From positions 57,102,001-57,166,000 of the forward strand of contig OX597819.1 in assembly GCA_951406725.2 (NCBI GenBank): a DNA stretch of 64,000 nucleotides, in the 5' to 3' direction. A program made the translations under genes and the position numbers. Shown in pieces: positions 1 through 64,000 of this stretch; the stretch's first letter is position 1, and each line of letters starts with the position of its first letter. The notes below the pieces were generated by a model. The model was not told the DNA's origin. It did no database searches and worked only from the letters and a program-made list of their open reading frames with translations. This stretch comes from Octopus vulgaris (taxonomy: Eukaryota).

Positions 1-346
1 TAAAATTTTATCAATATATGCATTAAGTTAAACAATATTCATGTGGACGGTATAAATTTTAACACGGAAAGCATATATATAAAAAATCAAATTTCTTAAA
101 AATTCATAATTTCTTATAGACATTTCTAATACTTTCATGTTGCAAATACAAGATCAAATATACCATAAAAATAATGGTGGAACTTAACTTAGTTTCTCTA
201 TATACAATATAATATAACTAAATTTATGAATATATTTAAGCCACATATTGAATGATTCTAAGTCTTTGAAGTATACATTTCAATGTAGTGCTGAAACAAA
301 GTTATGTACCGATAACGGTGGAGGTTATGTGTGAACCTATTGACGT

Positions 347-416
347 TTACATACATACATACATACATACACACACACAGACACACACGCAGTCACACAC
401 ACACATACACACACAT

Positions 417-486
<70 letters not shown>
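347..486. repeat. Compound microsatellite (TACA)n/(CA)n/(TA)n
   Basis: Directly visible; source of the HTHT/YIYI pseudo-ORFs. Confidence 0.97.
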
Positions 487-487
<1 letters not shown>

Positions 488-639
488 AATGCATATTTAT
501 ATGTTCGTTTGTTTTTTATCGAAGTGTTTTCAAACTTAAGGTCGCTAGAAATCGACCGAATTATAAATGTTACTGCCCACTTACCTCAAGATGACATTCC
601 GAAACTAACCCTGAAGTCCTAGGAATAAATGAATACTTC

Positions 640-820
640 CATTTACAGAATATCTGATAAGGAAACAATTTATCTTCAGAAACACCCCAAACACATCCAA
701 CATTAAATAGAAAACTTGTCCAAGGAACCAGCAGAAGGATCTCCATAACTAACGGCAAGCAGAGAGATTTTCAATAAGGCATCACCTCACTAGAATAAGA
801 CACTAGCGAAGAGAGGATCT
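640..820 (+). mobile_element. Penelope-like element remnant (RT thumb/linker region)
   Basis: Frameshifted translation HPTLNRKLVQGTSRRIS/LTASREIFNKASPH*NKTLAKRG resembles the Penelope HP..IP.SI.RRLS.LSS..EIFNKA.PYYN.AL motif. Confidence 0.55.
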
Positions 821-1445
821 ACAAAAAATATAAATGGTGTGCAAACTCCAACACTTTAAAAGACGTGAGAAACTGTTGTCTCGTTTGATCCTCGAGTCAA
901 TCTAGTTCTTTCCAATAATATAACTAGGAGCTTTCTCATCTCTGTTATAAAACACATCCAAAAACCAAACCACTAGACGCCAGAAAATCTTTACTTTTCA
1001 TATGGGCAAATTTTTTTTATATATGATTAGATAACATTGTTTTCAAAATTGCATGCTACAGTAGACGCAAACACGCATCAATACTCTCTTCACCCTACAT
1101 AGTTCCTGGTAACGTCGAAATCCTAGTAACTACATACTAGGATGATCTACACTTACAACATCTTACGAAGTACTATAGAACAAGAAACTTAAGGGGATGC
1201 ATGCAAAACATGCATATCTTTAGGTGTAAGAACAGCGAAATGTTCACCTCCTTCTCGCGCTTCATCCTTAACTTTCGGGATGAGACTGCGAAGGCATAAT
1301 CGCTTGTTTCTACAACACATAGAGGAGGTTTGATAGGCTCCCTTCTTAGCCATTTGTTGCACATATTCTACCATACTCTACCAAACTACAGAATCGTTGC
1401 CATCAGAGGTCATTAAGCTCCAAACCAGTGAGAACTGATGTAGCC

Positions 1446-1676
1446 GGCGAGCTGACAGAAACGTTAGCACGCCGGGCGAAATATTTAGCGGTATTTCGTC
1501 TGCTGCTACGCTCTGAGTTCAAATTCCGCCGAGCCGACTTTGCCTTTCATCCTTTTGGGGTCGATTAAATAAGTACCAGTTACGCACAGGGGTCGATATA
1601 ATCGATTTAATCCGTTTGTGTGTCCGTGTTTGTCCCCTCTTTGTTTAGCATCTTGTGAGCAATAAAGAAATAAGAA
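1446..1676 (+). mobile_element. tRNA-derived SINE (family 1) with Tx1-like 3' tail
   Basis: Head GGCGAGCTGACAGAAACGTTAGCAC, B-box GAGTTCAAATTCC, tail ending CTTGTGAGCAATAAAGAAATAA; homologous to copies at 22950, 29739 and 54099. Confidence 0.85.
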
Positions 1677-2956
1677 TATATATTTCTGTAAAAACCACTC
1701 CATTCTGTCACGGAGTGTCTGTTGATGTTCTATGTTCACAAAAGTAATGTCGGGCTGCCTCACAGTCATCACATACATAATACTCCAAATAAGAATGCTG
1801 AGTATATGTAACTTTCATTTCTTCACACACACACATACACGCACACACACGGGCGCGCGCATGTAGATGTGCATAACATTTACAATGTACATACATTCAT
1901 AAAATGTTGTTAGCAGCAATATTTTGTCTCAGAGGAACTTCAAGGTTTTTCCGATGCATAATATTGCATCCAGATCATTCCACATTTGTATATTCATTAT
2001 AGATTTTATACACTTTATTATTTTAATCTTCCTGCTGTTTCAAGGGCATATATTTCAATCCGATTTCTAACAAAGTAGCAAAGATCTTAGGTTTCAGTTA
2101 AGAGAGATCTAGTGGTTGTGTGAATTAAAGTGTGGATGTATATCTGTATATATAGATAAGCAAGCACTGGAAGTAAGCACGCTTGAATTTTAGTACATAA
2201 GAATGTATTTGCATCATATCATTACTGTTTATGCAGGTATGGATATGAGTAGATATTTCTGCAGCTTATAGCCTCAAAAAATAATTCTGCTTTCCAAATA
2301 TATTCCACTATATTATCAATCATTAGTAACCTTTAACACTCACGATATATGACAATCTGACTCAGCAGATATACCTATATCTTACCTGAAAATTTAACAC
2401 ATCATGATTTTAAAATATTTCCAATATCTAAATAGCTAAGCATCCAGCTGTTTTTATTCCGGCGTACAGACATTCACATACTTTAAGACCCGTGTGCGCA
2501 CGCACTACTCACAAGTACATGCACTTCCAGAATCCTATACGTATAGGTCTGGTAATACATACATGCACACGCCCACGAACACGCTGATTCTGTAATAACA
2601 CACTCATACACACATAATGGCAAACATAGACACGCGCCCATACAATCTCACACGCTAATACCCAACTATCTTCACTTTAATATCATTTTTTATTATTCTT
2701 ATTCAAGTATATATATATACCAGATACAAAAACCAAGTACACACACAAACACATATACATACACACATATATATACATACACATATATACACAATCATAT
2801 ACACACATACATATATATATATATGTTCATATCTATATACATACATACGTATAGTGGAATTTTATCAGTTCGGTCAAAGTAAGGAAATTAGGTTTCTATT
2901 GGTTTTTAAATTACTGATGCGTATGTGCATAACCGTTCAAGTGTGCATGTGTACAT

Positions 2957-2960
<4 letters not shown>

Positions 2961-3034
<74 letters not shown>

Positions 3035-3195
3035 TATACATATATATATATATACATATACATATATATACATATACATATATATATATATACATATACA
3101 TATATATATATATATATATATAATATATATATAAAATATATATATACATATACATATATATATATACATATACATATATATATATATACATATAC

Positions 3196-3227
<32 letters not shown>

Positions 3228-3328
3228 ATATATACATATACATATATATATATATATATACATATATATATGTATGTATGTATATATGTATATATGTATG
3301 TATGTATTTATGTATGTATGTATGTATG

Positions 3329-3390
<62 letters not shown>

Positions 3391-3410
3391 TGTATGTATG
3401 TATGTATGTA
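2961..3410. repeat. Long compound (TA)n/(TACATA)n/(TATG)n microsatellite
   Basis: Directly visible. Confidence 0.97.
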
Positions 3411-4127
3411 GGCATGTATACAAAAATGCGTACAATTGCGCACACATTTAGATACAATTTATGTACTTATTTTCACAGATCTCCCTTTCATTAAGAAAAC
3501 CTCTCTGAATCAGAAATGTAATTATCTCTATTTAAATCGAAAAATAACCAACAGCAAAATAACATTTTAGAAGTGAAATACAGCGAATAATAAACGAATT
3601 TCAACTTGTAATATTGTCCAAGGTAAAACTTCATAAATCAAAGAGCTCAGCCACGTAGAAACCTAATTACTGAGCAAAATTAATGTACACAACAAAATAT
3701 GTATGGCAATAATGCATTGGCCATAGTGATGGCTGTGTTGTTATTAACGTACTTAGAAAACATGTTTTTTTATTAACGTGCTTAGGAATCATAAATGTAA
3801 CCCTAAGCATTTGAATTCAGTAGTTCTTCAGCAACTACCGTACCCGATACCTGATTTATCAATTATTTAAAAATGACCTGCATCCTGCTAAGCCCCATAG
3901 ATCTATCAGAAAAATACCACTACATACGTAATATCAACATGCAGCTCTTCCAGCTACCTAGTATATGAAAGTGTCTAATATAAAATGAAACATGTTAGGT
4001 ATAAAGCCGCCATACGCTATTTCTTAATCTATGGTCTATTCTGAAAATGTCCCTAGTCATTGAAATACAAATTGCCCTGGATTTAAGAAATACCGATATG
4101 GGTAGAAGGTAAAAAAAATTATTTACC

Positions 4128-4380
4128 TCAGTTTTAACATCAACTCCTTCGAAATAGACACATTGTGCAGCAATACAGTGATCCTGGCATTCCTGCTACT
4201 TTTGTAATCCGTCCTGGAAGTCGTTTTCCATTACCAAGTCGAGGACCTTCTGCGAGTCGATCTGGATATCAACAATGACGTTAAAACGACAACCTTTGAG
4301 CTGAATTTTTCTCTTGGGGAAGAGATGGGTGTTCGCAGGCATTATGTCTGACGAATAAGGCAGGTGCGGAAGCGATACCG
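4128..4380 (-). mobile_element. mariner transposase C-terminal remnant
   Basis: Minus-strand translation HLPYSSDIMPANTHLFPKRKIQLKGCRFNVIVDIQIDSQKVLDLVMENDFQDGLQK*QECQDHCIAAQCVYFEG matches the mariner HPPYSPDLAP.D..LF...K..LKG.RF ... CI...G.YFE C-terminus. Confidence 0.85.
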
Positions 4381-4479
4381 TGTTTCAAATATTGTACGTT
4401 TCAAAACATGCAGTATCCACAAGAAAACGGACGATAGTAATTGCCGAAAACTCAAAATCTGCTTGGTAAGGAAGCTACA

Positions 4480-6718
4480 TTATTTCATACTAATTGGCTA
4501 TTCAAGCCTTACATTATAGTCTCCTAACCCCACTAATATCTTCGGTGTCCCGAGAAAGTTCCCTAGGCGCCGATAAAAATCAGCTTGAAATCCTCTAGTA
4601 CAAGGTGCATAGATACCGATCAACCTGAAGGTAATACTGCTGTGTGTCATATCAAGGACGACCAGCTCACCTGGGTCCACATAGACTGTACTTGTCTGAA
4701 GAGTCAAGCCTTTTCGCACCAGTACCACTACACCCCCTCGACCTCCGGTCTGGCAAGGAGACATGATTTTCTCATAGCCGTTTAATAGGGGTGAGAAGGT
4801 TTTAGAGTGTCCAACTTGGTCTCTGTATATCGTGTGACCTTAGATCGTCGAGGAAACAAGCTTGCTTCCACTTCGAGCTCAGACCACGCACATTCAAACA
4901 CCCAAGTTTAAGTGTAACCCATGAAATCAAGGCAGAAAACAAAGGTCCTAATTACCTTTAACTGGTGATGTCGGGGCTGACCTCACAACGCGTGATGTAG
5001 CCCCTTCCTTCCACTCCTTCAAATACTTGGGTAAATCCGGTATTTTCCTAATGGTCTTCGGATGTTTCTCCTTCAATTGCCCGAATAGGCTTTACCCCAT
5101 CCAGGCACACCTCTCGTTCAAGTCTTTATGCTGTGGTAACAGCTTGGTGGTGTGATGTTTCTCCATAATTTCTCGAATGTACTTATCTCAGGTGTCGAAT
5201 CTCACCAGAATGTTTTTTTCTTCTTTTCTGTCTCTTTTCCTTTCTGGAACATTAGGGTGGGGCCGTTTTTTTCATTATTGGTGGTGTAGTGCTTTCGAAA
5301 ATTTTCTTTTCTTTTTCTTTTGTAGGGGATATGGATGGGGAGGGCGCTAGTATTCTTTTTCGCACCATAGTATACTCGCCCTCGAGCACCTCCATGTTGT
5401 CTTCCGGGGCAGTTACACATTCAGGTACCGCTTTAAAGGGGGTGGGTGTGTTTGGTCTATCTCCCGTTGACCAAGAGTAGCCTATTACGAAGCACTTCTA
5501 TATCCTCCTGAGCTCCCTGAATAATGGCAGAAATGTTTTTCCCGATCCAGTTTTGGGGGGCAGAGCAGGCAATCTGCAGGAGGATATTTTACCCGTCCTG
5601 TTATACAACAGGGCTTGCATCACCTCCCTTGCGTCAATTTCAAGTGGCACCTCTGCCACCTTAACACGGGCTGTCCGTCTCCTCATGTAGATTGGTAGAA
5701 TCACCACCTCCTTCGTTTCGGGGTGGGGGTGGCTCACTGAGTACGCTTGGGCCCTTTTTTCCGTTGTAAATCTGGCCATAATCGTGCCATATGTCCAACC
5801 CCTTGCAACATATGTCGTGTCGTTCCATATTGGAGCCAGACGGTTTTATATTTTTCCTACTCAAAATGCTTGAATTTCTTGGTTTCCGGACAGTAAGTCT
5901 TAAAAACGCCTGTCCGTTTCCGCAAATCATCAACGTTGGAGGAGGGTGAAGTCTTAACCTCACCACCCTCCTCTTTCATTCTGCCGAACAGTTCTCCGAG
6001 ACTCTCTTTTGGCATTTCAATGATTTCAGTTGCCACCGCGGCAACTGCAGCGAACCTCTTCATTGGGTGTTCGTTGCTCTTTTCAATATGACGATCTTTT
6101 TACACAATTTCCTCCGACATACTCGGCTGGAATCGGTATTATATACGAAAAAATATATATATCTCCTCCAAACTGGAAACTATAATTCTCTTTTTTCTTT
6201 GTAAATATTTTTGTTGTAGATATTTTTCCTATAAAGTGGAGAACAGTTCAAATCTCGCCCTTGGCGGGGGTTGGGCGTGCTTATGATGCCTGCAACGGCT
6301 TAAACCACGTTCAATTTGTTTTTTTCACAGCAAAGTCAGCAAATTGCCAAAATGGCCTCACAAAAATTAAATATTATGCCTCCCGGCACCGGGAGGCAGC
6401 ACAGTTCAAAAAAAGTTCACTGTGTAATAGTAAATGGTCAACAGCAATTCAACGAATAACAATTCCAAGTCTGTTAACAGCTTCAACAGATATTTCAATA
6501 AATATTAAACAATTCTCACCAGCAAAAACGCGACTAACGGCAATTCCTGTCACCGGGAGACAGCACAAAAATGTTCAAAGTTCAATAATTCAATAATGTT
6601 CAACAATTCAACAATGTTCAACAACGATAACCAATTAATAAATCCGACGAAAAACAACCAAAGCTCCAAGAAATCGTCCGACTCACCGACAAGCAAAAAC
6701 ACGTCCAACAAAGAGACC
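4480..6718 (-). mobile_element. L1/Tx1-like derivative C: 5'UTR, decayed ORF1 (~6120-4950), N-terminal APE endonuclease (~4922-4510) fused to the element 3' end
   Basis: EN motifs LGCLNVRGL, TETKL, GGVVVLVRK, FRLIGIYAP, LGDYN; ORF1 fragments (RTGVFKTY; ARFTTEKRAQAYS...ILPIYMRRRTARVKV) homologous to ORF1 of element A; flanked by target motif copies at 4465-4479 and 6719-6733. Confidence 0.85.
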
Positions 6719-6733
6719 GGTAAGCAAGCTACT

Positions 6734-6975
6734 TTATTTCTTACATTGCCATAAAGGCAGAACAGAGATAATGTAGCTTTGCTGGCTGGACACAAACATT
6801 AATTAGATGAATGATAATGATACACTAATGATAAAGATGGGAGAAGCCAGAAACCGTCCGCCGAACCTTTGCTTCTCTATAACATTGTTCGAAAATCTCC
6901 AACTTAAGACGGCTTCACAAACGCTTCTTACAGCTTCAGTGTCAAACGCAACTCTGATTCGCACACGAGCAATGC
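6734..6975 (-). mobile_element. 5'-truncated Tx1-like 3' end (element B)
   Basis: 6734-6870 aligns by eye with the 3'UTR of element A (6991-7110: AGCTTTGC.GG.TGGACA...CCGCCGA); same GAAATAA terminus and hairpin. Confidence 0.75.
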
Positions 6976-6990
6976 GGAAAGCCAGCTACT

Positions 6991-9062
6991 TTATTTCATA
7001 AATTTGTCATATTGACAGTACAAAGAGCTTTGCAGGATGGACAAACACATGAATGAATGAAAATGAATTATAATGAATAAATGAGAGACGAAACCCAACA
7101 CCCGCCGATTGGATATTTCTCGAAAAGATATTTTCTTTTTTTTTTTAAATCAATATAAGGTTTCGAACCTTTTACAAGGAGGAGGCACTAAAACCTCTTA
7201 CTTAACATATTTTCTTTTTTCTTTCTTAAAAAAACACAAAATTGAAGTTATAAACCACTACAAAATAGTCCAATAAGCTGAGGTTTCAAACTCTGTAACG
7301 AGGGTCTTTCACCTCCTACTCTCCGATATATCCATCGATATATTCATCATCATCTTCAATGCCGCTTGAGTTCCTGTATCCCGCCATTTCCCATGCCTTA
7401 CTCATGTAGGACATGTAAGTCGTGTAAGAGCCACCCGGTCATATGCGACAGTCCTCCCCAAATCCTTTAAGCCTTTCCCACAAGGGAAACCTTATGACCT
7501 GCACAGCTATCTGCGGAGGCCATTCGGGATCCCGTGTGAAGGGCATATCTACTGTTTCTTTAAGTTCTTCTACTATTTTATTTTTTCCACCTCCCCGCCC
7601 TTGTAGAAAAAGATAATTAATTGATCATCTTTAAGGGTGGGGGTGGTTTCTTCCACCGTGGGTGGCACATCTTCGGGACATGCAGTCGGCACATCATCTC
7701 CCTGCTGAGATGACCCGTTCTTCTTTTTTTTTCTTTTCTCCCTGGCTTCGGGAGAGTGGAGCCCTTCCGCTTCGTCCGGAGACTCTCCCCCGCCTCCCGA
7801 AGCCTTAGGTTTCTTCGGCGGGCAACTATTGTTGCCCGCCTTCTTTTTTTTTTTAATCCTTTTTGAGTTGAGGAGGCTGAAGCCTCCTCGACCACATCCA
7901 CCTCTCCCTTTGACCGGGTAGGGGAGGTGGCATCTGGTGACTGTTCCAGGGCCTTACCATGGTCCTGGGGGCAGTTCCTTTTAATGTGGCCTGGCTGCAG
8001 GTACGAGTGACACTTTGGGGGACGTCCCTCAAGTATCACCGGATACCTGCAGCCAGCCATTTTCAAGAAATCTGGAAAAACCAGTTCTATTGCGGCCGAT
8101 GGGGTCCACAGTGTCAAAATCGCTTTTGACCCTTGCCAATCGACCGCCGGAAATACTCTTATATTTAAGAGCCTGGGCCCGCCATCTCCCAGTCCCCGTC
8201 GATGGTATCTTCAATCCAGTCTGCTTCAGTGCCCAGGGGAAGCCCACATATTCAGGTTCGTATTAATTTTCTTCCACAATATGACGGGAGAAACAGGATA
8301 TCCTTGCCTTCTAAAGGCTGACTCGCAAACCGGCGAGCCTTTTCCCCGTTGTCAAACAGCAACCGTACGGTTGCATGTTTGACTCCACGGGATATGTATT
8401 TTACAGAGGACAAATGTTCTTTAAGTTCATTTTTTGTGACTTGTTTTGGGAAGACGGTGATGGAATTAAGAACTTTAGAATATGTTCTAAGTACCATCGT
8501 CTTCTCTTCCATATCTTTTAACCATTGCTTAGGCGGGTTAATTTCCCACTCTAAGACAGAGTTTTTCTTTTTAAGTTCCTTCTCTGCCATGTCAAAAAGC
8601 AGTTCAAAAGTAGTTCAAAAGACAGTCTGCCAAAAAATTAAACCGAATAAAAATAAAACAAAATAAAGTGAGGGTAGAAAACTGAAATTAAAGTAATGAA
8701 AATAATGAACCAAAAATCTTTAGAAAGAAAGAAATAATAGAAGAAGGGAAAAGTAAAAGAAAAATCTCACAAATAGCACAGACAGGGAATCCTTTGTATA
8801 ATACTCCAAAAAGTTAATCCAAAAAGGTAATCCAAATGGCTTATTCTTATTTTTGTTTTGGTGAGATACGCCCACTAGAATTCACAAGAAGAATTTTCAA
8901 AAAAATTCTCAATTCACCGTTACGATGCTGAGAACCCAGTATTTTGCTCGTTATAGCGAGCCATAATAGACAATTTTTCTTTTAGTTCTTTTTTTCTGTT
9001 CGCGGGGCCGAAACTCACATCTTCTCACTGTAACAGTCCAGACCAACTAGTGTTGCATTCTG
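6991..9062 (-). mobile_element. ORF1-only (HAL1-like) Tx1-type non-autonomous retrotransposon (element A)
   Basis: Interrupted ORF1 8590 to ~7320 (MAEKELKK...KYISRGVKHATVRLLFDN...; EGRPPKCHSYLQPGHIKRNCP, a degenerate CCHC knuckle; basic tract) followed directly by 3'UTR, no ORF2; target motif copies at 6976-6990 and 9063-9077. Confidence 0.8.
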
Positions 9063-9101
9063 GGTAAGCCAGCTACTTACCACACAGCTACTCCTGTGCC
9101 C
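9063..9101 (-). mobile_element. Severed 5' head of a family-2 SINE (target of the Tx1-like array)
   Basis: GGTAAGCCAGCTACTTACCACACAGCTACTCCTGTGCCC is near-identical to 10896-10934 of the intact SINE. Confidence 0.85.
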
Positions 9102-9351
9102 ATGATAGAGAAATATTTTGCAGTACTTCAGTCGCATAATACGCATTCTTCTATTGTTCAACAATAGCTTTAGTCTCTGTACATTAGCTCACTATCCTTC
9201 TTTATACATCATTATATTCCCCCATATAACCCCAGACCTCGAACATTTTTGCGTATGTATCATTATACCAGTTTGCATTATGATCTCTCAGCAAATTTTT
9301 AGAAATCCAGATACAATAGTGTTTTTCAAGGGGAAGGGACATCCTCGCACA

Positions 9352-9505
9352 CATGTATATATATATATATACACGCACGCACACATATACACACACATGT
9401 ATATATATATATATATATATACACGCACGCACACATATACACACACATGTATATATATATATATATATATACATACACACAAAGATATATACATATGTGT
9501 ATATA

Positions 9506-9555
<50 letters not shown>

Positions 9556-9625
9556 GGTGTGTATGTATGTGTGCGTGTGTATGCGTGTGTGTGTATGTGT
9601 GTGTTTGTCAGTGTGTATGTGTACG
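9352..9625. repeat. Compound (TA)/(CA)/(TG) microsatellite with a duplicated ~50-bp sub-block
   Basis: Directly visible. Confidence 0.95.
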
Positions 9626-10489
9626 TGAATCGGAGTATGTGAATATATCTGTTTTAGTGTATGTAACTGTAAACTCGAAATATGTTTCTCCATCGAATCG
9701 ATCACTTAATTCAAAAGATTTATGATAAAATTGATCGATTAATCTTAATGCTATACTATCGAGGATGTATATTTGTGTCCCTCGAGTGATGTGTATGCCA
9801 CTGGATTTCTTTTCCTGGTTAATTTGGAAATTACTCCGTCTTGTAAGCAGGGAGCCAAATATGTCTGCAAAGAAATGCTATTAAATATTCAAATAAAAGT
9901 ATATGACATCTTCAAAGGTATCTGTGGCAGTAAATCACTGTTTTAAATTTCAATGATCACTATATTGGATGAAAATATATTACCATTTCATCTGTATTGA
10001 TTCAAAAGGTTTTTCCCTTTTCTGAGATTCTTTGAAATTCCAATTATAGTTTAAATGTTCTACCAAACCAAGAATTTTGCATCTATCCTTATCATATGAA
10101 ATCACCATCTAAAAGTTCAGTTTCTTGTCTAATGAGGTTTTGATTCTTGCAAATTTCAGATAATTCTGTGTAGGAAATTCAAACATTATTGTACTTGAAG
10201 TTTTCTGTCTGAGAGAACTGTATGAATGCCTAAATAGCTAAAATATACGCAAATATGTTGGCCAGGATGTTATGCAAACGCATATCTGGATCTCGAAAGT
10301 TTCTGATAAATTAGCCAATACTTTTACGATGTGAGATCTTTTATTTTACAAGTTTGTTAAATCGATAAACTTATTACCAAACTTGGATATTACCAAATAT
10401 TCAAAGATCTTTATTAGTGCAAGCTGTTTTAGATATAATTTTGTATTTCTGAAGAACTAGTCATTTTCATTTTTGTATTCTTTTATTCC

Positions 10490-10934
<445 letters not shown>

Positions 10935-10947
10935 AATCACTTTTTTG

Positions 10948-11336
10948 GCATAGCTGTGTAGTATGATATTTGCATCTCAAACATATGCTTCCAGGTTCAG
11001 TTCCAATGTTTAGTAACAGTGACAAGTGTCCTTCTAATCAAAACCACGAGCGGACCAAAGTCTTGTGAGGGGATTTCGTAGATGGAAACCGAAAAAAACC
11101 TGACGTATATGTGTGTGTCTTTGTGTTTGAATTTTACCTCTGCCACTACTGACAACCGGTGTTAGTGGGTTTAAGTTCATGTACCTTAGCAATTTAGAAA
11201 AGAGACCGATAGAATAAGTACCGGGCTTTATATAGATATAAATACCGGGGTGTGAGGATCGTTCTACTAAAATTCTTCAAGAGGGTGCCTACAACATGGC
11301 TGCAGTCTAATGCCAGAGACAAGTCGTAGTAAAAGA
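10948..11336 (+). mobile_element. Older, diverged family-2 SINE, head-to-head with the previous copy
   Basis: GGCATAGCTGTGTAGTA head, CCAGGTTCAGTTCC, GATGGAAACCG, GAGACCGATAGAATAAGTAC, CATGGCTGCAGTC. Confidence 0.8.
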
Positions 11337-11458
11337 GACTGTTGTAATGTAATACGAACATCGTGTGTTTTATTAAAACCTAAAATACATAAAACTGTGT
11401 GTACACGCTAGATCAGATTGTGTACGATAGCGTTTCGAAACTATGCGCAACATGCATA

Positions 11459-11682
11459 TATGAAGGGGTGCCGAAAAGTTTCTCGCTTTCATGGTATCGA
11501 GAGAGGCCTGTCTGGTTGGAGGCCCAAATTTCAGACCTATTTTATAGGACTTAGAACAACTGAAGAACTGCAGCATTAAGTGTGACTCTGAGAGGGGATC
11601 ATGTTGAATAAAATTATAATTAACTGATTCTCTTATATTTTGTTTTACCTAAAGTCAGGAATATTTCAGCACTTCCTTCTCT
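11459..11682 (+). mobile_element. mariner-derived MITE
   Basis: Imperfect TIRs TATGAAGGGGTGCCGAAAAGTTTCTCGCTTT / AAAGTCAGGAATATTTCAGCACTTCCTT; interior encodes a transposase-tail-like ...LRGDHVE*. Confidence 0.7.
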
Positions 11683-12042
11683 TATACGTTTATTTCTTTA
11701 TAATTTCGATATTGCAGATTTATAATCAACAGGTTTTTAACTTTTATTAATTGCTAATAATTTTAATTTCATCAATGGTTCATTAGCATTGTTTCCTAAT
11801 CCTCTTCATATCAGAACGTATTATGTATACTTTTTAAAATTATTTTGAATTTAGATAAATTACGAATACATTTAATTTAATGATTTGGTTAAGAATTAAT
11901 CAAATCAATAACTGAAAGTTATCTACCACTTTTCTTTCTCTCTTTCCTGATCTTTCTTTAACTTTTCCTCAACTGCAAATTTAATGAAGCCGACCTTGCT
12001 AAAAGTGAAATAAAATTTATTAAATTTATCCTGAACATCCTA

Positions 12043-12165
12043 TATGTATATATATAAGTACGTATGTATGTATGTATGTATGTATGTATGTATGTATGTA
12101 TGTATGTATGTATGTATGTATGTATGTATGTTTATATGTATGTACGTACGGATGGATGGATGGAA
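12043..12165. repeat. (TATG)n microsatellite
   Basis: Directly visible. Confidence 0.95.
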
Positions 12166-13020
12166 GTTTGTATGGATGTATGTTTATGCACACATGTGTA
12201 TATATAAACTTGTTATATAATACTGCATTTGAAATTGAAGTCTGTAGTTATTTTTTATTATGCCTTCCGTATAAACTTCATTGGAATTTCCTTACAGCAC
12301 GGTCTTTTAAATATAAGAACCTATTTTATCACTAAAAACTTTCAATGCATTCTCAAAACATCTACCTGAGAATATCAGTAAGAGAACTATAGCTTAGCTG
12401 ATGTCAGCATATTTATAAAATAAACGAGACATAACACATGTCATGCTCTGGAAAGACGATAAAAAAAATATATTCTTTACAAATTTCTATATATTCCAAA
12501 CAACATCATAGAAGTTTTTATATTGTACACATATACTTGCAGACTGCATATTACCAAGTTGTATAGACAGCTACTTAACCAAAAATCTCAGATTTAGTTG
12601 ACGTTGGAGATCTTTATATTTAAGAATAAAGTATCATTGAACGGTTAAATAATCCGAGAGATAGTATCTCTCATATAATTTAAATACTTCCAGTAATATA
12701 AAAGTGTATAAACATATATAACAAGTATACTTAAAACACACAGACTACTAGTGACTTTAAAAACTTTAAGTTCGCACCTATGGTTGATGTAACAATACTC
12801 AATCTTATACATTATAATATCTATGACGTCATTTCTTAAGTCGAGACAACAATCAGTACATTTATATATCAATATACATGTGTGTGTGTGTATGTATCTC
12901 ATTATTCAGTTTTATTTCAAGATTTCTTGCCAATAGGGAAAGAGTCGGTATCTAACCTAGATCCAAGGCTCCTTCATCGGAATTTCAACATCAACAAGGC
13001 ATTTTTTGAAAGTATGTTTG

Positions 13021-13071
<51 letters not shown>

Positions 13072-13916
13072 GGGAATGTATAGCAGGAAAGAAATGCGCT
13101 AAACCTTTTCTTCGTTGTGTTAATGATTCGGAGAGGTCACGGCCATTTTGAGTACGAATGATGTATATATATATATATGTATTGGATATTTCGATAAGGC
13201 TCTAAATACATCTACATGATCATGTAGTTGGTGCGGTAAATAAGTTCTTTTTGCAAGTATACCGCCATGATATGCTCAGATTAAGCACAAGATAAAATAT
13301 ATCTATTCTTCTGTCTAATACCATAAAGCATTCCAGTGCGTAGTTAGGATGAATTATCGCAGGAACTATATTTTCATTTCAATGCACAGTAAAAAGAAAA
13401 AGAAAAAATGAAGCAGGAAAATACTTTAATGCGATGTTACATTCTAGTAAAATGCACTTAAATGTATGGCGCCTGACATAGATTTGTTAAATTCAATAGA
13501 CGACGTCTAAATATGGATTTCTTTCCGATTTTGTTTGTCCTAATTCCATTACTTTCATGATTATACTCACAATTGTTTTAAATAACAGCTCTGCTTTTAA
13601 TCTAATTTCAAAATGTGTGCAAATGTAATGACTTACTAATAGGGAACGTGTGTCAATGTCTGATATATATGCAAATATATATATGTGTGTGTGTATGCGC
13701 GCGTAGGCGTTTGAGTAACTGTATGTATGTAATAGTTACCTAATCGTTCGTCCCTAGAGGAGAATTCAGAGTAGTGACTGAGAGTGTTTCATCAGTTTCA
13801 AAGGGATAATAACTATTGCATATACTGAGTACATACTCCCTCCCTTTGTTTAGCCAAACGTGCTTATTATATGCACGTTTGGATATGCAAAGGGAACGAG
13901 AAAATATAAATATATA

Positions 13917-14035
13917 GGTACATACATACATACATGCAGATAGATAGGTAGATATATATATATATACACACACACACACACGCACACACACGGAGACATA
14001 AATAAATAAATATATATATATATATATATAAATAC

Positions 14036-14081
<46 letters not shown>
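13917..14081. repeat. Compound (TACA)/(CA)/(TA) microsatellite
   Basis: Directly visible. Confidence 0.95.
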
Positions 14082-14084
<3 letters not shown>

Positions 14085-14790
14085 AAAACTTAGATAAACT
14101 TAGATACGTTTCGACCAAGGATTAGTCCAGGCCATGTCTAACTAATAGACTTATCATCTGATCATCTGATAGACACCACATGATATATTTATCTAAATCC
14201 TTTTAAGTCAACTTTTGTGATATCATGGTCGACTCGAGTAGGGAGTTCTTGTTGAGTGAGTTGTATCCAGGTATAGGTGGCTTTTCTGGTATTCCTTAAA
14301 GAAATTTGTCTAGGTTCCGTTTACAGGTAATGGGATCCTTTTCCTCTTTGATCTCTTTCAGGACAATGTTAAATAGGCCAGAGCCTGTTGAGGAAAAGAA
14401 ATTTTGTTGCAGTATATTTATGTGTTGTGATCTTGAATTGTGTAGGTCATGTACGACCCGAGGTCTTAGCCTTGGATGAATTTTGAAGCTAACGTTGAGG
14501 TCGTTTGGGCAATGCTGGTCGTACATTCTAAACATCGTACAAATGATTTATCGCTCACGGCGAGTTTCAATGCTTAAAGACGGTCTCAATAATCGAGATT
14601 AATCATGCCCTTAATTCTTGTAATGAATGACTTCTGGAGAGATTCAATTTTCGAGATGTTTTATTTTGTACGGGGAGACTACAGGGGGCAGCAGTATTCG
14701 AGGTGCGGTCGTACAAAGGAGGAGAAAGTGGAATGATGACACCTTGTTCTCTGGACCGGAACGCTCTTAGGATCCAGGAGCTCATAGTAC
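14085..14790 (-). mobile_element. CR1-group LINE 3' fragment (ORF2 C-terminus and 3'UTR)
   Basis: WILRAFRSRE...VRPHLEYCCPL*SP...KIESLQKSF...; NFFSSTGSGLFN...KRNLDKFL*GIPEKP; typical CR1 post-RT motifs, with frameshifts. Confidence 0.85.
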
Positions 14791-16529
14791 GAGCTGTATT
14801 GAACTTATTGTTGATATATGTGTGTGTATATATATATATAATATGTGTGTGTGTGTGTATGTATGTATGTATATATGAACGTATGTATGTTTATATTCTT
14901 AAGTGTGTTTTCATGTCTGTGTATTTATGGATAATAAAATGACCATACAATAATTTTTCGGTTGACGCTTCGAATAACAGAACCGTTAGTATCTGGCGCT
15001 TTCCCCCCATTATTTTTGACTATCATATAAATAACCTACTCGCCCCGAGAGTAAAAATGCACATGCATATATTGCAAATGAACTGCAGGTAAAATGTTTG
15101 CGGTAGATTATTTTTTTTTACATCTAGGAACTGAATATGTAATCAATGTAAGTTGATGGAAAAATCACATCTTATATTTATGTTATGATTAACTCCATGA
15201 AGGCATTGCCTTTTAGAACAATCAAGATTAGTGGAGGGAAGACATTCTTAGAACGGAATCTTGGGTCGTTTACTTGCAAGAGAATGGACTCCGCTGAAAG
15301 ACACCAGTCAACCAAGTAAGTATGTTAAAGTAGTCACAGATATTAAGTTAAACACTCCTGTTATATGTTTTGAGAGAACCATCATATACATGGCAGTCTT
15401 CTAGACAATTTATTTTAATATTATTTATAGTCATACATAAATTAACCCCTTCAACTTTGATTTTCATTCTAGACTATTAGCAGCACCATGGCAGCTATTA
15501 ATCTTTAGATAATGTTAAATTGCATTAAAACAATGTTTCGTAGTGTCTGAAATAAACGATGCTTAGAAAATCCACAGATAAAAACGGTGTTTGTTGTTAT
15601 TTTTGTTATATTTACATTCAGAAAGATTCTTTGGTTATAGGTGAAATCTAGTCGATAACTGATGTCCATCGACTGTTAATATGATGTGGCGTAATAGCTA
15701 AATATCAATGTTCGAAAATTAATTATACTCGCTATTGATTTTCATGTTCTTGTATGTTGAAGAAAACACAATAACAACAATTACAAAAATACTACGATGA
15801 TACTAAGAACAATATCAATGAATGGAAAAGTAAAATTTCTAAAGAAAAGACAGTAATTGTATGATGTTATAGATTGTGTATGAAGATCTTTAGTGCTGTG
15901 AAAACGATTATTCGAAAATATATCTATAAAGAATGAAGTTTGACAAACCTAATCGAGACATAACTGAAATCTTTGCACTATACAAAATTTCCTTTGAAAT
16001 AATAGTATATCAGTGAATTTGTTTTCTCTACTATAAGAGCAAAATCGTCAGCGAATCGTCATAAGTGACTTCGAAGCAATTCATCAAACCTTGTCTCATT
16101 TTATAAATATGTGTTTTTCAACTATATTAATGATAGAAGAATCGATATTTGTTTGTTTTTTTCTTTCCTCTCAGTTTGCCTTAGAAGTACGAATACGATA
16201 AAATAACCAGCAAATTTCACATTGGTTATTACTTCTCAATATCTAAACTCCAATCTTTTAATATGAACGATGATTAAAATCAAATATTGCTTAATATTTA
16301 TCATTCATATACTTCTGATTTCTAAGGTAATGCAATGTGGCTGCATTGTTAAGAAGCTGACTTTACAATTATATGCTTTAGGGTTCCGTCCCACTGTACA
16401 GTACCATGAGTAAGTGTCTGTTACAATACATCTGAGCCAACCAATGGATTGTGACTGTATAATATACATAGACGAAAACTGTGTAGAATCTATATATATA
16501 TATGTGGACGGTGCTAAGTTGTGAAACAA

Positions 16530-16852
16530 ACCAAATTTTCTCAAAACAACTTGTCCGACCGTCCCATAGGTCTCCCCTTTGAGAGACACTGATATAACCT
16601 AAATTTAAGACACCAGTAAAAGAAGAAATAAAGATAGACTTTTTTCTATTCCAAAGAAAAACTATTTCCCACGGTTTTATCGATCGCATTCTCACCTGGA
16701 ATCGAGTTTTGTAAATGTTTCAAGTCTTATACACGCCCCGATACCGTCGGTATCTACATATCAAATTTCAGAGCAATCGGATGGAGGATGCCCGAGATGC
16801 TAAAAGCCACATGCACACACACACAGACAGAACGGATGTTATATAAGAGATA
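16530..16852 (+). mobile_element. Possible non-autonomous Helitron-like interspersed repeat (3' part)
   Basis: Ends CAAATTTCAGAGCAATCGG...(CA)n ACAGACAG...TTATATAAGAGAT, an architecture recalled from Lep1/HINE-type elements; recognition only. Confidence 0.35.
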
Positions 16853-16929
16853 TATATAGCTTCTACACATAATACATTATTATATATACACACACGTGTC
16901 TTTACTGTAACTGGTATTTTCCCTGTCTC

Positions 16930-18190
16930 CCTGTATTTTTTTTGTTGATATTTTTTAACATGTTGTCCTTGGAGAATCTAACACGATTTCCATGCCGTGC
17001 TATGCGGGTAGCTTTAGCACATACAATTTTGCTTGAAGGTTTCTATGGTGGTTTCGATGTCAAGTATGGTTTTCATGTTATATTTTTTCTTTAATTTTCG
17101 TATATTTGTTGGTTTGATAGTTGGGTCAAACTTAAGGTTTCTTAAACATTTTATGTCAGACCTAAGTAGCTGAATTTAGTATTGAATACGCTCTTGCCAA
17201 GTAGGCTTTTTGTGAGAATGCTGTCGTTTTCTCATTTTTTCACCACATAGAATCGTTGAGATCTTCGCAGATGCACAGTACAGATCGTTGAGATCTGTGC
17301 TATCAACATCATTAACTGAAATTATATCCTTATGTGCAAGGCGGAGTTTACCAATTACTGTCAATTTTTGGTTAGAATTGCGAATTTTTGAGAGAGTGTC
17401 ACGTTCATTCATACTGGTTTCTTTAATTTTCAGCCATTCAATCATGATACAATTTTTCAGATCCTCGAGTTCAGTTGGGTTAATTTATGTGTGACTTTCT
17501 TCATCTATTGATTTTTATCTACCTTGGTGTTTTTGGTTGGTTCAGAGAGTATTTACATTGACCTGTATTCAGAGAGTATTTTCATCAGACCTGGGTTGGT
17601 TATAATTATTTCCTCTGTAGTATCTTCCTTAACTGCAACTGCGTTCCCTTTATCCCTTACTGATTGTTGTGTTTTTAAACTTATGAATTGTTCATTCTTT
17701 CTGTGTTAATTCGAAAAATAAAACATAAAAATTGATTTGTTATTTTTGGGCTTCGTTTGTGACAAGTGCTTTCATATTCGTATATGTGTTTCCTGTAAAT
17801 TTCACGTAGTTGTGTAAACATTGGAATATATGTGTAGTCCTATGTGAGTATTAATATGTATATATGAGTGTGTAGACATTCGAGTGTATGTGTAACTAAC
17901 CAAGTTACGTACTTACTGTTTTGTTCCACTTATATTTTATAATTTGTAAACTTTCCGATGTTGATTTCGCATGTGTCTTCCGCACATGTTTCACTGAGAC
18001 ATCGTGCAAGGGAGGAATTGTGCTTTGTATGGCAGTAAAATTTCGTTTTGGGGATTATTTTCATTAAAAGGCTGCTTCTTTCAAGTCTTTCACAGGTTCC
18101 TTATCCCATTCTACCGATGTTATTAGATTAGATTTGTTTTTGAATGGAGAACCCCGTGTAGCACATCCATGTTGTTATTCAGCGCAGAGC
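16930..18190 (-). mobile_element. R4/Dong-like RLE non-LTR retrotransposon, 5' part (pre-RT region)
   Basis: DLNDLYCASAKI...KKPTWQERIQY*IQLLRSDI...RKLKKKY...IETFKQ resembles the R4/Dong N-terminal region; upstream end abuts (ATT)n at 18191. Confidence 0.65.
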
Positions 18191-18250
18191 TATTATTATC
18201 ATTATTATTATTATTATTATTATTGTTGTTGTTGTTGTTGTTGTTGTTAT
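18191..18250. repeat. (ATT)n(GTT)n microsatellite
   Basis: Directly visible. Confidence 0.95.
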
Positions 18251-19502
18251 CCGACTTTGTAATTGGTCACTCAAATCATTCTATAGAAGCTGGTGTAGTG
18301 TGATCAATTAACGATTGTTTCGAGAGCCATGTATCTCAGGAATATCATGTAATTTAATTTGCCATTAATACACGAGAAATACGTCGATGCATAGATTTAA
18401 GAATGACCGTGCTAGAGGTCATCAAAAGGAAACTCTTTGTTTTCTTGGTAGGTTTAACATGTCTGAGGATTAAATACACGACATCTCCGACATGCTGTGT
18501 ATATCTGTAAACAAGAAAGAAAGACACGGAGGGAGAGAGAGAGAAAAGAGAAAACAAGTTACACAGATAGATAAGAAAAGGAGATATCGTGAATAATCAC
18601 TTCTTAAATGAACAAATAATGCTGCTTTTCTATGTAAGTCAAAAAGCCATTCAATTAATTGTATTGTATTAACCTATTGAATCAATATACTTCTTCGTTA
18701 ATTTTTGTATAGATTTAAAGTCAAACGCAATCAATATTAAATAAAACTGTTGTATTTAAACCTGTGTCCATAAGATCACCTCAGTTAACCAGGTATTTCA
18801 TCATACGATTTTCATTTTCCTCTAAATAGTTAGAAACGTTGACTTATATGATTGATTTGATTATTTTTGCATTTGAAAGCGAGATAAGCATTCCACCATG
18901 ACGCAGAAATATAATTATTACTCATATCTGATATCCACTGTTTTTCAGTAGTCAGTTGTCTTTTTCTAATAGTTGTTACAACGTCATTAAATCTGTATAA
19001 ATTCCTTACATAATTCCATGTCAATCCATTTCCCAATTTCTATGCAAGCCAGTTATTCAGCCGTTATTATATTTGGATTGCTGAACACGCGTAATATATT
19101 ACTTAGAGTTTCGGCGTATCTTCTGTTTAATTAGTTTTCTCTTTTGGAATCTTAGTTTAAAATCATTAGATACACAATGCTACAGAACAAACTTCACGTG
19201 AATAAATCCGAGAAGTTTAATAATAGAATCATCAAGTAATCTTATCCACATTATTTAGGCAATATATAGGCCTCGGTTGCCATCTGGAGATAATATATGC
19301 CAAAATTGGTTATTATCGCGAAGGAAAATGTCAAGATAATAATCAAATTAACTTCATTAATTTTATATAAATCAACATCGGTATCGAACAACATATAATG
19401 ATGCCAAGTATATTATTTACAGAAACATGAGCTGGAAAACAGTCATATGCGCTTTGCCCGCTGTACAATGAAGCAAGTAAGCAAACCACCAATGTTTTAC
19501 TT

Positions 19503-20663
19503 TTGGGTTGTCCAGAACTTCATGCCAGTTTTCAGTCGTTCATATTCAAACACGTCTAATTCTCGACACATATTATGGTTACATTTCCGGTTACCACACA
19601 TTTCAAACTATCAGTTGAGAAAGAAAGTGTAAAATTACTTAATTCGTGTCAATTTTGCATCCCTATGAAAATGGAATATTATGAGGTGCATTTTAGACAC
19701 TTGATGGTTTCTAATTAACGTAAAGGCAAAAATCCCTCGCAAGGAACAAACAAGATATGTGCTGTGTACGGTGAACGCGTTTTAGCTGACATAACTGTAC
19801 GTAAGTGGTTCGCTAGAGTTGATGATTGTAGCCTTATTGATGAAGAACGCTCAGGCAGATCCCCACCCCTCTTCCGATGACGACCAAATAAAGACATAGA
19901 TTGAGAATAACCCACATTACACAACCCGGGAATTGGCAGAAACACTAAAGTTATCAAAATCCACCATCGAAGTGAAGTTTGAGTACGCAAATCGCTACGA
20001 TGATTGGGTACCACATGTTGTGAACGAAAAGAATATTTTGGATCGCATTTTTATCTGTAATTTGTGGTATAAGCACAATGAAAATGTACCCTTTTTGAAG
20101 GAAATTATCTTAATCCTAAGAATGTCATATTCTGTATCTGATAGGGTTGGAAAGGAATCCTGTACTATGAGTTTCTGCCAAGTAACCGGTCAATACATTC
20201 TGAGGAGTACTGCTCGCACCTAGACGATTTAAATGTAGTAATTCAAGAAAGATGCCCAGAATTGGCGAAGAAGAAAGTTGTTGTCTTTCCGTCAGGTTAA
20301 TGCCAGACCTAACATTTTTTAAAATTATTTTGGTGACCCGTCAAAAATTGTTTCAGCTTGGCTGCGAGGTGTTACCCCATTCACTATACTCCCTAGACAT
20401 TGCTCCTTCGGATTTTCATTTATTTAGGTCCTTGCAAAATAATCTCAATGGTAAAAAATTAAATTCTTTGAAGAACATAAAGAAAACAACCTTAATGTGT
20501 TCTTTGCCAAGAAACTACCGAAATTCAGGGAAGAAGACAGAATCTTTAAGTTGAAGGAAAGATGGAGAATGGTTTATATTTAGTTGAATAAATATTTAAT
20601 GGTATAATTTTGTTTTGTCTTAATTTCCCTCACGAATTGGCATGAACTTTCCGGACAACCCAA
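19503..20663 (+). mobile_element. Near full-length defective mariner transposon
   Basis: TIRs TTGGGTTGTCCAGAACTTCATGCCAGTT (19503-19530) / AATTGGCATGAACTTTCCGGACAACCCAA (20635-20663) followed by TA; transposase pieces ICAVYGE..TVRKWFAR..DEERSGR, WVPH, WKGILYYEFL, EVLPHSLYSLDIAPSDFHLFRSLQN; stops, frameshifts and an internal deletion. Confidence 0.93.
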
Positions 20664-22389
20664 TACAAACACGTTTACCTAATCATAGAATAAATGTGAT
20701 TGTTACTAGATTAAAGAGTGGAATGTTTAGTAGAAAATAGAATTGGCCCAGATAAATATAATTCAAAGCAACAATGAAGACGTTATCCGCTCAATCAATT
20801 TCTTAGAAATAGTAGGTCGAGTAGTCCCCGCCTCCCAAATCACATTATGTGTTTATGCACACTCCGAAACTAACCGATAATGGTCTCAACTAGAATGCAT
20901 GTAAATGTAGCCTTGATCAGCCAGCACCATATTGGTGGTAAACAACAACAACAACTCCCGAATGTGAATCAGCTTAGATCTTCAAACAGTATATATTTTA
21001 TTATTGGGAGAAAATCACAATCGGTGCCCTCTGATAATCGAAATAAAGGTTCAGATATTTTGTTTACCAACAAATGACCACAAGGGTCACTTAGAATAGA
21101 AATTTATATAAGTGCATACGACTTCAGTACGGTTTTATAGCAGCGTTTTGAATATTGTACATTTAGAACGCTTCAGAGTTTCCTGAATATTTACCTTGGT
21201 AGAAAAATGTATTGATTTTGGCATTATATTATTTTGTAGCATCCTAAACAGTACTGCAAAGACCATTATTACAATAATACTTGAAACATCGCGAAAGTCT
21301 TTTGACAGGGTCATGCCATTGTAAATTCTATGATAATCATTCAGTAATATCCAGAGCAATAAATATTATTTAAAACTTTATAATCATCTTTAAATTGATA
21401 TTAATTTTCTTTTCAATCGTATCTAAGATTGAGATAATTCACTGTCTGCATCGATGAATAGAATATCAGCTTGACCGAAAATTATTCATATGTGGAACAT
21501 GAATATCTACTGAAACTACAATTGCGCAAACGAAATTAGAATTTACTAGAACGAAAATTCAGATTTGCTGCTACCTGACTGAGTAACATTATTCAGTAGA
21601 CGGCTGACAATCAATAACGAGAACACATAGGTGTGAGATACTAAACGTTCATAATATATGTATAACAGTATAATATAATTTGATTTGAGGAGTAATATAA
21701 TTAGTAATAGTAGCCTAATTCGATATTAAGTTAGAGACGCCCTATTAGAATATGACTATTCACATGAGGTCTCAATGTGAAAAAAATGTGATGTTAAATT
21801 TCTGCCAATTTACATTTGAAGAAAAAAACAGCATTTCACAGTAAATACTAATTACTTTACTGTCAATTTTCATCTGTAGAATATGCAAAATTAGCTACAA
21901 GAACATAAACACACTTCATTTATGATAGTACACCTACACACAGATGACATCAGAAATATGGCTTAAACATTAAGTTTTTCATTCAAATAGCGAAGCATCG
22001 AAACAGAAAATATTTTAAAATTCCCATTTGTATGCTAAAAAAAACAATACACTTTCAAATATTTGTAATTAATTGGAACAGTTGACATTTTCCTTCTGTT
22101 ATTGGTAATAAGGATTCATTGATAGTGAAGAGAAATGTCAAACATATTCTCCCACTCTTTCTACTTCTTGATATCTCTTGCACTTTCTTTCTTTCTTTCT
22201 TTCTTCTTCTCTATTTCTCTCTCTCTTTCTTTCTCACTATCTCTCTCCTTCTCTCAAAACATAAACTATATTCACATTAACACGTCAAACAGTAGTTGGG
22301 AGAATGTCTGCTGTGTATAAACAGAATTTGTTGAATTTTCCTACAAAACCAAATACAAACACTTGTTTCTTTAGCAAAACAGAACCTAA

Positions 22390-22501
22390 TCATAATAATG
22401 ATGAGGATAACAACAACAACGACAACGACATTAACAACAACAACAATAACAACATCAGCAGCAACAACAACAACAACAATAATGATGATAATAATAATAA
22501 T
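22390..22501. repeat. (AAC)n/(AAT)n microsatellite
   Basis: Directly visible. Confidence 0.93.
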
Positions 22502-22502
22502 G

Positions 22503-22945
22503 GTTCTATATTTAAGAGATGAGGAATTATATACATTATGTTCATTATTTACATTATTTATATATGAGGGATATTTGTCCTCATCTTGCTTGTTGTTAGC
22601 ACAATGTTTATCTTGCTAGTTGTTAGCACAATGTTTCGGCTGATATACCCTCCGGCCTTCATCAAGAAAGGTGAGATAGTTGTTGCCGGAGTTTTTCTAT
22701 ATGTCTCCATTGAAGTCTAATGTCAGCTCCGTACCGATTAGATAATACACTTCTATATTTAAGAGATGAGGAATTATGTACATTATTTACATTAAAATTT
22801 GACGGATATACCCTGATATACTCTCCAACCTTCATCAATGATGAAAGGCTGGAGGGTATATCAGCCGAAATGCTGTGTTAACAACAAACAAGAGGATAAA
22901 AATATCCGTCAAATATAAATAATGTAAATAATGTAAATAATAATA
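22503..22945. mobile_element. Penelope-like terminal repeats: two direct copies plus one inverted copy
   Basis: TTCTATATTTAAGAGATGAGGAATTAT at ~22504 and ~22751; ...GATATACCCTCC..CCTTCATCA at ~22640 and ~22815; inverted TGATGAAAGGCTGGAGGGTATATCAGCCGAAA at 22839-22870. Confidence 0.6.
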
Positions 22946-22949
22946 ATAA

Positions 22950-23127
22950 TGGTTTCAAATTTTGCCACAAGGATAGCATTTTATGGGAGGGTATTAAGTG
23001 GAATACATCGACCCCAGTGTTTCACTGATACATAATTCATCGACCCCGAAATGAGGAAAGGTAAAGTCAACCTCGACGGTAATTGAACTCAGAAAATAGC
23101 GACGGGCGAAATACTACAAAGCATTTC
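22950..23127 (-). mobile_element. Family-1 SINE, 5' head cut by a Gypsy LTR
   Basis: ATCGACCCC...AAAGTCAACCTCGACGGTAATTGAACTCAGAA...GCGAAATAC homologous to 1446-1676 and 29739-29944. Confidence 0.8.
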
Positions 23128-23439
23128 TGTTGTAAGGTAGTTACTCGTCGCCAATTATTGTAGTATGACCACTATTTATGACAATACTTCGTTACATTAT
23201 AACCCTGTAGTAACAATAAAATATATAACAAAGCGGAGTAACAACAATGTAATAATCCAACAAACTCTTCACACACTACAAACAAACCAACAAACCATAT
23301 GCCGATAAATTACCAAAACTACACCTTACGACTTCCTGCGGTTAACTCCTACTGTCTATCTCTCACGCAGACCGCTATTGTTTATAGCCGTTCGGTCATG
23401 TCAGTTCTTGCAGGGGGTGTCGTGACACACGCCACAACA
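23128..23439 (-). mobile_element. 3' LTR of a Gypsy element
   Basis: 312 bp bounded by TGTTGT...ACAACA; purine-rich tract adjacent on the minus strand; directly downstream of the pol remnant. Confidence 0.7.
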
Positions 23440-25445
23440 TATTCTTATTTGAGATTTCGACTTCCGTAGGAAATGAAGTTCATTTTATTATTATTCTTTT
23501 TTTCTTTCATTCTTTCCAGCAACTGTTCCTTTTGGAAAAATTTGCTTCCCTAGGGAGTCCAATACCTTTTCTGTTTACGAATTATTTGTAAATGTTCAGT
23601 CTGTTTACATTTTCTGTTACTGCTTCTTCTAGGGCCAATCCCTTTCACTGCTGGTACATCGAACATGTCGTAAAATAGTTCCATTGGAATTTACTTCCTT
23701 TCTTCTATATGTCTGAAATTTAATCGATTTAGGTATTGCTTATGCTCCCATCGTTGGCCTTTTTATTAAATACATCATGTTTCTAATTCTTTTAGTCACT
23801 ACACCATCTAGCCAACTCTCTTTACGGACTATCCGTCTTAGGCCACGATTTCACTGGTGGTGTCTTGGCTGAAGCGCACAAACTCTACATGATTTTACCA
23901 AATTTTCAGTGTCCCGGTCCATTTTCAGCCAATACATATAACTCCTCATCAAAGCTTTCATTTTTGATATCCCCGGGCGTCCACTATGAAATTCATGAAG
24001 TATCTGTTTCTGGAGTCCAGCTGGCACTACCACTCTTTGTGCGTACATTAATACATCGACGCAGAGTGAAAAATGCTTCGCAATCTTGTTTTTCTTTTGT
24101 TTATTTTTCAAAGATTCCCTCATTTTTATGATCTTCTTGTTCCCCGCTTGTTTATTTTTTATATATTGTACAGTCACTCCTGCAAGACATTACACATTAC
24201 GCTTTTAATTTAATTTTCTGATTGTAAAACGGCTAACACTGACTCTTCCAGCAGTTCCGCATTCTTTGGAATTAGCCTAGATAAACAATTTGCATGGCCA
24301 AATTTCTTAGAAGCAATGTATTCCATCTGAAAGTTATAATTTAACAATATTGTACTTCAGCGTTGTAACCTCTTAGCTGTTAGGGTAAGGATTTCTTTCG
24401 TCGATCTAAAAATTGATAGCAACGATCGGTGGTCCCTCTGAGGCTGAAAACTTCTACCGTGGAGAAATCTGGGAAATTTCTTCACGACAAAAATAATTGC
24501 TATATCTTCTTTCTCTGTGTGACTGTAGTTTTTTTTTCTGCTGCAATCAGAGCACGTAAGCTATGAATTATCGTCTTCATATTACAGTCTTTATATTTAC
24601 GTAGCAAACCGCTCCTACGCCGTATTCAGTAGTGTCAGAAACTACAACAATCTCCGCTGCATGATCTAAATGGGCCAGAGACAAAATCGAAATTAATACA
24701 ATTTTTAATATCTTGAAACGCTTTTTGACACTTTGACCAATTCCATTTGGTGTCTTTCTGCAGCAAATTATTAAGTGGAACTCTCAATTCATACATGTTA
24801 GACATGTAATTTTGATAATAGCCCGCTAGGCCAAGAAAAGCTTGTAATGTCGCTAAGTTACTTGGGGGAAGCGTATTTTTAATTGCGTCTGCCCTCGACG
24901 GATCAGGTCGCCTTCCATTTTTATCTAAAATTGTTCTAAATATTTAATTTTAGGCAAAATGAATTCACATTTCTCCTCACTCGATGTTAGACTGTAGTCT
25001 CTTATTTTTTTTTAAAACACACTTCACATGTTCGACATGCTGATCACGGTAGTAACTTAATGAATACATTATCCAGGTATGTAATTGCAAATTGACAGTC
25101 CGCCAACATCACATCTATATCCTGTTGAAATATTGCAGGTGCCACCTTTAGACCAAATGGTAACCAATTATATTTGTGTAGTCCTCTGTGCGTATTCACT
25201 GTTAGAAGCTAGAGAATCCCTCGTCTACTTTAATACGCATAACAGATCCAGTTTTGAAAATATTTGTCACCATTTGATTTTGCAAAAATATCCTCCGTAG
25301 TAGGCGGTGGATAGTGGCAGATTTTTAAACAGTCATTCAAACCACTAGAAATATCAGCACACACCCTGATATTGTAATTCTTTTAATACACACAGTTGGT
25401 GCTGCCCACTTAAAAGAATTTACTTTTTTAATAATTCCCGCCAAA
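23440..25445 (-). mobile_element. Ty3/Gypsy pol remnant (RT, RNase H, integrase zinc finger)
   Basis: WAAPTVCIKK..IRVCAD; YLDN (YLDD-like); RNase H YSHTEKEDIAIIFVVKKF...DHRSLLSIF...RLQR*...GHANCLSRL; QILHEFHSGRPGISKMKALMRSYMYW...CRVC; most of the integrase core is deleted. Confidence 0.92.
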
Positions 25446-26339
25446 AAATATATTCTTTAATCGATGTTGCCCGAACTTTTGATATTAGAGTGTTAGACAC
25501 AGAATTCTGCCTAATACAGGGACACTAGGACGTAATATACGAACTTTAGACGAATTAAGATTGGCGTTGAGTTTCCCTTGTCCTAATAGAAAATAGGAAC
25601 TTGGATATCGAATGATAATTTCTTCATTCTACAAACGGTTATAGAATGATAATTTCTTCATTCTACAAACGTTGATATCGGCATAACAAAACGCCTGTTT
25701 ATGAAGGGAATAATAATAATAACATCATCAATAATGATGATAATAACAACAACAACAACAACAACAACAATAATAATTATAATAATAACAAGCTATGTAT
25801 GACTTTATTTAATCGGTTCGTGTAAATTGAAACGAAGAGAGGTCTTCGCTGCAGAAGCACTCTTGGGACTGAAATTCTACTTTAGACAATGTGTTTTCAC
25901 AAGCTTTTCTCGACGTATTGTCTACATGGAGAATTTCTCCCCCGTGGGATTTCTTCTGTGACGGTATCTCCATGAATGAATGTACTTGAACATATTAACT
26001 GTAACAGTACACAACTTATTTTAATTATCACTACTTAGTGTGTAATTTATAAATTAATAATAATTATGTTATTTTGAAATCAAAGTCTGCCGGCGGAATG
26101 TAATTACGAGAGGTACGAGGGTTCTGCCAGGAAATTATAAAATGATTTCTGATAATAGACATTTCTAACATTTCATTAGACAAATTCTTGACTGAGTGTT
26201 AGTCTAACATTAGTAGAAAATCACAGGGCTTCGAAATACAAGAATCGGTCCTCACATGATACACTAGAACAAGACTATAAGGGCAAGATTATCCAGTTTT
26301 AATGGCATGAATTTGAACGATTTTTAAAATTTAGCCTTC

Positions 26340-26600
26340 AAAGCAGGATTCTTTGCCTTCAGTGCGTTGTTGCAGCCTTCAAATCACTTCGTCAATGACT
26401 CGTGGAAGCTCTCCAATGTGAAGGAGTTCGGGTCCCTAGTCACAACCTACTTCATCTTGAAATTGATTGCCGCTGAGATTCTCTTTCAGTTTGAGTAACG
26501 AAGAAAATTCAAAGGAAGCACGGGCTAAACTGCTGGAGAGTGAAATACAGTTTTAATACTCATCTCTGACAAGTATTTGGATCCCATGATGTTCATCACT
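26340..26600 (-). mobile_element. Highly decayed mariner transposase C-terminal remnant
   Basis: Minus strand gives ..KLKENLSG..MK*VVTRDPNSFTLESFHESLTK*FEGCNNALKAKN, resembling mariner C-termini. Confidence 0.5.
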
Positions 26601-27049
26601 GAACACACAGTGAATATTTCGCTCATGTTCAAATCCTCACGAATATTTCTTTGCAAAGTACTCAGCTGTGACAAGTAGAATTTAGTAAGGTGTGTTCAAA
26701 GTACTTCTCCAGTAGTTTCCTTCGATCTGAAATAAGAAAAGTTGGCATGTCAGCTATTAGATTTATAGTAGTGATATACTTAAATTACAATAATCTAGGA
26801 CAATCATAACTGCCTCTCCTAAAAATTCATAAAACTTTTGGAATGTACGCGCACATGCAATCAGTGTACACGAGCCTGGAATCAAACTTAGAGAGTCGTA
26901 TCTTCCACAAGAAAATATTAGTTGACAAATAAATTCAACAAAGTGGACCATAATAAATATAAAATAACTGTAACAGGAAACACTGCTTGACTAATTTAGA
27001 TATTGAGACAGATTTTACCGTATCTATTATGGTACTGAAATTTATACAG

Positions 27050-28230
27050 TGGCTTTTAGCAACAACTGGACAATGAGAATGAATATCAGGGGAAATGATA
27101 TGTCAAATGATGAAGCAGCAAGAAACCTTTAGTCAGCCAGATTGAGAACATAGGTTCACCATAACAAGAACACATATTGGTTATAAAAAGTCAGAGGTGA
27201 ATTGAAAATGGAAAATCAAGAGAATAAAATATTACCAGACGGAGAAGCCCGTGGACCACATTGTGTTCAGAGATACAGGCTTTAAATTATCCAAGCATGA
27301 ACAGCTGGATACAGCTCTATATTACTGACTGTGTTGAAAACAGATTATAATAATCGATTATAAACGGAAAGAAAGTACTGATACAGAAGCGAAATGAAAT
27401 AGTTACTTTGGAGATTATTGACAGGCTTCATAGACGATGAATTGTATAACTTGTTGGGTAAGGAGATTCTGTTACCAGAAGAGCAATTAGGATGTACAGA
27501 TTAATCTCAACGACTATGTTATTAGCAGTGTATTATTAACATGTTATGAAGTGAAGTTCAGATAACAAAGAACATAGCTCTCAGCTGGATAGGCTGTAGG
27601 AAAGATTTAGGGAACTCCTTATTGCAGTTCTTTGGAGTTCCTGAGAAGATGAACAATACTTCTGTTTAGAAAAATCTATGAGGTCAAGAGATGTGGAATT
27701 AAAATGCAGAAATTATCAGGAAATATAACAATATGCAGGTTGTTATTCCAGGGAGACGCGTCTTTCTATCACTTCCTGTGACTGTGTTCATATTACTGAC
27801 AGACAGAATCCATGCTTGCCTATGAATTTTCCAAAACTGAAAGTGAATGACCTGCTCAGCATGGGTGATCTTAAACTGTAAACCGAAATGGAAAGAAAAA
27901 CAGTTTCTCTTAACCGAAGACTAACAATATTTAGCAAGGATATTGGCCTGCAGTCTGGAGTAAATGCGCGTGCAGTTTTAATTATGGAGGAAAGCCGATG
28001 GTAAAAAATAAGCGGATGATGTGTTCAGCTATGAAATAATTAGGGATACAGCTCTCTAGGTGTGCCACAGGATAGTGGGAATGAGAAAATCTCGAAAGAG
28101 TACTGGACAATAATTAGGATGATGCTTGAAACAAAATGAAATAGGAGGAAGTATCAATGCAATGAATAAAGAAGCACTAAAACAAAAAATGATATAGTGT
28201 TGGTTAGAAAGACAAACAAAAAGATACTAA
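27050..28230 (+). mobile_element. R4/Dong-like RT remnant, copy 1
   Basis: Decayed motifs LLPEEQLGC, LSWIGCRK (WIDYKK), LFQGD, VNDLLSMGDLKL (HLLYMDDLKL), FSKDIGLQSG, YSSLGV. Confidence 0.8.
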
Positions 28231-28369
28231 CTGAGAACATATTAGTACTATTAGAATAGGCAATTAAAGAACAACGGAAGAAAATGCTATAACCAACTAA
28301 ACAATGACGGACAGCAACAGGCAACACATAAGCCAGGTTCTGAAGTAGTATGAAAATTAAAAATGAGAC

Positions 28370-29720
28370 AAAACTGGATTCTCTGATCCAAACATTGAGA
28401 ATATTCAGTGAAGTCATTGGAATGCAGATAGTGATAATATTAATTATAAAGAAAGGCCGGAAGATAAAGAGTGACGGAACAAAATACCACATGGCAGTAT
28501 AATTAGATCCCTGCCGAGTAATGAAGGCTACAAATAACTAGGTGTGTTGTAAGACGATAAGAATCGAAGGAGAAAGGGAAGAGGTCACTAGAAATTACAA
28601 GACGGGTAATTACGTAACTGCTCGAAGCAAAATTAAATGCAAGAAACATCATTACAGCCATAAGTACATAGACTTTGCGAGTATGGAGATACACTGCTCA
28701 CTTTCTGAATTAGACAAAGATCGAATTACATAACTTGAGTAGAAGGACTAAAAAGCAGCTCACCATGCATAACACATTCCAGTGTAAAAGAAATACTACC
28801 CAATTTTATATGCTAATGAAAGAAGGTCGTAGTTGATTAATAAACGAAGGATACACTGTTAGTTCGGCGATACTACGTCTGAAAAATTATGACGTGCAGA
28901 GTATAGAAAGAATACTTTCGGCTGCAGACATACACAAAATATGTTTGAAAGAGTAACAAAATTCTCAGAAAAGGAAGAACAACCGAATAAAGAAATGGAA
29001 TAGTGGAACTACATGCAACTGAAAACTTTGAGAGTAAAGAACGCTGACTTCGTTTGATGGACGAGAATTGAAACGAGAGACAATAAAGTTAATTATAGCC
29101 ACACTGGGACAAGTACTTAGAACAAATCTGATGAAGGCAAAGATAATCAAAACTTAAACTGCAAATGTAGAATCTGCAAGAAATGAGACGAGAGTATCAA
29201 TCGCATTTTCAATGAGAGCAGTATACTAACACAAAAAAGTTTAAGCACAGGCCTGGCTGTGTAGACAAACGAGTACATAGGAATGTTAGTCGAATGTGTA
29301 GCTTCAAAACAAGAGAAAACAACCAGTATGAGCACGAATCGGGTTGTTATGAAAAACGAGGATTACTAGAATTTGTAGGACATTGCTATGAAGACTGGCC
29401 ATAGTGTTGAGGCAGGAAAAACAGACATGACTACCAACAAAGAGCGTAGGATAGGTGAGTAGATACCAAAGATATTGACAAATATCAGGATGTACCCAAA
29501 AGGACCGAGACAACAATTATTCCTGTAGTAATTGGGGCACTTGGCACAAAACCGAAAATGCTACACAAGAAACTGAAAGATATTGGAATTGAAACTCGCA
29601 TCGTTGACCTACAGAAACTATCATCCTTTATTCTGCAAGAATCGAAAGAAAGTTTCTTGAGATTTGAGGAAACTTGTCACTAAACGTCAAGATAAAATAC
29701 CTACTAAGTAAATTAGCATG
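28370..29720 (+). mobile_element. R4/Dong-like retrotransposon 3' half, copy 2 (late RT, CCHC, RLE tail)
   Basis: KLDSLIQTLRIFSEVIGM, GYK*LGV, KLNARNIITAI, LKRETIKLIIA..QVLRTN, CRICKK*DESINRI, IIPVVIGALG, VDLQK. Confidence 0.85.
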
Positions 29721-29738
29721 CACTAGGGAAATAATAAC

Positions 29739-29944
29739 TCTATCTATTACAGGCACAAAGCCTGCAATTTTGGGGAGGGCGATAGTAGATTACATCGATT
29801 CCAGTGTTCAACTGGTACTTAATTTATTGACTCCGAAAGGATGAAAAGTAAAGTCGACCTCGGTGGAATTTGAACTCACAACGTAGCGACGAGCGAAATA
29901 TCGCTAAGCATTTCGTCCTAGCAATTCTACCCGCTCGCTTCCTT
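29739..29944 (-). mobile_element. Family-1 SINE with 18-bp target-site duplication
   Basis: TSD CACTAGGGAAATAATAAC (29721-29738) / CACTAGCGAAATAATAAC (29945-29962); B-box GAGTTCAAATTCC on the minus strand. Confidence 0.9.
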
Positions 29945-31475
29945 CACTAGCGAAATAATAACAAATACGAATATTGTTGATCATATTAACTGTTTCTGAA
30001 CTAGAGGAGAACACGAGTAAAAAAGAGTTGACTTAATATACTCTTCGAGAGTGTAAACATATACCATATTAAATATATTTCGAACGTTTGGTTAAAAACA
30101 ATAATCAAATAAGCATGACATACATTATGAAAAATATGAAATGTGAAACATGAATCTCACATCGTCTATTACAAAGTGGATGATACTTGAGCAAATAACA
30201 TTTTTAATGAAATTCCAAGCATCGTAACATCTCATTGACAATTACGTGTATAATATGTTAACGCCGATATCATACATAAAAACTGCAGAAAGAAAGATTA
30301 TCAACTACGTTGATAACCATAGGCATGGATAAAATAGTATCTTGTCAAAAAGCACAATAGGTAATTTTTGTTAGGTCTAATCTGTTACTACAGACCCTAA
30401 AACGCAATTTTAAATGTCCCTTCTAGAAACATAGCGTTGTGTCTATACAAAAAGAAATGATTTTGTATAAGGCGATTTTCTTCTACCGAATTGCTGCAAC
30501 ACCAACATTTCCTTTGCACAAAAGATAAGAAAATTTAAAGCTATGAAGACAAACTGATAGTCTTTTGGCATGACACAACAATATTTTGCCAAAGGCATTT
30601 GTTAGTGGTATTCATAAAGTATTTGTTGTCGTATTGAAATTTTGTGACTGTTTGAGATATCGTAAGATGAAAATATATTTATATACAAACGTACACAAAT
30701 TTGCAACTAAATGAAATTACTTTAATTATATATATATTTGCTAGCATCATTCAATAAGTGTATTCAAAGGTGCAGTATTATTGCAACACAGCATATTTGT
30801 ATTAAGTCCAAAATGGCAGAGTTAAAATATTGATTCGAATCTGAAGCAAACTTTAACCTATTCTAGAAGCCCAAACTAATTAAAAAATTGAACAATATAT
30901 TAAAGATACAATATATTAAAGAATACAACATATTGCAAAATACTGATAAACTGTTTAGAAAATAGAAATTAATAATTTCACATATTTATCATACAACATT
31001 ATCATCTTTTGTGAAAAGAATAAACTAAATATATTTTAATGATTTAGTGAAAATCTTAGGAATTTTTAATGATTGTGAGGTAATAGAAAGTATTATAAAC
31101 ATAAGGTATGAAAATAGAAACAGATTTATTCTGAAACACATTTATTTGCTTTTAAATTATTAAATATTGAATTAAACTATTTTGTTCATCCATTGCAGCT
31201 CGCTATTTTTACTCTCAAAGGACACATTTATCAATCCATAGTTTTTCAAACAATTATCGACCTAATATTTTTTGGGAGTTTTCAAATATCGAAGAATTTT
31301 AGCGAAGATAAGAGCAACGTACAATTTATTAAATATTCAATGTAAATTTCAGTTTACTAAGAAATATATACATATATATTTTAAAAAACTTGTGCATAAA
31401 TGCAAATGTGTTCATTTATTCCATTCTGTTCTGATCAATACACTCACATAACTATACAGCAAAACACAAACACAA

Positions 31476-31522
<47 letters not shown>

Positions 31523-31549
31523 GATAGATAGATACATTTATTCCGTTAT

Positions 31550-31684
31550 TCTGTTATTTCGTTCACTCATTTGACTGCGGCTATGGTGGAGCACCACCTT
31601 TAGACGAAAAATCGACCACAGAACTTATTCTTCAGAAACCTAGTACGTATTCTATCGGACTCTTTTGTCGAGCCGCTAAGTTAC
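31550..31684 (-). mobile_element. Family-2 SINE 3' fragment
   Basis: CATTTGACTGCGGCTATGGTGGAGCACCACC...CCTAGTACGTATTCTATCGG homologous to 10505-10600. Confidence 0.8.
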
Positions 31685-32113
31685 TTAATTATATACACAT
31701 ATGTTTTATCGCTGTATGTTATAATAGAGAACGATTCTCTTAGACATAAACGAGTTTGGATTAATATAATTTGAGATATATAGTAATGTATTTCGATACT
31801 TACAGATTACAATTGCTTAATTATTTTGTCCGTTAACATTTTGTTGTTGTTTTGTAATTGTAATTGATATGTAATTGAGTAGGTAACGCTCACGCTGATA
31901 ATACATAGGCATTTGAATTAATTTTTTACAATTCACCCGTCCTTTCATACGGAATTTCATCTATCTTTAAACTCTGGCTCTGATGAAACTTATATAAAAG
32001 GGAATTGTTTATATATCAAAAAATGTATATAACTCGAAATATTCATAATATATTATGCGATATTATAATATAAATAAACTATGGATTAGCAATTGTATCT
32101 CACTATTCAATTT

Positions 32114-32161
<48 letters not shown>

Positions 32162-32269
32162 TGTCTGTCTGTGTCTGTGTGTGTACATATGTATGCATTT
32201 TTATATACGCATGTATGTACACATGTATGCATTGATGTACTCATAGATGTATATACACGTATATGTATA

Positions 32270-32460
32270 TCTGAGACATTTAACAACTTTCGCCCGATTT
32301 TTTCCATAGTAAGGCACATACAACCTTATAATATATTGTCCAGGAGATGCAGACTCTGCTCCGAGGTTTCCCTGTCTATTCTCTGGACCAATGAGAAGAT
32401 CATTAGAAGAATTTCTGAAAGACTCTCAAGATGCCTACATGCTAGTAACTGTTAACATAA
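32270..32460 (+). mobile_element. Penelope-like GIY-YIG endonuclease C-terminal remnant
   Basis: FSIVRHIQPYNILSRRCRLCSEVSLSIL...ISERLSRCLH matches the Penelope WSI....PY.....RC.LC..EK..I...RSE..SKCRH pattern. Confidence 0.75.
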
Positions 32461-33719
32461 TTTTCTTTAAGGTATGGATGAATTAAGTTTAGCTTTAACC
32501 TCTCCATTCTTATAAGCACCAAGCAGCTACTTAACTAGCTATATGAATGTGTGTGCACCAAACCATACGTATCAGTATGCATACATCTTCGTGGATGCTT
32601 GTATGAGCAAGTTTACATACTCTATGCAGCTTGTGCGAGGGCGTTTATACATCAATATCTGTTAACCGTTATTTTCAATATTTTTCTAGCTGTTTTGCGT
32701 GTTCGTTTCTTTTTTGCACCTGTTAACCTATTATTGAGCTTCTATATAAATGAAAATGTATCCTTTAATTTACTGCCTCTGTTTACATGAAATAAGAAGA
32801 TGCATCGCGGAACTGTTATTTTAACGAGTTATATCCATTTATCACTCGAAAGGGACACATGCTCATGAACCCGTTGTTAAGTATTTCACATGTGATGGAT
32901 CGTTTCTAGATGTGTCAAAAGAATTGTGATTAATAAAAATTCTCATATCTTCCATCTTCCGCCTCTCATTTACCATATATATTTAAGGTATATTCAGTTA
33001 GGAACGCAGTAGACTACAAAATAGAGCTCGTTCACCCGTAGAATTACCAAATAGCCGGTAGTATTACGGTATACTTCCAAGTCTAGGTTTAGGCATTCAT
33101 CGTGTGTGAAAATAATATTGAATAAACTTATCAACGAGAAGGAGTACGATTAGACAGCTATTTGGTAAACATTACCCATATTTCGATACATCATAGATCC
33201 ACATATTCCCAGGATTTAAGGTAAGCAACTGTTTACCCGTATAATGGGATCCATTTGTATCTCTTCAGGTCGTATACAATTGCTGGCCCGTTAGTAGACC
33301 CGTGACTTCGATGCTAACACTATCTAACCGTACTCCTTTTTTTGACTCTATTTTATTGAAATATATATATAAAATTAAATAATGAGATATATGTATGTAT
33401 GTATTATGTGTGGATAAACTCCCTTCAAGTGTTTCATAAGAATTCTATTTAATTACTCGTGGCTGAAAGCAATTTCTGTCAAGCCTTTATGATTTTTCCA
33501 TCTGTTTCTGAACTGGATGTATACTTAGCTGTAGCTACATCTATAAATCTCACAACAATATTCGGTACTTATTTCTCTTGTAGATGTATCCCAGGGTGCT
33601 TCTTTGTCTGATTTACTGTATATTAATATTGTTCATTGTCCTAAATGGTTTTAAAAATAGTTTTAGAGAACTCTTAGGCAATATGTTACTGGACGAGACA
33701 AATTAGTATTAAAAATTTG

Positions 33720-34025
33720 ACATTTTAGTATGAGTATTTACCGCTTTGTAAGAAACTTGCGGTTGATTCTTGACGGTGCGCTTTGTCCTTGAGTAAGACA
33801 CATTATTTCTCGTTACTGCCGTCCACTCACCTGACAATAATGAGTTGCACCTATAATTCAGAATAGCCAGCATTGTCACATTCTGTGTCACAATGAATCT
33901 CCCTCAGAACTACATTCATCGTATTCATGGTTCTCTCAGCCACTTGCACGTTAATATCAGGTGCAAGCAATTCCGTTGGTCGTATCACGTGGCACTCTCG
34001 TTCTCGTAACCGAAGGAGGACCAGG
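33720..34025 (+). mobile_element. tRNA-derived SINE (family 3), decayed
   Basis: GTCCTTGAGTAAGACACATTATTTCTCGTTACTGCCGTCCACTCACCTG core homologous to the reverse complement of 43448-43500; distinct 3' body. Confidence 0.7.
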
Positions 34026-34039
34026 CCATTTGCTACATG

Positions 34040-34343
34040 TTCCTCATGGTGGTAGTGCCAGTGATTGTTTGCGATGGTTATGACTACGATAGATATGGCT
34101 GCGATATTGGTGATGATGCATGTGAATCTCATGGTTGCACCACTGCTGCTCCTGCTGGTGGGGGGGGTGATGCTAGTTGTGGATGTGGTCTTGATTCGGG
34201 TGCGTGCAGTCGAGATGATGATGTTTTTGACCATGGTGATGATGATGGTGATGCAGATACGGTGATGATGCCGATGATGATTACAACTATATTGATAATG
34301 ATGATCATGATGATGATGATGATGCAGACGATGATGCTGCTTC

Positions 34344-34384
<41 letters not shown>

Positions 34385-34630
34385 AAGATGAGGATTATGA
34401 CGCTGATGATGAAGTTGATAAGGATTCTCATGATGATGATGATGAAGATTATGACGCTGATGATGAAGACGATAAGGATGCTTATGATAATGACGATGAC
34501 GACGACGAGAACGACGATGACTACAACGATAAAAACGACGATTAAGATGATAATAGGGATACTGACGATGATTATGACGATGTCCATGACCGGTGGTGTG
34601 ATCAGATAAGCATGATGACGACGAAGATGT
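34040..34630. repeat. Degenerate trinucleotide tract (GAT/GAC/GCT/GGT)n
   Basis: Directly visible; source of the His/Met-rich pseudo-ORFs. Confidence 0.9.
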
Positions 34631-34754
34631 TATAAATATATTTCGTTTAAACAAATATCTTCGACTACCTTTCGAAGTATGCAACGAACGGTATAATGAG
34701 GAATGTAAATCTATGTAGAAGCGTATGGATGGGTGCGTATGTGTGTATGTGTGT

Positions 34755-34817
<63 letters not shown>

Positions 34818-35157
34818 TGTGTAATACGTATGAGCTTATGCATAACTACTAACGAAAGTGTAAGTAATTTCAAGCTATGTGGGTTTGTGTGTATGATAAT
34901 ACGATATCTCTTCATGTAAAACTATATAAATGTGAATGTTCTCAGAATTATCTGTCAATTTATATTTGCTGACGTGTATGTGCATGCATATAAACATTAT
35001 ATATTATGAAATAGTGGTAATTAGTAGGCTTTGAAAACAAATAGGAATTGATTCGATGCCGCACGAAATGAAAGTGGTTTAATTAACGAAATACATAAAA
35101 GACAGATGATGACTATCACGTATATATCCATATGTTAACAGATGTTTTATCACTACA

Positions 35158-36010
<853 letters not shown>

Positions 36011-36772
36011 ATTAGAAACATTTTGTCTCAACGTAATTGATGACATTAAAATAACACAGAATAGAATGGAGTTTTATTTTCTAAAATTATTCTAAATCAG
36101 CATTAAGCTTGACTAGTTCTTATTGCAGTTAATAATTTATTATATGCAAGCTACTAAATACATGTGTTTGCGTGATCCTGATGCTATATAGCTATATATA
36201 AATAGGTATTACGAATTTTTGTAGTTTTGTTCTCCTTCTTATTCCGTCGGAATTACAAATTACTCTGAAACAGAAATTACCATTTGAAAACAGAATAGCG
36301 TAAAAGAATACACATTTCTATAAATGTAACAATGTTTGTATGTTCCGAAGAAAATTGGAAATAATACAAATATCATAGTACAACTGCATAAATTGTCCGC
36401 CATACTGGTTTAATATTTTGATGGTTAAAGAAATTTACAAGAAGTATTGTACTTCAAGAATATAATTTCTCCTTGAATCTAAAAGAAATAATGGCATTTT
36501 TAATGTAACAAATCGTTTCTGCTATTCATATATTAAGCCTTATTGTAAGTTGTAATAATCAAGTCTTTATTTCTTCTACGTGAATGCTATTGCTTAATCA
36601 CGAAGTTACACTTCCTTGCCGACCCAAATTTTATTCACGTACACTTTTTCCTTTGTCGGGTAACTTTACTGTTATCTTCTATTCAGTAATTTTCGACTTC
36701 ACTGAAGTGATATGCAAAGTGTCAAAACCGTAATATACAAATCGTAATGAAAATTCATGTAACGCTACTGTG

Positions 36773-36910
36773 ACATACATACATACATACATACATACAT
36801 ACATACATACATACATACATACATACATACATACACATACATACATACATACATACATACATACATACATACATACATACATGCATGTATGCATATATAT
36901 ATGTATGTAT
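36773..36910. repeat. (TACA)n microsatellite
   Basis: Directly visible. Confidence 0.95.
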
Positions 36911-37587
36911 TTAACTGATCTAAAAAAAACATCCACAAATAGTGGTAACCTAGTGACTTGGTCACCGCTCATTTCACCTTCACCCCCACCCCCGGTTTCC
37001 TCTGTTGCTGTCTAAATTATAAAAGACTTTACAAGGTATACATTATTTTGTAAACTCATTCTGCCACAGATATGACCAAAGAAACAATGTAAACCTTTTG
37101 ACTTCTATTATTGATGTAAATATGTTAGGGAAATTGCTGTATCCTTTACGTTTGAAGTTTATGCTGGTATCTGATGAGAACGCTTTCTTTCAAATGATGT
37201 AATGTTTTCATTAATCATTTAAAGGAATCACCTGAAAAGACTGTAATCGATTGACACCTGTACATCTTTGTTACTCATTTATATATCAATTTGAGTAACA
37301 AGTAAGCAACGTTTTCAACCATCAAGAATTTGTACCGGATTTTTACAGAGTTTTGACATTTTTAGAAACATCTCTTTGCAAATGTTTTCATAATATACAC
37401 ATAGACTTGCCCAAATGCAAGCTCCAGAACTCCAGATATTTATGTTACCAGAATAAACAAACGTGTAACTTGTTGGCAAAATGCTATGATTGTAATGGTA
37501 CTTTGATGAATGAAATTTCCGCTTTGTTGAAATATATTGTGATGGATTTCATGTTTCAAAACGTTGCTTACCCATTACTCAGCCTGA

Positions 37588-37637
37588 TATACATACATAC
37601 ATACATACATCCATACATCCATACATACATACATACA

Positions 37638-37669
<32 letters not shown>

Positions 37670-37723
37670 GATAGATATATGTATATAAACATACATATAT
37701 GTACATACCTACATATATATTTA

Positions 37724-37775
<52 letters not shown>

Positions 37776-37794
37776 TGTATGTATGTATGTGTGT

Positions 37795-37853
<59 letters not shown>
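37588..37853. repeat. (TACA)n-(TA)n-(TATG)n-(TG)n compound microsatellite
   Basis: Directly visible. Confidence 0.95.
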
Positions 37854-37854
<1 letters not shown>

Positions 37855-38846
37855 ATATATGGTCACAGGACACCACTTTCACCCTCCGCATAAAATCCCA
37901 AAGTTTATTTAATTTGCTTTGCGGGAGGGACTGTTTCAATGAAGTTGCCTATTGTACTTGCCTTCGACCTCGGAGTAGATGAAACAAGGAGAACTGATGA
38001 AGGGGAATATTCTTTATGTTGCATGTCTCGTTTCTGTTTGTCTTTTTCTTTGAGCGAAAAAAAGTTCCTTTTATATGTTTATGTTTTTATGTTTTCGTTT
38101 CTCACTTTGTTCCACGTTTTTTGAAGTAATTTACCCATATATACATATATATATATATATGTATGTATATATATATATATGTATATATATGTATGTATGT
38201 ATATATATATATATATATCCTAATACATATAGACAGTAAAATAACTTTATGCGGCCTATCTAATTTTGAAGAATTAAGTTCAAAAACCGAATAACTTTAG
38301 TATAGGTTCAGATTATAGCAGCAAAGTACAAAAGAATGGAAATTCTTAAATCAGTTTACGCACATTTGGGAGAGTTTAGAATATCTCAAAAATACCTCGC
38401 TTAGCGCGAAATTCCTGCGACGTTGAAATTATTAATAATGAATTCAAATACACAAAGGAGATATGTCATACCAAACTACATGGTAGATAATTATATTTAC
38501 AGCCAAGGAAATATAAACTATGTGTAAGGGTAGACAGATTGGGTTAATAAGAGTTCTAAAGGAAAATAATAGTATGTCTCTTAACTTATGTTCATATTTA
38601 CGTAATGGTGGGCAATGCTTTTCTAGAGCTATGAAACATTTAATCGTACGGGGATTTATACCTTGTAATCTCAGTCACGCGAGCACTCCCGATTTCTAAT
38701 ATAAAATGTATACTTACTCTTTCCAATCATATCTCCATCTGTGTATACATGTATATCCGCCCGTTTATCCATCCATGCACACACACGCGCGCACACCCAC
38801 ATACACAAATACATACATACCACACATACACACATATATATACACA

Positions 38847-38877
<31 letters not shown>

Positions 38878-38950
38878 GTATATATATATATAAATTCCAA
38901 CTTTTTATTTATATTCTTTATAATATTAATGTAGAATATAGAATATATAG

Positions 38951-39007
<57 letters not shown>

Positions 39008-39069
39008 AAATGAAATGAAGTATTGATTGTCTTATTGAATAGATGAAATGTTGAATACAAAATATTAGG

Positions 39070-39106
<37 letters not shown>

Positions 39107-39213
39107 TGAGAAAATGGGGGTCGAATCAATTAATTATTAATAAATTCGACCAAGCAGTATTCGGTTGCTTTAATTAATAATTAATATTAATAAATTAATA
39201 CTTCAAATATACC

Positions 39214-39254
<41 letters not shown>

Positions 39255-40006
39255 AGAAGAAAATGGAGACAAAATAACAGGAAGAAGTTGATCGTTTAAA
39301 CTAGTAAGCCATGAATTTAATAAATTAATAAATAAAAGGGGTAGTAATAGTACCTTTAGAATCGTTTCTATTTACCAGTTTTAGTAGTAGACATCATCAC
39401 AGTGCAGAGTCATATGGAGAAGTAAGAAGAGCGAAAACCATAGGGATACATTGGTAACGAGAATACAGACAAGGAATGGTGAGTCTAGTAGAATAGAGAA
39501 TAGTTGAATGATAGGTCTATTAGAATGGTGAATAGTAGAAATTTTCCAACAACCGCTTTTAATAATTGTTTGAGTTATGTCGAGAATCCGGATTGTGCTG
39601 CCACTTTATAACCTTTCAGCAGCAAACCTCTCAAACCAAGGTTTAACGAGTCACCAGCAGCTTCACATAGCCGTCTGATTTGAACCTAACGTCCACTTCA
39701 AAGATGTGCGGCAGTATGACGTCACCCACACTGGAGACACACCTAAAGACCATGTAACGTCTTACTGTCTTTACAATGTTGACATCTTTGAGTAGCACTC
39801 ATAATGTCAACTATTTGGCACCCGCGCGAATCCCCGTGATGCAGGTAACTCTTTTTCAATATTCAGATGGTTACTTGTAGTCATGTAAGCTAACATATTC
39901 TCAACTAGATATTTAGTCTTTAATCTTGTTCAACTACAACTTTAAACTCCATCGCAGTTGACTGTTCACCAATACATCAAGCTCGGAGGCATAAAACGTC
40001 ACCATA

Positions 40007-40163
40007 AGGAGTGGGTGTGTGGTCAGTAGCTTGCTTACCAACCATATGGTTCCAGGTTGCGGCACCTTGGACAAGTGTCTTCTACTATAGCTTCGGGTCG
40101 ACCAAAACCTTGTGAGTGGATTTGGTAGGCGGAAACTGTAAGAAGCCCGTCGTATATATGTAT

Positions 40164-40199
<36 letters not shown>

Positions 40200-40447
40200 T
40201 TATATATATGTATGTATGTACTTATATGTTTGTACGTCTGTGTTCGTCTCCCCAACATCGCTTGACAACCGATGCTGGTGTGTTTACGTCCCCGTAACAT
40301 AGCCGTTCGGCAAAAGACTGATAGAATAAGTACTAGGTTACAAAGAATATATCCTGGGGTCGATTTTCTCGGCTAAAAGGCGGTGCTCTAGCATGGCCAC
40401 AGTCAAATGACTAAAACAAGTAAAAGAGTAAAAGAACGAGTAAAGAG
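40007..40447 (+). mobile_element. Near full-length family-2 SINE with an empty target motif (40025-40039)
   Basis: AGGAGTGGGTGTGTGGTCAGTAGCTTGCTTACCAACCATATGGTTCCAGGTT...; tail (GTAAAAGA)n; homologous to 10490-10934. Confidence 0.9.
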
Positions 40448-40695
40448 TAACGGTCCGAATATGGAAAATTCAACACTCAGTTTTGGACACCTAGACACTC
40501 TTACACTTTCCATATCTATGCTCGCCACGACACACACCGAGTAAGCGTACATAGAGACGAGTTGGTTGCTGCTTATCTCGTAAGGACTTAAGTACGAATG
40601 AAATATGAGAAAGCGGCGACTGATTCACACAGTCTTTTTGAACACTGCATTACAACCTTACACTTTTTTTTTATTTCACATAAAAATTAACACGT

Positions 40696-40925
40696 GGAGG
40701 CGCAATGGCCCAGTGGTTAGGGCAGCGGACTAACGGTAGGAGGATCGCAGTTTCGATTCCCAGACCGGGCGTTGTGTGTATTTATTCAGCGAAAACACCT
40801 ACGTTCTACGTTCTGAGTTCAAATTCCGCTGAGATAGATTTTACTTTTCATCCTTTCGAGATCGATACCACTGAAACACCGGGGTCGATTACATCGATTA
40901 CTTGTGCCTTTAGTAAAAATGATTA
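40696..40925 (+). mobile_element. Chimeric SINE: distinct tRNA head joined to a family-1 body
   Basis: A-box TGGCCCAGTGG, B-box GTTTCGATTCC, then CTACGTTCTGAGTTCAAATTCCGC...TTTCATCCTTTCG as in 1506-1560. Confidence 0.75.
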
Positions 40926-41007
40926 TCTAACTCCTCCTCTTGTTCCTCCCCACCTCCTCATCATCACTATCGTCGTCGCCGTCGTCGTTATGAAAATGAT
41001 CCCCATC

Positions 41008-41030
41008 TTTATTATCATTGTTATTATTGC

Positions 41031-41097
<67 letters not shown>

Positions 41098-41591
41098 GAG
41101 TGAGAGAGCAGTACATACCTATCAAAGTGACACTTGAGTAAAATATACGAAGCCCAGTATACCCATCATGACTACCCGTCTGATAAGGGTGCACCAGGCA
41201 CATGCATTACAACCATATGTGCGCGACATGGTGATCTCATATCAAGATAAATAGCGCATGACCTTGCGGGTGGGGCCCAGTTAGAATTTTCTTCTGGTTG
41301 GGTAACCCATCCTACTCACAAGGTCCCTGATTAAGGGTTGTTTAAGGATGTTGAATGAAATACCCATGTTTCCAGATGTGAATTATTCAAACCCCAAAGA
41401 CTCCCTCTCAACACATGGCTATGATGCTTCCCCACTACTTCTACTCACGATCAAGAATGCACATACCATCATCCACTAAGTTACATGCTCAACTGGTTGA
41501 GGCCAAACGACTGACAAGCTAATCGGTGGTATTGAGCAAAATATTTGCTGTAGCCCATCTTTTATACAAGTCAAAACAATCATTATTATTA

Positions 41592-41656
<65 letters not shown>

Positions 41657-41772
41657 TAGTTTTATTTTTATAGCGTGCTTTCACTTCACTACCGACCGCA
41701 GCTCTGTGTGCCTTAGGTATGTGCTGTGATATGTTGTGATGCTCTGATGGTTATTGCATGGAATATTATTAC

Positions 41773-41815
<43 letters not shown>

Positions 41816-42201
41816 CTAATTACAATTATTATTGATGTTACTATTATCAATATTATTATCATCCATATTATGATTATTACCATTATCATAATCATCAGAG
41901 CTATTGTTATCTTTGTTGCCGATGTTGTTGTAGTTATAGTTAATATCCTTATTGTTGATCACCTTTGTTTATCAGTATTCACCATTCTATGCTGGCAATT
42001 ACAGCTTAGTAATACTGTCTATTGCCTGACCATTACTATTATTATAGCTTCTCAACTTTCACATTACTGTCGCCATTTTCCTATTTTTCTTTCATTTTCT
42101 ATCCTGCTTTCCTAGTTATCTTCATTATTTTTTAACATCATGTTATGATCTCCCACTTATTTTCTAAAGCTCATCGCAACACGTGCATTCATAGTTGTTG
42201 C

Positions 42202-42295
<94 letters not shown>

Positions 42296-42304
42296 ATTAT
42301 TATC

Positions 42305-42361
<57 letters not shown>

Positions 42362-42393
42362 TATTATTATTATTATTATCATTATTATTATTA

Positions 42394-42457
<64 letters not shown>

Positions 42458-42500
42458 CATTAATATTATTATTATTATCATCATCATTATTTTTATTATC
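41008..42500. repeat. Extended (ATT)n field interrupted by inserts at ~41098-41580 and ~41653-41763
   Basis: Directly visible. Confidence 0.9.
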
Positions 42501-43037
42501 CTCGTTGTTTTTTTTGTTTTTCCTGTTATGAATATTCTTTATTACCATTGTTAATCATTGTTTACCATTCTACGTTCGCAATTACTGATTAGCACTAACG
42601 CATTGTGAGTATATAACCGGATATATCCAGGCACATGTAACTATGTCAATATGTGTGTGTTTGTGTGTGTACGTGCGCGTGTGTGAGTGTACAAGAATAT
42701 AAGTGTGCATATAGAAATATAAGTAAAGGTGTTTACTTTTATGTAGTTTTATATCAATCTACGAATGTAAGGATGTCATTGGACAAGACAATGATGTTAT
42801 GATCTTCTGTACATATATATGATACATATAAATATAGATGTGTAATTATGTGAATGACTGTACTGGAGATGGGTGTAGATGCATTGGTGTGTACATTTTG
42901 AAATATATGTATAAATTTGTAGACTGGAATGTGTAATATCTCCTGTACGCTATTCAAAACACTATTGCCTACCCTACCTCTCTGTCTAAAACACAACTGA
43001 ATCTATCTCTTCACCTACCTATCGATATATATGTGTG

Positions 43038-43108
<71 letters not shown>

Positions 43109-43161
43109 GTGTATATATATATTCATATTTATATATATATGCATGTATATATGTATATACG

Positions 43162-43267
<106 letters not shown>

Positions 43268-43560
43268 GACCATGGGATGGCACCTAGAAAGTTACCCTCC
43301 CAGCCACAAGTCCGGGCATGGTTATATTATGGAAGTCTAGCAGTCGCCCATGCCTACCGGCCTCCCCTCTCCACGCCACCAGTGTTATCCACGGGAAAGG
43401 TGGCACCTGATACAGCTTGGCACCTGTGGCGTTGCAACTATTTCTACAGCTGAATGAACTGGAGCAACGTGAAATAAAGTGTCTTGCTCAAGAACACAAC
43501 ACGCAGCCCGGTCCGGGATTCGAACTCACAACCTCACGATCGTAAGCTCGACGCTCTAAC

Positions 43561-43562
<2 letters not shown>
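43268..43562 (-). mobile_element. tRNA(Arg)-like SINE embedded in (TA)n
   Basis: Sense GTGGTTAGAGCGTCGAGCTTACGATCGTGAGGTTGTGAGTTCGAATCCCGG (ACG at the anticodon position, B-box) followed by core TGTTCTTGAGCAAGACACTTTATTTCACGTTGCTCCAG. Confidence 0.85.
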
Positions 43563-43601
<39 letters not shown>

Positions 43602-44162
43602 GAGACACCGGTCCGTCGAAGGATAACTCATTTCATGAAGCTGAAAGTATAGGAGTAACGTGGAATTAATTGTTTTGTTTGTATGACTATACGTAATGAG
43701 TGTGTGTGTGTGTGTGTGTGAGTGAATTTGTGTGTGTCTGTGTATGTGTGTGTGTAAGTGTGTATGTCACTCAAATCCACTATTTACATTTGTTCTATTC
43801 CTCTTCTTTGTTTAAATGTTCGCCATTATCGTTTATTATTATCAACGTCTCTTATACTGAGCATTCACTGCTTACAGTCCTCTCCGCCCCAGCACTTTTA
43901 TCAGCCAAAACTCCCATCTCACTGACTCTCACCGATTGCTTCTCCTCTTACAATTACCACTCGTTATCCATTTACGTTGCTGCATTTCCCCGGCGTACGT
44001 TGTGTAAACATGTTTACACACGGCAATGTATACACATATCGATGCATATGTATATATATGGAGAGAGAAAGAGAGAGATAGGTAGATAGATATTTATATA
44101 TATGTACATATATATGTATATATATGTTTGTATTATGTATGTATGTGTGTATGTATACATAT

Positions 44163-44198
<36 letters not shown>

Positions 44199-45509
44199 CT
44201 CAATGTAACACATGTTTTGTTTATTTGTATGTTTAATGTTCAGGTATGCATTTCTTGCCACTAATTTTTTTTAAATCACATCCGTTTTTTTGTAACACCA
44301 ATAGTTATTTATATATTCCTAATTTCATATTTGCTTGTTATATTTGTAACTTTTCTCTACAGCACTTTGTTGGTTCAATCTATTCTAGTAGTTTAAGGAT
44401 AGTTACACAACATTTAGTACTTTTTCATATATTGAAAGGTATTTAGAAAGTATAATATTAGTTAGACCCAAAAGAAACAATACAACTCTGCACTGTAAAT
44501 GTCTTGATAACTATTTTCTTCAGATGAGAAGTAGTTTGACGATCGAGATTTTCTGGAGTGTATACCTTCATCTCTTCTGACTAGAGACCATATATAATCT
44601 CCCATTATAGTAGTATCCCATCGTCCTTGGTATCTTCTTTATAAAGTTGCAATGTCTTGATGAAATCTCTCACCATGCTCCTCACTAACATCATCCAAGT
44701 TTCCGGTGAAAGATCTAGTTAAGAGTGCAAAAAGTGAACCTGTGAGGACGTATGACCCAGATCCCTGATTAAATCATCTAGCTCACTCTGATTTGGTACG
44801 TGAGGCTCCGAAGTCGATCTTGGTACGAAACATTCCTCCATTTCTTGGTTGTTACTACTTGTTGCCTCTTCAGATGAAAGATTTTCTGGTAGTAGTGGTA
44901 CTCATAAACTGTTATCATGTGGGCAGGTGCACTAGATTATGGTATGTCTGGATACTGAAGAGCATGTCTACCTTTCACTATTCTGTACTTTGTCACATCG
45001 ATCATACAAAAGTAACAGTCATCTTGATGGTTCTTTGGCTCTCTCCATAACCTTGGAATGACAAAAGGCATTGACCTTCCTGTACCTCTTTAAAATCCTT
45101 CTAGAATCGATCGACAGCTTCCGCATATCACATGTGGAGCCCATGGTTTGTTCTGGTCACGCATGGGCATTCCGAAATAGAGTTTGTACGCTATCCACAA
45201 TTTGGCACCTTCCCCTATCATATGTAATACCTGCTTTTTTCCAATATAATAACAACACGTAGCAAAATGTATCAGGAGAATTTTTACATACTCTAATAGC
45301 CATCCTGAAAGTAGCAGAACTTAACAATTGGTCTGAAAGGGAAAAACTAGACATATATTTCGTAGCGGAACATTATAACAATACCGACAATATAATAATA
45401 TTGAAAGTCGACATATTTTATTAACTGTTAATGATAAACAAAAATTAATTTCATTTTTGGATTCAGCAGAAAACAGATTGATAAACAATAAAAAAAACAC
45501 TATGTTGTG
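44199..45509 (-). mobile_element. Internally deleted Chapaev-like (CMC) DNA transposon
   Basis: MAIRVCKNSPDTFCYV...AYKLYFGMPMRDQNKPWAPHVICGSC...MPFVIPRLWREPKNHQDDCYFC; QSELDDLIRDLG joined to VHFLHS*LD...DVSEEHGERFHQDI..RRYQGRWD..MGDYIWSL; termini resemble CACAACGTAAC. Superfamily assignment is from memory. Confidence 0.7.
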
Positions 45510-45637
45510 TCTGGGGAGAGTCATTCTCTTTTAGTGCCTTATTAATTAATACACTCACCGGTAACATTTCCACTTATTTCTTATTTTTATTTTCTAAAAT
45601 GTTCGTTGCGTCTTGTAACCTTCTCAATAGTCTTGAC

Positions 45638-45771
45638 TCTTTATAAAGTTGCAACGTCCTGATGAAATCTCTCACAATGCTCCTCTCTAACAACACCCAA
45701 GTTTTCGGTGAAAAATCTAGGTGAGAATAAAAAATACAATAAACAATTTTTTTTGAAATTGTTACGTTGTG
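45638..45771 (-). mobile_element. Second short fragment of the same transposon family with terminus GTTACGTTGTG
   Basis: 45638-45725 duplicates 44637-44725 (ERFHQD region) with substitutions. Confidence 0.7.
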
Positions 45772-45947
45772 TAATTATAAATTTTCTTTAGAAAAGCATA
45801 GAAAGCATGGAAGTGCTCGAGTCAAAGTCGAAACGCTAGACACGTACGAGTGATACAGAGAAGTTCAATTCAGGCATACTACGACTGGTGTGATAATATA
45901 CGGATTTAAAATGATAGAATTGTCTAAAACACATATTAATACATTCA

Positions 45948-46031
<84 letters not shown>

Positions 46032-46214
46032 TTATATACATATATGTGTGTGTGTGTATATTTATATTATAAATGTATTAGTATATGTTTTAGACAATTC
46101 TATCATTTTCAAATCTCTTCTAAGATTTTGGTGAAAATTTCAAAAATCTTTTCAAAGGAATTTCACGAAAATTTTGAAAAACTTTTCAAAGATTTTGGTG
46201 AAAAGTTTGAAAAC

Positions 46215-47540
46215 CTTGGTTTGCAAGGTAAGAAGAAATAAGAAAGGCTTCTTTTTTTCTGCAAGTTTAAAATGAGATATGCTGGCATAATTTCGTTACA
46301 TCTATCCTCCATAATCGACAGAAATACCCGAAGTAAAATGTCTCGACCTAGTCGAGCTATATCTAAGGAATGCCCGATGGCAGTCTTTCGATATAACTCG
46401 ACAAAATCAAAACACTGCACTTCGGGTATTTCCGTGGAAGCAAATAATATTTCGATTCTGTTTTCTGCTTGGAAAGTTGCGGATTGTATATACACAGAAG
46501 AAACAGGTAAGAACAAATATACAAGGCTTTTCTTCAAGTTTAGAATGTGACATTGCTGGCATAATTTCCTTATATCTATACTCCACAACCCACGGAAAGA
46601 AATTGTCGAGCTATATCGAAGGATTGCTCGATTGCATTCTTTCGATATAACTCGACAAAATATAAACACTTCACTTCAGATATTTCCGTTGAAGAAAATA
46701 ACAACTCGATTTTGCTTTCTGCTTGGAAGTTTGCAGATTTTATTTACACACGTTAAACAGGTAAGAACAAATATGCAAGGCTTTTGTCTTGAAGATTAAA
46801 ATGAGAGATTGCTGGCATAATTTCGTTATATCTATACTCTAAAACCCACGGTAGTAACTTGTCGAGCTATATCGAAGGAATTACCGATGGCATTTTTTCG
46901 ATATAACTCGACAAAATCAAAGCATTTCACTTCGGGTACTTCCGTGGAAGCAAATGATAATTCGATTCTGTTTTCTGCTTGGAAATTTTCGGATATTACA
47001 TACACACATGATACAGGTAAGAACAAATATGCAAGGCTTTTTTCCTTCAAGTTTAAAACGAGACATTGCTGGCATAATTTCGTTTCATCTATACTCCACA
47101 ACCCACGGAAATACCCGAAGTGAAATACCTCGACCTTGTCGAGCTATATCGAAGGAATGCACTTAGGCATTCTTTCGATAATTACAAGTAATTACTTATA
47201 ATTATATCTATATTCCACAACCCATGGAAATACTCGAAGTGAAATGTCTCGACCTCGTCGAGCTATATCGAAGGAATGCCCGATGGGATTCTTTCGATAT
47301 AACTCGACAAAATCAAAACATTTCACTTCGAGTATTTCCGTGGAAGCAAATGACAATTCGATTCTGTTTTCTGCTTGGAAATTTGCGGATTTTACATACA
47401 CACATGAAACATGTAAAAACAAATATGCAAGACTTTCTTACTTCAAGTTTAAAATCAGACAGTGCTGGCATAATTCGTTATATCTATACTCCACAACACA
47501 TGGAATTACCCGAAGTGAAATGTCTCGACCTTGTGGAGCA
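46215..47540. repeat. Tandem array, ~275-bp unit, ~5 copies, each with a long internal palindrome
   Basis: Marker GCTGGCATAATT at 46281, 46555, 46811, 47068 and 47464; inverted arms visible in each unit. Confidence 0.92.
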
Positions 47541-47899
47541 GCGGTGGAAATTTGAAAAAAAAAGGCATTCTTCCTTTTACAACTTGAAGTGTATTATAAA
47601 GCTATACCTCAAGAAATGAGTGTGAATGTTGGTCTAATAACAATAATAAAAACTTGGATAAGATAAACAATAAAGAGGCCTTAAAATATATACAATAAAA
47701 TCTGATTTTTAAGAACAGTCCCTATTTTCAGCCACATATATTCAATACAAATATAAATGGAGTTATCTAACATAAAAACAAAAATTTTAATATCATTTGT
47801 ATATCTTCACAATTTTTGCCTCAATGCAGTATGTGCAATTGTTACAATTTCTTATAGCATATGATATTCCTGTTACCACCATATTCAACATTTTTTATA

Positions 47900-48790
47900 A
47901 ACATAGAATCACTCAGGCTTTGAAACTTGATGGCAATAGAAACATTTGAGATCATGACAAGTGTACAACAGGGTGACATTCTTGCACATTTCGCATTTAT
48001 TATGACCTTGGACCACTCAATACAATTTCCAACAACTTTTGCTGGCTAAGATTGTTTCCATGCAGGTTTTCAAATATTGGACGTAATTATACAACTATTA
48101 TGCGTATGATATAGCTCTTCCTTCGAGCAATTTTATAGAAGCTCAGCTACATATTTCACGAAATAGAGAAGCTGAAAGATAGATCAAACTATTAACTGAA
48201 ATATCAATGAATTTCTGCTTTTCAATCAACCACTCTAACGCATATCACCAATGAATAAATGGCTTGGAATATCTGATGCTCTGAACTGAAAATCAAAGAG
48301 AGTATGTCAAATAAAAATTTCATTGGCATGGACAGCAGCTTACAAGATGTCTGCAATATGAGAGTCAGGTTTATCTTATGACATCAGCATACTATAGTCT
48401 ATGTTCTAGAGACCATATAACACGGACTTAAATGCTAGACACTGAGAAAATTAGACTACATAGAACACCAACCAAGCTGACAAAGAAGATTATTCAATTT
48501 TATGGGTAACATTTACTGAACAGTATGTTATATAGAAACATACGCTCACTAACTTAAAACATTTAACAATGCAGATTTAAATTTATGGAAGAATATGGGC
48601 GAAGAAAACAATGAATTCGTAAATCAAATATTATTCTGGGAAGCAGTACATAGTAAAAAGGGCAGATCTTGTAAATTGCATGCGCAACCAATGCTGGAAG
48701 GTACAACCCTTGAAAAATCTGAGTTGGAGAGATGATAGAGGACGGAGAAGCATGGAGGAGACTGATAAACGTTATTCAAATAAGTAGGAC
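47900..48790 (+). mobile_element. RTE-clade LINE RT/3' remnant
   Basis: FEIMTSVQQGDILAHFAFIMTLD (GVLQGDTLAPFLF), YAYDIAL (YADD), AWTAAYKMSAI, ILFWE..H..KGR, MIEDGEAWR. Confidence 0.8.
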
Positions 48791-48849
48791 ATGAAAATGA
48801 AGGTATCTACGTGTATTTATAAGCATCTGTCTCACTAGCTCTCGCTCTC

Positions 48850-48992
48850 TGTCTATCTATCTATCTATCTTTTTACCTATCATCTCTCTCTCTCTCTTTC
48901 TATCTATCTATCTATTTTATTTCTCTCTCCTCTTCTCCCTCTATGTATGCATTTATCTATCTATCTGTCTATTATCTCTAGCTATCTGTCTG

Positions 48993-49025
<33 letters not shown>

Positions 49026-49090
49026 TATCTCTCGCTCTCTGTCTGTCTCTTTATCTATCTACCCATCTATCCATCCATCTATCTATCTAT
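48850..49090. repeat. (CTAT)n/(CT)n microsatellite
   Basis: Directly visible. Confidence 0.93.
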
Positions 49091-50490
49091 GTGAGGGTGT
49101 GCATGCCTCTGTATATATATGTGCGCGAAGATATTTAGTTGGCGTCATGTTGATTAGATAACTGCATCATGGAACCCTATTTTCGTTTCACAGAGTTTTA
49201 TTAGCCAAATAAAAAACGCGTTCTCTCGTCTAGCGAAAATCTATGACCGAGGTGTTGAACTCTGTTGAAATGAATGATGGCATATATGTTTATGTCGAGA
49301 TAACATTTAGTATACTATCTTATATTTTTCCAGCGTAAATTTACAACGTAAAGTCAGATTAAAAATTATTGATCTTTTGAAGTCTAAAAATAATTTTCCA
49401 TCATAATGAGGGAATTTGTATTACATGAGTAAATACAAGGATTATATAAGTTGATAAAACTAAACTCATAAATATAAGAATCAAGAAATAAAATTCAACA
49501 TTTTCTCTAATCCCGCTACTCTCAAAGGTATCGTTAACAAATGGAAAATGAAAATAAGCAACAAAACAAGAAACAGTAGAACAATGGCTTTTATTATCGT
49601 AATGATTCAGATTACAATGAACAGAGCTTTCATTCTTCTGGTAATTCAGATAATGATTCACCGTTTGGCAAATGGACAAAAGATATTCCACCGACATAGA
49701 AAATATAGTGAACAATATACTATTTTTAAAATCTGGCATTAACAAGTAATTTTTACCTCGCTGGGCAACGTATTCTTTTAAATCCTAACACTGATTATGG
49801 ACACCTCGTGAACCGCAACTTGTGCGAAATTATACCAGAACTAATCTCATAAAATGCTATTTTAATGGGGGTAAGGGAAGATTTTGTTGCTTAATTAATT
49901 AATTAATTCCTCTGATTTGTCTTTGCGCAGCCACTTTTATATACTAATGGATGCAATATTCTGAGAGAGATTTTATCATCTAATGCTATCATTGTTCTTG
50001 GAGTTAATGACCTGTTCTCTTCCAAAACCCTCCCTACTCCTTCATCTATACTTTTGTTCTCTACATTTGATTGCTTTTGGATCTCCTTTCATCTGCTGCG
50101 ATTAACTAGTGAAGGAAATAAGAAAAACATCCTAGAAAAACAAAGCAGAAAGACAAGAGAGTTAATGCAAAAATTAATAGTTATGCAGCTAGCCCTTGTT
50201 ACAAATCAGTATTGTTCTTTGAGATTATTGCGATTACAATGCAGAATTCTTTCTAATCTGTTGGCAGGAATAACTCTTGTTCCTTTGCCCAGAATAGCAT
50301 ATGTTAAGTAGGCGTATGGATGTGTGCGTAAATCAGTGTATACGGTAGTTTTTGTGTACAATCGCCTTTATATATGAATGTGGTGTGTATATATATAGAG
50401 AGAGAGGGACGACCAGTATAGATGTACGTTTATGCTACTAGAAATGTACGCGCACGCTAGTATAGACGTGCGTATGTGCTCGCTTGTAAT

Positions 50491-50565
<75 letters not shown>

Positions 50566-51739
50566 TCTCATTTATGTTTGTACATGTACATGCAGAATAT
50601 ATTTCAGAGAACATATGCATGCATGTAAAGGTGTGTGTATGTGTGTGTGTGTAAATATGAAACATAATTGAGCCATGGAGGGAATGGTATTGCAAATTTA
50701 GCAATGCAAAGGAATGAATTTGAGAACATGATTAACTAGAAGATTATCGTTTTTGCTATAGCTTTTTGAAAATTATATTGATTTGCAACATTGGAACAAG
50801 GCCCAGCTTATGAGGGAGGCCATAATGATTAAGAGATAACAACACTTGAAAAGTACTTTATTTCATTGAATCATGAAGGATAGCAGCCTGGATCAACAAC
50901 AATGTGTGTTCAAAATATGAAGAGATGCAGGTAAAGGTTGAAAGAATATAGGTGGGTCTAATATATGTTCTACTCCGTAGCGTATGTATTAATTTCTAAT
51001 ATGAATATATAGCTTGTGACTGGTACTTTACTTTAACAATTCTGTAAAAGTAAATGATAAAATTTACGTCGGTCACATCAACACTCGGTGTTTAAAAGAT
51101 CGTAAGTATCCTCTTCAAGACATCTTACTCGATGTTATATAGGTTAAGAAGACGAAGCTCCTTCTAATAAAGTTTATATTATTTTATCTGTTAAGTCTTT
51201 CAGTCAAAGAACCCCGGCCATGCTGAAAAAATGTAATAGTAAAATTAATCATCTATGAGCAAATATCTTGGCGATAAATTATCCTTAATAAATTTTAAGA
51301 TTCTGCCGTCCCTTGACAAAATAAATGCTAGTGGAAACACGTCTTAACTGAATGAGTTAGGAACAGATTTGAATGAACTATGTAGCCATTGAGGTGAACA
51401 TTTTCACTATCACTTTAAGATACACCACATATATATAAAGTAAATAGTATTTGCCAACATAATGTGGAAGTCCTGGATGTTACTGTGGTTTAGCCCCAGG
51501 AAACGTCGTTTTACTCTCAATAAATTCTAGGTTATGTAATTGAAATTTTTCATCATTTATCACTAAACTTTCCCAACCATCCAAGCGCAACCTAGACAAC
51601 ACAGCTCACGGACGATGAGATCTCGAGAGCATGTTTTCTTGTTTAGCAAGCAGAAAAAAATAAATTGCTATGCTCTATTCGTATCAACAGAACAACACCA
51701 CACAACGAACTCAGGACAACAAGATTAGTTGAGCTTAGC

Positions 51740-52235
51740 TAGGATCCTCAAACTCACTACAAATGCTAGGCATCGCTACCACAGATGATCTCTCTCGGCA
51801 AGAGCACGCACTCAACATAGCGGGAGCCCTGTTTCGAAGATAGGCCCTTTTCGTGTACGCGGAAAGCCTACAGAAGATGGTGACATTCTAGAAAGCTCAA
51901 GTGAACCCACAACCGGGTACCTGCTGCTATGTACGCAGACATTCTGGACAACATATGATGATGTACTCGAATGGGGAACATTCAGTCCCTAGCTGAACTG
52001 GAATACATGCACTACTCAGTACCTCTCGAGACACCGCCACTCCCGCCATTACCACGTCAACGACTTACTCAAATCCTTGCTCACCAGAACATTGTCGTTC
52101 TGGAATTGTCCCACTGCTCACGATTTTCCTTCTGCGTCCGTCCTGTTATAACTTAATCGGACATTGTATGCCATCAATTTCGCCTGTCTTCGAGGGCCTG
52201 TAAAGATTGTAGACAAAGCAAATAAAACTGTTCCC
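51740..52235 (+). mobile_element. Very decayed Gypsy integrase C-terminal (GPY/F-like) remnant
   Basis: LSHCSRFSFCVRPV...SPVFEG-KIVDKANKT resembles L..C.HVF.R.D.V...L.P.YEGP.KV. Confidence 0.35.
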
Positions 52236-54098
52236 TAGCTTCTGTGTGTAAGAGGGATATGCATGAAGAGAAGGTGTACGTGTAGAATTAAAATGAATAT
52301 GACGCCTATTGCGCAATGTATATATATATTCATATTGATAGATTCACTATTGCGGATTTGAGTAAAAACTCACATGTAAGTTTTATTTATAATTTTTGCC
52401 AAAGTATATAGTGTGTTTGTGTTTATGTTAGTAAAATAGCTTTCGCTGGGGTAAATGCATTAATCTAAAATTGGCTGACAGAAACAGATTTTAATTACGG
52501 GTAGAACTGGTTTCAGTGAATCGAGATTTTAGTTATCGTATTTTATGATACCGATCTTAGAATACTGAAAGACAAAGATGATGGTTTGGAATTTAAGTTT
52601 GATACGCAAAGGAAAATATTTAAATACCGCAATGTATATTTATCTGACGCACTAACGTCTCTTCCCGTCTACCAACGTTATGTAAATACTTCCTCCTGGT
52701 ATAAATATGAACATCAGAGGAATCCATGCATGGAGCGTATGAGTGCCTGAATTTCGTGAATGTCATTGTATGGGTATGTACTTTGTTTAGTCTACTTTTA
52801 TTTTTATTTTTATGTGTATGTGATGTTAAATTGAATCTTACCGTATGGTGATTTCGCCGAATTTATTAACTTGCGTTCTTCTGTGTCAAAATCAGCAAAT
52901 AAATTAATATTTTAGTTAAGTACTTATGGATTTTGTTATTCCGGTTTGATAGCGGAATTAAGAAGGAAGCCATTATTCTATATAAATGAAGTTACTGCAA
53001 TATTTTATTGTCTGGGAGATGCAGGAATGGGAATACATATCTAAGAATCCAAGTATTTCGTGCCAAACGTCAATTTGATCACTTAATCACATTTGCTATT
53101 TACCATAATCCTAATTTTAGAATAATTATTTGCTTTAGTAAGATTCCAGAATCTATTTTGCCTTTGATGCAAATAATACTTGTTTCATTTGTTGTATTTG
53201 TTGCTTTGTTTTAGTCTTGTTTGCTAACAAATCAGACAAAACATTTCACTATCAAAATAGCAGTTTTTTTTTTTTAATGAAAATATTTGCAATTTGATTA
53301 GGAAGGAAGGCATTCATACGTATTAACGATTCATTTGCAATCTCTGGATAATGTTCATGATAGTAATGTTAAAAGTATGCCATTATTTGTTTTAAACTTT
53401 CTTCCAGTAATATTGATATAAAATTGTTTTCTATATGCCCTTTATAAACTTTTTTATATTTACATCAGTTTTTAGTCTCACCCGAAATAAAATGATTATC
53501 AATATGATAAAAAGAACAAGACAATTTAATTAAATCAGTAATAATTTAAGCTTTCATTTCACCAATTTAAAAAAATGTATATATTTTTCATAACAATGTG
53601 TTTATAAGATAAAATATACTGAATAAATGTCATACTGTCTTTTTTCTGCTTCACCTGAGCTATATGGGACCGGTAAATCGATAAAATATATCCGAACTAT
53701 GAAATAATTGATTCTCGCTTTCCTCGGCTCCAAATTTAGCATAGAATCGAAGTATGATCTTAGAGTATTGTAAATGATATCCAGTGATTTCTCTCGTAAT
53801 ACTTAAGCATTCGATATTATCTCATTCGAAGGGAGATGTTAGAGTGATATGACAAGGAACCATAGTGGCATATTTATAATCTATTGAATAACAGATTTTC
53901 ATATGTACTCAAAATATCTGTGATTTCATGTAAGTAGAGACACTGTGACATTCAGGCATTATCTTATGTTGGTAAAGTAACTTAAGCCTGGAAATTTAGA
54001 TAAATTGCAAATTAGGTTTAACAACATGCGTGTTGTATCAACACTACGCACATGCCATTCTTCTATAAAAATGTGTCTTTATGTTTGTCGGTATTATT

Positions 54099-54307
54099 AA
54101 GGCGGGAAGCTTGAGGAATCGTTAGCACGTCGGAATAAACGCTTAGCAGCAGTTCGCCTCTTTTAAATTTCTCAATTCAAATTCATCCAAGGTTGACTTT
54201 ACCTTACACCATTTCCGGATCGGTAAAATGAGAACCAGTTTATTATTGGGGTTACTCCTTCCCTCAAACTTTTACGCCTTGAGCCTATAGTGGAATAGAT
54301 TATTATT
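54099..54307 (+). mobile_element. Decayed family-1 SINE
   Basis: AAGGCGGGAAGCTTGAGGAATCGTTAGCACGTCGG...TTCAAATTC...AGGTTGACTTTACCTT...CCTTGAGCCTATAGTGG and (ATT)n tail. Confidence 0.75.
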
Positions 54308-55953
54308 TTATAAAAGAGAGATTTGTTCTGCTTAAGCAAGGGTAAAGTTTCAAATAACCTGAGCATTTTCAAAAGTGTATTACTCGCAATAAATTCTAGG
54401 TTCTTCAACAAGAAATTTAAAAAGAAATATTAAATAGGGTGGTGATTTAAGATATGATCAACCAGACAAACTGTGCAGGCAGGTTCATCACCTGACCTAT
54501 AGAAATGTTTGTAAGTGTTATACGAGACAAGGCTAAGAAACAGCCAAGTAAAGGGAGCTAATGATGGAAGTTATTTACGAACGCACGCACAGACACACAC
54601 AGAAGCACCCATGCAAGAACATATTCACAGGCACACACACATAGACACACATATGTACATATGTATATAAATATGTGACTACAGGGACAAGCAATATAGA
54701 CAGATCAATATATAAAGTATATCAAATACATGAAATACAAAAGTGTACATAAGTATGCATATAAAAAAGGTCAGAGTTACACAGAAGACAAATGATAATG
54801 AGAATTAAAGTGGATTCATTGAGAATAAAAGGGGAATTAAACAGTATTGCAATTTCAACAGCTGTTTCTAGAGGTTCGGTGGTCCATAATGCTGTTTTAA
54901 GATAGATTCCATCATAGGATGAGAGGAGCCTCAGTTTTCAGGGAAGATATTTTACGTTTGAGGTGTTAAAGGAAAGAAGTTCAAAGATGGAATGGTTGAA
55001 TGTGGAGAGCTAAGTGTATCTAAGGGGGAAACGGGGATGTATTCGGTTGGAGAATAGTGAGAGGAGAAGGTATAGTTCAAGAGTGAGAGGTAGATAAAGA
55101 GGCTATTAGGGAGTAGTAGAAAAGATGGTAAATGGGAAATATAACAAATGCAGCAGCTGTTTCTGGTAATATTTCTAGAACATGGTAATATTTGTAGATT
55201 AATTCGGTCATAGGATGAGACGAACCTTCAACATATATTCATCTGTCTATATTGCTTATTGTTACATTTATTTCTATACTCGCTCAAGTTTAAATCTCTT
55301 GAGCACTACTAAGTGTATTCTATATGAAGAATATTTGAATCACATCTATGAAATGTGTACATATATATATTTATGCATGCTTACACACATGCTCACACAC
55401 GCACACACATACACACATACGTGTATATGTATATATATGAAATATTCAGATGTATTAGTTTGCACGTTACTTTATGACAGATATTTACTTTAAAACAGCT
55501 GGACATATTCCAAAATAAAAAAGAAAGAAACACGCAACCACAGAGAGAAAACAAGGCAAAACATAAACACTTACACTCAGAATTTCTATTTGCAATAAAT
55601 TCTAAGAATATTTTGAAGTTTAGTAATTTTCCTCCAGATTCTTGTAATTACATATAATTGTAATTAAATAAACATCTACCAAATCCTAATTGTTTTGAGC
55701 GATTCATTTTCGTACTTAACGGTGTTTGAGAAAAAGCTAATTGCATTAAATAAATAACTCGTAAGCATGTATGCGAGTTATTACAAATTGCACAGTATTC
55801 GTATGTTTATAGACTTATAGCCATTTATATATGGTGCTTCTGCTTTTAATAATTTAAATTCTGCCACTGAAGAAGGAGCTGGTTACTTATGTATGTATAT
55901 ATGTATGTACGTATGCGTGTCTGCTTGTGTGTGTATATATGTATGCGTGCATG

Positions 55954-56006
<53 letters not shown>

Positions 56007-56870
56007 ATGTAAGTATGTGTGTTTGTGTATATATATGTATATGTATATATATGTTCATGGTTAAGATTATTTGCCAGCATAACGTGGCTGTCCTGGTTAG
56101 AACGAATGCTACTGTTATTTAAACTCAGGAATCACCGTCTCCAGCTGGCTATACGACACACTATCTGGGTCCTTATATTTTCCAACAAGGAAGTTTAGCA
56201 TCTCCACTCAGGACAAACCAATATCTGGTACCACGATTTCTGAGTTATTTCCTTTCATCAGCACAGAATAATTGTTCGGCTATTGGTGGCGCTGCTAAAT
56301 TCTCGTTCGAAATATAGTTTTCAAAGTGGCACGCAGTCACTGATGTAATGAAATAGAAAATTATTATTTGTAATTAATGGAATTCATGCTTGACAAACGA
56401 GAAAAAAATTGGTTTGAAATCTGCGGTACAATTTCGACTTCGAAAGTACAGAAACACAAAGTTGTCCTTATAAGTATTTGAACTCCCGTCGTCGAGATAT
56501 GAAACAGTCATTCTGTGTCATGCTATAATGCCTCCCCACCAAGTTCTCCGCATTCAATACGTGTACTAGAATATAGCTATTCGCGGATTCTTTTTTCCGA
56601 GGCGACTCACAGTCTTCCGCTATGTGCGTTAATCTAGACGACGGAAAGACGTTTCGTTTGTCGCATCGCATGAAAGGCTGCGCTTAAGAGGAGCTTTTGT
56701 GACGATAAAATGAATCATCAGAATCAAAGGAATTCATACACACGCATGCGCACATACACATATACATGCATACATAAGCACACAACGTCACACACACAGA
56801 AGCACACACGTACACGCACAAATACATACAGAAATACGTATACACCAACTTGTAGAGGAAGAGATAGCTA

Positions 56871-56906
<36 letters not shown>

Positions 56907-57770
56907 GACTAAAAATAGGAAAACGGTTAGGTAGATAAATTGATAGTTTGTTAGATAAAGGCATATACGAATATGGTTTTGTTTGTGAGCATGTTTGTCT
57001 ATGTGTGTAGAAAATGGGCGGGAAATACATGGAGAAATTAGAGAATAAAGGAGAAACAAATATAATAATAGAGCTCGAAGAGGGAAACACTCTAATTACG
57101 TGATGATTTCAATAGCTAAGTTGTTACATTTGAAGTATTATGTTTTCATACGACCTGGACTCTTCAGGCAAAACCATGTTGATATGCATGCTACGAATTT
57201 TGAAGATCAAAGAGATTTTCATGTCAAATATACGGACATTAATGGATCTATTTTAACTTCATACATATTATTGGTAATATTCTTTTTATAGTTTGCTGGT
57301 TACATGTGTTCTTAGAATTCTCTTTGATAGATATGTACGAAGACGTGACAACATTTAGCCGTGCGTAAAATGTATTTTGTTGTCGTCTTCTTTTTATAGT
57401 CTTCACTAAATCTTTGTTAGACACGTCACCACTATGTGTATATATTACATAACACTTTGATCCTAATCTGAATTCTGCTAATCTTCAAAATTTTACCAGT
57501 TCTATTGATATATTCTTCCATGTAAGAATTTTTCTCCCATTTTAGAAAAAAAAATTTTTGCTGTTATCATATCGAAGACCAATATTTCCTATCTAAAAAT
57601 TAAAAGCTGTGTTCGTGACTCTGGAATTCACATCGTATTTGATACGTTCCTATAATGTTGGCTATTGATAGAATTGGAAACACATATAGCTACACATTTG
57701 TTTCCATAAATATCTATACACATATGTGTGTGTGTATGCGTGTATGTATATAAATGTATATAAATATAAA

Positions 57771-57812
<42 letters not shown>

Positions 57813-57996
57813 TATATATGTGTGTGTAGGAGGAGAATTCACAAAAAAAAAGACGGGGACAGGTGGTATAGACAGCAAACTGATGTATTAGTATAACGCT
57901 CGGGAAGTGAAAACGTCATTATCGTTTCGAGCCTACGCTCTTCCACAGAAAGAAACAAGGAGAGAAAATAAAGAATGTGTAGTGGCTAGCGATCGA

Positions 57997-58001
57997 CACA
58001 A

Positions 58002-58099
<98 letters not shown>

Positions 58100-58102
58100 A
58101 CA
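57997..58102. repeat. (CA)n microsatellite
   Basis: Directly visible. Confidence 0.96.
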
Positions 58103-58971
58103 TCTATTCACAAAATGTGGCAATTTCTTTTACAATTTCATGTAACTGAAACATACCGATCATATCACATGATATAAATGGAGCCGGTTCTTGGGCTTCT
58201 CGATCAGTTAAAAATACTAATAACATGTCCCACAATCCACATGCAGTCATCTTGAAAATGGAAGAACATAATTTTCAACATAATCTGAGAAATATTGCGG
58301 GAAATAAGGACTGGAATGCTTATGTGTCATTAACTTGGTTACTGAGGCAAAACAATAGCCACATGACCCACGCACTTTTAACACGTGATCACCGCACCTG
58401 ACATACTGACAAGTTTTCTCTTTAAGAGTTCTTGAGAAATGATTTATATTCAAAGGAGCTGAAGCAGGCTTACACTAATTAATCTGCATTCACACCAAAT
58501 TGAATTGGGCTTACGACTGTTAAGGAGAATTTATGGCACTTCAAATAAACTCAGCAATTCAAAAGGTTTATGTATTTGTGACGATATCCAAGTCAGTGCT
58601 GAACTCAGATATTAACGATGCTTTACATCACCTTCTGCGTCTATTCGCATCTAGTGCAGTGAGAGGGTAGATTGAGTCGCGGACGGTGACATATTTAACA
58701 TAATGTAAATATTTATAGCAGCTAGAACGTTTATGATAATCTAGTTGTTGTTGCTATTGTCGTTGCCGTTAGTGTTAACGTTGTTTAGTCACAGCACAAG
58801 TGTTTGCAACATGATTTCTGTCAGAAATTTCTGTGCCTGGAAACTGTGGCTACAATGTTCTTAGTCTTTCGGAATTGTTGCTACACTCTCAACTGCAGTC
58901 CAAGATTCTTAGCACCATTTTGTTTGGATGTTCTAAGAATGGAACAATTTCCTTATACACAACCTCATTTA

Positions 58972-59059
<88 letters not shown>

Positions 59060-59140
59060 TTGTTACTACTACTGATGTTATTGCTACTACTACTACTATT
59101 ACTATTACTATTACTACTACTAATAATAATAATAACAATA
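58972..59140. repeat. (ACT)n(GCT)n(AAT)n trinucleotide tract
   Basis: Directly visible. Confidence 0.95.
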
Positions 59141-59147
59141 AACTTAA

Positions 59148-59806
59148 CTTGTATAGTAAGTGAATGTCGCATGTTGGCACAGAAAGAATACAATAAAAGA
59201 CATGACAATCTAGGGAGAGCAATCCGCTGGGAGCTTTGTGGAGATGTAGGATTTGAACATACTGATAAATGGTACGAGCATGATCTGAACCTACTAAAGT
59301 ACTAGAAAGTAAGCAGAACAAGATGTTGTAGGACTTTAACAGTCAGATTGACAGAGTAATAGAAGCTAGAAGGCCTGATTTGGTACTAGCAAATAAAGAG
59401 AATAAAAAGTGCCAGATCACTGACTTTACAGTCTCAGAGGATGAACAAGTAAATATGAGAAGTATAGAAAAATAACAAAAATACGAGGACCTAGCTATTG
59501 AGCTACAGAGACTATGGGAAGTGCGGGTAGAATGTATCCCAGTAGTTGTAGGTGTATTGAGAACAATACCAAAAGATCTGAACAGATGGATAGAGGAAAT
59601 AGGCCTAATACCCAGTTTAGTATAGCTGCAAAAAACAGTGTTATTGGGGACAGCTATGATGCTTAGAAGGGTTCTTGGCATCTAAGGTTAGTTGCTATGA
59701 CCCAATAGGAGGGTTCTTGTACCCCGATGACCCAATAGGAGGCTACTTGTACCCCGATGTTAGGATTCTCTTCTTTTACAACAGTCTCATGTGCTGAGTG
59801 TATATG
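59148..59806 (+). mobile_element. 5'-truncated R4/Dong-like retrotransposon (RLE endonuclease domain and 3'UTR) between (TAA)n tracts
   Basis: IVSECRMLAQKEYNKRHDNLGRAIRWELC...WYEH; ARRPDLVL....CQITDF...EK*QKYEDLAIELQRLW....IPVVVGVL...LQKTVLLGTAMMLRRVL; 30-bp tandem duplication at ~59698-59757. Confidence 0.92.
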
Positions 59807-59827
59807 AATAATAATAATGATAAAAAT

Positions 59828-62125
59828 CGTTTACTTATTGGCCACAAGGGCCGAACACAAAACAAAATGGGACGATACAATAGAAGGGACAAGTGGGGTG
59901 TTGAACAATGGTGTGTATATAATAAGTAACAAAAAACACTTAAACAATAATAATAATTTCCCCAAATGGGACGTTCCTCACAGGGATAACCGAAGAAGCC
60001 CACACTTTATGGTTATTTCGACACCCAGATGCACCTCAGCAGGTGCCCATCCCCTTCTCAAATCCTCTGGTTTACAAATGAAAGTTCACAGTAGTTCAAT
60101 TCAGACGAACCATCTTCGCCCTATGCATTCACATTTCAACGAATTTACTAGTGTCAGGACTTCCTCTCCACTCTCACTTTCCTTTTCAAATGGAAATTGA
60201 AAACCTCGATGACGGCTTGCCCTAAAAGGCAAGTATCTCTCTTCAGTCCATTCAGTCTCGTCCACTTCACTACATCCTTCGCCATAGCCACCAGACAGAG
60301 GAAAACTGCCTTTCCTTCCCGGCTAAACGAAGGCGGCGGAGCGATGTTCACGCTGGACTCGGTTCCTAACTGGATGTGTCCCGCACTTGACAATAGCTGT
60401 TCGACAAACTTCCACAAGTCAGTAATGCGCAAAGACTGAGCGAGTGCATGCAGGAAAGTTTCATCGCCCTGTGCACACCTCGGGCGGGACCTTCTGACAA
60501 AAATTTCGTGTCCTGTACAGCTTATCTCGAACCGGCAGTGCCAACGACCCCCACTCCACCCCTGGTAGCACTGCCAGGTCAGGGATTTCTGGAAGTTATC
60601 CATATGCCCCGACCCGAAAGTCCTCCGGAAAAGACCAGTTAATTGATTTCTCCGACGCCCAGAGTTTTACCGGGGGCATCTTTCCTTCCACTAATCCCCT
60701 ATAAAACTATATAGTTGAACTTCCATCGACTGTGTTGCCAGACTGGCAGGAAGCTGTGAGCGCTTGGAGACACTCCAGATGCCAAGCGCCCTTTCTTGGT
60801 TTAAGTTTGATTCAGAAGTGTAGCTCCGTCATTGAGGCGAGTTGCGGAAAATCCTGTGCAACAAACGGCGATCACTGGAGATGTTGCCGTCTCTGCGGGC
60901 CTGTGTATCATTAGCCACGGCATATGCAACCCTCCAAGCAGTGATTGTTGACAACTGAAGGACTGCATGACGAACAGAATCAATAGGTCCCTTCCATAGA
61001 TAAACGGAAGTGCAAGCCTTAGATCTTGATCTGTCACGGAGCGAGCAGAGCAAGGGAAAACGGTCAGGTGATAGTAGATGACGGAAGTGATATACACATT
61101 CGCCACCTCCGCCCCACCTTCAGGGACAGATTTCTCTCTGCTCATTTCTTAGTGAGATTGACTACACTGCTCGTTACCTCCTCCCAGTTCTTGTCCACCT
61201 GGAGGTTCGGACCAAACCAGAGCCCAGGCAATTTAACCGGTCCTTCCGTCCAACGCCCTACAACGCTGTCGGTTAGCATAGTCCTGCTTCTCCAGGAGCT
61301 GAGCTGCAAGCCACCGACTAATTTTTGTTCATGTCATCTCTTCATAATCCCTTAAGATAGTGCCGATCACCACGATTTCCGAGCTGTCCGACGCTATTAC
61401 AGTGACGTCCGCATGTGCTGACATGAACCTTCCGCATCCTAGATGACGGTGGATGCCCTTCGAAATATCCAACTTCTTTAGTAATGGCTCAAGAGCCAGC
61501 ACGTACAGAATGGGTGAGAGGGTGTATCCCTGACGGATGAAACGAGCGATACTAAACGATTCCGATAGGTGGCCGTTTAATTTATTTGACTGCCGAACAG
61601 ATATCGCTGTACGTTGCAGCAATCCAGCCTCTGAAAACGGGTCTGAAACCGGCCGCCTCGAGGAGAACCTCCAAGTGTTGATGCTCGACTCTGTCGAAAG
61701 CTTTCGATTGATCCAAGATGATCAGGGCCCCACTTACGCCAGATTCCTTCCCTACTCTCACTATGGTGTAACAAGTGAGGTGGAAGTTCGTGGATAGATC
61801 TTTTCGGGATAGAGCATGTCTGCGTGTTACCGATCAGCTTATCGACAAGCGCAACTTCTTGGCTGACACCTTGACCAAAGTGTTATAATCTTCATTCAGC
61901 AGAGTTATGGGCCGCAAATTATCTAATTAGTCCCCCTTGTTCGAGTACTTTCACAGCAGCACCATCATGCTACGTCTCACAGCACTGGGTATTCTTCTGT
62001 TCTGCTACCAGCTGCGGTAGACGTCCGCCAAGAAATATTTTAACAAGTTTGGCATATGAAGATAAAGCTCGAGGGCAGACCATCCGGCCTCGGAGACTTA
62101 TTTGACCTCACTGGAACGTAGTTTG
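59828..62125 (-). mobile_element. 5'-truncated L1/Tx1-clade LINE (ORF2 RT to C-terminal zinc finger, plus 3'UTR)
   Basis: KSPRPDGLP, LRPITLLNEDY, LDQSKAFDRVEH, IRQGYTLSPILYVLALEPLL, SAHADVTV, PRCAQGDETFLHAL; multiple stops and frameshifts. Confidence 0.93.
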
Positions 62126-62879
62126 ATGTTTGTGTGATTGCTTTTTGCTGTTTGGAGTGTTTTCTTTTGGTCAGTTTCTGGTCAGTTGTAGTGTTGGTGG
62201 TGCAGTTTGTGATAGCGGTGCTGGAGGGGTTGGTGATGCTGTAGGTGTGTCTGTGGCAGTTGTGGTTGTATCTTGTGTGCTGCTTGATGCGTGTATTGAT
62301 GTAGGACAATGTATATTTGTGATTCGTTTTCATTTGGGGGGGGCTTCATTTTCGCTTCTGGTGTTTCTGTTACTGGTGTTGTTGGTATTGTTCATGTGGC
62401 TGATGTTGCTGAGGTTACTGGTGATGTTGCTGTGGGGCTGGTGTTGCTGCTGTGACTCATGTCTTCTTATTCCTCTTATTCTTCTTATTCTTCTTCTCCT
62501 TCTTTTTCTTTTCTTCTTCTACTTTTCTTCTTCTTCTTCTTCCAATTAGGACTCACGCCATTAGCCACAAAGAATAATCTCTAATTCGAGCCTACACTAA
62601 GCTGCTAAGAATGCGTGTGGCAACTTGAAGATCCATCCACCACACGCGATAGACTGGCGGTGGCACGGTCCCAAAAGCTAATTCTTATCCTCATTCAGTA
62701 AACGGTGGCTTTTAACGGGTGGAGAGCTAAACCATCCTGGGGTACAGATGATTCGCAATCTAGACTAGGGTCTGAAAGTTTACCACACCATAGTGGGTTA
62801 CAACAAGCTTCATCTGTGGAAGAAGTAGGGCGGAAGAGTGAGAGAAGTTGTGGGGAAAGAATACAGCGGGGTTCAGCTT

Positions 62880-63045
62880 GACAATAGATGCTGGGGTGTC
62901 ACCGCGACTTAGTGGTTCGGCAAAAAACCCAATAGAATAAGTATTACGCTTTCAAAGAATAAGTCCTAGGGTCGACTTCTTCGACTAAAGGTGGTACTCC
63001 AACATGCCCGCTTTCAAATGACTGAAACAATTAAAAGAGTAAAAG

Positions 63046-63048
<3 letters not shown>
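62880..63048 (+). mobile_element. Family-2 SINE 3' fragment
   Basis: GGTTCGGCAAAA...AATAGAATAAGTA...AAAGAATAAGTCCTAGGGTCGAC...ATGACTGAAACAATTAAAAGAGTAAAAG. Confidence 0.8.
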
Positions 63049-63110
<62 letters not shown>

Positions 63111-63419
63111 AAGTATAAGGTGTATTACGAGGTTTTACAGAACACATTACTCTACAAAATCAACAAAAGATTAAAGATGTAGTAGTGATGTAAAATGTGT
63201 GATAACATTTTAAGACGTTTTAACATTTTCACTTCTCCATCTTTTATTCTTTGTTGAGTTGATATATGTCTGCATTCTATATATGCTCATAATAATCCTT
63301 ATCCTTGTTTGATTTTCATATCTTTAATAAAAAATACTTGCAATAGCAAGCTACAAATTTAATAAGAATTTTTATTAGTAATCTAACTTTGGACTCACTA
63401 AAGTAAAACTGTTCTAACT

Positions 63420-63466
63420 GATATACATACATACATACATACATACATACATACATACACACACAT

Positions 63467-63497
<31 letters not shown>

Positions 63498-63730
63498 CAT
63501 ATATATAATGTATGTATGTATATATATAAATAAACAGATATATACATATACATATATATATATACACACATATACATATATACACACTCATATATGCATA
63601 TGTATATGCATATATATACATATATATACACACATATATGCATATGTATATACATATATATATACATATATGTATACGCATATATTGAAATATGTATGCA
63701 TATATATATGCATACATATGTATATTCATG

Positions 63731-63775
<45 letters not shown>

Positions 63776-63897
63776 ATATATACATGTATACATATATATA
63801 TATATATACATATATATTCATGTATATATACATATATATATATACATACATACATACATATATATATATGTGCATGTGAATATATATATATATATAC
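63420..63897. repeat. Compound (TACA)/(CA)/(TA) microsatellite field
   Basis: Directly visible. Confidence 0.95.
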
Positions 63898-64000
63898 AAC
63901 CAATCTTCGTTCACAGGCATGTATTCTAATCAAGGCAATAATTCTTAATTACTACTGCTGCAAACATCTACCACTCTTTTATTCCCCAAACTTTTGTTAC

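Follow-up and report, generated by a model that had tools for sequence, protein, structure and literature searches.

A SINE head as the probable landing site of a sequence-specific LINE lineage in Octopus vulgaris

Why do three different LINE fragments lie head to tail at one exact base of a SINE? The array that raises this question occupies positions 4465..9101 of a 64,000-nt window (the whole stretch of Octopus vulgaris DNA that was analysed) and consists of three broken inserts, A, B and C, and four copies of a 15-bp target, all on the (-) strand. The letters and coordinates of the four copies (starting at 4465, 6719, 6976 and 9063) agree with the original prediction, and so do the TTATTTC after the first three and the SINE 5' head after the last, both of which were checked in the sequence. 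Read along the (-) strand, target copy 1 (9063..9077) is the 5' junction of C and has a private G at position 8, in common with target copy 2 (6976..6990), which is the 3' flank of C and the 5' junction of B; target copy 3 (6719..6733), the 3' flank of B and the 5' junction of A, has the consensus sequence, and target copy 4 (4465..4479), the 3' flank of A, has two changes and no SINE body after it. The 5' remnant of the SINE head (9078..9101, (-) strand) is 92% identical to the intact SINE at 10896-10933 and contains an A-box-like 11-mer (9080-9090, (-) strand), labelled as such by the A-box consensus and by alignment to genomic tRNA genes. The motif is uninterrupted, as predicted, in intact SINEs. 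One of them, a (-) strand copy (10520..10933, empty site 10896-10910), has the same layout as SINE bodies that follow insertions; a second copy has the opposite orientation (40026..40159, (+) strand, empty site 40026-40039). With up to three mismatches the window holds seven matches to the motif, while shuffled sequences hold 1.95 on average and none of 100 shuffles reaches seven. Past 4465, where the array ends, no SINE body is present at the locus (only ~22 nt align) and a different dispersed repeat follows, which we take to resemble the end of a mariner transposase; it has no match in Pfam. A repeat search over the whole window is dominated by microsatellites.

The inserts are three distinct, co-oriented LINE derivatives, as had been proposed, and reverse transcriptase (RT) is absent from all of them. 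Element A (4480..6718, (-) strand, 2,239 bp) is a deleted copy from an older family of autonomous type. It comprises a 5' UTR, a broken ORF1 (6120 to about 4923) and the endonuclease start of ORF2 (4922-4498), to which the element's final ~20 nt are fused, the RT being deleted; tblastn identities are 43-53% for ORF1 and 59-88% for ORF2, and the nearest relative is 82% identical. Element B (6734..6975, (-) strand, 242 bp) is the remnant of an ORF1-only element that has lost its middle, the 5' 85 nt being joined to the 3' 157 nt, and no second copy of this joined form occurs among 41 matches. Element C (6991..9062, (-) strand, 2,072 bp) is a near full-length member of an ORF1-only, non-autonomous family, and its broken ORF1 (8590-7316, (-) strand) has a CCHC knuckle (zf-CCHC, E 0.0025, short of the cut-off). 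C has at least 40 relatives, 91-95% identical at the 3' end; its body is 89-92% identical to L039, L050 and L041, and comparison with the first two places a short microhomology where it is joined to its family's 5' end. The family is about 2.05 kb long, encodes ORF1 only, has the target at both ends and qualifies as HAL1-like. It has the last bases and a terminal hairpin (in C at 7005..7017, (-) strand; 4-bp stem, 5-nt loop) in common with its autonomous partner; the hairpin is common to the lineage, and 40 of 61 cluster representatives have four of four stem pairs, with compensatory variants. The passenger ORF1 is 24% identical to the autonomous ORF1, which argues for an old, separate lineage. 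The private G and the identities to the nearest relatives (82%, 93% and 95%) suggest that A, then B, then C inserted here, each probably into the upstream copy of the target.

Site-specific insertion into the SINE head, with regeneration of the target and the building of arrays, is supported genome-wide. The genome has 66,905 exact empty target sites and 719 occupied ones, and an exact search for the predicted element-target junction returned 459 occurrences (reversed control, 0). When copies were picked by element sequence alone, 40 of the 40 best young autonomous copies (query included) and 29 of 29 relatives in family C ended at the target base, and not in the random flanks that would have spoken against the original prediction; the chance of hitting the target, from exact empty sites, is ~1e-5 per insertion. 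The target also precedes 13 of 15 5' ends of the A family. Older B-like 3' ends (n = 24) have a clear target in 16 cases, a partial one in 2 and none in 6; these older families have off-target insertions or lost flanks. The lineage has one common 3' end, which includes a small hairpin but lacks poly(A), and both site and orientation are fixed. Families, the non-autonomous ones included, breed true for one SINE subfamily: the AGAAG subfamily is found in 0 of 40 young-copy 3' flanks versus 15 of the first 100 empty sites. Upstream and downstream regenerated sites are both re-used. None of the 30 genomic tRNA genes examined carries the target. No SINE tail precedes any of 188 target copies with a SINE body (127 element ends, 49 heads and 12 others precede them), a sample of fetched loci, mostly chosen through LINE ends, that leaves room for rare cases; the target SINE ends in a tail different from that of the LINE. 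A self-targeting SINE-LINE pair, in which the SINE would have the tail of the LINE and insert where the LINE does, is thus not supported in this sample.

The 15-mer as a whole had been taken for the target site duplication. The target is indeed regenerated, but the part that is really duplicated measures 8-9 bp in most cases, and the remainder is a leader borne by the element. In short or truncated copies the two flanks have 6-15 nt in common, 8-9 being the most frequent length. Full-length copies have a target-like leader of 6-7 nt, and TAACC stands on the 5' side in all 13 informative copies of full length, irrespective of the sequence of the 3' copy. The SINE head may be of tRNA origin: its box-like motifs can be aligned, with weak similarity, to a genomic gene of tRNA-Lys type, but neither ARAGORN nor Rfam calls the head. 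Insertion takes place 2 nt past the A-box-like motif, between the putative A and B boxes. The octopus SINE families OK, OR1 and OR2 were reportedly described by Ohshima and Okada in 1994.

The lineage includes a young autonomous LINE of 5.45 kb with an ORF1 and an endonuclease-RT ORF2, the latter being open in 4 of 21 copies. The 1,133-aa ORF2 has PF03372 (APE), PF00078 (RT) and PF13966 (zf-RVT) domains, all over the cut-off, and its best PDB match is human L1 ORF2p (E 1e-66; R2, E 1e-19). Judged by its sequence, the lineage classifies as an L1-group (APE-type) non-LTR retrotransposon, with a duplication, 5' truncation and no LTRs; most young copies are full length. It may belong to the Tx1 clade proper. 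The ORF1 of Tx1 elements has a CCHC knuckle instead of the mammalian L1 ORF1 family, and the autonomous ORF1 has zf-CCHC only, with no match to the L1 ORF1 family at E 0.1. Sequence-specific insertion into a multicopy target is likewise a Tx1-type feature, weaker here in older families (16/24). No named Tx1 protein is found among the homologue, representative and cluster matches, the nearest named relatives being hypothetical proteins from Argonauta hians (64% in the RT region) and from Patella caerulea (31%).

Most family members have a short 3' UTR motif that is antisense to the target. In B this motif (6773..6782, (-) strand) lies 40-49 nt from the element end and is predicted to pair with the read-through target with a probability of 1.00, a swap costing 4.7 kcal/mol (L101_-2057). 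Motif and target covary: by majority, 14 clusters combine a T in the target with an A in the motif and 14 an A in the target with a T in the motif, a scorable motif is missing in 17 of 45 clusters, and the mismatches are four copies of one cluster, L249 and L160. The same switch occurs in the autonomous 3' UTR (L151 versus L018). On the ORF1 tree the covariation is found in 4 of 4 independent pairs (p 0.125, four pairs being too few for significance). A swap of the target base in 45 representatives weakens the fold in 34 and strengthens it in 9, and when 26 aligned 3' UTRs are scanned column by column the best column falls inside the motif (p 0.001), blurred by gaps. Left out were 5 of 158 junction rows (not element-like), 16 of 153 rows (too short, chimeric or without a 3' UTR of their own) and 13 of 41 ORF1 tree rows (no scorable motif). 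The motif is incomplete in 24 of 25 cases in family C. That the motif switches with the SINE subfamily suggests, in line with the predicted folds, that it base-pairs with target-derived RNA.

Like the octopus lineage, Keno (U2), Mutsu (5S), Dewa (tRNA-Leu spacer), Kibi and Koshi, reportedly described by Kojima and Fujiwara in 2004, are sequence-specific L1-group elements with multicopy targets of small-RNA type (as cited in PMC4494074 and PMC3706591). They insert into host genes, spacers or microsatellites, whereas the octopus target is itself parasitic and present in at least 67,000 copies. Transposon-targeting Tx1 families and tandem stacks are already known from crocodilians. Tx1L inserts in Tx1D (Xenopus), while in crocodilians Tx1-Mar inserts in Mariner-N4_AMi, Tx1-8_Crp and Tx1-4_AMi in LTR elements and Tx1-9_AMi in Harbinger; crocodilian tandem insertions sandwich a duplication, and SINEU-3 passengers use the same site (PMC4494074). 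The octopus lineage is likewise an APE-type LINE with a fixed site in an abundant mobile element and with passengers at the same site, but its target is a SINE head between Pol III boxes and its passengers are ORF1-only. The available text of PMC4494074 makes no mention of a covarying antisense motif (“complementary”, “stem” and “secondary structure” occur 0 times). HAL1 (half-L1) is also non-autonomous and encodes ORF1p only, but it is mammalian and, in the available text of PMC5753468, without a sequence-specific target. In R2Ol and SART1Bm, according to the accessible parts of PMC6530143 and PMC7265360, RNA that resembles the target and lies at the 3' end or close to it anneals to the primer strand at the nick; the octopus motif is comparable but of opposite sense, and its partner would be either the tail of the RNA or the top strand. 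Dada transposons integrate within the A box of tRNA genes or next to it, with tandem insertions split by the duplication (PMC3706591), but they are DDE DNA transposons of real RNA genes, while the octopus elements are retroelements. No LINE with a SINE-head target was found in the literature searched. Here, the usual relation is reversed, a LINE lineage with many protein-poor passengers using a SINE, which offers a near-unlimited, safe landing pad and whose promoter region is broken by the insertion. The system is young, largely intact and highly specific, and with its natural specificity variants one base apart the shares of the endonuclease and of RNA-DNA pairing in LINE target choice, a long-standing question, become testable. 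If targeting is guided by the RNA motif, the lineage would offer a TPRT system beyond R2 that can be programmed in part.

We propose with good confidence that the array marks a site at which a sequence-specific LINE lineage and its passengers have landed repeatedly. Both the autonomous element of 5.45 kb and its passengers, ORF1-only or shortened, insert in one direction at one nucleotide of the SINE head. The likely mechanism is target-primed reverse transcription by the endonuclease and RT of the autonomous element, in which the endonuclease would nick the bottom strand at the junction. The last bases of the element and the first target base form AATAAA, and the transcript would therefore extend into the target by 10-30 nt. 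This tail may be held by the antisense motif in the free RNA and then anneal to the nicked primer, fixing the 3' junction; insertion of R2Ol is raised by such read-through annealing, as reported in the accessible part of PMC6530143. Transcription would start inside the upstream target copy, whence the leader. The element is covered in contigs of eight runs guessed to be RNA, and some of these contigs reach across the 3' junction; they contain no transcript ends or poly(A).

A chimeric tail, i.e., a SINE fragment that is part of the element consensus and moves along with it, would fit the target-like leader of full-length copies, but can practically be dismissed: the downstream SINE varies by copy and subfamily next to elements that are 99-100% identical, so the 15-mer is not internal to the element, which would have spoken against the original prediction; the SINE head at the other end has its own variants, and truncated copies have true duplications that include private bases (L146). 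Position-specific elements insert near tRNA genes by tethering to Pol III factors, and the location of the site, just behind the A-box-like motif, recommends tethering to the A and B boxes of the SINE in place of sequence recognition. Sites with the A box only (L063, L148) or the B box side only (L084, L133, L136, L138, L144) are re-used, however, no junction lies near any of the 30 tRNA genes, and families tell apart subfamilies differing by one or two bases, which makes such tethering very improbable. We regard it as unlikely, though less so, that the motif acts on DNA, an RNA hairpin of motif and read-through tail exchanging strands with the target duplex: the tail would bind the primer strand, the motif the displaced top strand, and the RNA would help to choose the SINE subfamily. 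The motif is complementary to the top strand at the nick, spans about the typical 8-9 bp of the duplication and has switched with the target at least five times, and non-autonomous families likewise breed true. Family C, however, is without the discriminating base and yet has 29 of 29 copies in AGTAG-type sites or near variants, the motif was not found in 13 AGAAG clusters in which insertion is still correct, and pairing inside the RNA accounts equally well for the covariation. The wider scheme, in which the RNA co-chooses the site by strand exchange and pairs with both DNA strands at the nick, one-base changes in it retune families to new SINE subfamilies, and its target-like ends allow RT to chain several elements into one insertion, is similarly doubtful.

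The repeatedly used landing site leaves one observation aside: simple re-use does not explain a tenfold excess of arrays. Arrays of the young family occur at 8 of 39 loci versus 2.1% expected (p 1.3e-6), about ten times random re-use, and the excess persists if occupancy is undercounted threefold (p 0.002). It is quite possible, if somewhat short of an even chance, that many arrays arise in one event, either by RT jumping from the leader to the tail of a second RNA or by tandem duplication at the DNA level. Besides the excess itself, 5 of the 8 neighbours have a match of ≥98% in another of the fetched loci, and one pair of C copies goes back to a plain duplication of 6.2 kb, its flanks being identical. 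Nevertheless, in the two X-Y arrays Y comes from different subfamilies, hence there is no single co-mobilised unit, and the outer copies in a triple are 1% apart, just as unlinked copies are. At the present locus, the G confined to target copies 1 and 2 and the unequal ages of A, B and C speak for separate insertions. The L090 region contains a third tandem copy.

The array at 4465-9101 of the window (minus strand) reads, on its own strand, as SINE head, target, element C (2,072 bp), target, element B (242 bp), target, element A (2,239 bp) and target. The four copies of the 15-bp target, counted from the head (9063-9077, 6976-6990, 6719-6733 and 4465-4479, copies 1 to 4), lie where the original prediction placed them; on the forward strand copies 4, 3 and 2 are each followed by TTATTTC and copy 1 by the 5' head of the SINE, and the uninterrupted motif is present in two other SINEs of the window. 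C is a near full-length copy of a family coding for ORF1 only, B consists of both ends of an ORF1-only element (no second copy of this joined form was found among 41 matches), and A retains the 5' UTR, a disrupted ORF1 and 140 codons from the start of the endonuclease, fused to the element's final 20 nt. Since a G is common only to target copies 1 and 2, and identities to the nearest relatives are 82% (A), 93% (B) and 95% (C), the sequence favours separate insertion events in the order A, B, C. The expected SINE body is absent after the last target copy, where only ~22 nt align, and a different dispersed repeat (4120-4385, minus strand, at least 40 copies at about 80%) adjoins the array in its place; its translation, which we take to be reminiscent of a mariner transposase end, has no match in Pfam.

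The autonomous partner, located outside the window, is a young 5.45-kb LINE with a 467-aa ORF1 carrying a CCHC knuckle and a 1,133-aa ORF2 with APE, RT and zf-RVT domains. Its copies are 98-99.8% alike, ORF2 is open in 4 of the 21 read, and the nearest named relative of the RT is from Argonauta hians (64%). No element ends in poly(A); the element end and the first target base together spell AATAAA.

Specificity was assessed across the 2.8-Gb genome on copies chosen by element sequence alone, to avoid circularity. With the last 308 nt of the young family as query, the best 40 of 432 candidates (query included) were scored and all 40 end at the target, 36 continuing into SINE body and four into another element. 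Relatives of C behave likewise (29/29, two being one duplicated locus), a target copy precedes 13 of 15 A-family 5' ends, and the picture is more mixed for older B-like ends (16 with a clear target, 2 partial and 6 unrelated; n=24). The exact junction occurs 459 times genome-wide (control, 0). For a random insertion the chance of striking an exact site is about 1 in 80,000; at similar stringency 66,905 exact sites are empty versus 719 occupied. Among copies the downstream SINE sequence varies but the element itself stays the same; this SINE sequence is therefore not part of the element. Site-specific LINE arrays in the SINE head are well supported. No junction was found near 30 genuine tRNA genes of six isotypes (from 34 matches among 63 scored candidates), one of which has a 3-mismatch match to the target core. 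The off-target 3' flanks of three older copies (L164, L166, L170) still start AGTA, and the L164 flank resembles an additional site inside the same type of SINE; at L199:1440-1510 the 3' end of another LINE family directly precedes an A-family 5' end with no target between.

The prediction took the 15-mer as a target-site duplication. A duplication is real, but it does not span the full 15 bp: the 5' target copy of full-length young copies ends TAACC in 13 of 13 cases in which the 3' copy reads otherwise, and where copies are short or truncated, their flanks have 6-15 nt in common, mostly 8-9. Judged from these junctions, the apparent 15-bp duplication is therefore a composite of host overhang and a leader carried by the element. 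Families of the AGAAG SINE subfamily have leaders matching that subfamily. A short insertion at L017:1430-1600 occurs as a back-to-back inverted pair, target being present on either strand, an arrangement that twin priming or fold-back would produce.

Regenerated sites are re-used on both sides. Arrays make up 8 of 39 young-family loci versus 2.1% expected from occupancy (p 1.3e-6; p 0.002 at threefold higher occupancy), five of the eight array neighbours are themselves young, and among 13 A-family copies five are preceded by another element. Possible contributors to this excess are template jumping, a better substrate and duplication. Three full-length autonomous copies stand head to tail in one SINE (L089/L090, G000:C9:2664000-2681000), with the same extra T at all three 5' junctions; at L033 (G000:C1:29271500-29279600) the tandem comprises at least four young ORF1-only elements, which belong to two families and include three that are 97-99% alike. 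At L149 (G000:C4:94759500-94769000) a pair of C-family copies, spaced 6.2 kb and sharing the same mutated flanks, is a tandem segmental duplication or an assembly repeat.

Most elements carry a short reverse complement of the target in the 3' UTR, 40-50 nt from the end in the ORF1-only type and ~80 nt in the autonomous type. It reads AGCTAC in families at AGTAG sites and AGCTTC in those at AGAAG sites; scored by majority after removal of 21 of 158 junctions, the two combinations comprise 14 clusters each, none crossed, with 17 of 45 unscorable. The ORF1 tree (41 rows) holds six changes of target preference, and the motif tracks the target in 4 of 4 independent pairs (p 0.125); the autonomous type adds a fifth co-switch. 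Motif and target disagree in four copies of one cluster and at L249 and L160, family C has lost the discriminating base, and no antisense motif was found in 13 AGAAG clusters. Further deeply divergent short or ORF1-only passenger families occupy the AGAAG site without a recognisable motif (L227, L229, L233, L237, L239, L242 and similar).

Directly observed are a fixed site and orientation, duplication of the target, the leader, re-use of regenerated sites, the fidelity of families to their SINE subfamily and the covariation of motif and target. We propose that the endonuclease nicks the target, that transcription would start within the upstream target copy and read through 10-30 target bases, and that this read-through RNA could anneal at the target; passengers would be mobilised in trans via the shared 3' end. 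In many representatives the antisense motif is predicted to pair with the read-through target; exchanging the target base weakens the fold in 34 of the 45 and strengthens it in 9. The RNA tail is the favoured partner of the motif; pairing with the DNA top strand instead seems unlikely. The terminal hairpin, distinct from the motif, has compensatory variants.

By its behaviour the lineage is Tx1-like and a candidate member of that clade, and the SINE-head system is a variation on an already known type of target-specific element. As far as the consulted parts of these sources go, crocodilian Tx1 families target other transposons, with passengers sharing the site and tandem insertions around the duplication (PMC4494074), the name HAL1 denotes derivatives with ORF1 alone (PMC5753468), annealing of read-through RNA has been shown for R2Ol and is proposed in SART1Bm, and Dada transposons insert at tRNA A boxes. 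SINEs are absent from the known target classes in the portion of PMC4640811 consulted; a 2026 octopus repeat annotation gives 13 recently active L1-Tx1 families, the consulted main text having nothing on their targets (PMC13282606). Our literature search, with Repbase, Dfam, Kojima and Fujiwara 2004 and Ohshima and Okada 1994 outside its scope, recovered neither a LINE that targets a SINE head nor an antisense motif of this kind; a prior description is possible. Elsewhere in the window (59830-62100, minus strand) a related LINE survives as a degraded 3' half. Its ORF2 is 33-59% identical to the young family and its terminal hairpin is similar, but it ends differently and is not followed by the target; it probably represents a sister lineage that uses another site.

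Follow-up and report, generated by a model that had tools for sequence, protein, structure and literature searches.

Introduction

Do the 3' ends of L1/Tx1-type LINEs in an animal carry a structural signal by which their ORF2p chooses the RNA to be reverse-transcribed, and how small can such a signal be? This question is raised by a 64,000-nt stretch of Octopus vulgaris DNA (hereafter, the window), where the initial annotation had noticed a covarying hairpin in all the Tx1-like 3' ends and had proposed it as the element recognized by the reverse transcriptase (RT). In ZfL2, deletion or disruption of the 3' stem-loop abolishes retrotransposition, the ORF2p binds this stem-loop, and the specificity lies in the loop (PMC4176376). 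A 3' hairpin with compensatory changes is also found in a plant L1 lineage (PMC3472496), and it has been argued from plants and algae that stringent RNA recognition was present in the ancestral L1 clade and was later relaxed to poly(A) in mammals (PMC3472496, PMC3747384). The Tx1 clade contains many target-specific families, some of them specific for other transposons (PMC4494074), such as Tx1L, which inserts into Tx1D, Keno, Kibi, Koshi, and the crocodilian Tx1-Mar and Tx1-9_AMi (PMC4494074), besides Dewa and Mutsu (PMC3706591), and the targets named in the available sections are DNA transposons, LTR elements, snRNA, 5S, a tRNA spacer, satellites, and microsatellites (PMC4494074, PMC3706591). 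These sections describe no 3' hairpin in Tx1 families, and our search of the literature outside Repbase brought up no Tx1 element with a 3' hairpin and none that targets a SINE.

The Four Hairpin Ends

All four hairpins lie on the minus strand at the coordinates first given for them, and all of them have a perfect Watson-Crick stem of 4 bp closed by a loop of 5 nt: hairpin A (TGTC-AATAT-GACA, 7005–7017), 13 nt before the target duplication t2; hairpin B (TGCC-TTTAT-GGCA, 6747–6759), 12 nt before t3; hairpin C (GGCT-TGAAT-AGCC, 4496–4508), 15 nt before t4 and at the deletion junction of element C; and hairpin D (GGCC-CTTGT-GGCC, 59840–59852), at the end of the separate element D. The loop of A is able to close a fifth A-U pair, and RNAfold gives it 5 bp with a 3-nt loop. 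Every end has TGT two bases before the stem, an invariant G-C as the second stem pair, and T as the last loop base, the common plan being TGT-NN, the 4-bp stem with its 5-nt loop, and a short A-rich tail. Two details of the earlier description stood only in part. The AA said to follow each stem is present in A, C, and D, while in B the next letters are AT, and AA is read there only if the last stem base is counted in; likewise, the “A-rich terminus” is a short A-rich tail and not a poly(A), and in A, B, and C it gives way to a 16-nt target-site duplication of a SINE, with a stem-to-duplication spacing of 12–15 nt that ends in GAAATA.

That all Tx1-like ends carry the hairpin was borne out within the window, given that no other end was found there by tblastn or by a covariance model. 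The tblastn search with 139 proteins returned only the ORF1 of A, the endonuclease of C, the ORF2 of D, and a weak match at 1464–1655, and the covariance model, which scored its training ends at 25.9–27.4 bits and the next candidate at 15.1 bits (E 0.86), found in the window neither a fifth hairpin end nor a SINE tail with the hairpin.

The Elements and Their Clade

Element A (6992–9062, minus strand) is HAL1-like, with a 5' UTR, ORF1 only, and a 3' UTR. Its ORF1 starts with an ATG at 8590 and is frameshifted, and the region 8572–7741 is 48–64% identical to Octopus sinensis LOC115225585; no ORF2 match was obtained in A with 31 proteins. The layout of HAL1 and other ORF1-only LINEs (PMC5786205), an ORF1 with a parent-type 3' end, is therefore that of A, which, unlike HAL1, is seen as one copy in the window and combines a Tx1-type ORF1 with a specific target. 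Element B (6735–6975, minus strand) is a 5'-truncated 3' end of 241 nt homologous to the 3' UTR of A (local score 84 vs. a maximum of 39 in 300 shuffles; 72% identity).

Element C (4481–6718, minus strand) comprises a 5' UTR, a diverged ORF1 (32% to protein P0139 over 56 aa, E 1e-6), and the first part of the ORF2 endonuclease (4891–4513) joined to about 30 nt of 3' end, nearly all of ORF2 having been lost while the hairpin and 15 nt of 3' end were retained. Its endonuclease is 74% identical to Octopus bimaculoides LOC106873154 up to GDYN, and the homology stops at the hairpin, with minimum differences of 15/153 nt before it and 17/33 after it (p 3e-7). A reading of hairpin C as mere endonuclease coding sequence was rejected, as homology is random after GDYN (17/33 against a random mean of 18.3). 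Also rejected was an endonuclease resuming after t4: an F..LL..F.LVD-like reading near the expected spacing was reached by 87 and 70 of 600 shuffles and scored 19–20 vs. 65 for the upstream control, and a degraded SINE fits the sequence after t4 slightly better. The 5' arm of hairpin C may nevertheless be partly endonuclease sequence, since at codons 134–137 it differs by 5/12 nt from protein P0002 (p 0.004) and by 4/12 from the P0018 pattern (p 0.024). It is also conceivable that C suffered its deletion during or after insertion, in which case the deletion would be uninformative on the minimal signal.

Element D (59826–62111, minus strand) is a separate, decayed L1/Tx1-type ORF2, from the RT to the C-terminus, with a 3' UTR, and it does not lie in a SINE (RVT_1 E 8e-6; ORF2 homology 62111–60151). 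The SINE 16-mer has no match in D, sequence comparison could assign to D neither a target duplication nor a 5' end, and no relationship was seen between 62540–62860 and the 3' UTRs of A, B, and D. Element D is a relative of the group formed by A, B, and C, with a different insertion site.

The proposed L1/Tx1 clade agrees with the APE endonuclease and the RT, which are closest to L1, with the reservation that A and B are without ORF2 and that the RT is absent from A, B, and C. Exo_endo_phos is matched by the 74%-identical relative of C, whose best PDB match is the human L1 endonuclease (E 8.5e-8), and P0018, the best long match common to D and the endonuclease of C, matches L1 ORF2p at E 2e-73 vs. 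R2 at 3e-25; when longer relatives of P0002 were sought, one match, at 29%, was obtained. The type I ORF1 of the Tx1 clade has an RRM and a CCHC knuckle (PMC5203782). Here, zf-CCHC was found at E 0.015 in the ORF1 of A and at E 0.058 in P0139, both falling short of the Pfam cut-off, and the ORF1 Atlas look-alikes belong to zf-CCHC and ZCCHC3-type RNA-binding clusters (scores 0.89–0.93, TM <0.5); this ORF1 evidence is consistent with the Tx1 type, though not firm. The putative placement in Tx1 vs. other L1 subgroups rests on the ORF1 type and the target behaviour.

Stacked Insertions in a SINE Head

The head of a SINE contains three L1/Tx1-type insertions, A, B, and C, which follow one another head-to-tail and are separated by four copies of one 16-nt target duplication, all on the minus strand. 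The host SINE 5' half (9063–9100), 35/38 nt of which equal those of the intact SINE at 10896–10933, ends in t1 (9063–9078), and it is followed by t2 (6976–6991; two mismatches to the SINE 16-mer), t3 (6719–6734; identical to the intact SINE at 10896–10911), and t4 (4465–4480; two mismatches, with a chance of 2.6e-7 per position). After t4 there is a weak, degraded 3' continuation of the SINE (4440–4464), in which 6/8 of the first nucleotides match both intact SINEs, vs. 1–3 of 8 after t1–t3; 54 and 163 out of 3000 shuffles did as well as its anchored alignment to the intact SINEs. The 16-mer has six matches vs. 0.45 expected: the array junctions account for four and the intact SINEs for the other two. 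Three of three array elements have this 16-mer at their boundaries, at one locus, with D at a different site. A T-to-G change at position 9 is common to t1 and t2 only, and because of this private substitution, A must have been inserted last, into the most upstream 16-mer copy. For the host SINE itself, a search for a flanking duplication gave nothing longer than a shared word of 7 nt. We presume the SINE to be the CORE-SINE OR2, with a head that we take to be tRNA-derived, and Rfam at loose E-values gave no tRNA match in this head. Scans of bacterial and archaeal genomes gave 0 loci each for the SINE and for the D end.

Very probably, A, B, and C are separate site-specific insertions of a target-specific L1/Tx1-type group at one position of the SINE head. 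An origin by tandem duplication, or by template jumps within a single event, would fit the fact that A and B are homologous and adjacent, but it is extremely unlikely, given that 28% of sites differ between A and B, that the ORF1s of A and C cannot be aligned directly, that the sequences following t1–t4 are unrelated to one another, that every junction has the same 16-nt boundaries, and that t3 lacks the change common to t1 and t2. Like the target-specific Tx1 families, this group has an L1-type APE endonuclease and RT, an ORF1 consistent with a CCHC knuckle and with look-alikes of RRM type, and one fixed site in a multicopy sequence, a class of targets that includes other mobile elements; unlike the named families, its target is a SINE head.

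From the known biochemistry of L1/Tx1 elements, the APE endonuclease would nick the bottom strand where the SINE 16-mer begins on its left edge, the A-rich end of the RNA would pair with the freed T-ended primer, and the top strand, cut at a distance of 16 nt, would give rise to the duplication, which rebuilds the target site and would in this way allow copies to stack.

Chance, Covariation, and Folding

Hairpins with a 4-bp stem and a 5-nt loop start at 598 of 109,112 unmasked positions (0.55%), 189 of them with ≥2 G-C pairs, and four random 35-mers with a common loop length occurred in 1 of 200,000 draws (three, at a rate of 0.0003); four matching hairpins by chance are unlikely. Among the 598 AATAA sites in the window, a count that still includes the four element ends, 46 have such a hairpin ending 0–14 nt upstream, 10 of these with ≥2 G-C pairs. 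All this evidence comes from four ends in one window, with a hairpin found by looking for one, and the ends are not independent, since A and B are homologous (102/142 ungapped columns identical).

The stems do covary in the sense that the structure is kept while the letters differ: in the gap-free alignment of the four ends, 16/16 stem cells are paired and 3/4 pairs have a both-sided change, which for n = 4 amounts to about three independent both-sided changes. One of them, at pair 3, separates the hairpins of A and B, and without C, both-sided changes remain at pairs 1 and 3 among A, B, and D. The covariation score was reached by 6/500 shuffles, a test in which related sequences can beat shuffles without structure, and slid controls paired at 12.5–56%. 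With six random substitutions on a four-tip tree, presuming homology and an ancestral hairpin, all stems stayed intact in 217 and 748 of 2,000,000 runs.

Folding gave no advantage over shuffles at any end (z −0.61 to −1.32 for 51 nt and −1.79 to +0.14 for 121 nt), and the stem energies are weak (−3.0 to −6.6 kcal/mol). Across six contexts, the pair probabilities were 0.50–1.0 for hairpin B, 0.72–0.99 for C, and 0.95–1.0 for D; that of A was 0.81–0.95 with 25 nt upstream and ≤0.01 with 60 or 150 nt. The predicted folds of B and D contain a bulged lower stem, which is absent from the 51-nt folds of A and C, and the alignment consensus of the four ends has 4 pairs only. Neither Rfam at its gathering threshold nor ARAGORN gave a match in the window, and Rfam at loose E-values gave nothing credible at the element ends.

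These figures also bear on the idea that the hairpin is an unselected relic brought up by ascertainment, in which an ancestral inverted repeat persists by descent and the copy in C was formed in part by accident where the deletion joined its two sides. The small sample, with A and B related, the lack of any fold better than shuffles, the displacement of hairpin A in longer contexts, and the not fully settled origin of the 5' arm of C all speak for it; drift, on the other hand, would break pairs, only 1–4 per 10,000 simulations keep all stems, and pairs 1 and 3 are changed on both sides among A, B, and D even without C. We regard such a relic as quite improbable.

A Candidate Signal for ORF2p

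Judging by analogy with the stringent LINEs, the ORF2p of this SINE-targeting Tx1-type lineage probably, though by no means surely, recognizes a minimal 3' hairpin. The hairpin and its conserved flanks would be a cis signal, with ORF2p binding the template just upstream of the priming end, and defective RNAs, such as that of A and perhaps that of C, would stay mobile in trans by keeping the hairpin. This reading is favoured because A, having no ORF2, needed an ORF2p in trans, and because C keeps the hairpin and 15 nt only. It is also favoured by the fixed position of the hairpin and by its being kept between A and C, whose ORF1s are unalignable and whose 3' regions have nothing else significant in common. 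Against it are the sample of four, the competition that hairpin A, of the youngest insertion, loses once 60 nt of upstream sequence are included, and the loops, which differ at most positions, unlike ZfL2 with its specificity in the loop.

The hairpins resemble those of UnaL2 and ZfL2-1/ZfL2-2 (L2) and of SART1 (R1) in their place just before the 3' terminus, in an upper stem of about 4 bp, and in a 5-nt loop (PMC4176376, PMC5135761), and like a stringent-type 3' stem-loop, they show compensatory changes, in four sequences only. They differ from them in belonging to another clade, with no consistent bulged lower stem, a variable loop, and a function that is a candidate only; A, B, and C also lack a terminal tandem repeat. 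The L1 consensus stem, as compared with stringent LINEs, has 8–10 bp with a bulge 4–6 bp from the loop (PMC5135761), and the four octopus stems, at 4 bp, are much shorter. With monocot L1 and maize ZmSINE2/3, they share a variable compensating stem and conserved flanking letters (PMC3472496, PMC3747384); the plant element, however, conserves about 45–50 nt and shares them with partner SINEs (PMC3472496, PMC3747384), while the octopus ends, which are those of an animal, conserve about 20 nt, and the window gave no SINE tail that would make a partner.

Selection might instead have kept the hairpin for making the RNA 3' end, by cleavage, termination, or the protection of read-through transcripts, and not for template choice by ORF2p. 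In 4/4 ends, it stands directly before an AATAA-type sequence with no poly(A) tract, elements embedded in an array must be cut out of read-through RNA, and neither covariation nor the position of the hairpin, which fits both roles equally, can tell end formation from recognition. A cleavage signal requires a downstream spacer, and in A, B, and C, the AATAA is at the very end, which leaves none; moreover, the LINE 3' stem-loops that were assayed bind ORF2p. A role in end formation is, in our judgement, unlikely.

The both-sided changes could also have a mechanical origin, if reverse transcription, as it starts, copied by fold-back or template switch and so re-perfected a short inverted repeat, without selection on RNA structure. 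The repeat does lie 12–15 nt from this start, the deletion junction of C is at the hairpin, and B has a second inverted copy of its own tail plus target; random fold-backs, though, are not expected to fix the stem length, the loop length, and the flanking letters across diverged elements, and we hold this origin to be very unlikely.

The segment of B in question (6764–6783, minus strand) is 14/16 complementary to B's own tail and the target 16-mer and is a lead only: its duplex with the target (−13.3 kcal/mol) was reached by 83/5000 control 16-mers, the complementarity is partial in A (975/5000 controls) and absent in C and D, and the read-through fold has a z of −3.27 in B, the same test being not significant in A, C, and D. 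It could suggest a lineage specialized on the abundant SINE head that uses its RNA 3' end twice, in an RNA-assisted targeting by an APE-type LINE. The 13-nt hairpin would then be the minimal ORF2p handle, and the upstream stretch, complementary to the target top strand, would help to open or check the site or would pair with the duplicated target in read-through RNA. There is very little likelihood of such double use, while our judgement is evenly poised on the milder idea of a lineage that is specific for the SINE and has the minimal hairpin as its signal, without pairing between RNA and target.

Implications

If true, the hairpin with its flanks would be an unusually small element (about 20 nt) for mutation work, and a precise 16-bp target combined with a compact RNA handle is the type of system wanted for site-specific gene insertion. 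A SINE as the safe harbour of a LINE would extend the known list of Tx1 targets, and SINE-targeting would suit SINE-rich genomes such as that of O. vulgaris, where SINEs make up about 11.6% of the DNA (PMC13282606). Covariation of such a hairpin in a Tx1-type lineage of animals would, if true, provide an animal case for the stringent ancestral recognition.

Stacked Insertions in a SINE-Derived Target

In this stretch of animal DNA, rich in AT and microsatellites, the L1/Tx1-type insertions A (6992-9062), B (6735-6975), and C (4481-6718) and the separate element D (59826-62111) all lie on the minus strand (4/4), and the first three occupy one locus whose sense order is SINE head (9100-9063, minus, 35/38 nt identical to an intact copy), A, 16-mer, B, 16-mer, C, 16-mer, degraded SINE continuation, and mariner transposase relic. 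Allowing up to three mismatches, the 16-nt word occurs six times against 0.45 expected, a count reached in 0/100 shuffles: at 9063, 6976, 6719, and 4465 in the array, and at 10896 and 40024 in two intact SINE copies that keep the head, where it is uninterrupted. The boundaries are identical at every junction, barring leading As that are possibly part of the tail, and the locus records repeated insertion at one site with 16-nt duplications. A T-to-G change is common to the 16-mers flanking A and absent from the other two copies and from both intact SINEs, which argues for true staggered-cut duplication; we give almost no credence to the alternative that the array arose by duplication instead of insertion. 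In the simplest history, B and C, arriving in either order, were in place, the upstream 16-mer mutated, and A inserted there, duplicating it.

We take the SINE head to be of tRNA origin, its likely identity being CORE-SINE OR2; Rfam and ARAGORN detected no tRNA-type SINE head in the window. Copies, pieces, and relatives of this family with a central microsatellite lie at 10480-10935 (minus), 40007-40436 (plus), 10990-11100 (plus), 31476-31684, and 62876-63106. A second SINE-like family has several copies (1474-1611, 22976-23127, 29764-29918, 40806-40899). Past the 16-mer at 4465, six of the first 8 nt match the SINE continuation, and among 3000 shuffles 54 and 163 did as well as the anchored alignments; the bases there (4457-4478, minus) depart from both intact SINEs, presumably toward a tRNA-Gly anticodon arm, and the ancestral target might have been either a tRNA gene or a SINE of an older subfamily. 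The remainder of the host SINE may have been removed by the mariner-type relic at 4142-4405 (minus), about 60 nt past that 16-mer, which matches SETMAR and Mos1 at E 3e-4 to 4e-3; another such relic lies at 20372-20482 (plus). The entry of A into the upstream 16-mer suggests, from one site, that SINE sequence upstream of the target matters for recognition. Elsewhere, 46226-47539 holds a tandem array (unit about 256-280 nt, at least three copies, internal inverted repeats), and the longest open frame, 33851-34921 (minus, 356 aa), is not a gene, being low-complexity microsatellite sequence.

The Inserted Elements

Element A (2071 nt) carries an ORF1 from 8590 that matches P0139, an ORF1 relative, over 8572-7741 across two frameshifts, has a weak zinc knuckle, and is closest among named proteins to one of Octopus sinensis (64%); tblastn found no ORF2 similarity in A, and L1 derivatives with ORF1 only have been described (PMC5786205). 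Within this ORF1, a 9-bp G+C-rich inverted repeat beside an A run (7826-7845) yields spurious, bacterial terminator-like Rfam matches. Element B amounts to a truncated 3' end of 241 nt. The ORF1 of C is distant from P0139 (32% over 56 aa) and gave no direct alignment with that of A, and therefore at least two well-separated subfamilies used the target site.

The endonuclease piece of C, closest among named proteins to one of Octopus bimaculoides (74%), tracks its relative P0002 as far as GDYN at 4513 (15/153 minimum differences) and past it falls to random level (17/33, p 3e-7). Together with the O. sinensis match of A, the O. bimaculoides match points to an octopus as the origin of the DNA. 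The hairpin of C starts 5 nt past this endpoint, and the first four codons after GDYN are still like a more distant homologue (4/12 differences, p 0.024), so that its 5' arm may be part coding sequence, joined by microhomology.

D has a decayed ORF2 (62111-60151, minus) and, like C, finds its best long match in the ORF2 relative P0018; among solved structures, P0018 and P0002 best match human L1 ORF2p. These elements are likely Tx1 and not another L1 subgroup. D lies outside any SINE, tail-to-tail against the (TAA)n end of an oppositely oriented C-terminal relic (59182-59830, plus; weak Pfam L_protein_N match, E 0.0016), which has long trinucleotide repeats before it, a 31-nt direct repeat in its 3' UTR (about 59699-59760), and an RPDLV..D motif that we take to mark a restriction-endonuclease-type LINE. 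Low-complexity sequence at 62111-62860 (minus) directly adjoins the D RT and resembles none of the 3' UTRs compared.

The Terminal Hairpins

The initial annotation had proposed that a covarying hairpin ends every one of these elements, and the four 13-mers (C 4496-4508, B 6747-6759, A 7005-7017, D 59840-59852) do stand at the annotated positions and are indeed flawless 4-bp stems around 5 nt, with a fifth pair able to close in A; the AA said to follow each stem holds for A, C, and D, while AT comes next in B. In A, B, and C, 12-15 nt separate the hairpin from the junction, and defective elements have kept it. The 3' regions of A and B are homologous (score 84, where the best of 300 shuffles gave 39; 102/142 columns identical), leaving about three independent lineages among the four ends, and the remaining five pairs align no better than shuffles (98-292/300 reach the score). 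In a gap-free 21-column alignment the four ends share TGT two bases ahead of the stem, an invariant G-C second pair, a final loop T, and an A following the stem.

Such hairpins begin at 598/109,112 unmasked positions (189 with at least two G-C pairs), and 46/598 AATAA sites have one ending 0-14 nt upstream. Random draws gave four 35-mers a common loop length in 1/200,000, and three at a rate of 0.0003. In the four-end alignment 16/16 cells pair, RNAalifold returns the identical four pairs, 6/500 shuffles equal the score, slid partners pair at 12.5-56%, and when six substitutions fell at random on a tree of four tips, every stem stayed intact in 217 and 748 of 2,000,000 runs, all these chance and covariation tests presupposing homology and following a post hoc search. 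We consider it unlikely that the hairpin acts in RNA 3'-end formation, and rather improbable that it is an unselected relic or an effect of ascertainment. Both-sided changes occur at 3/4 pairs, and fold-back copying as their source strikes us as highly doubtful.

Isolated hairpin energies are -3.0 to -6.6 kcal/mol, and across six contexts pair probability is 0.50-1.0 for B, C, and D, but at most 0.01 in 4/6 for A; none of eight folds was convincingly better than its own shuffles (z -1.79 to +0.14). Neither a covariance model nor tblastn with 139 proteins found a fifth hairpin end in the window. Just upstream of its hairpin, B has a stretch able to pair with its own tail plus the target at 14/16 positions; 83/5000 control 16-mers equal its duplex with the target, and with 16 nt of read-through B forms a long stem beneath the small hairpin (z -3.27, 1/200 shuffles). 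No comparable signal appears in A (975/5000), C (1640), or D (4320), and a role for this complementarity, found post hoc in one element, is a low-probability idea.

Proposed Mechanism and Relation to Known Systems

L1/Tx1 integration begins with a nick in the bottom strand, at which the A-rich end of the RNA is primed, and goes on to a second cut. Here, the bottom strand of the target would be nicked first, the A-rich RNA end primed at the nick, and the second cut made 16 nt from the first, while ORF2p would bind the hairpin and its flanks, selecting and positioning the template. An L1 nick consensus and sequence-specific nicking by the Tx1L endonuclease have been reported (PMC1950540). Fixed targets, which include LTR elements as well as DNA transposons, are known for families of Tx1 (PMC4494074), among the described families being Dewa, Keno, and Mutsu, and the DNA transposon Dada shows tandem insertions separated by target (PMC3706591); non-LTR targets in general include tRNA genes and other mobile elements (PMC8869645). 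Octopus L1-Tx1 families have been reported, with no target analysis in the available excerpts (PMC13282606, PMC8967140). Literature covered mostly at title and abstract level yielded neither a Tx1 3' hairpin nor a SINE-targeting Tx1, which is weak evidence of absence.

3' stem-loops are known in L2, R1, and plant, algal, and human L1 (PMC3472496, PMC3747384, PMC5135761), and ORF2p binding of the 3' hairpin has been shown for ZfL2 (PMC4176376). These hairpin-ended elements would function as stringent LINEs do and are candidate members of that class, one structural feature of which was not found here. By analogy with ZfL2, we think it probable that ORF2p recognises the hairpin and its flanks to choose its template, and the annotation's reading of the hairpin as the RT-recognition element of these Tx1-like ends is plausible, all the more so in view of C and A.
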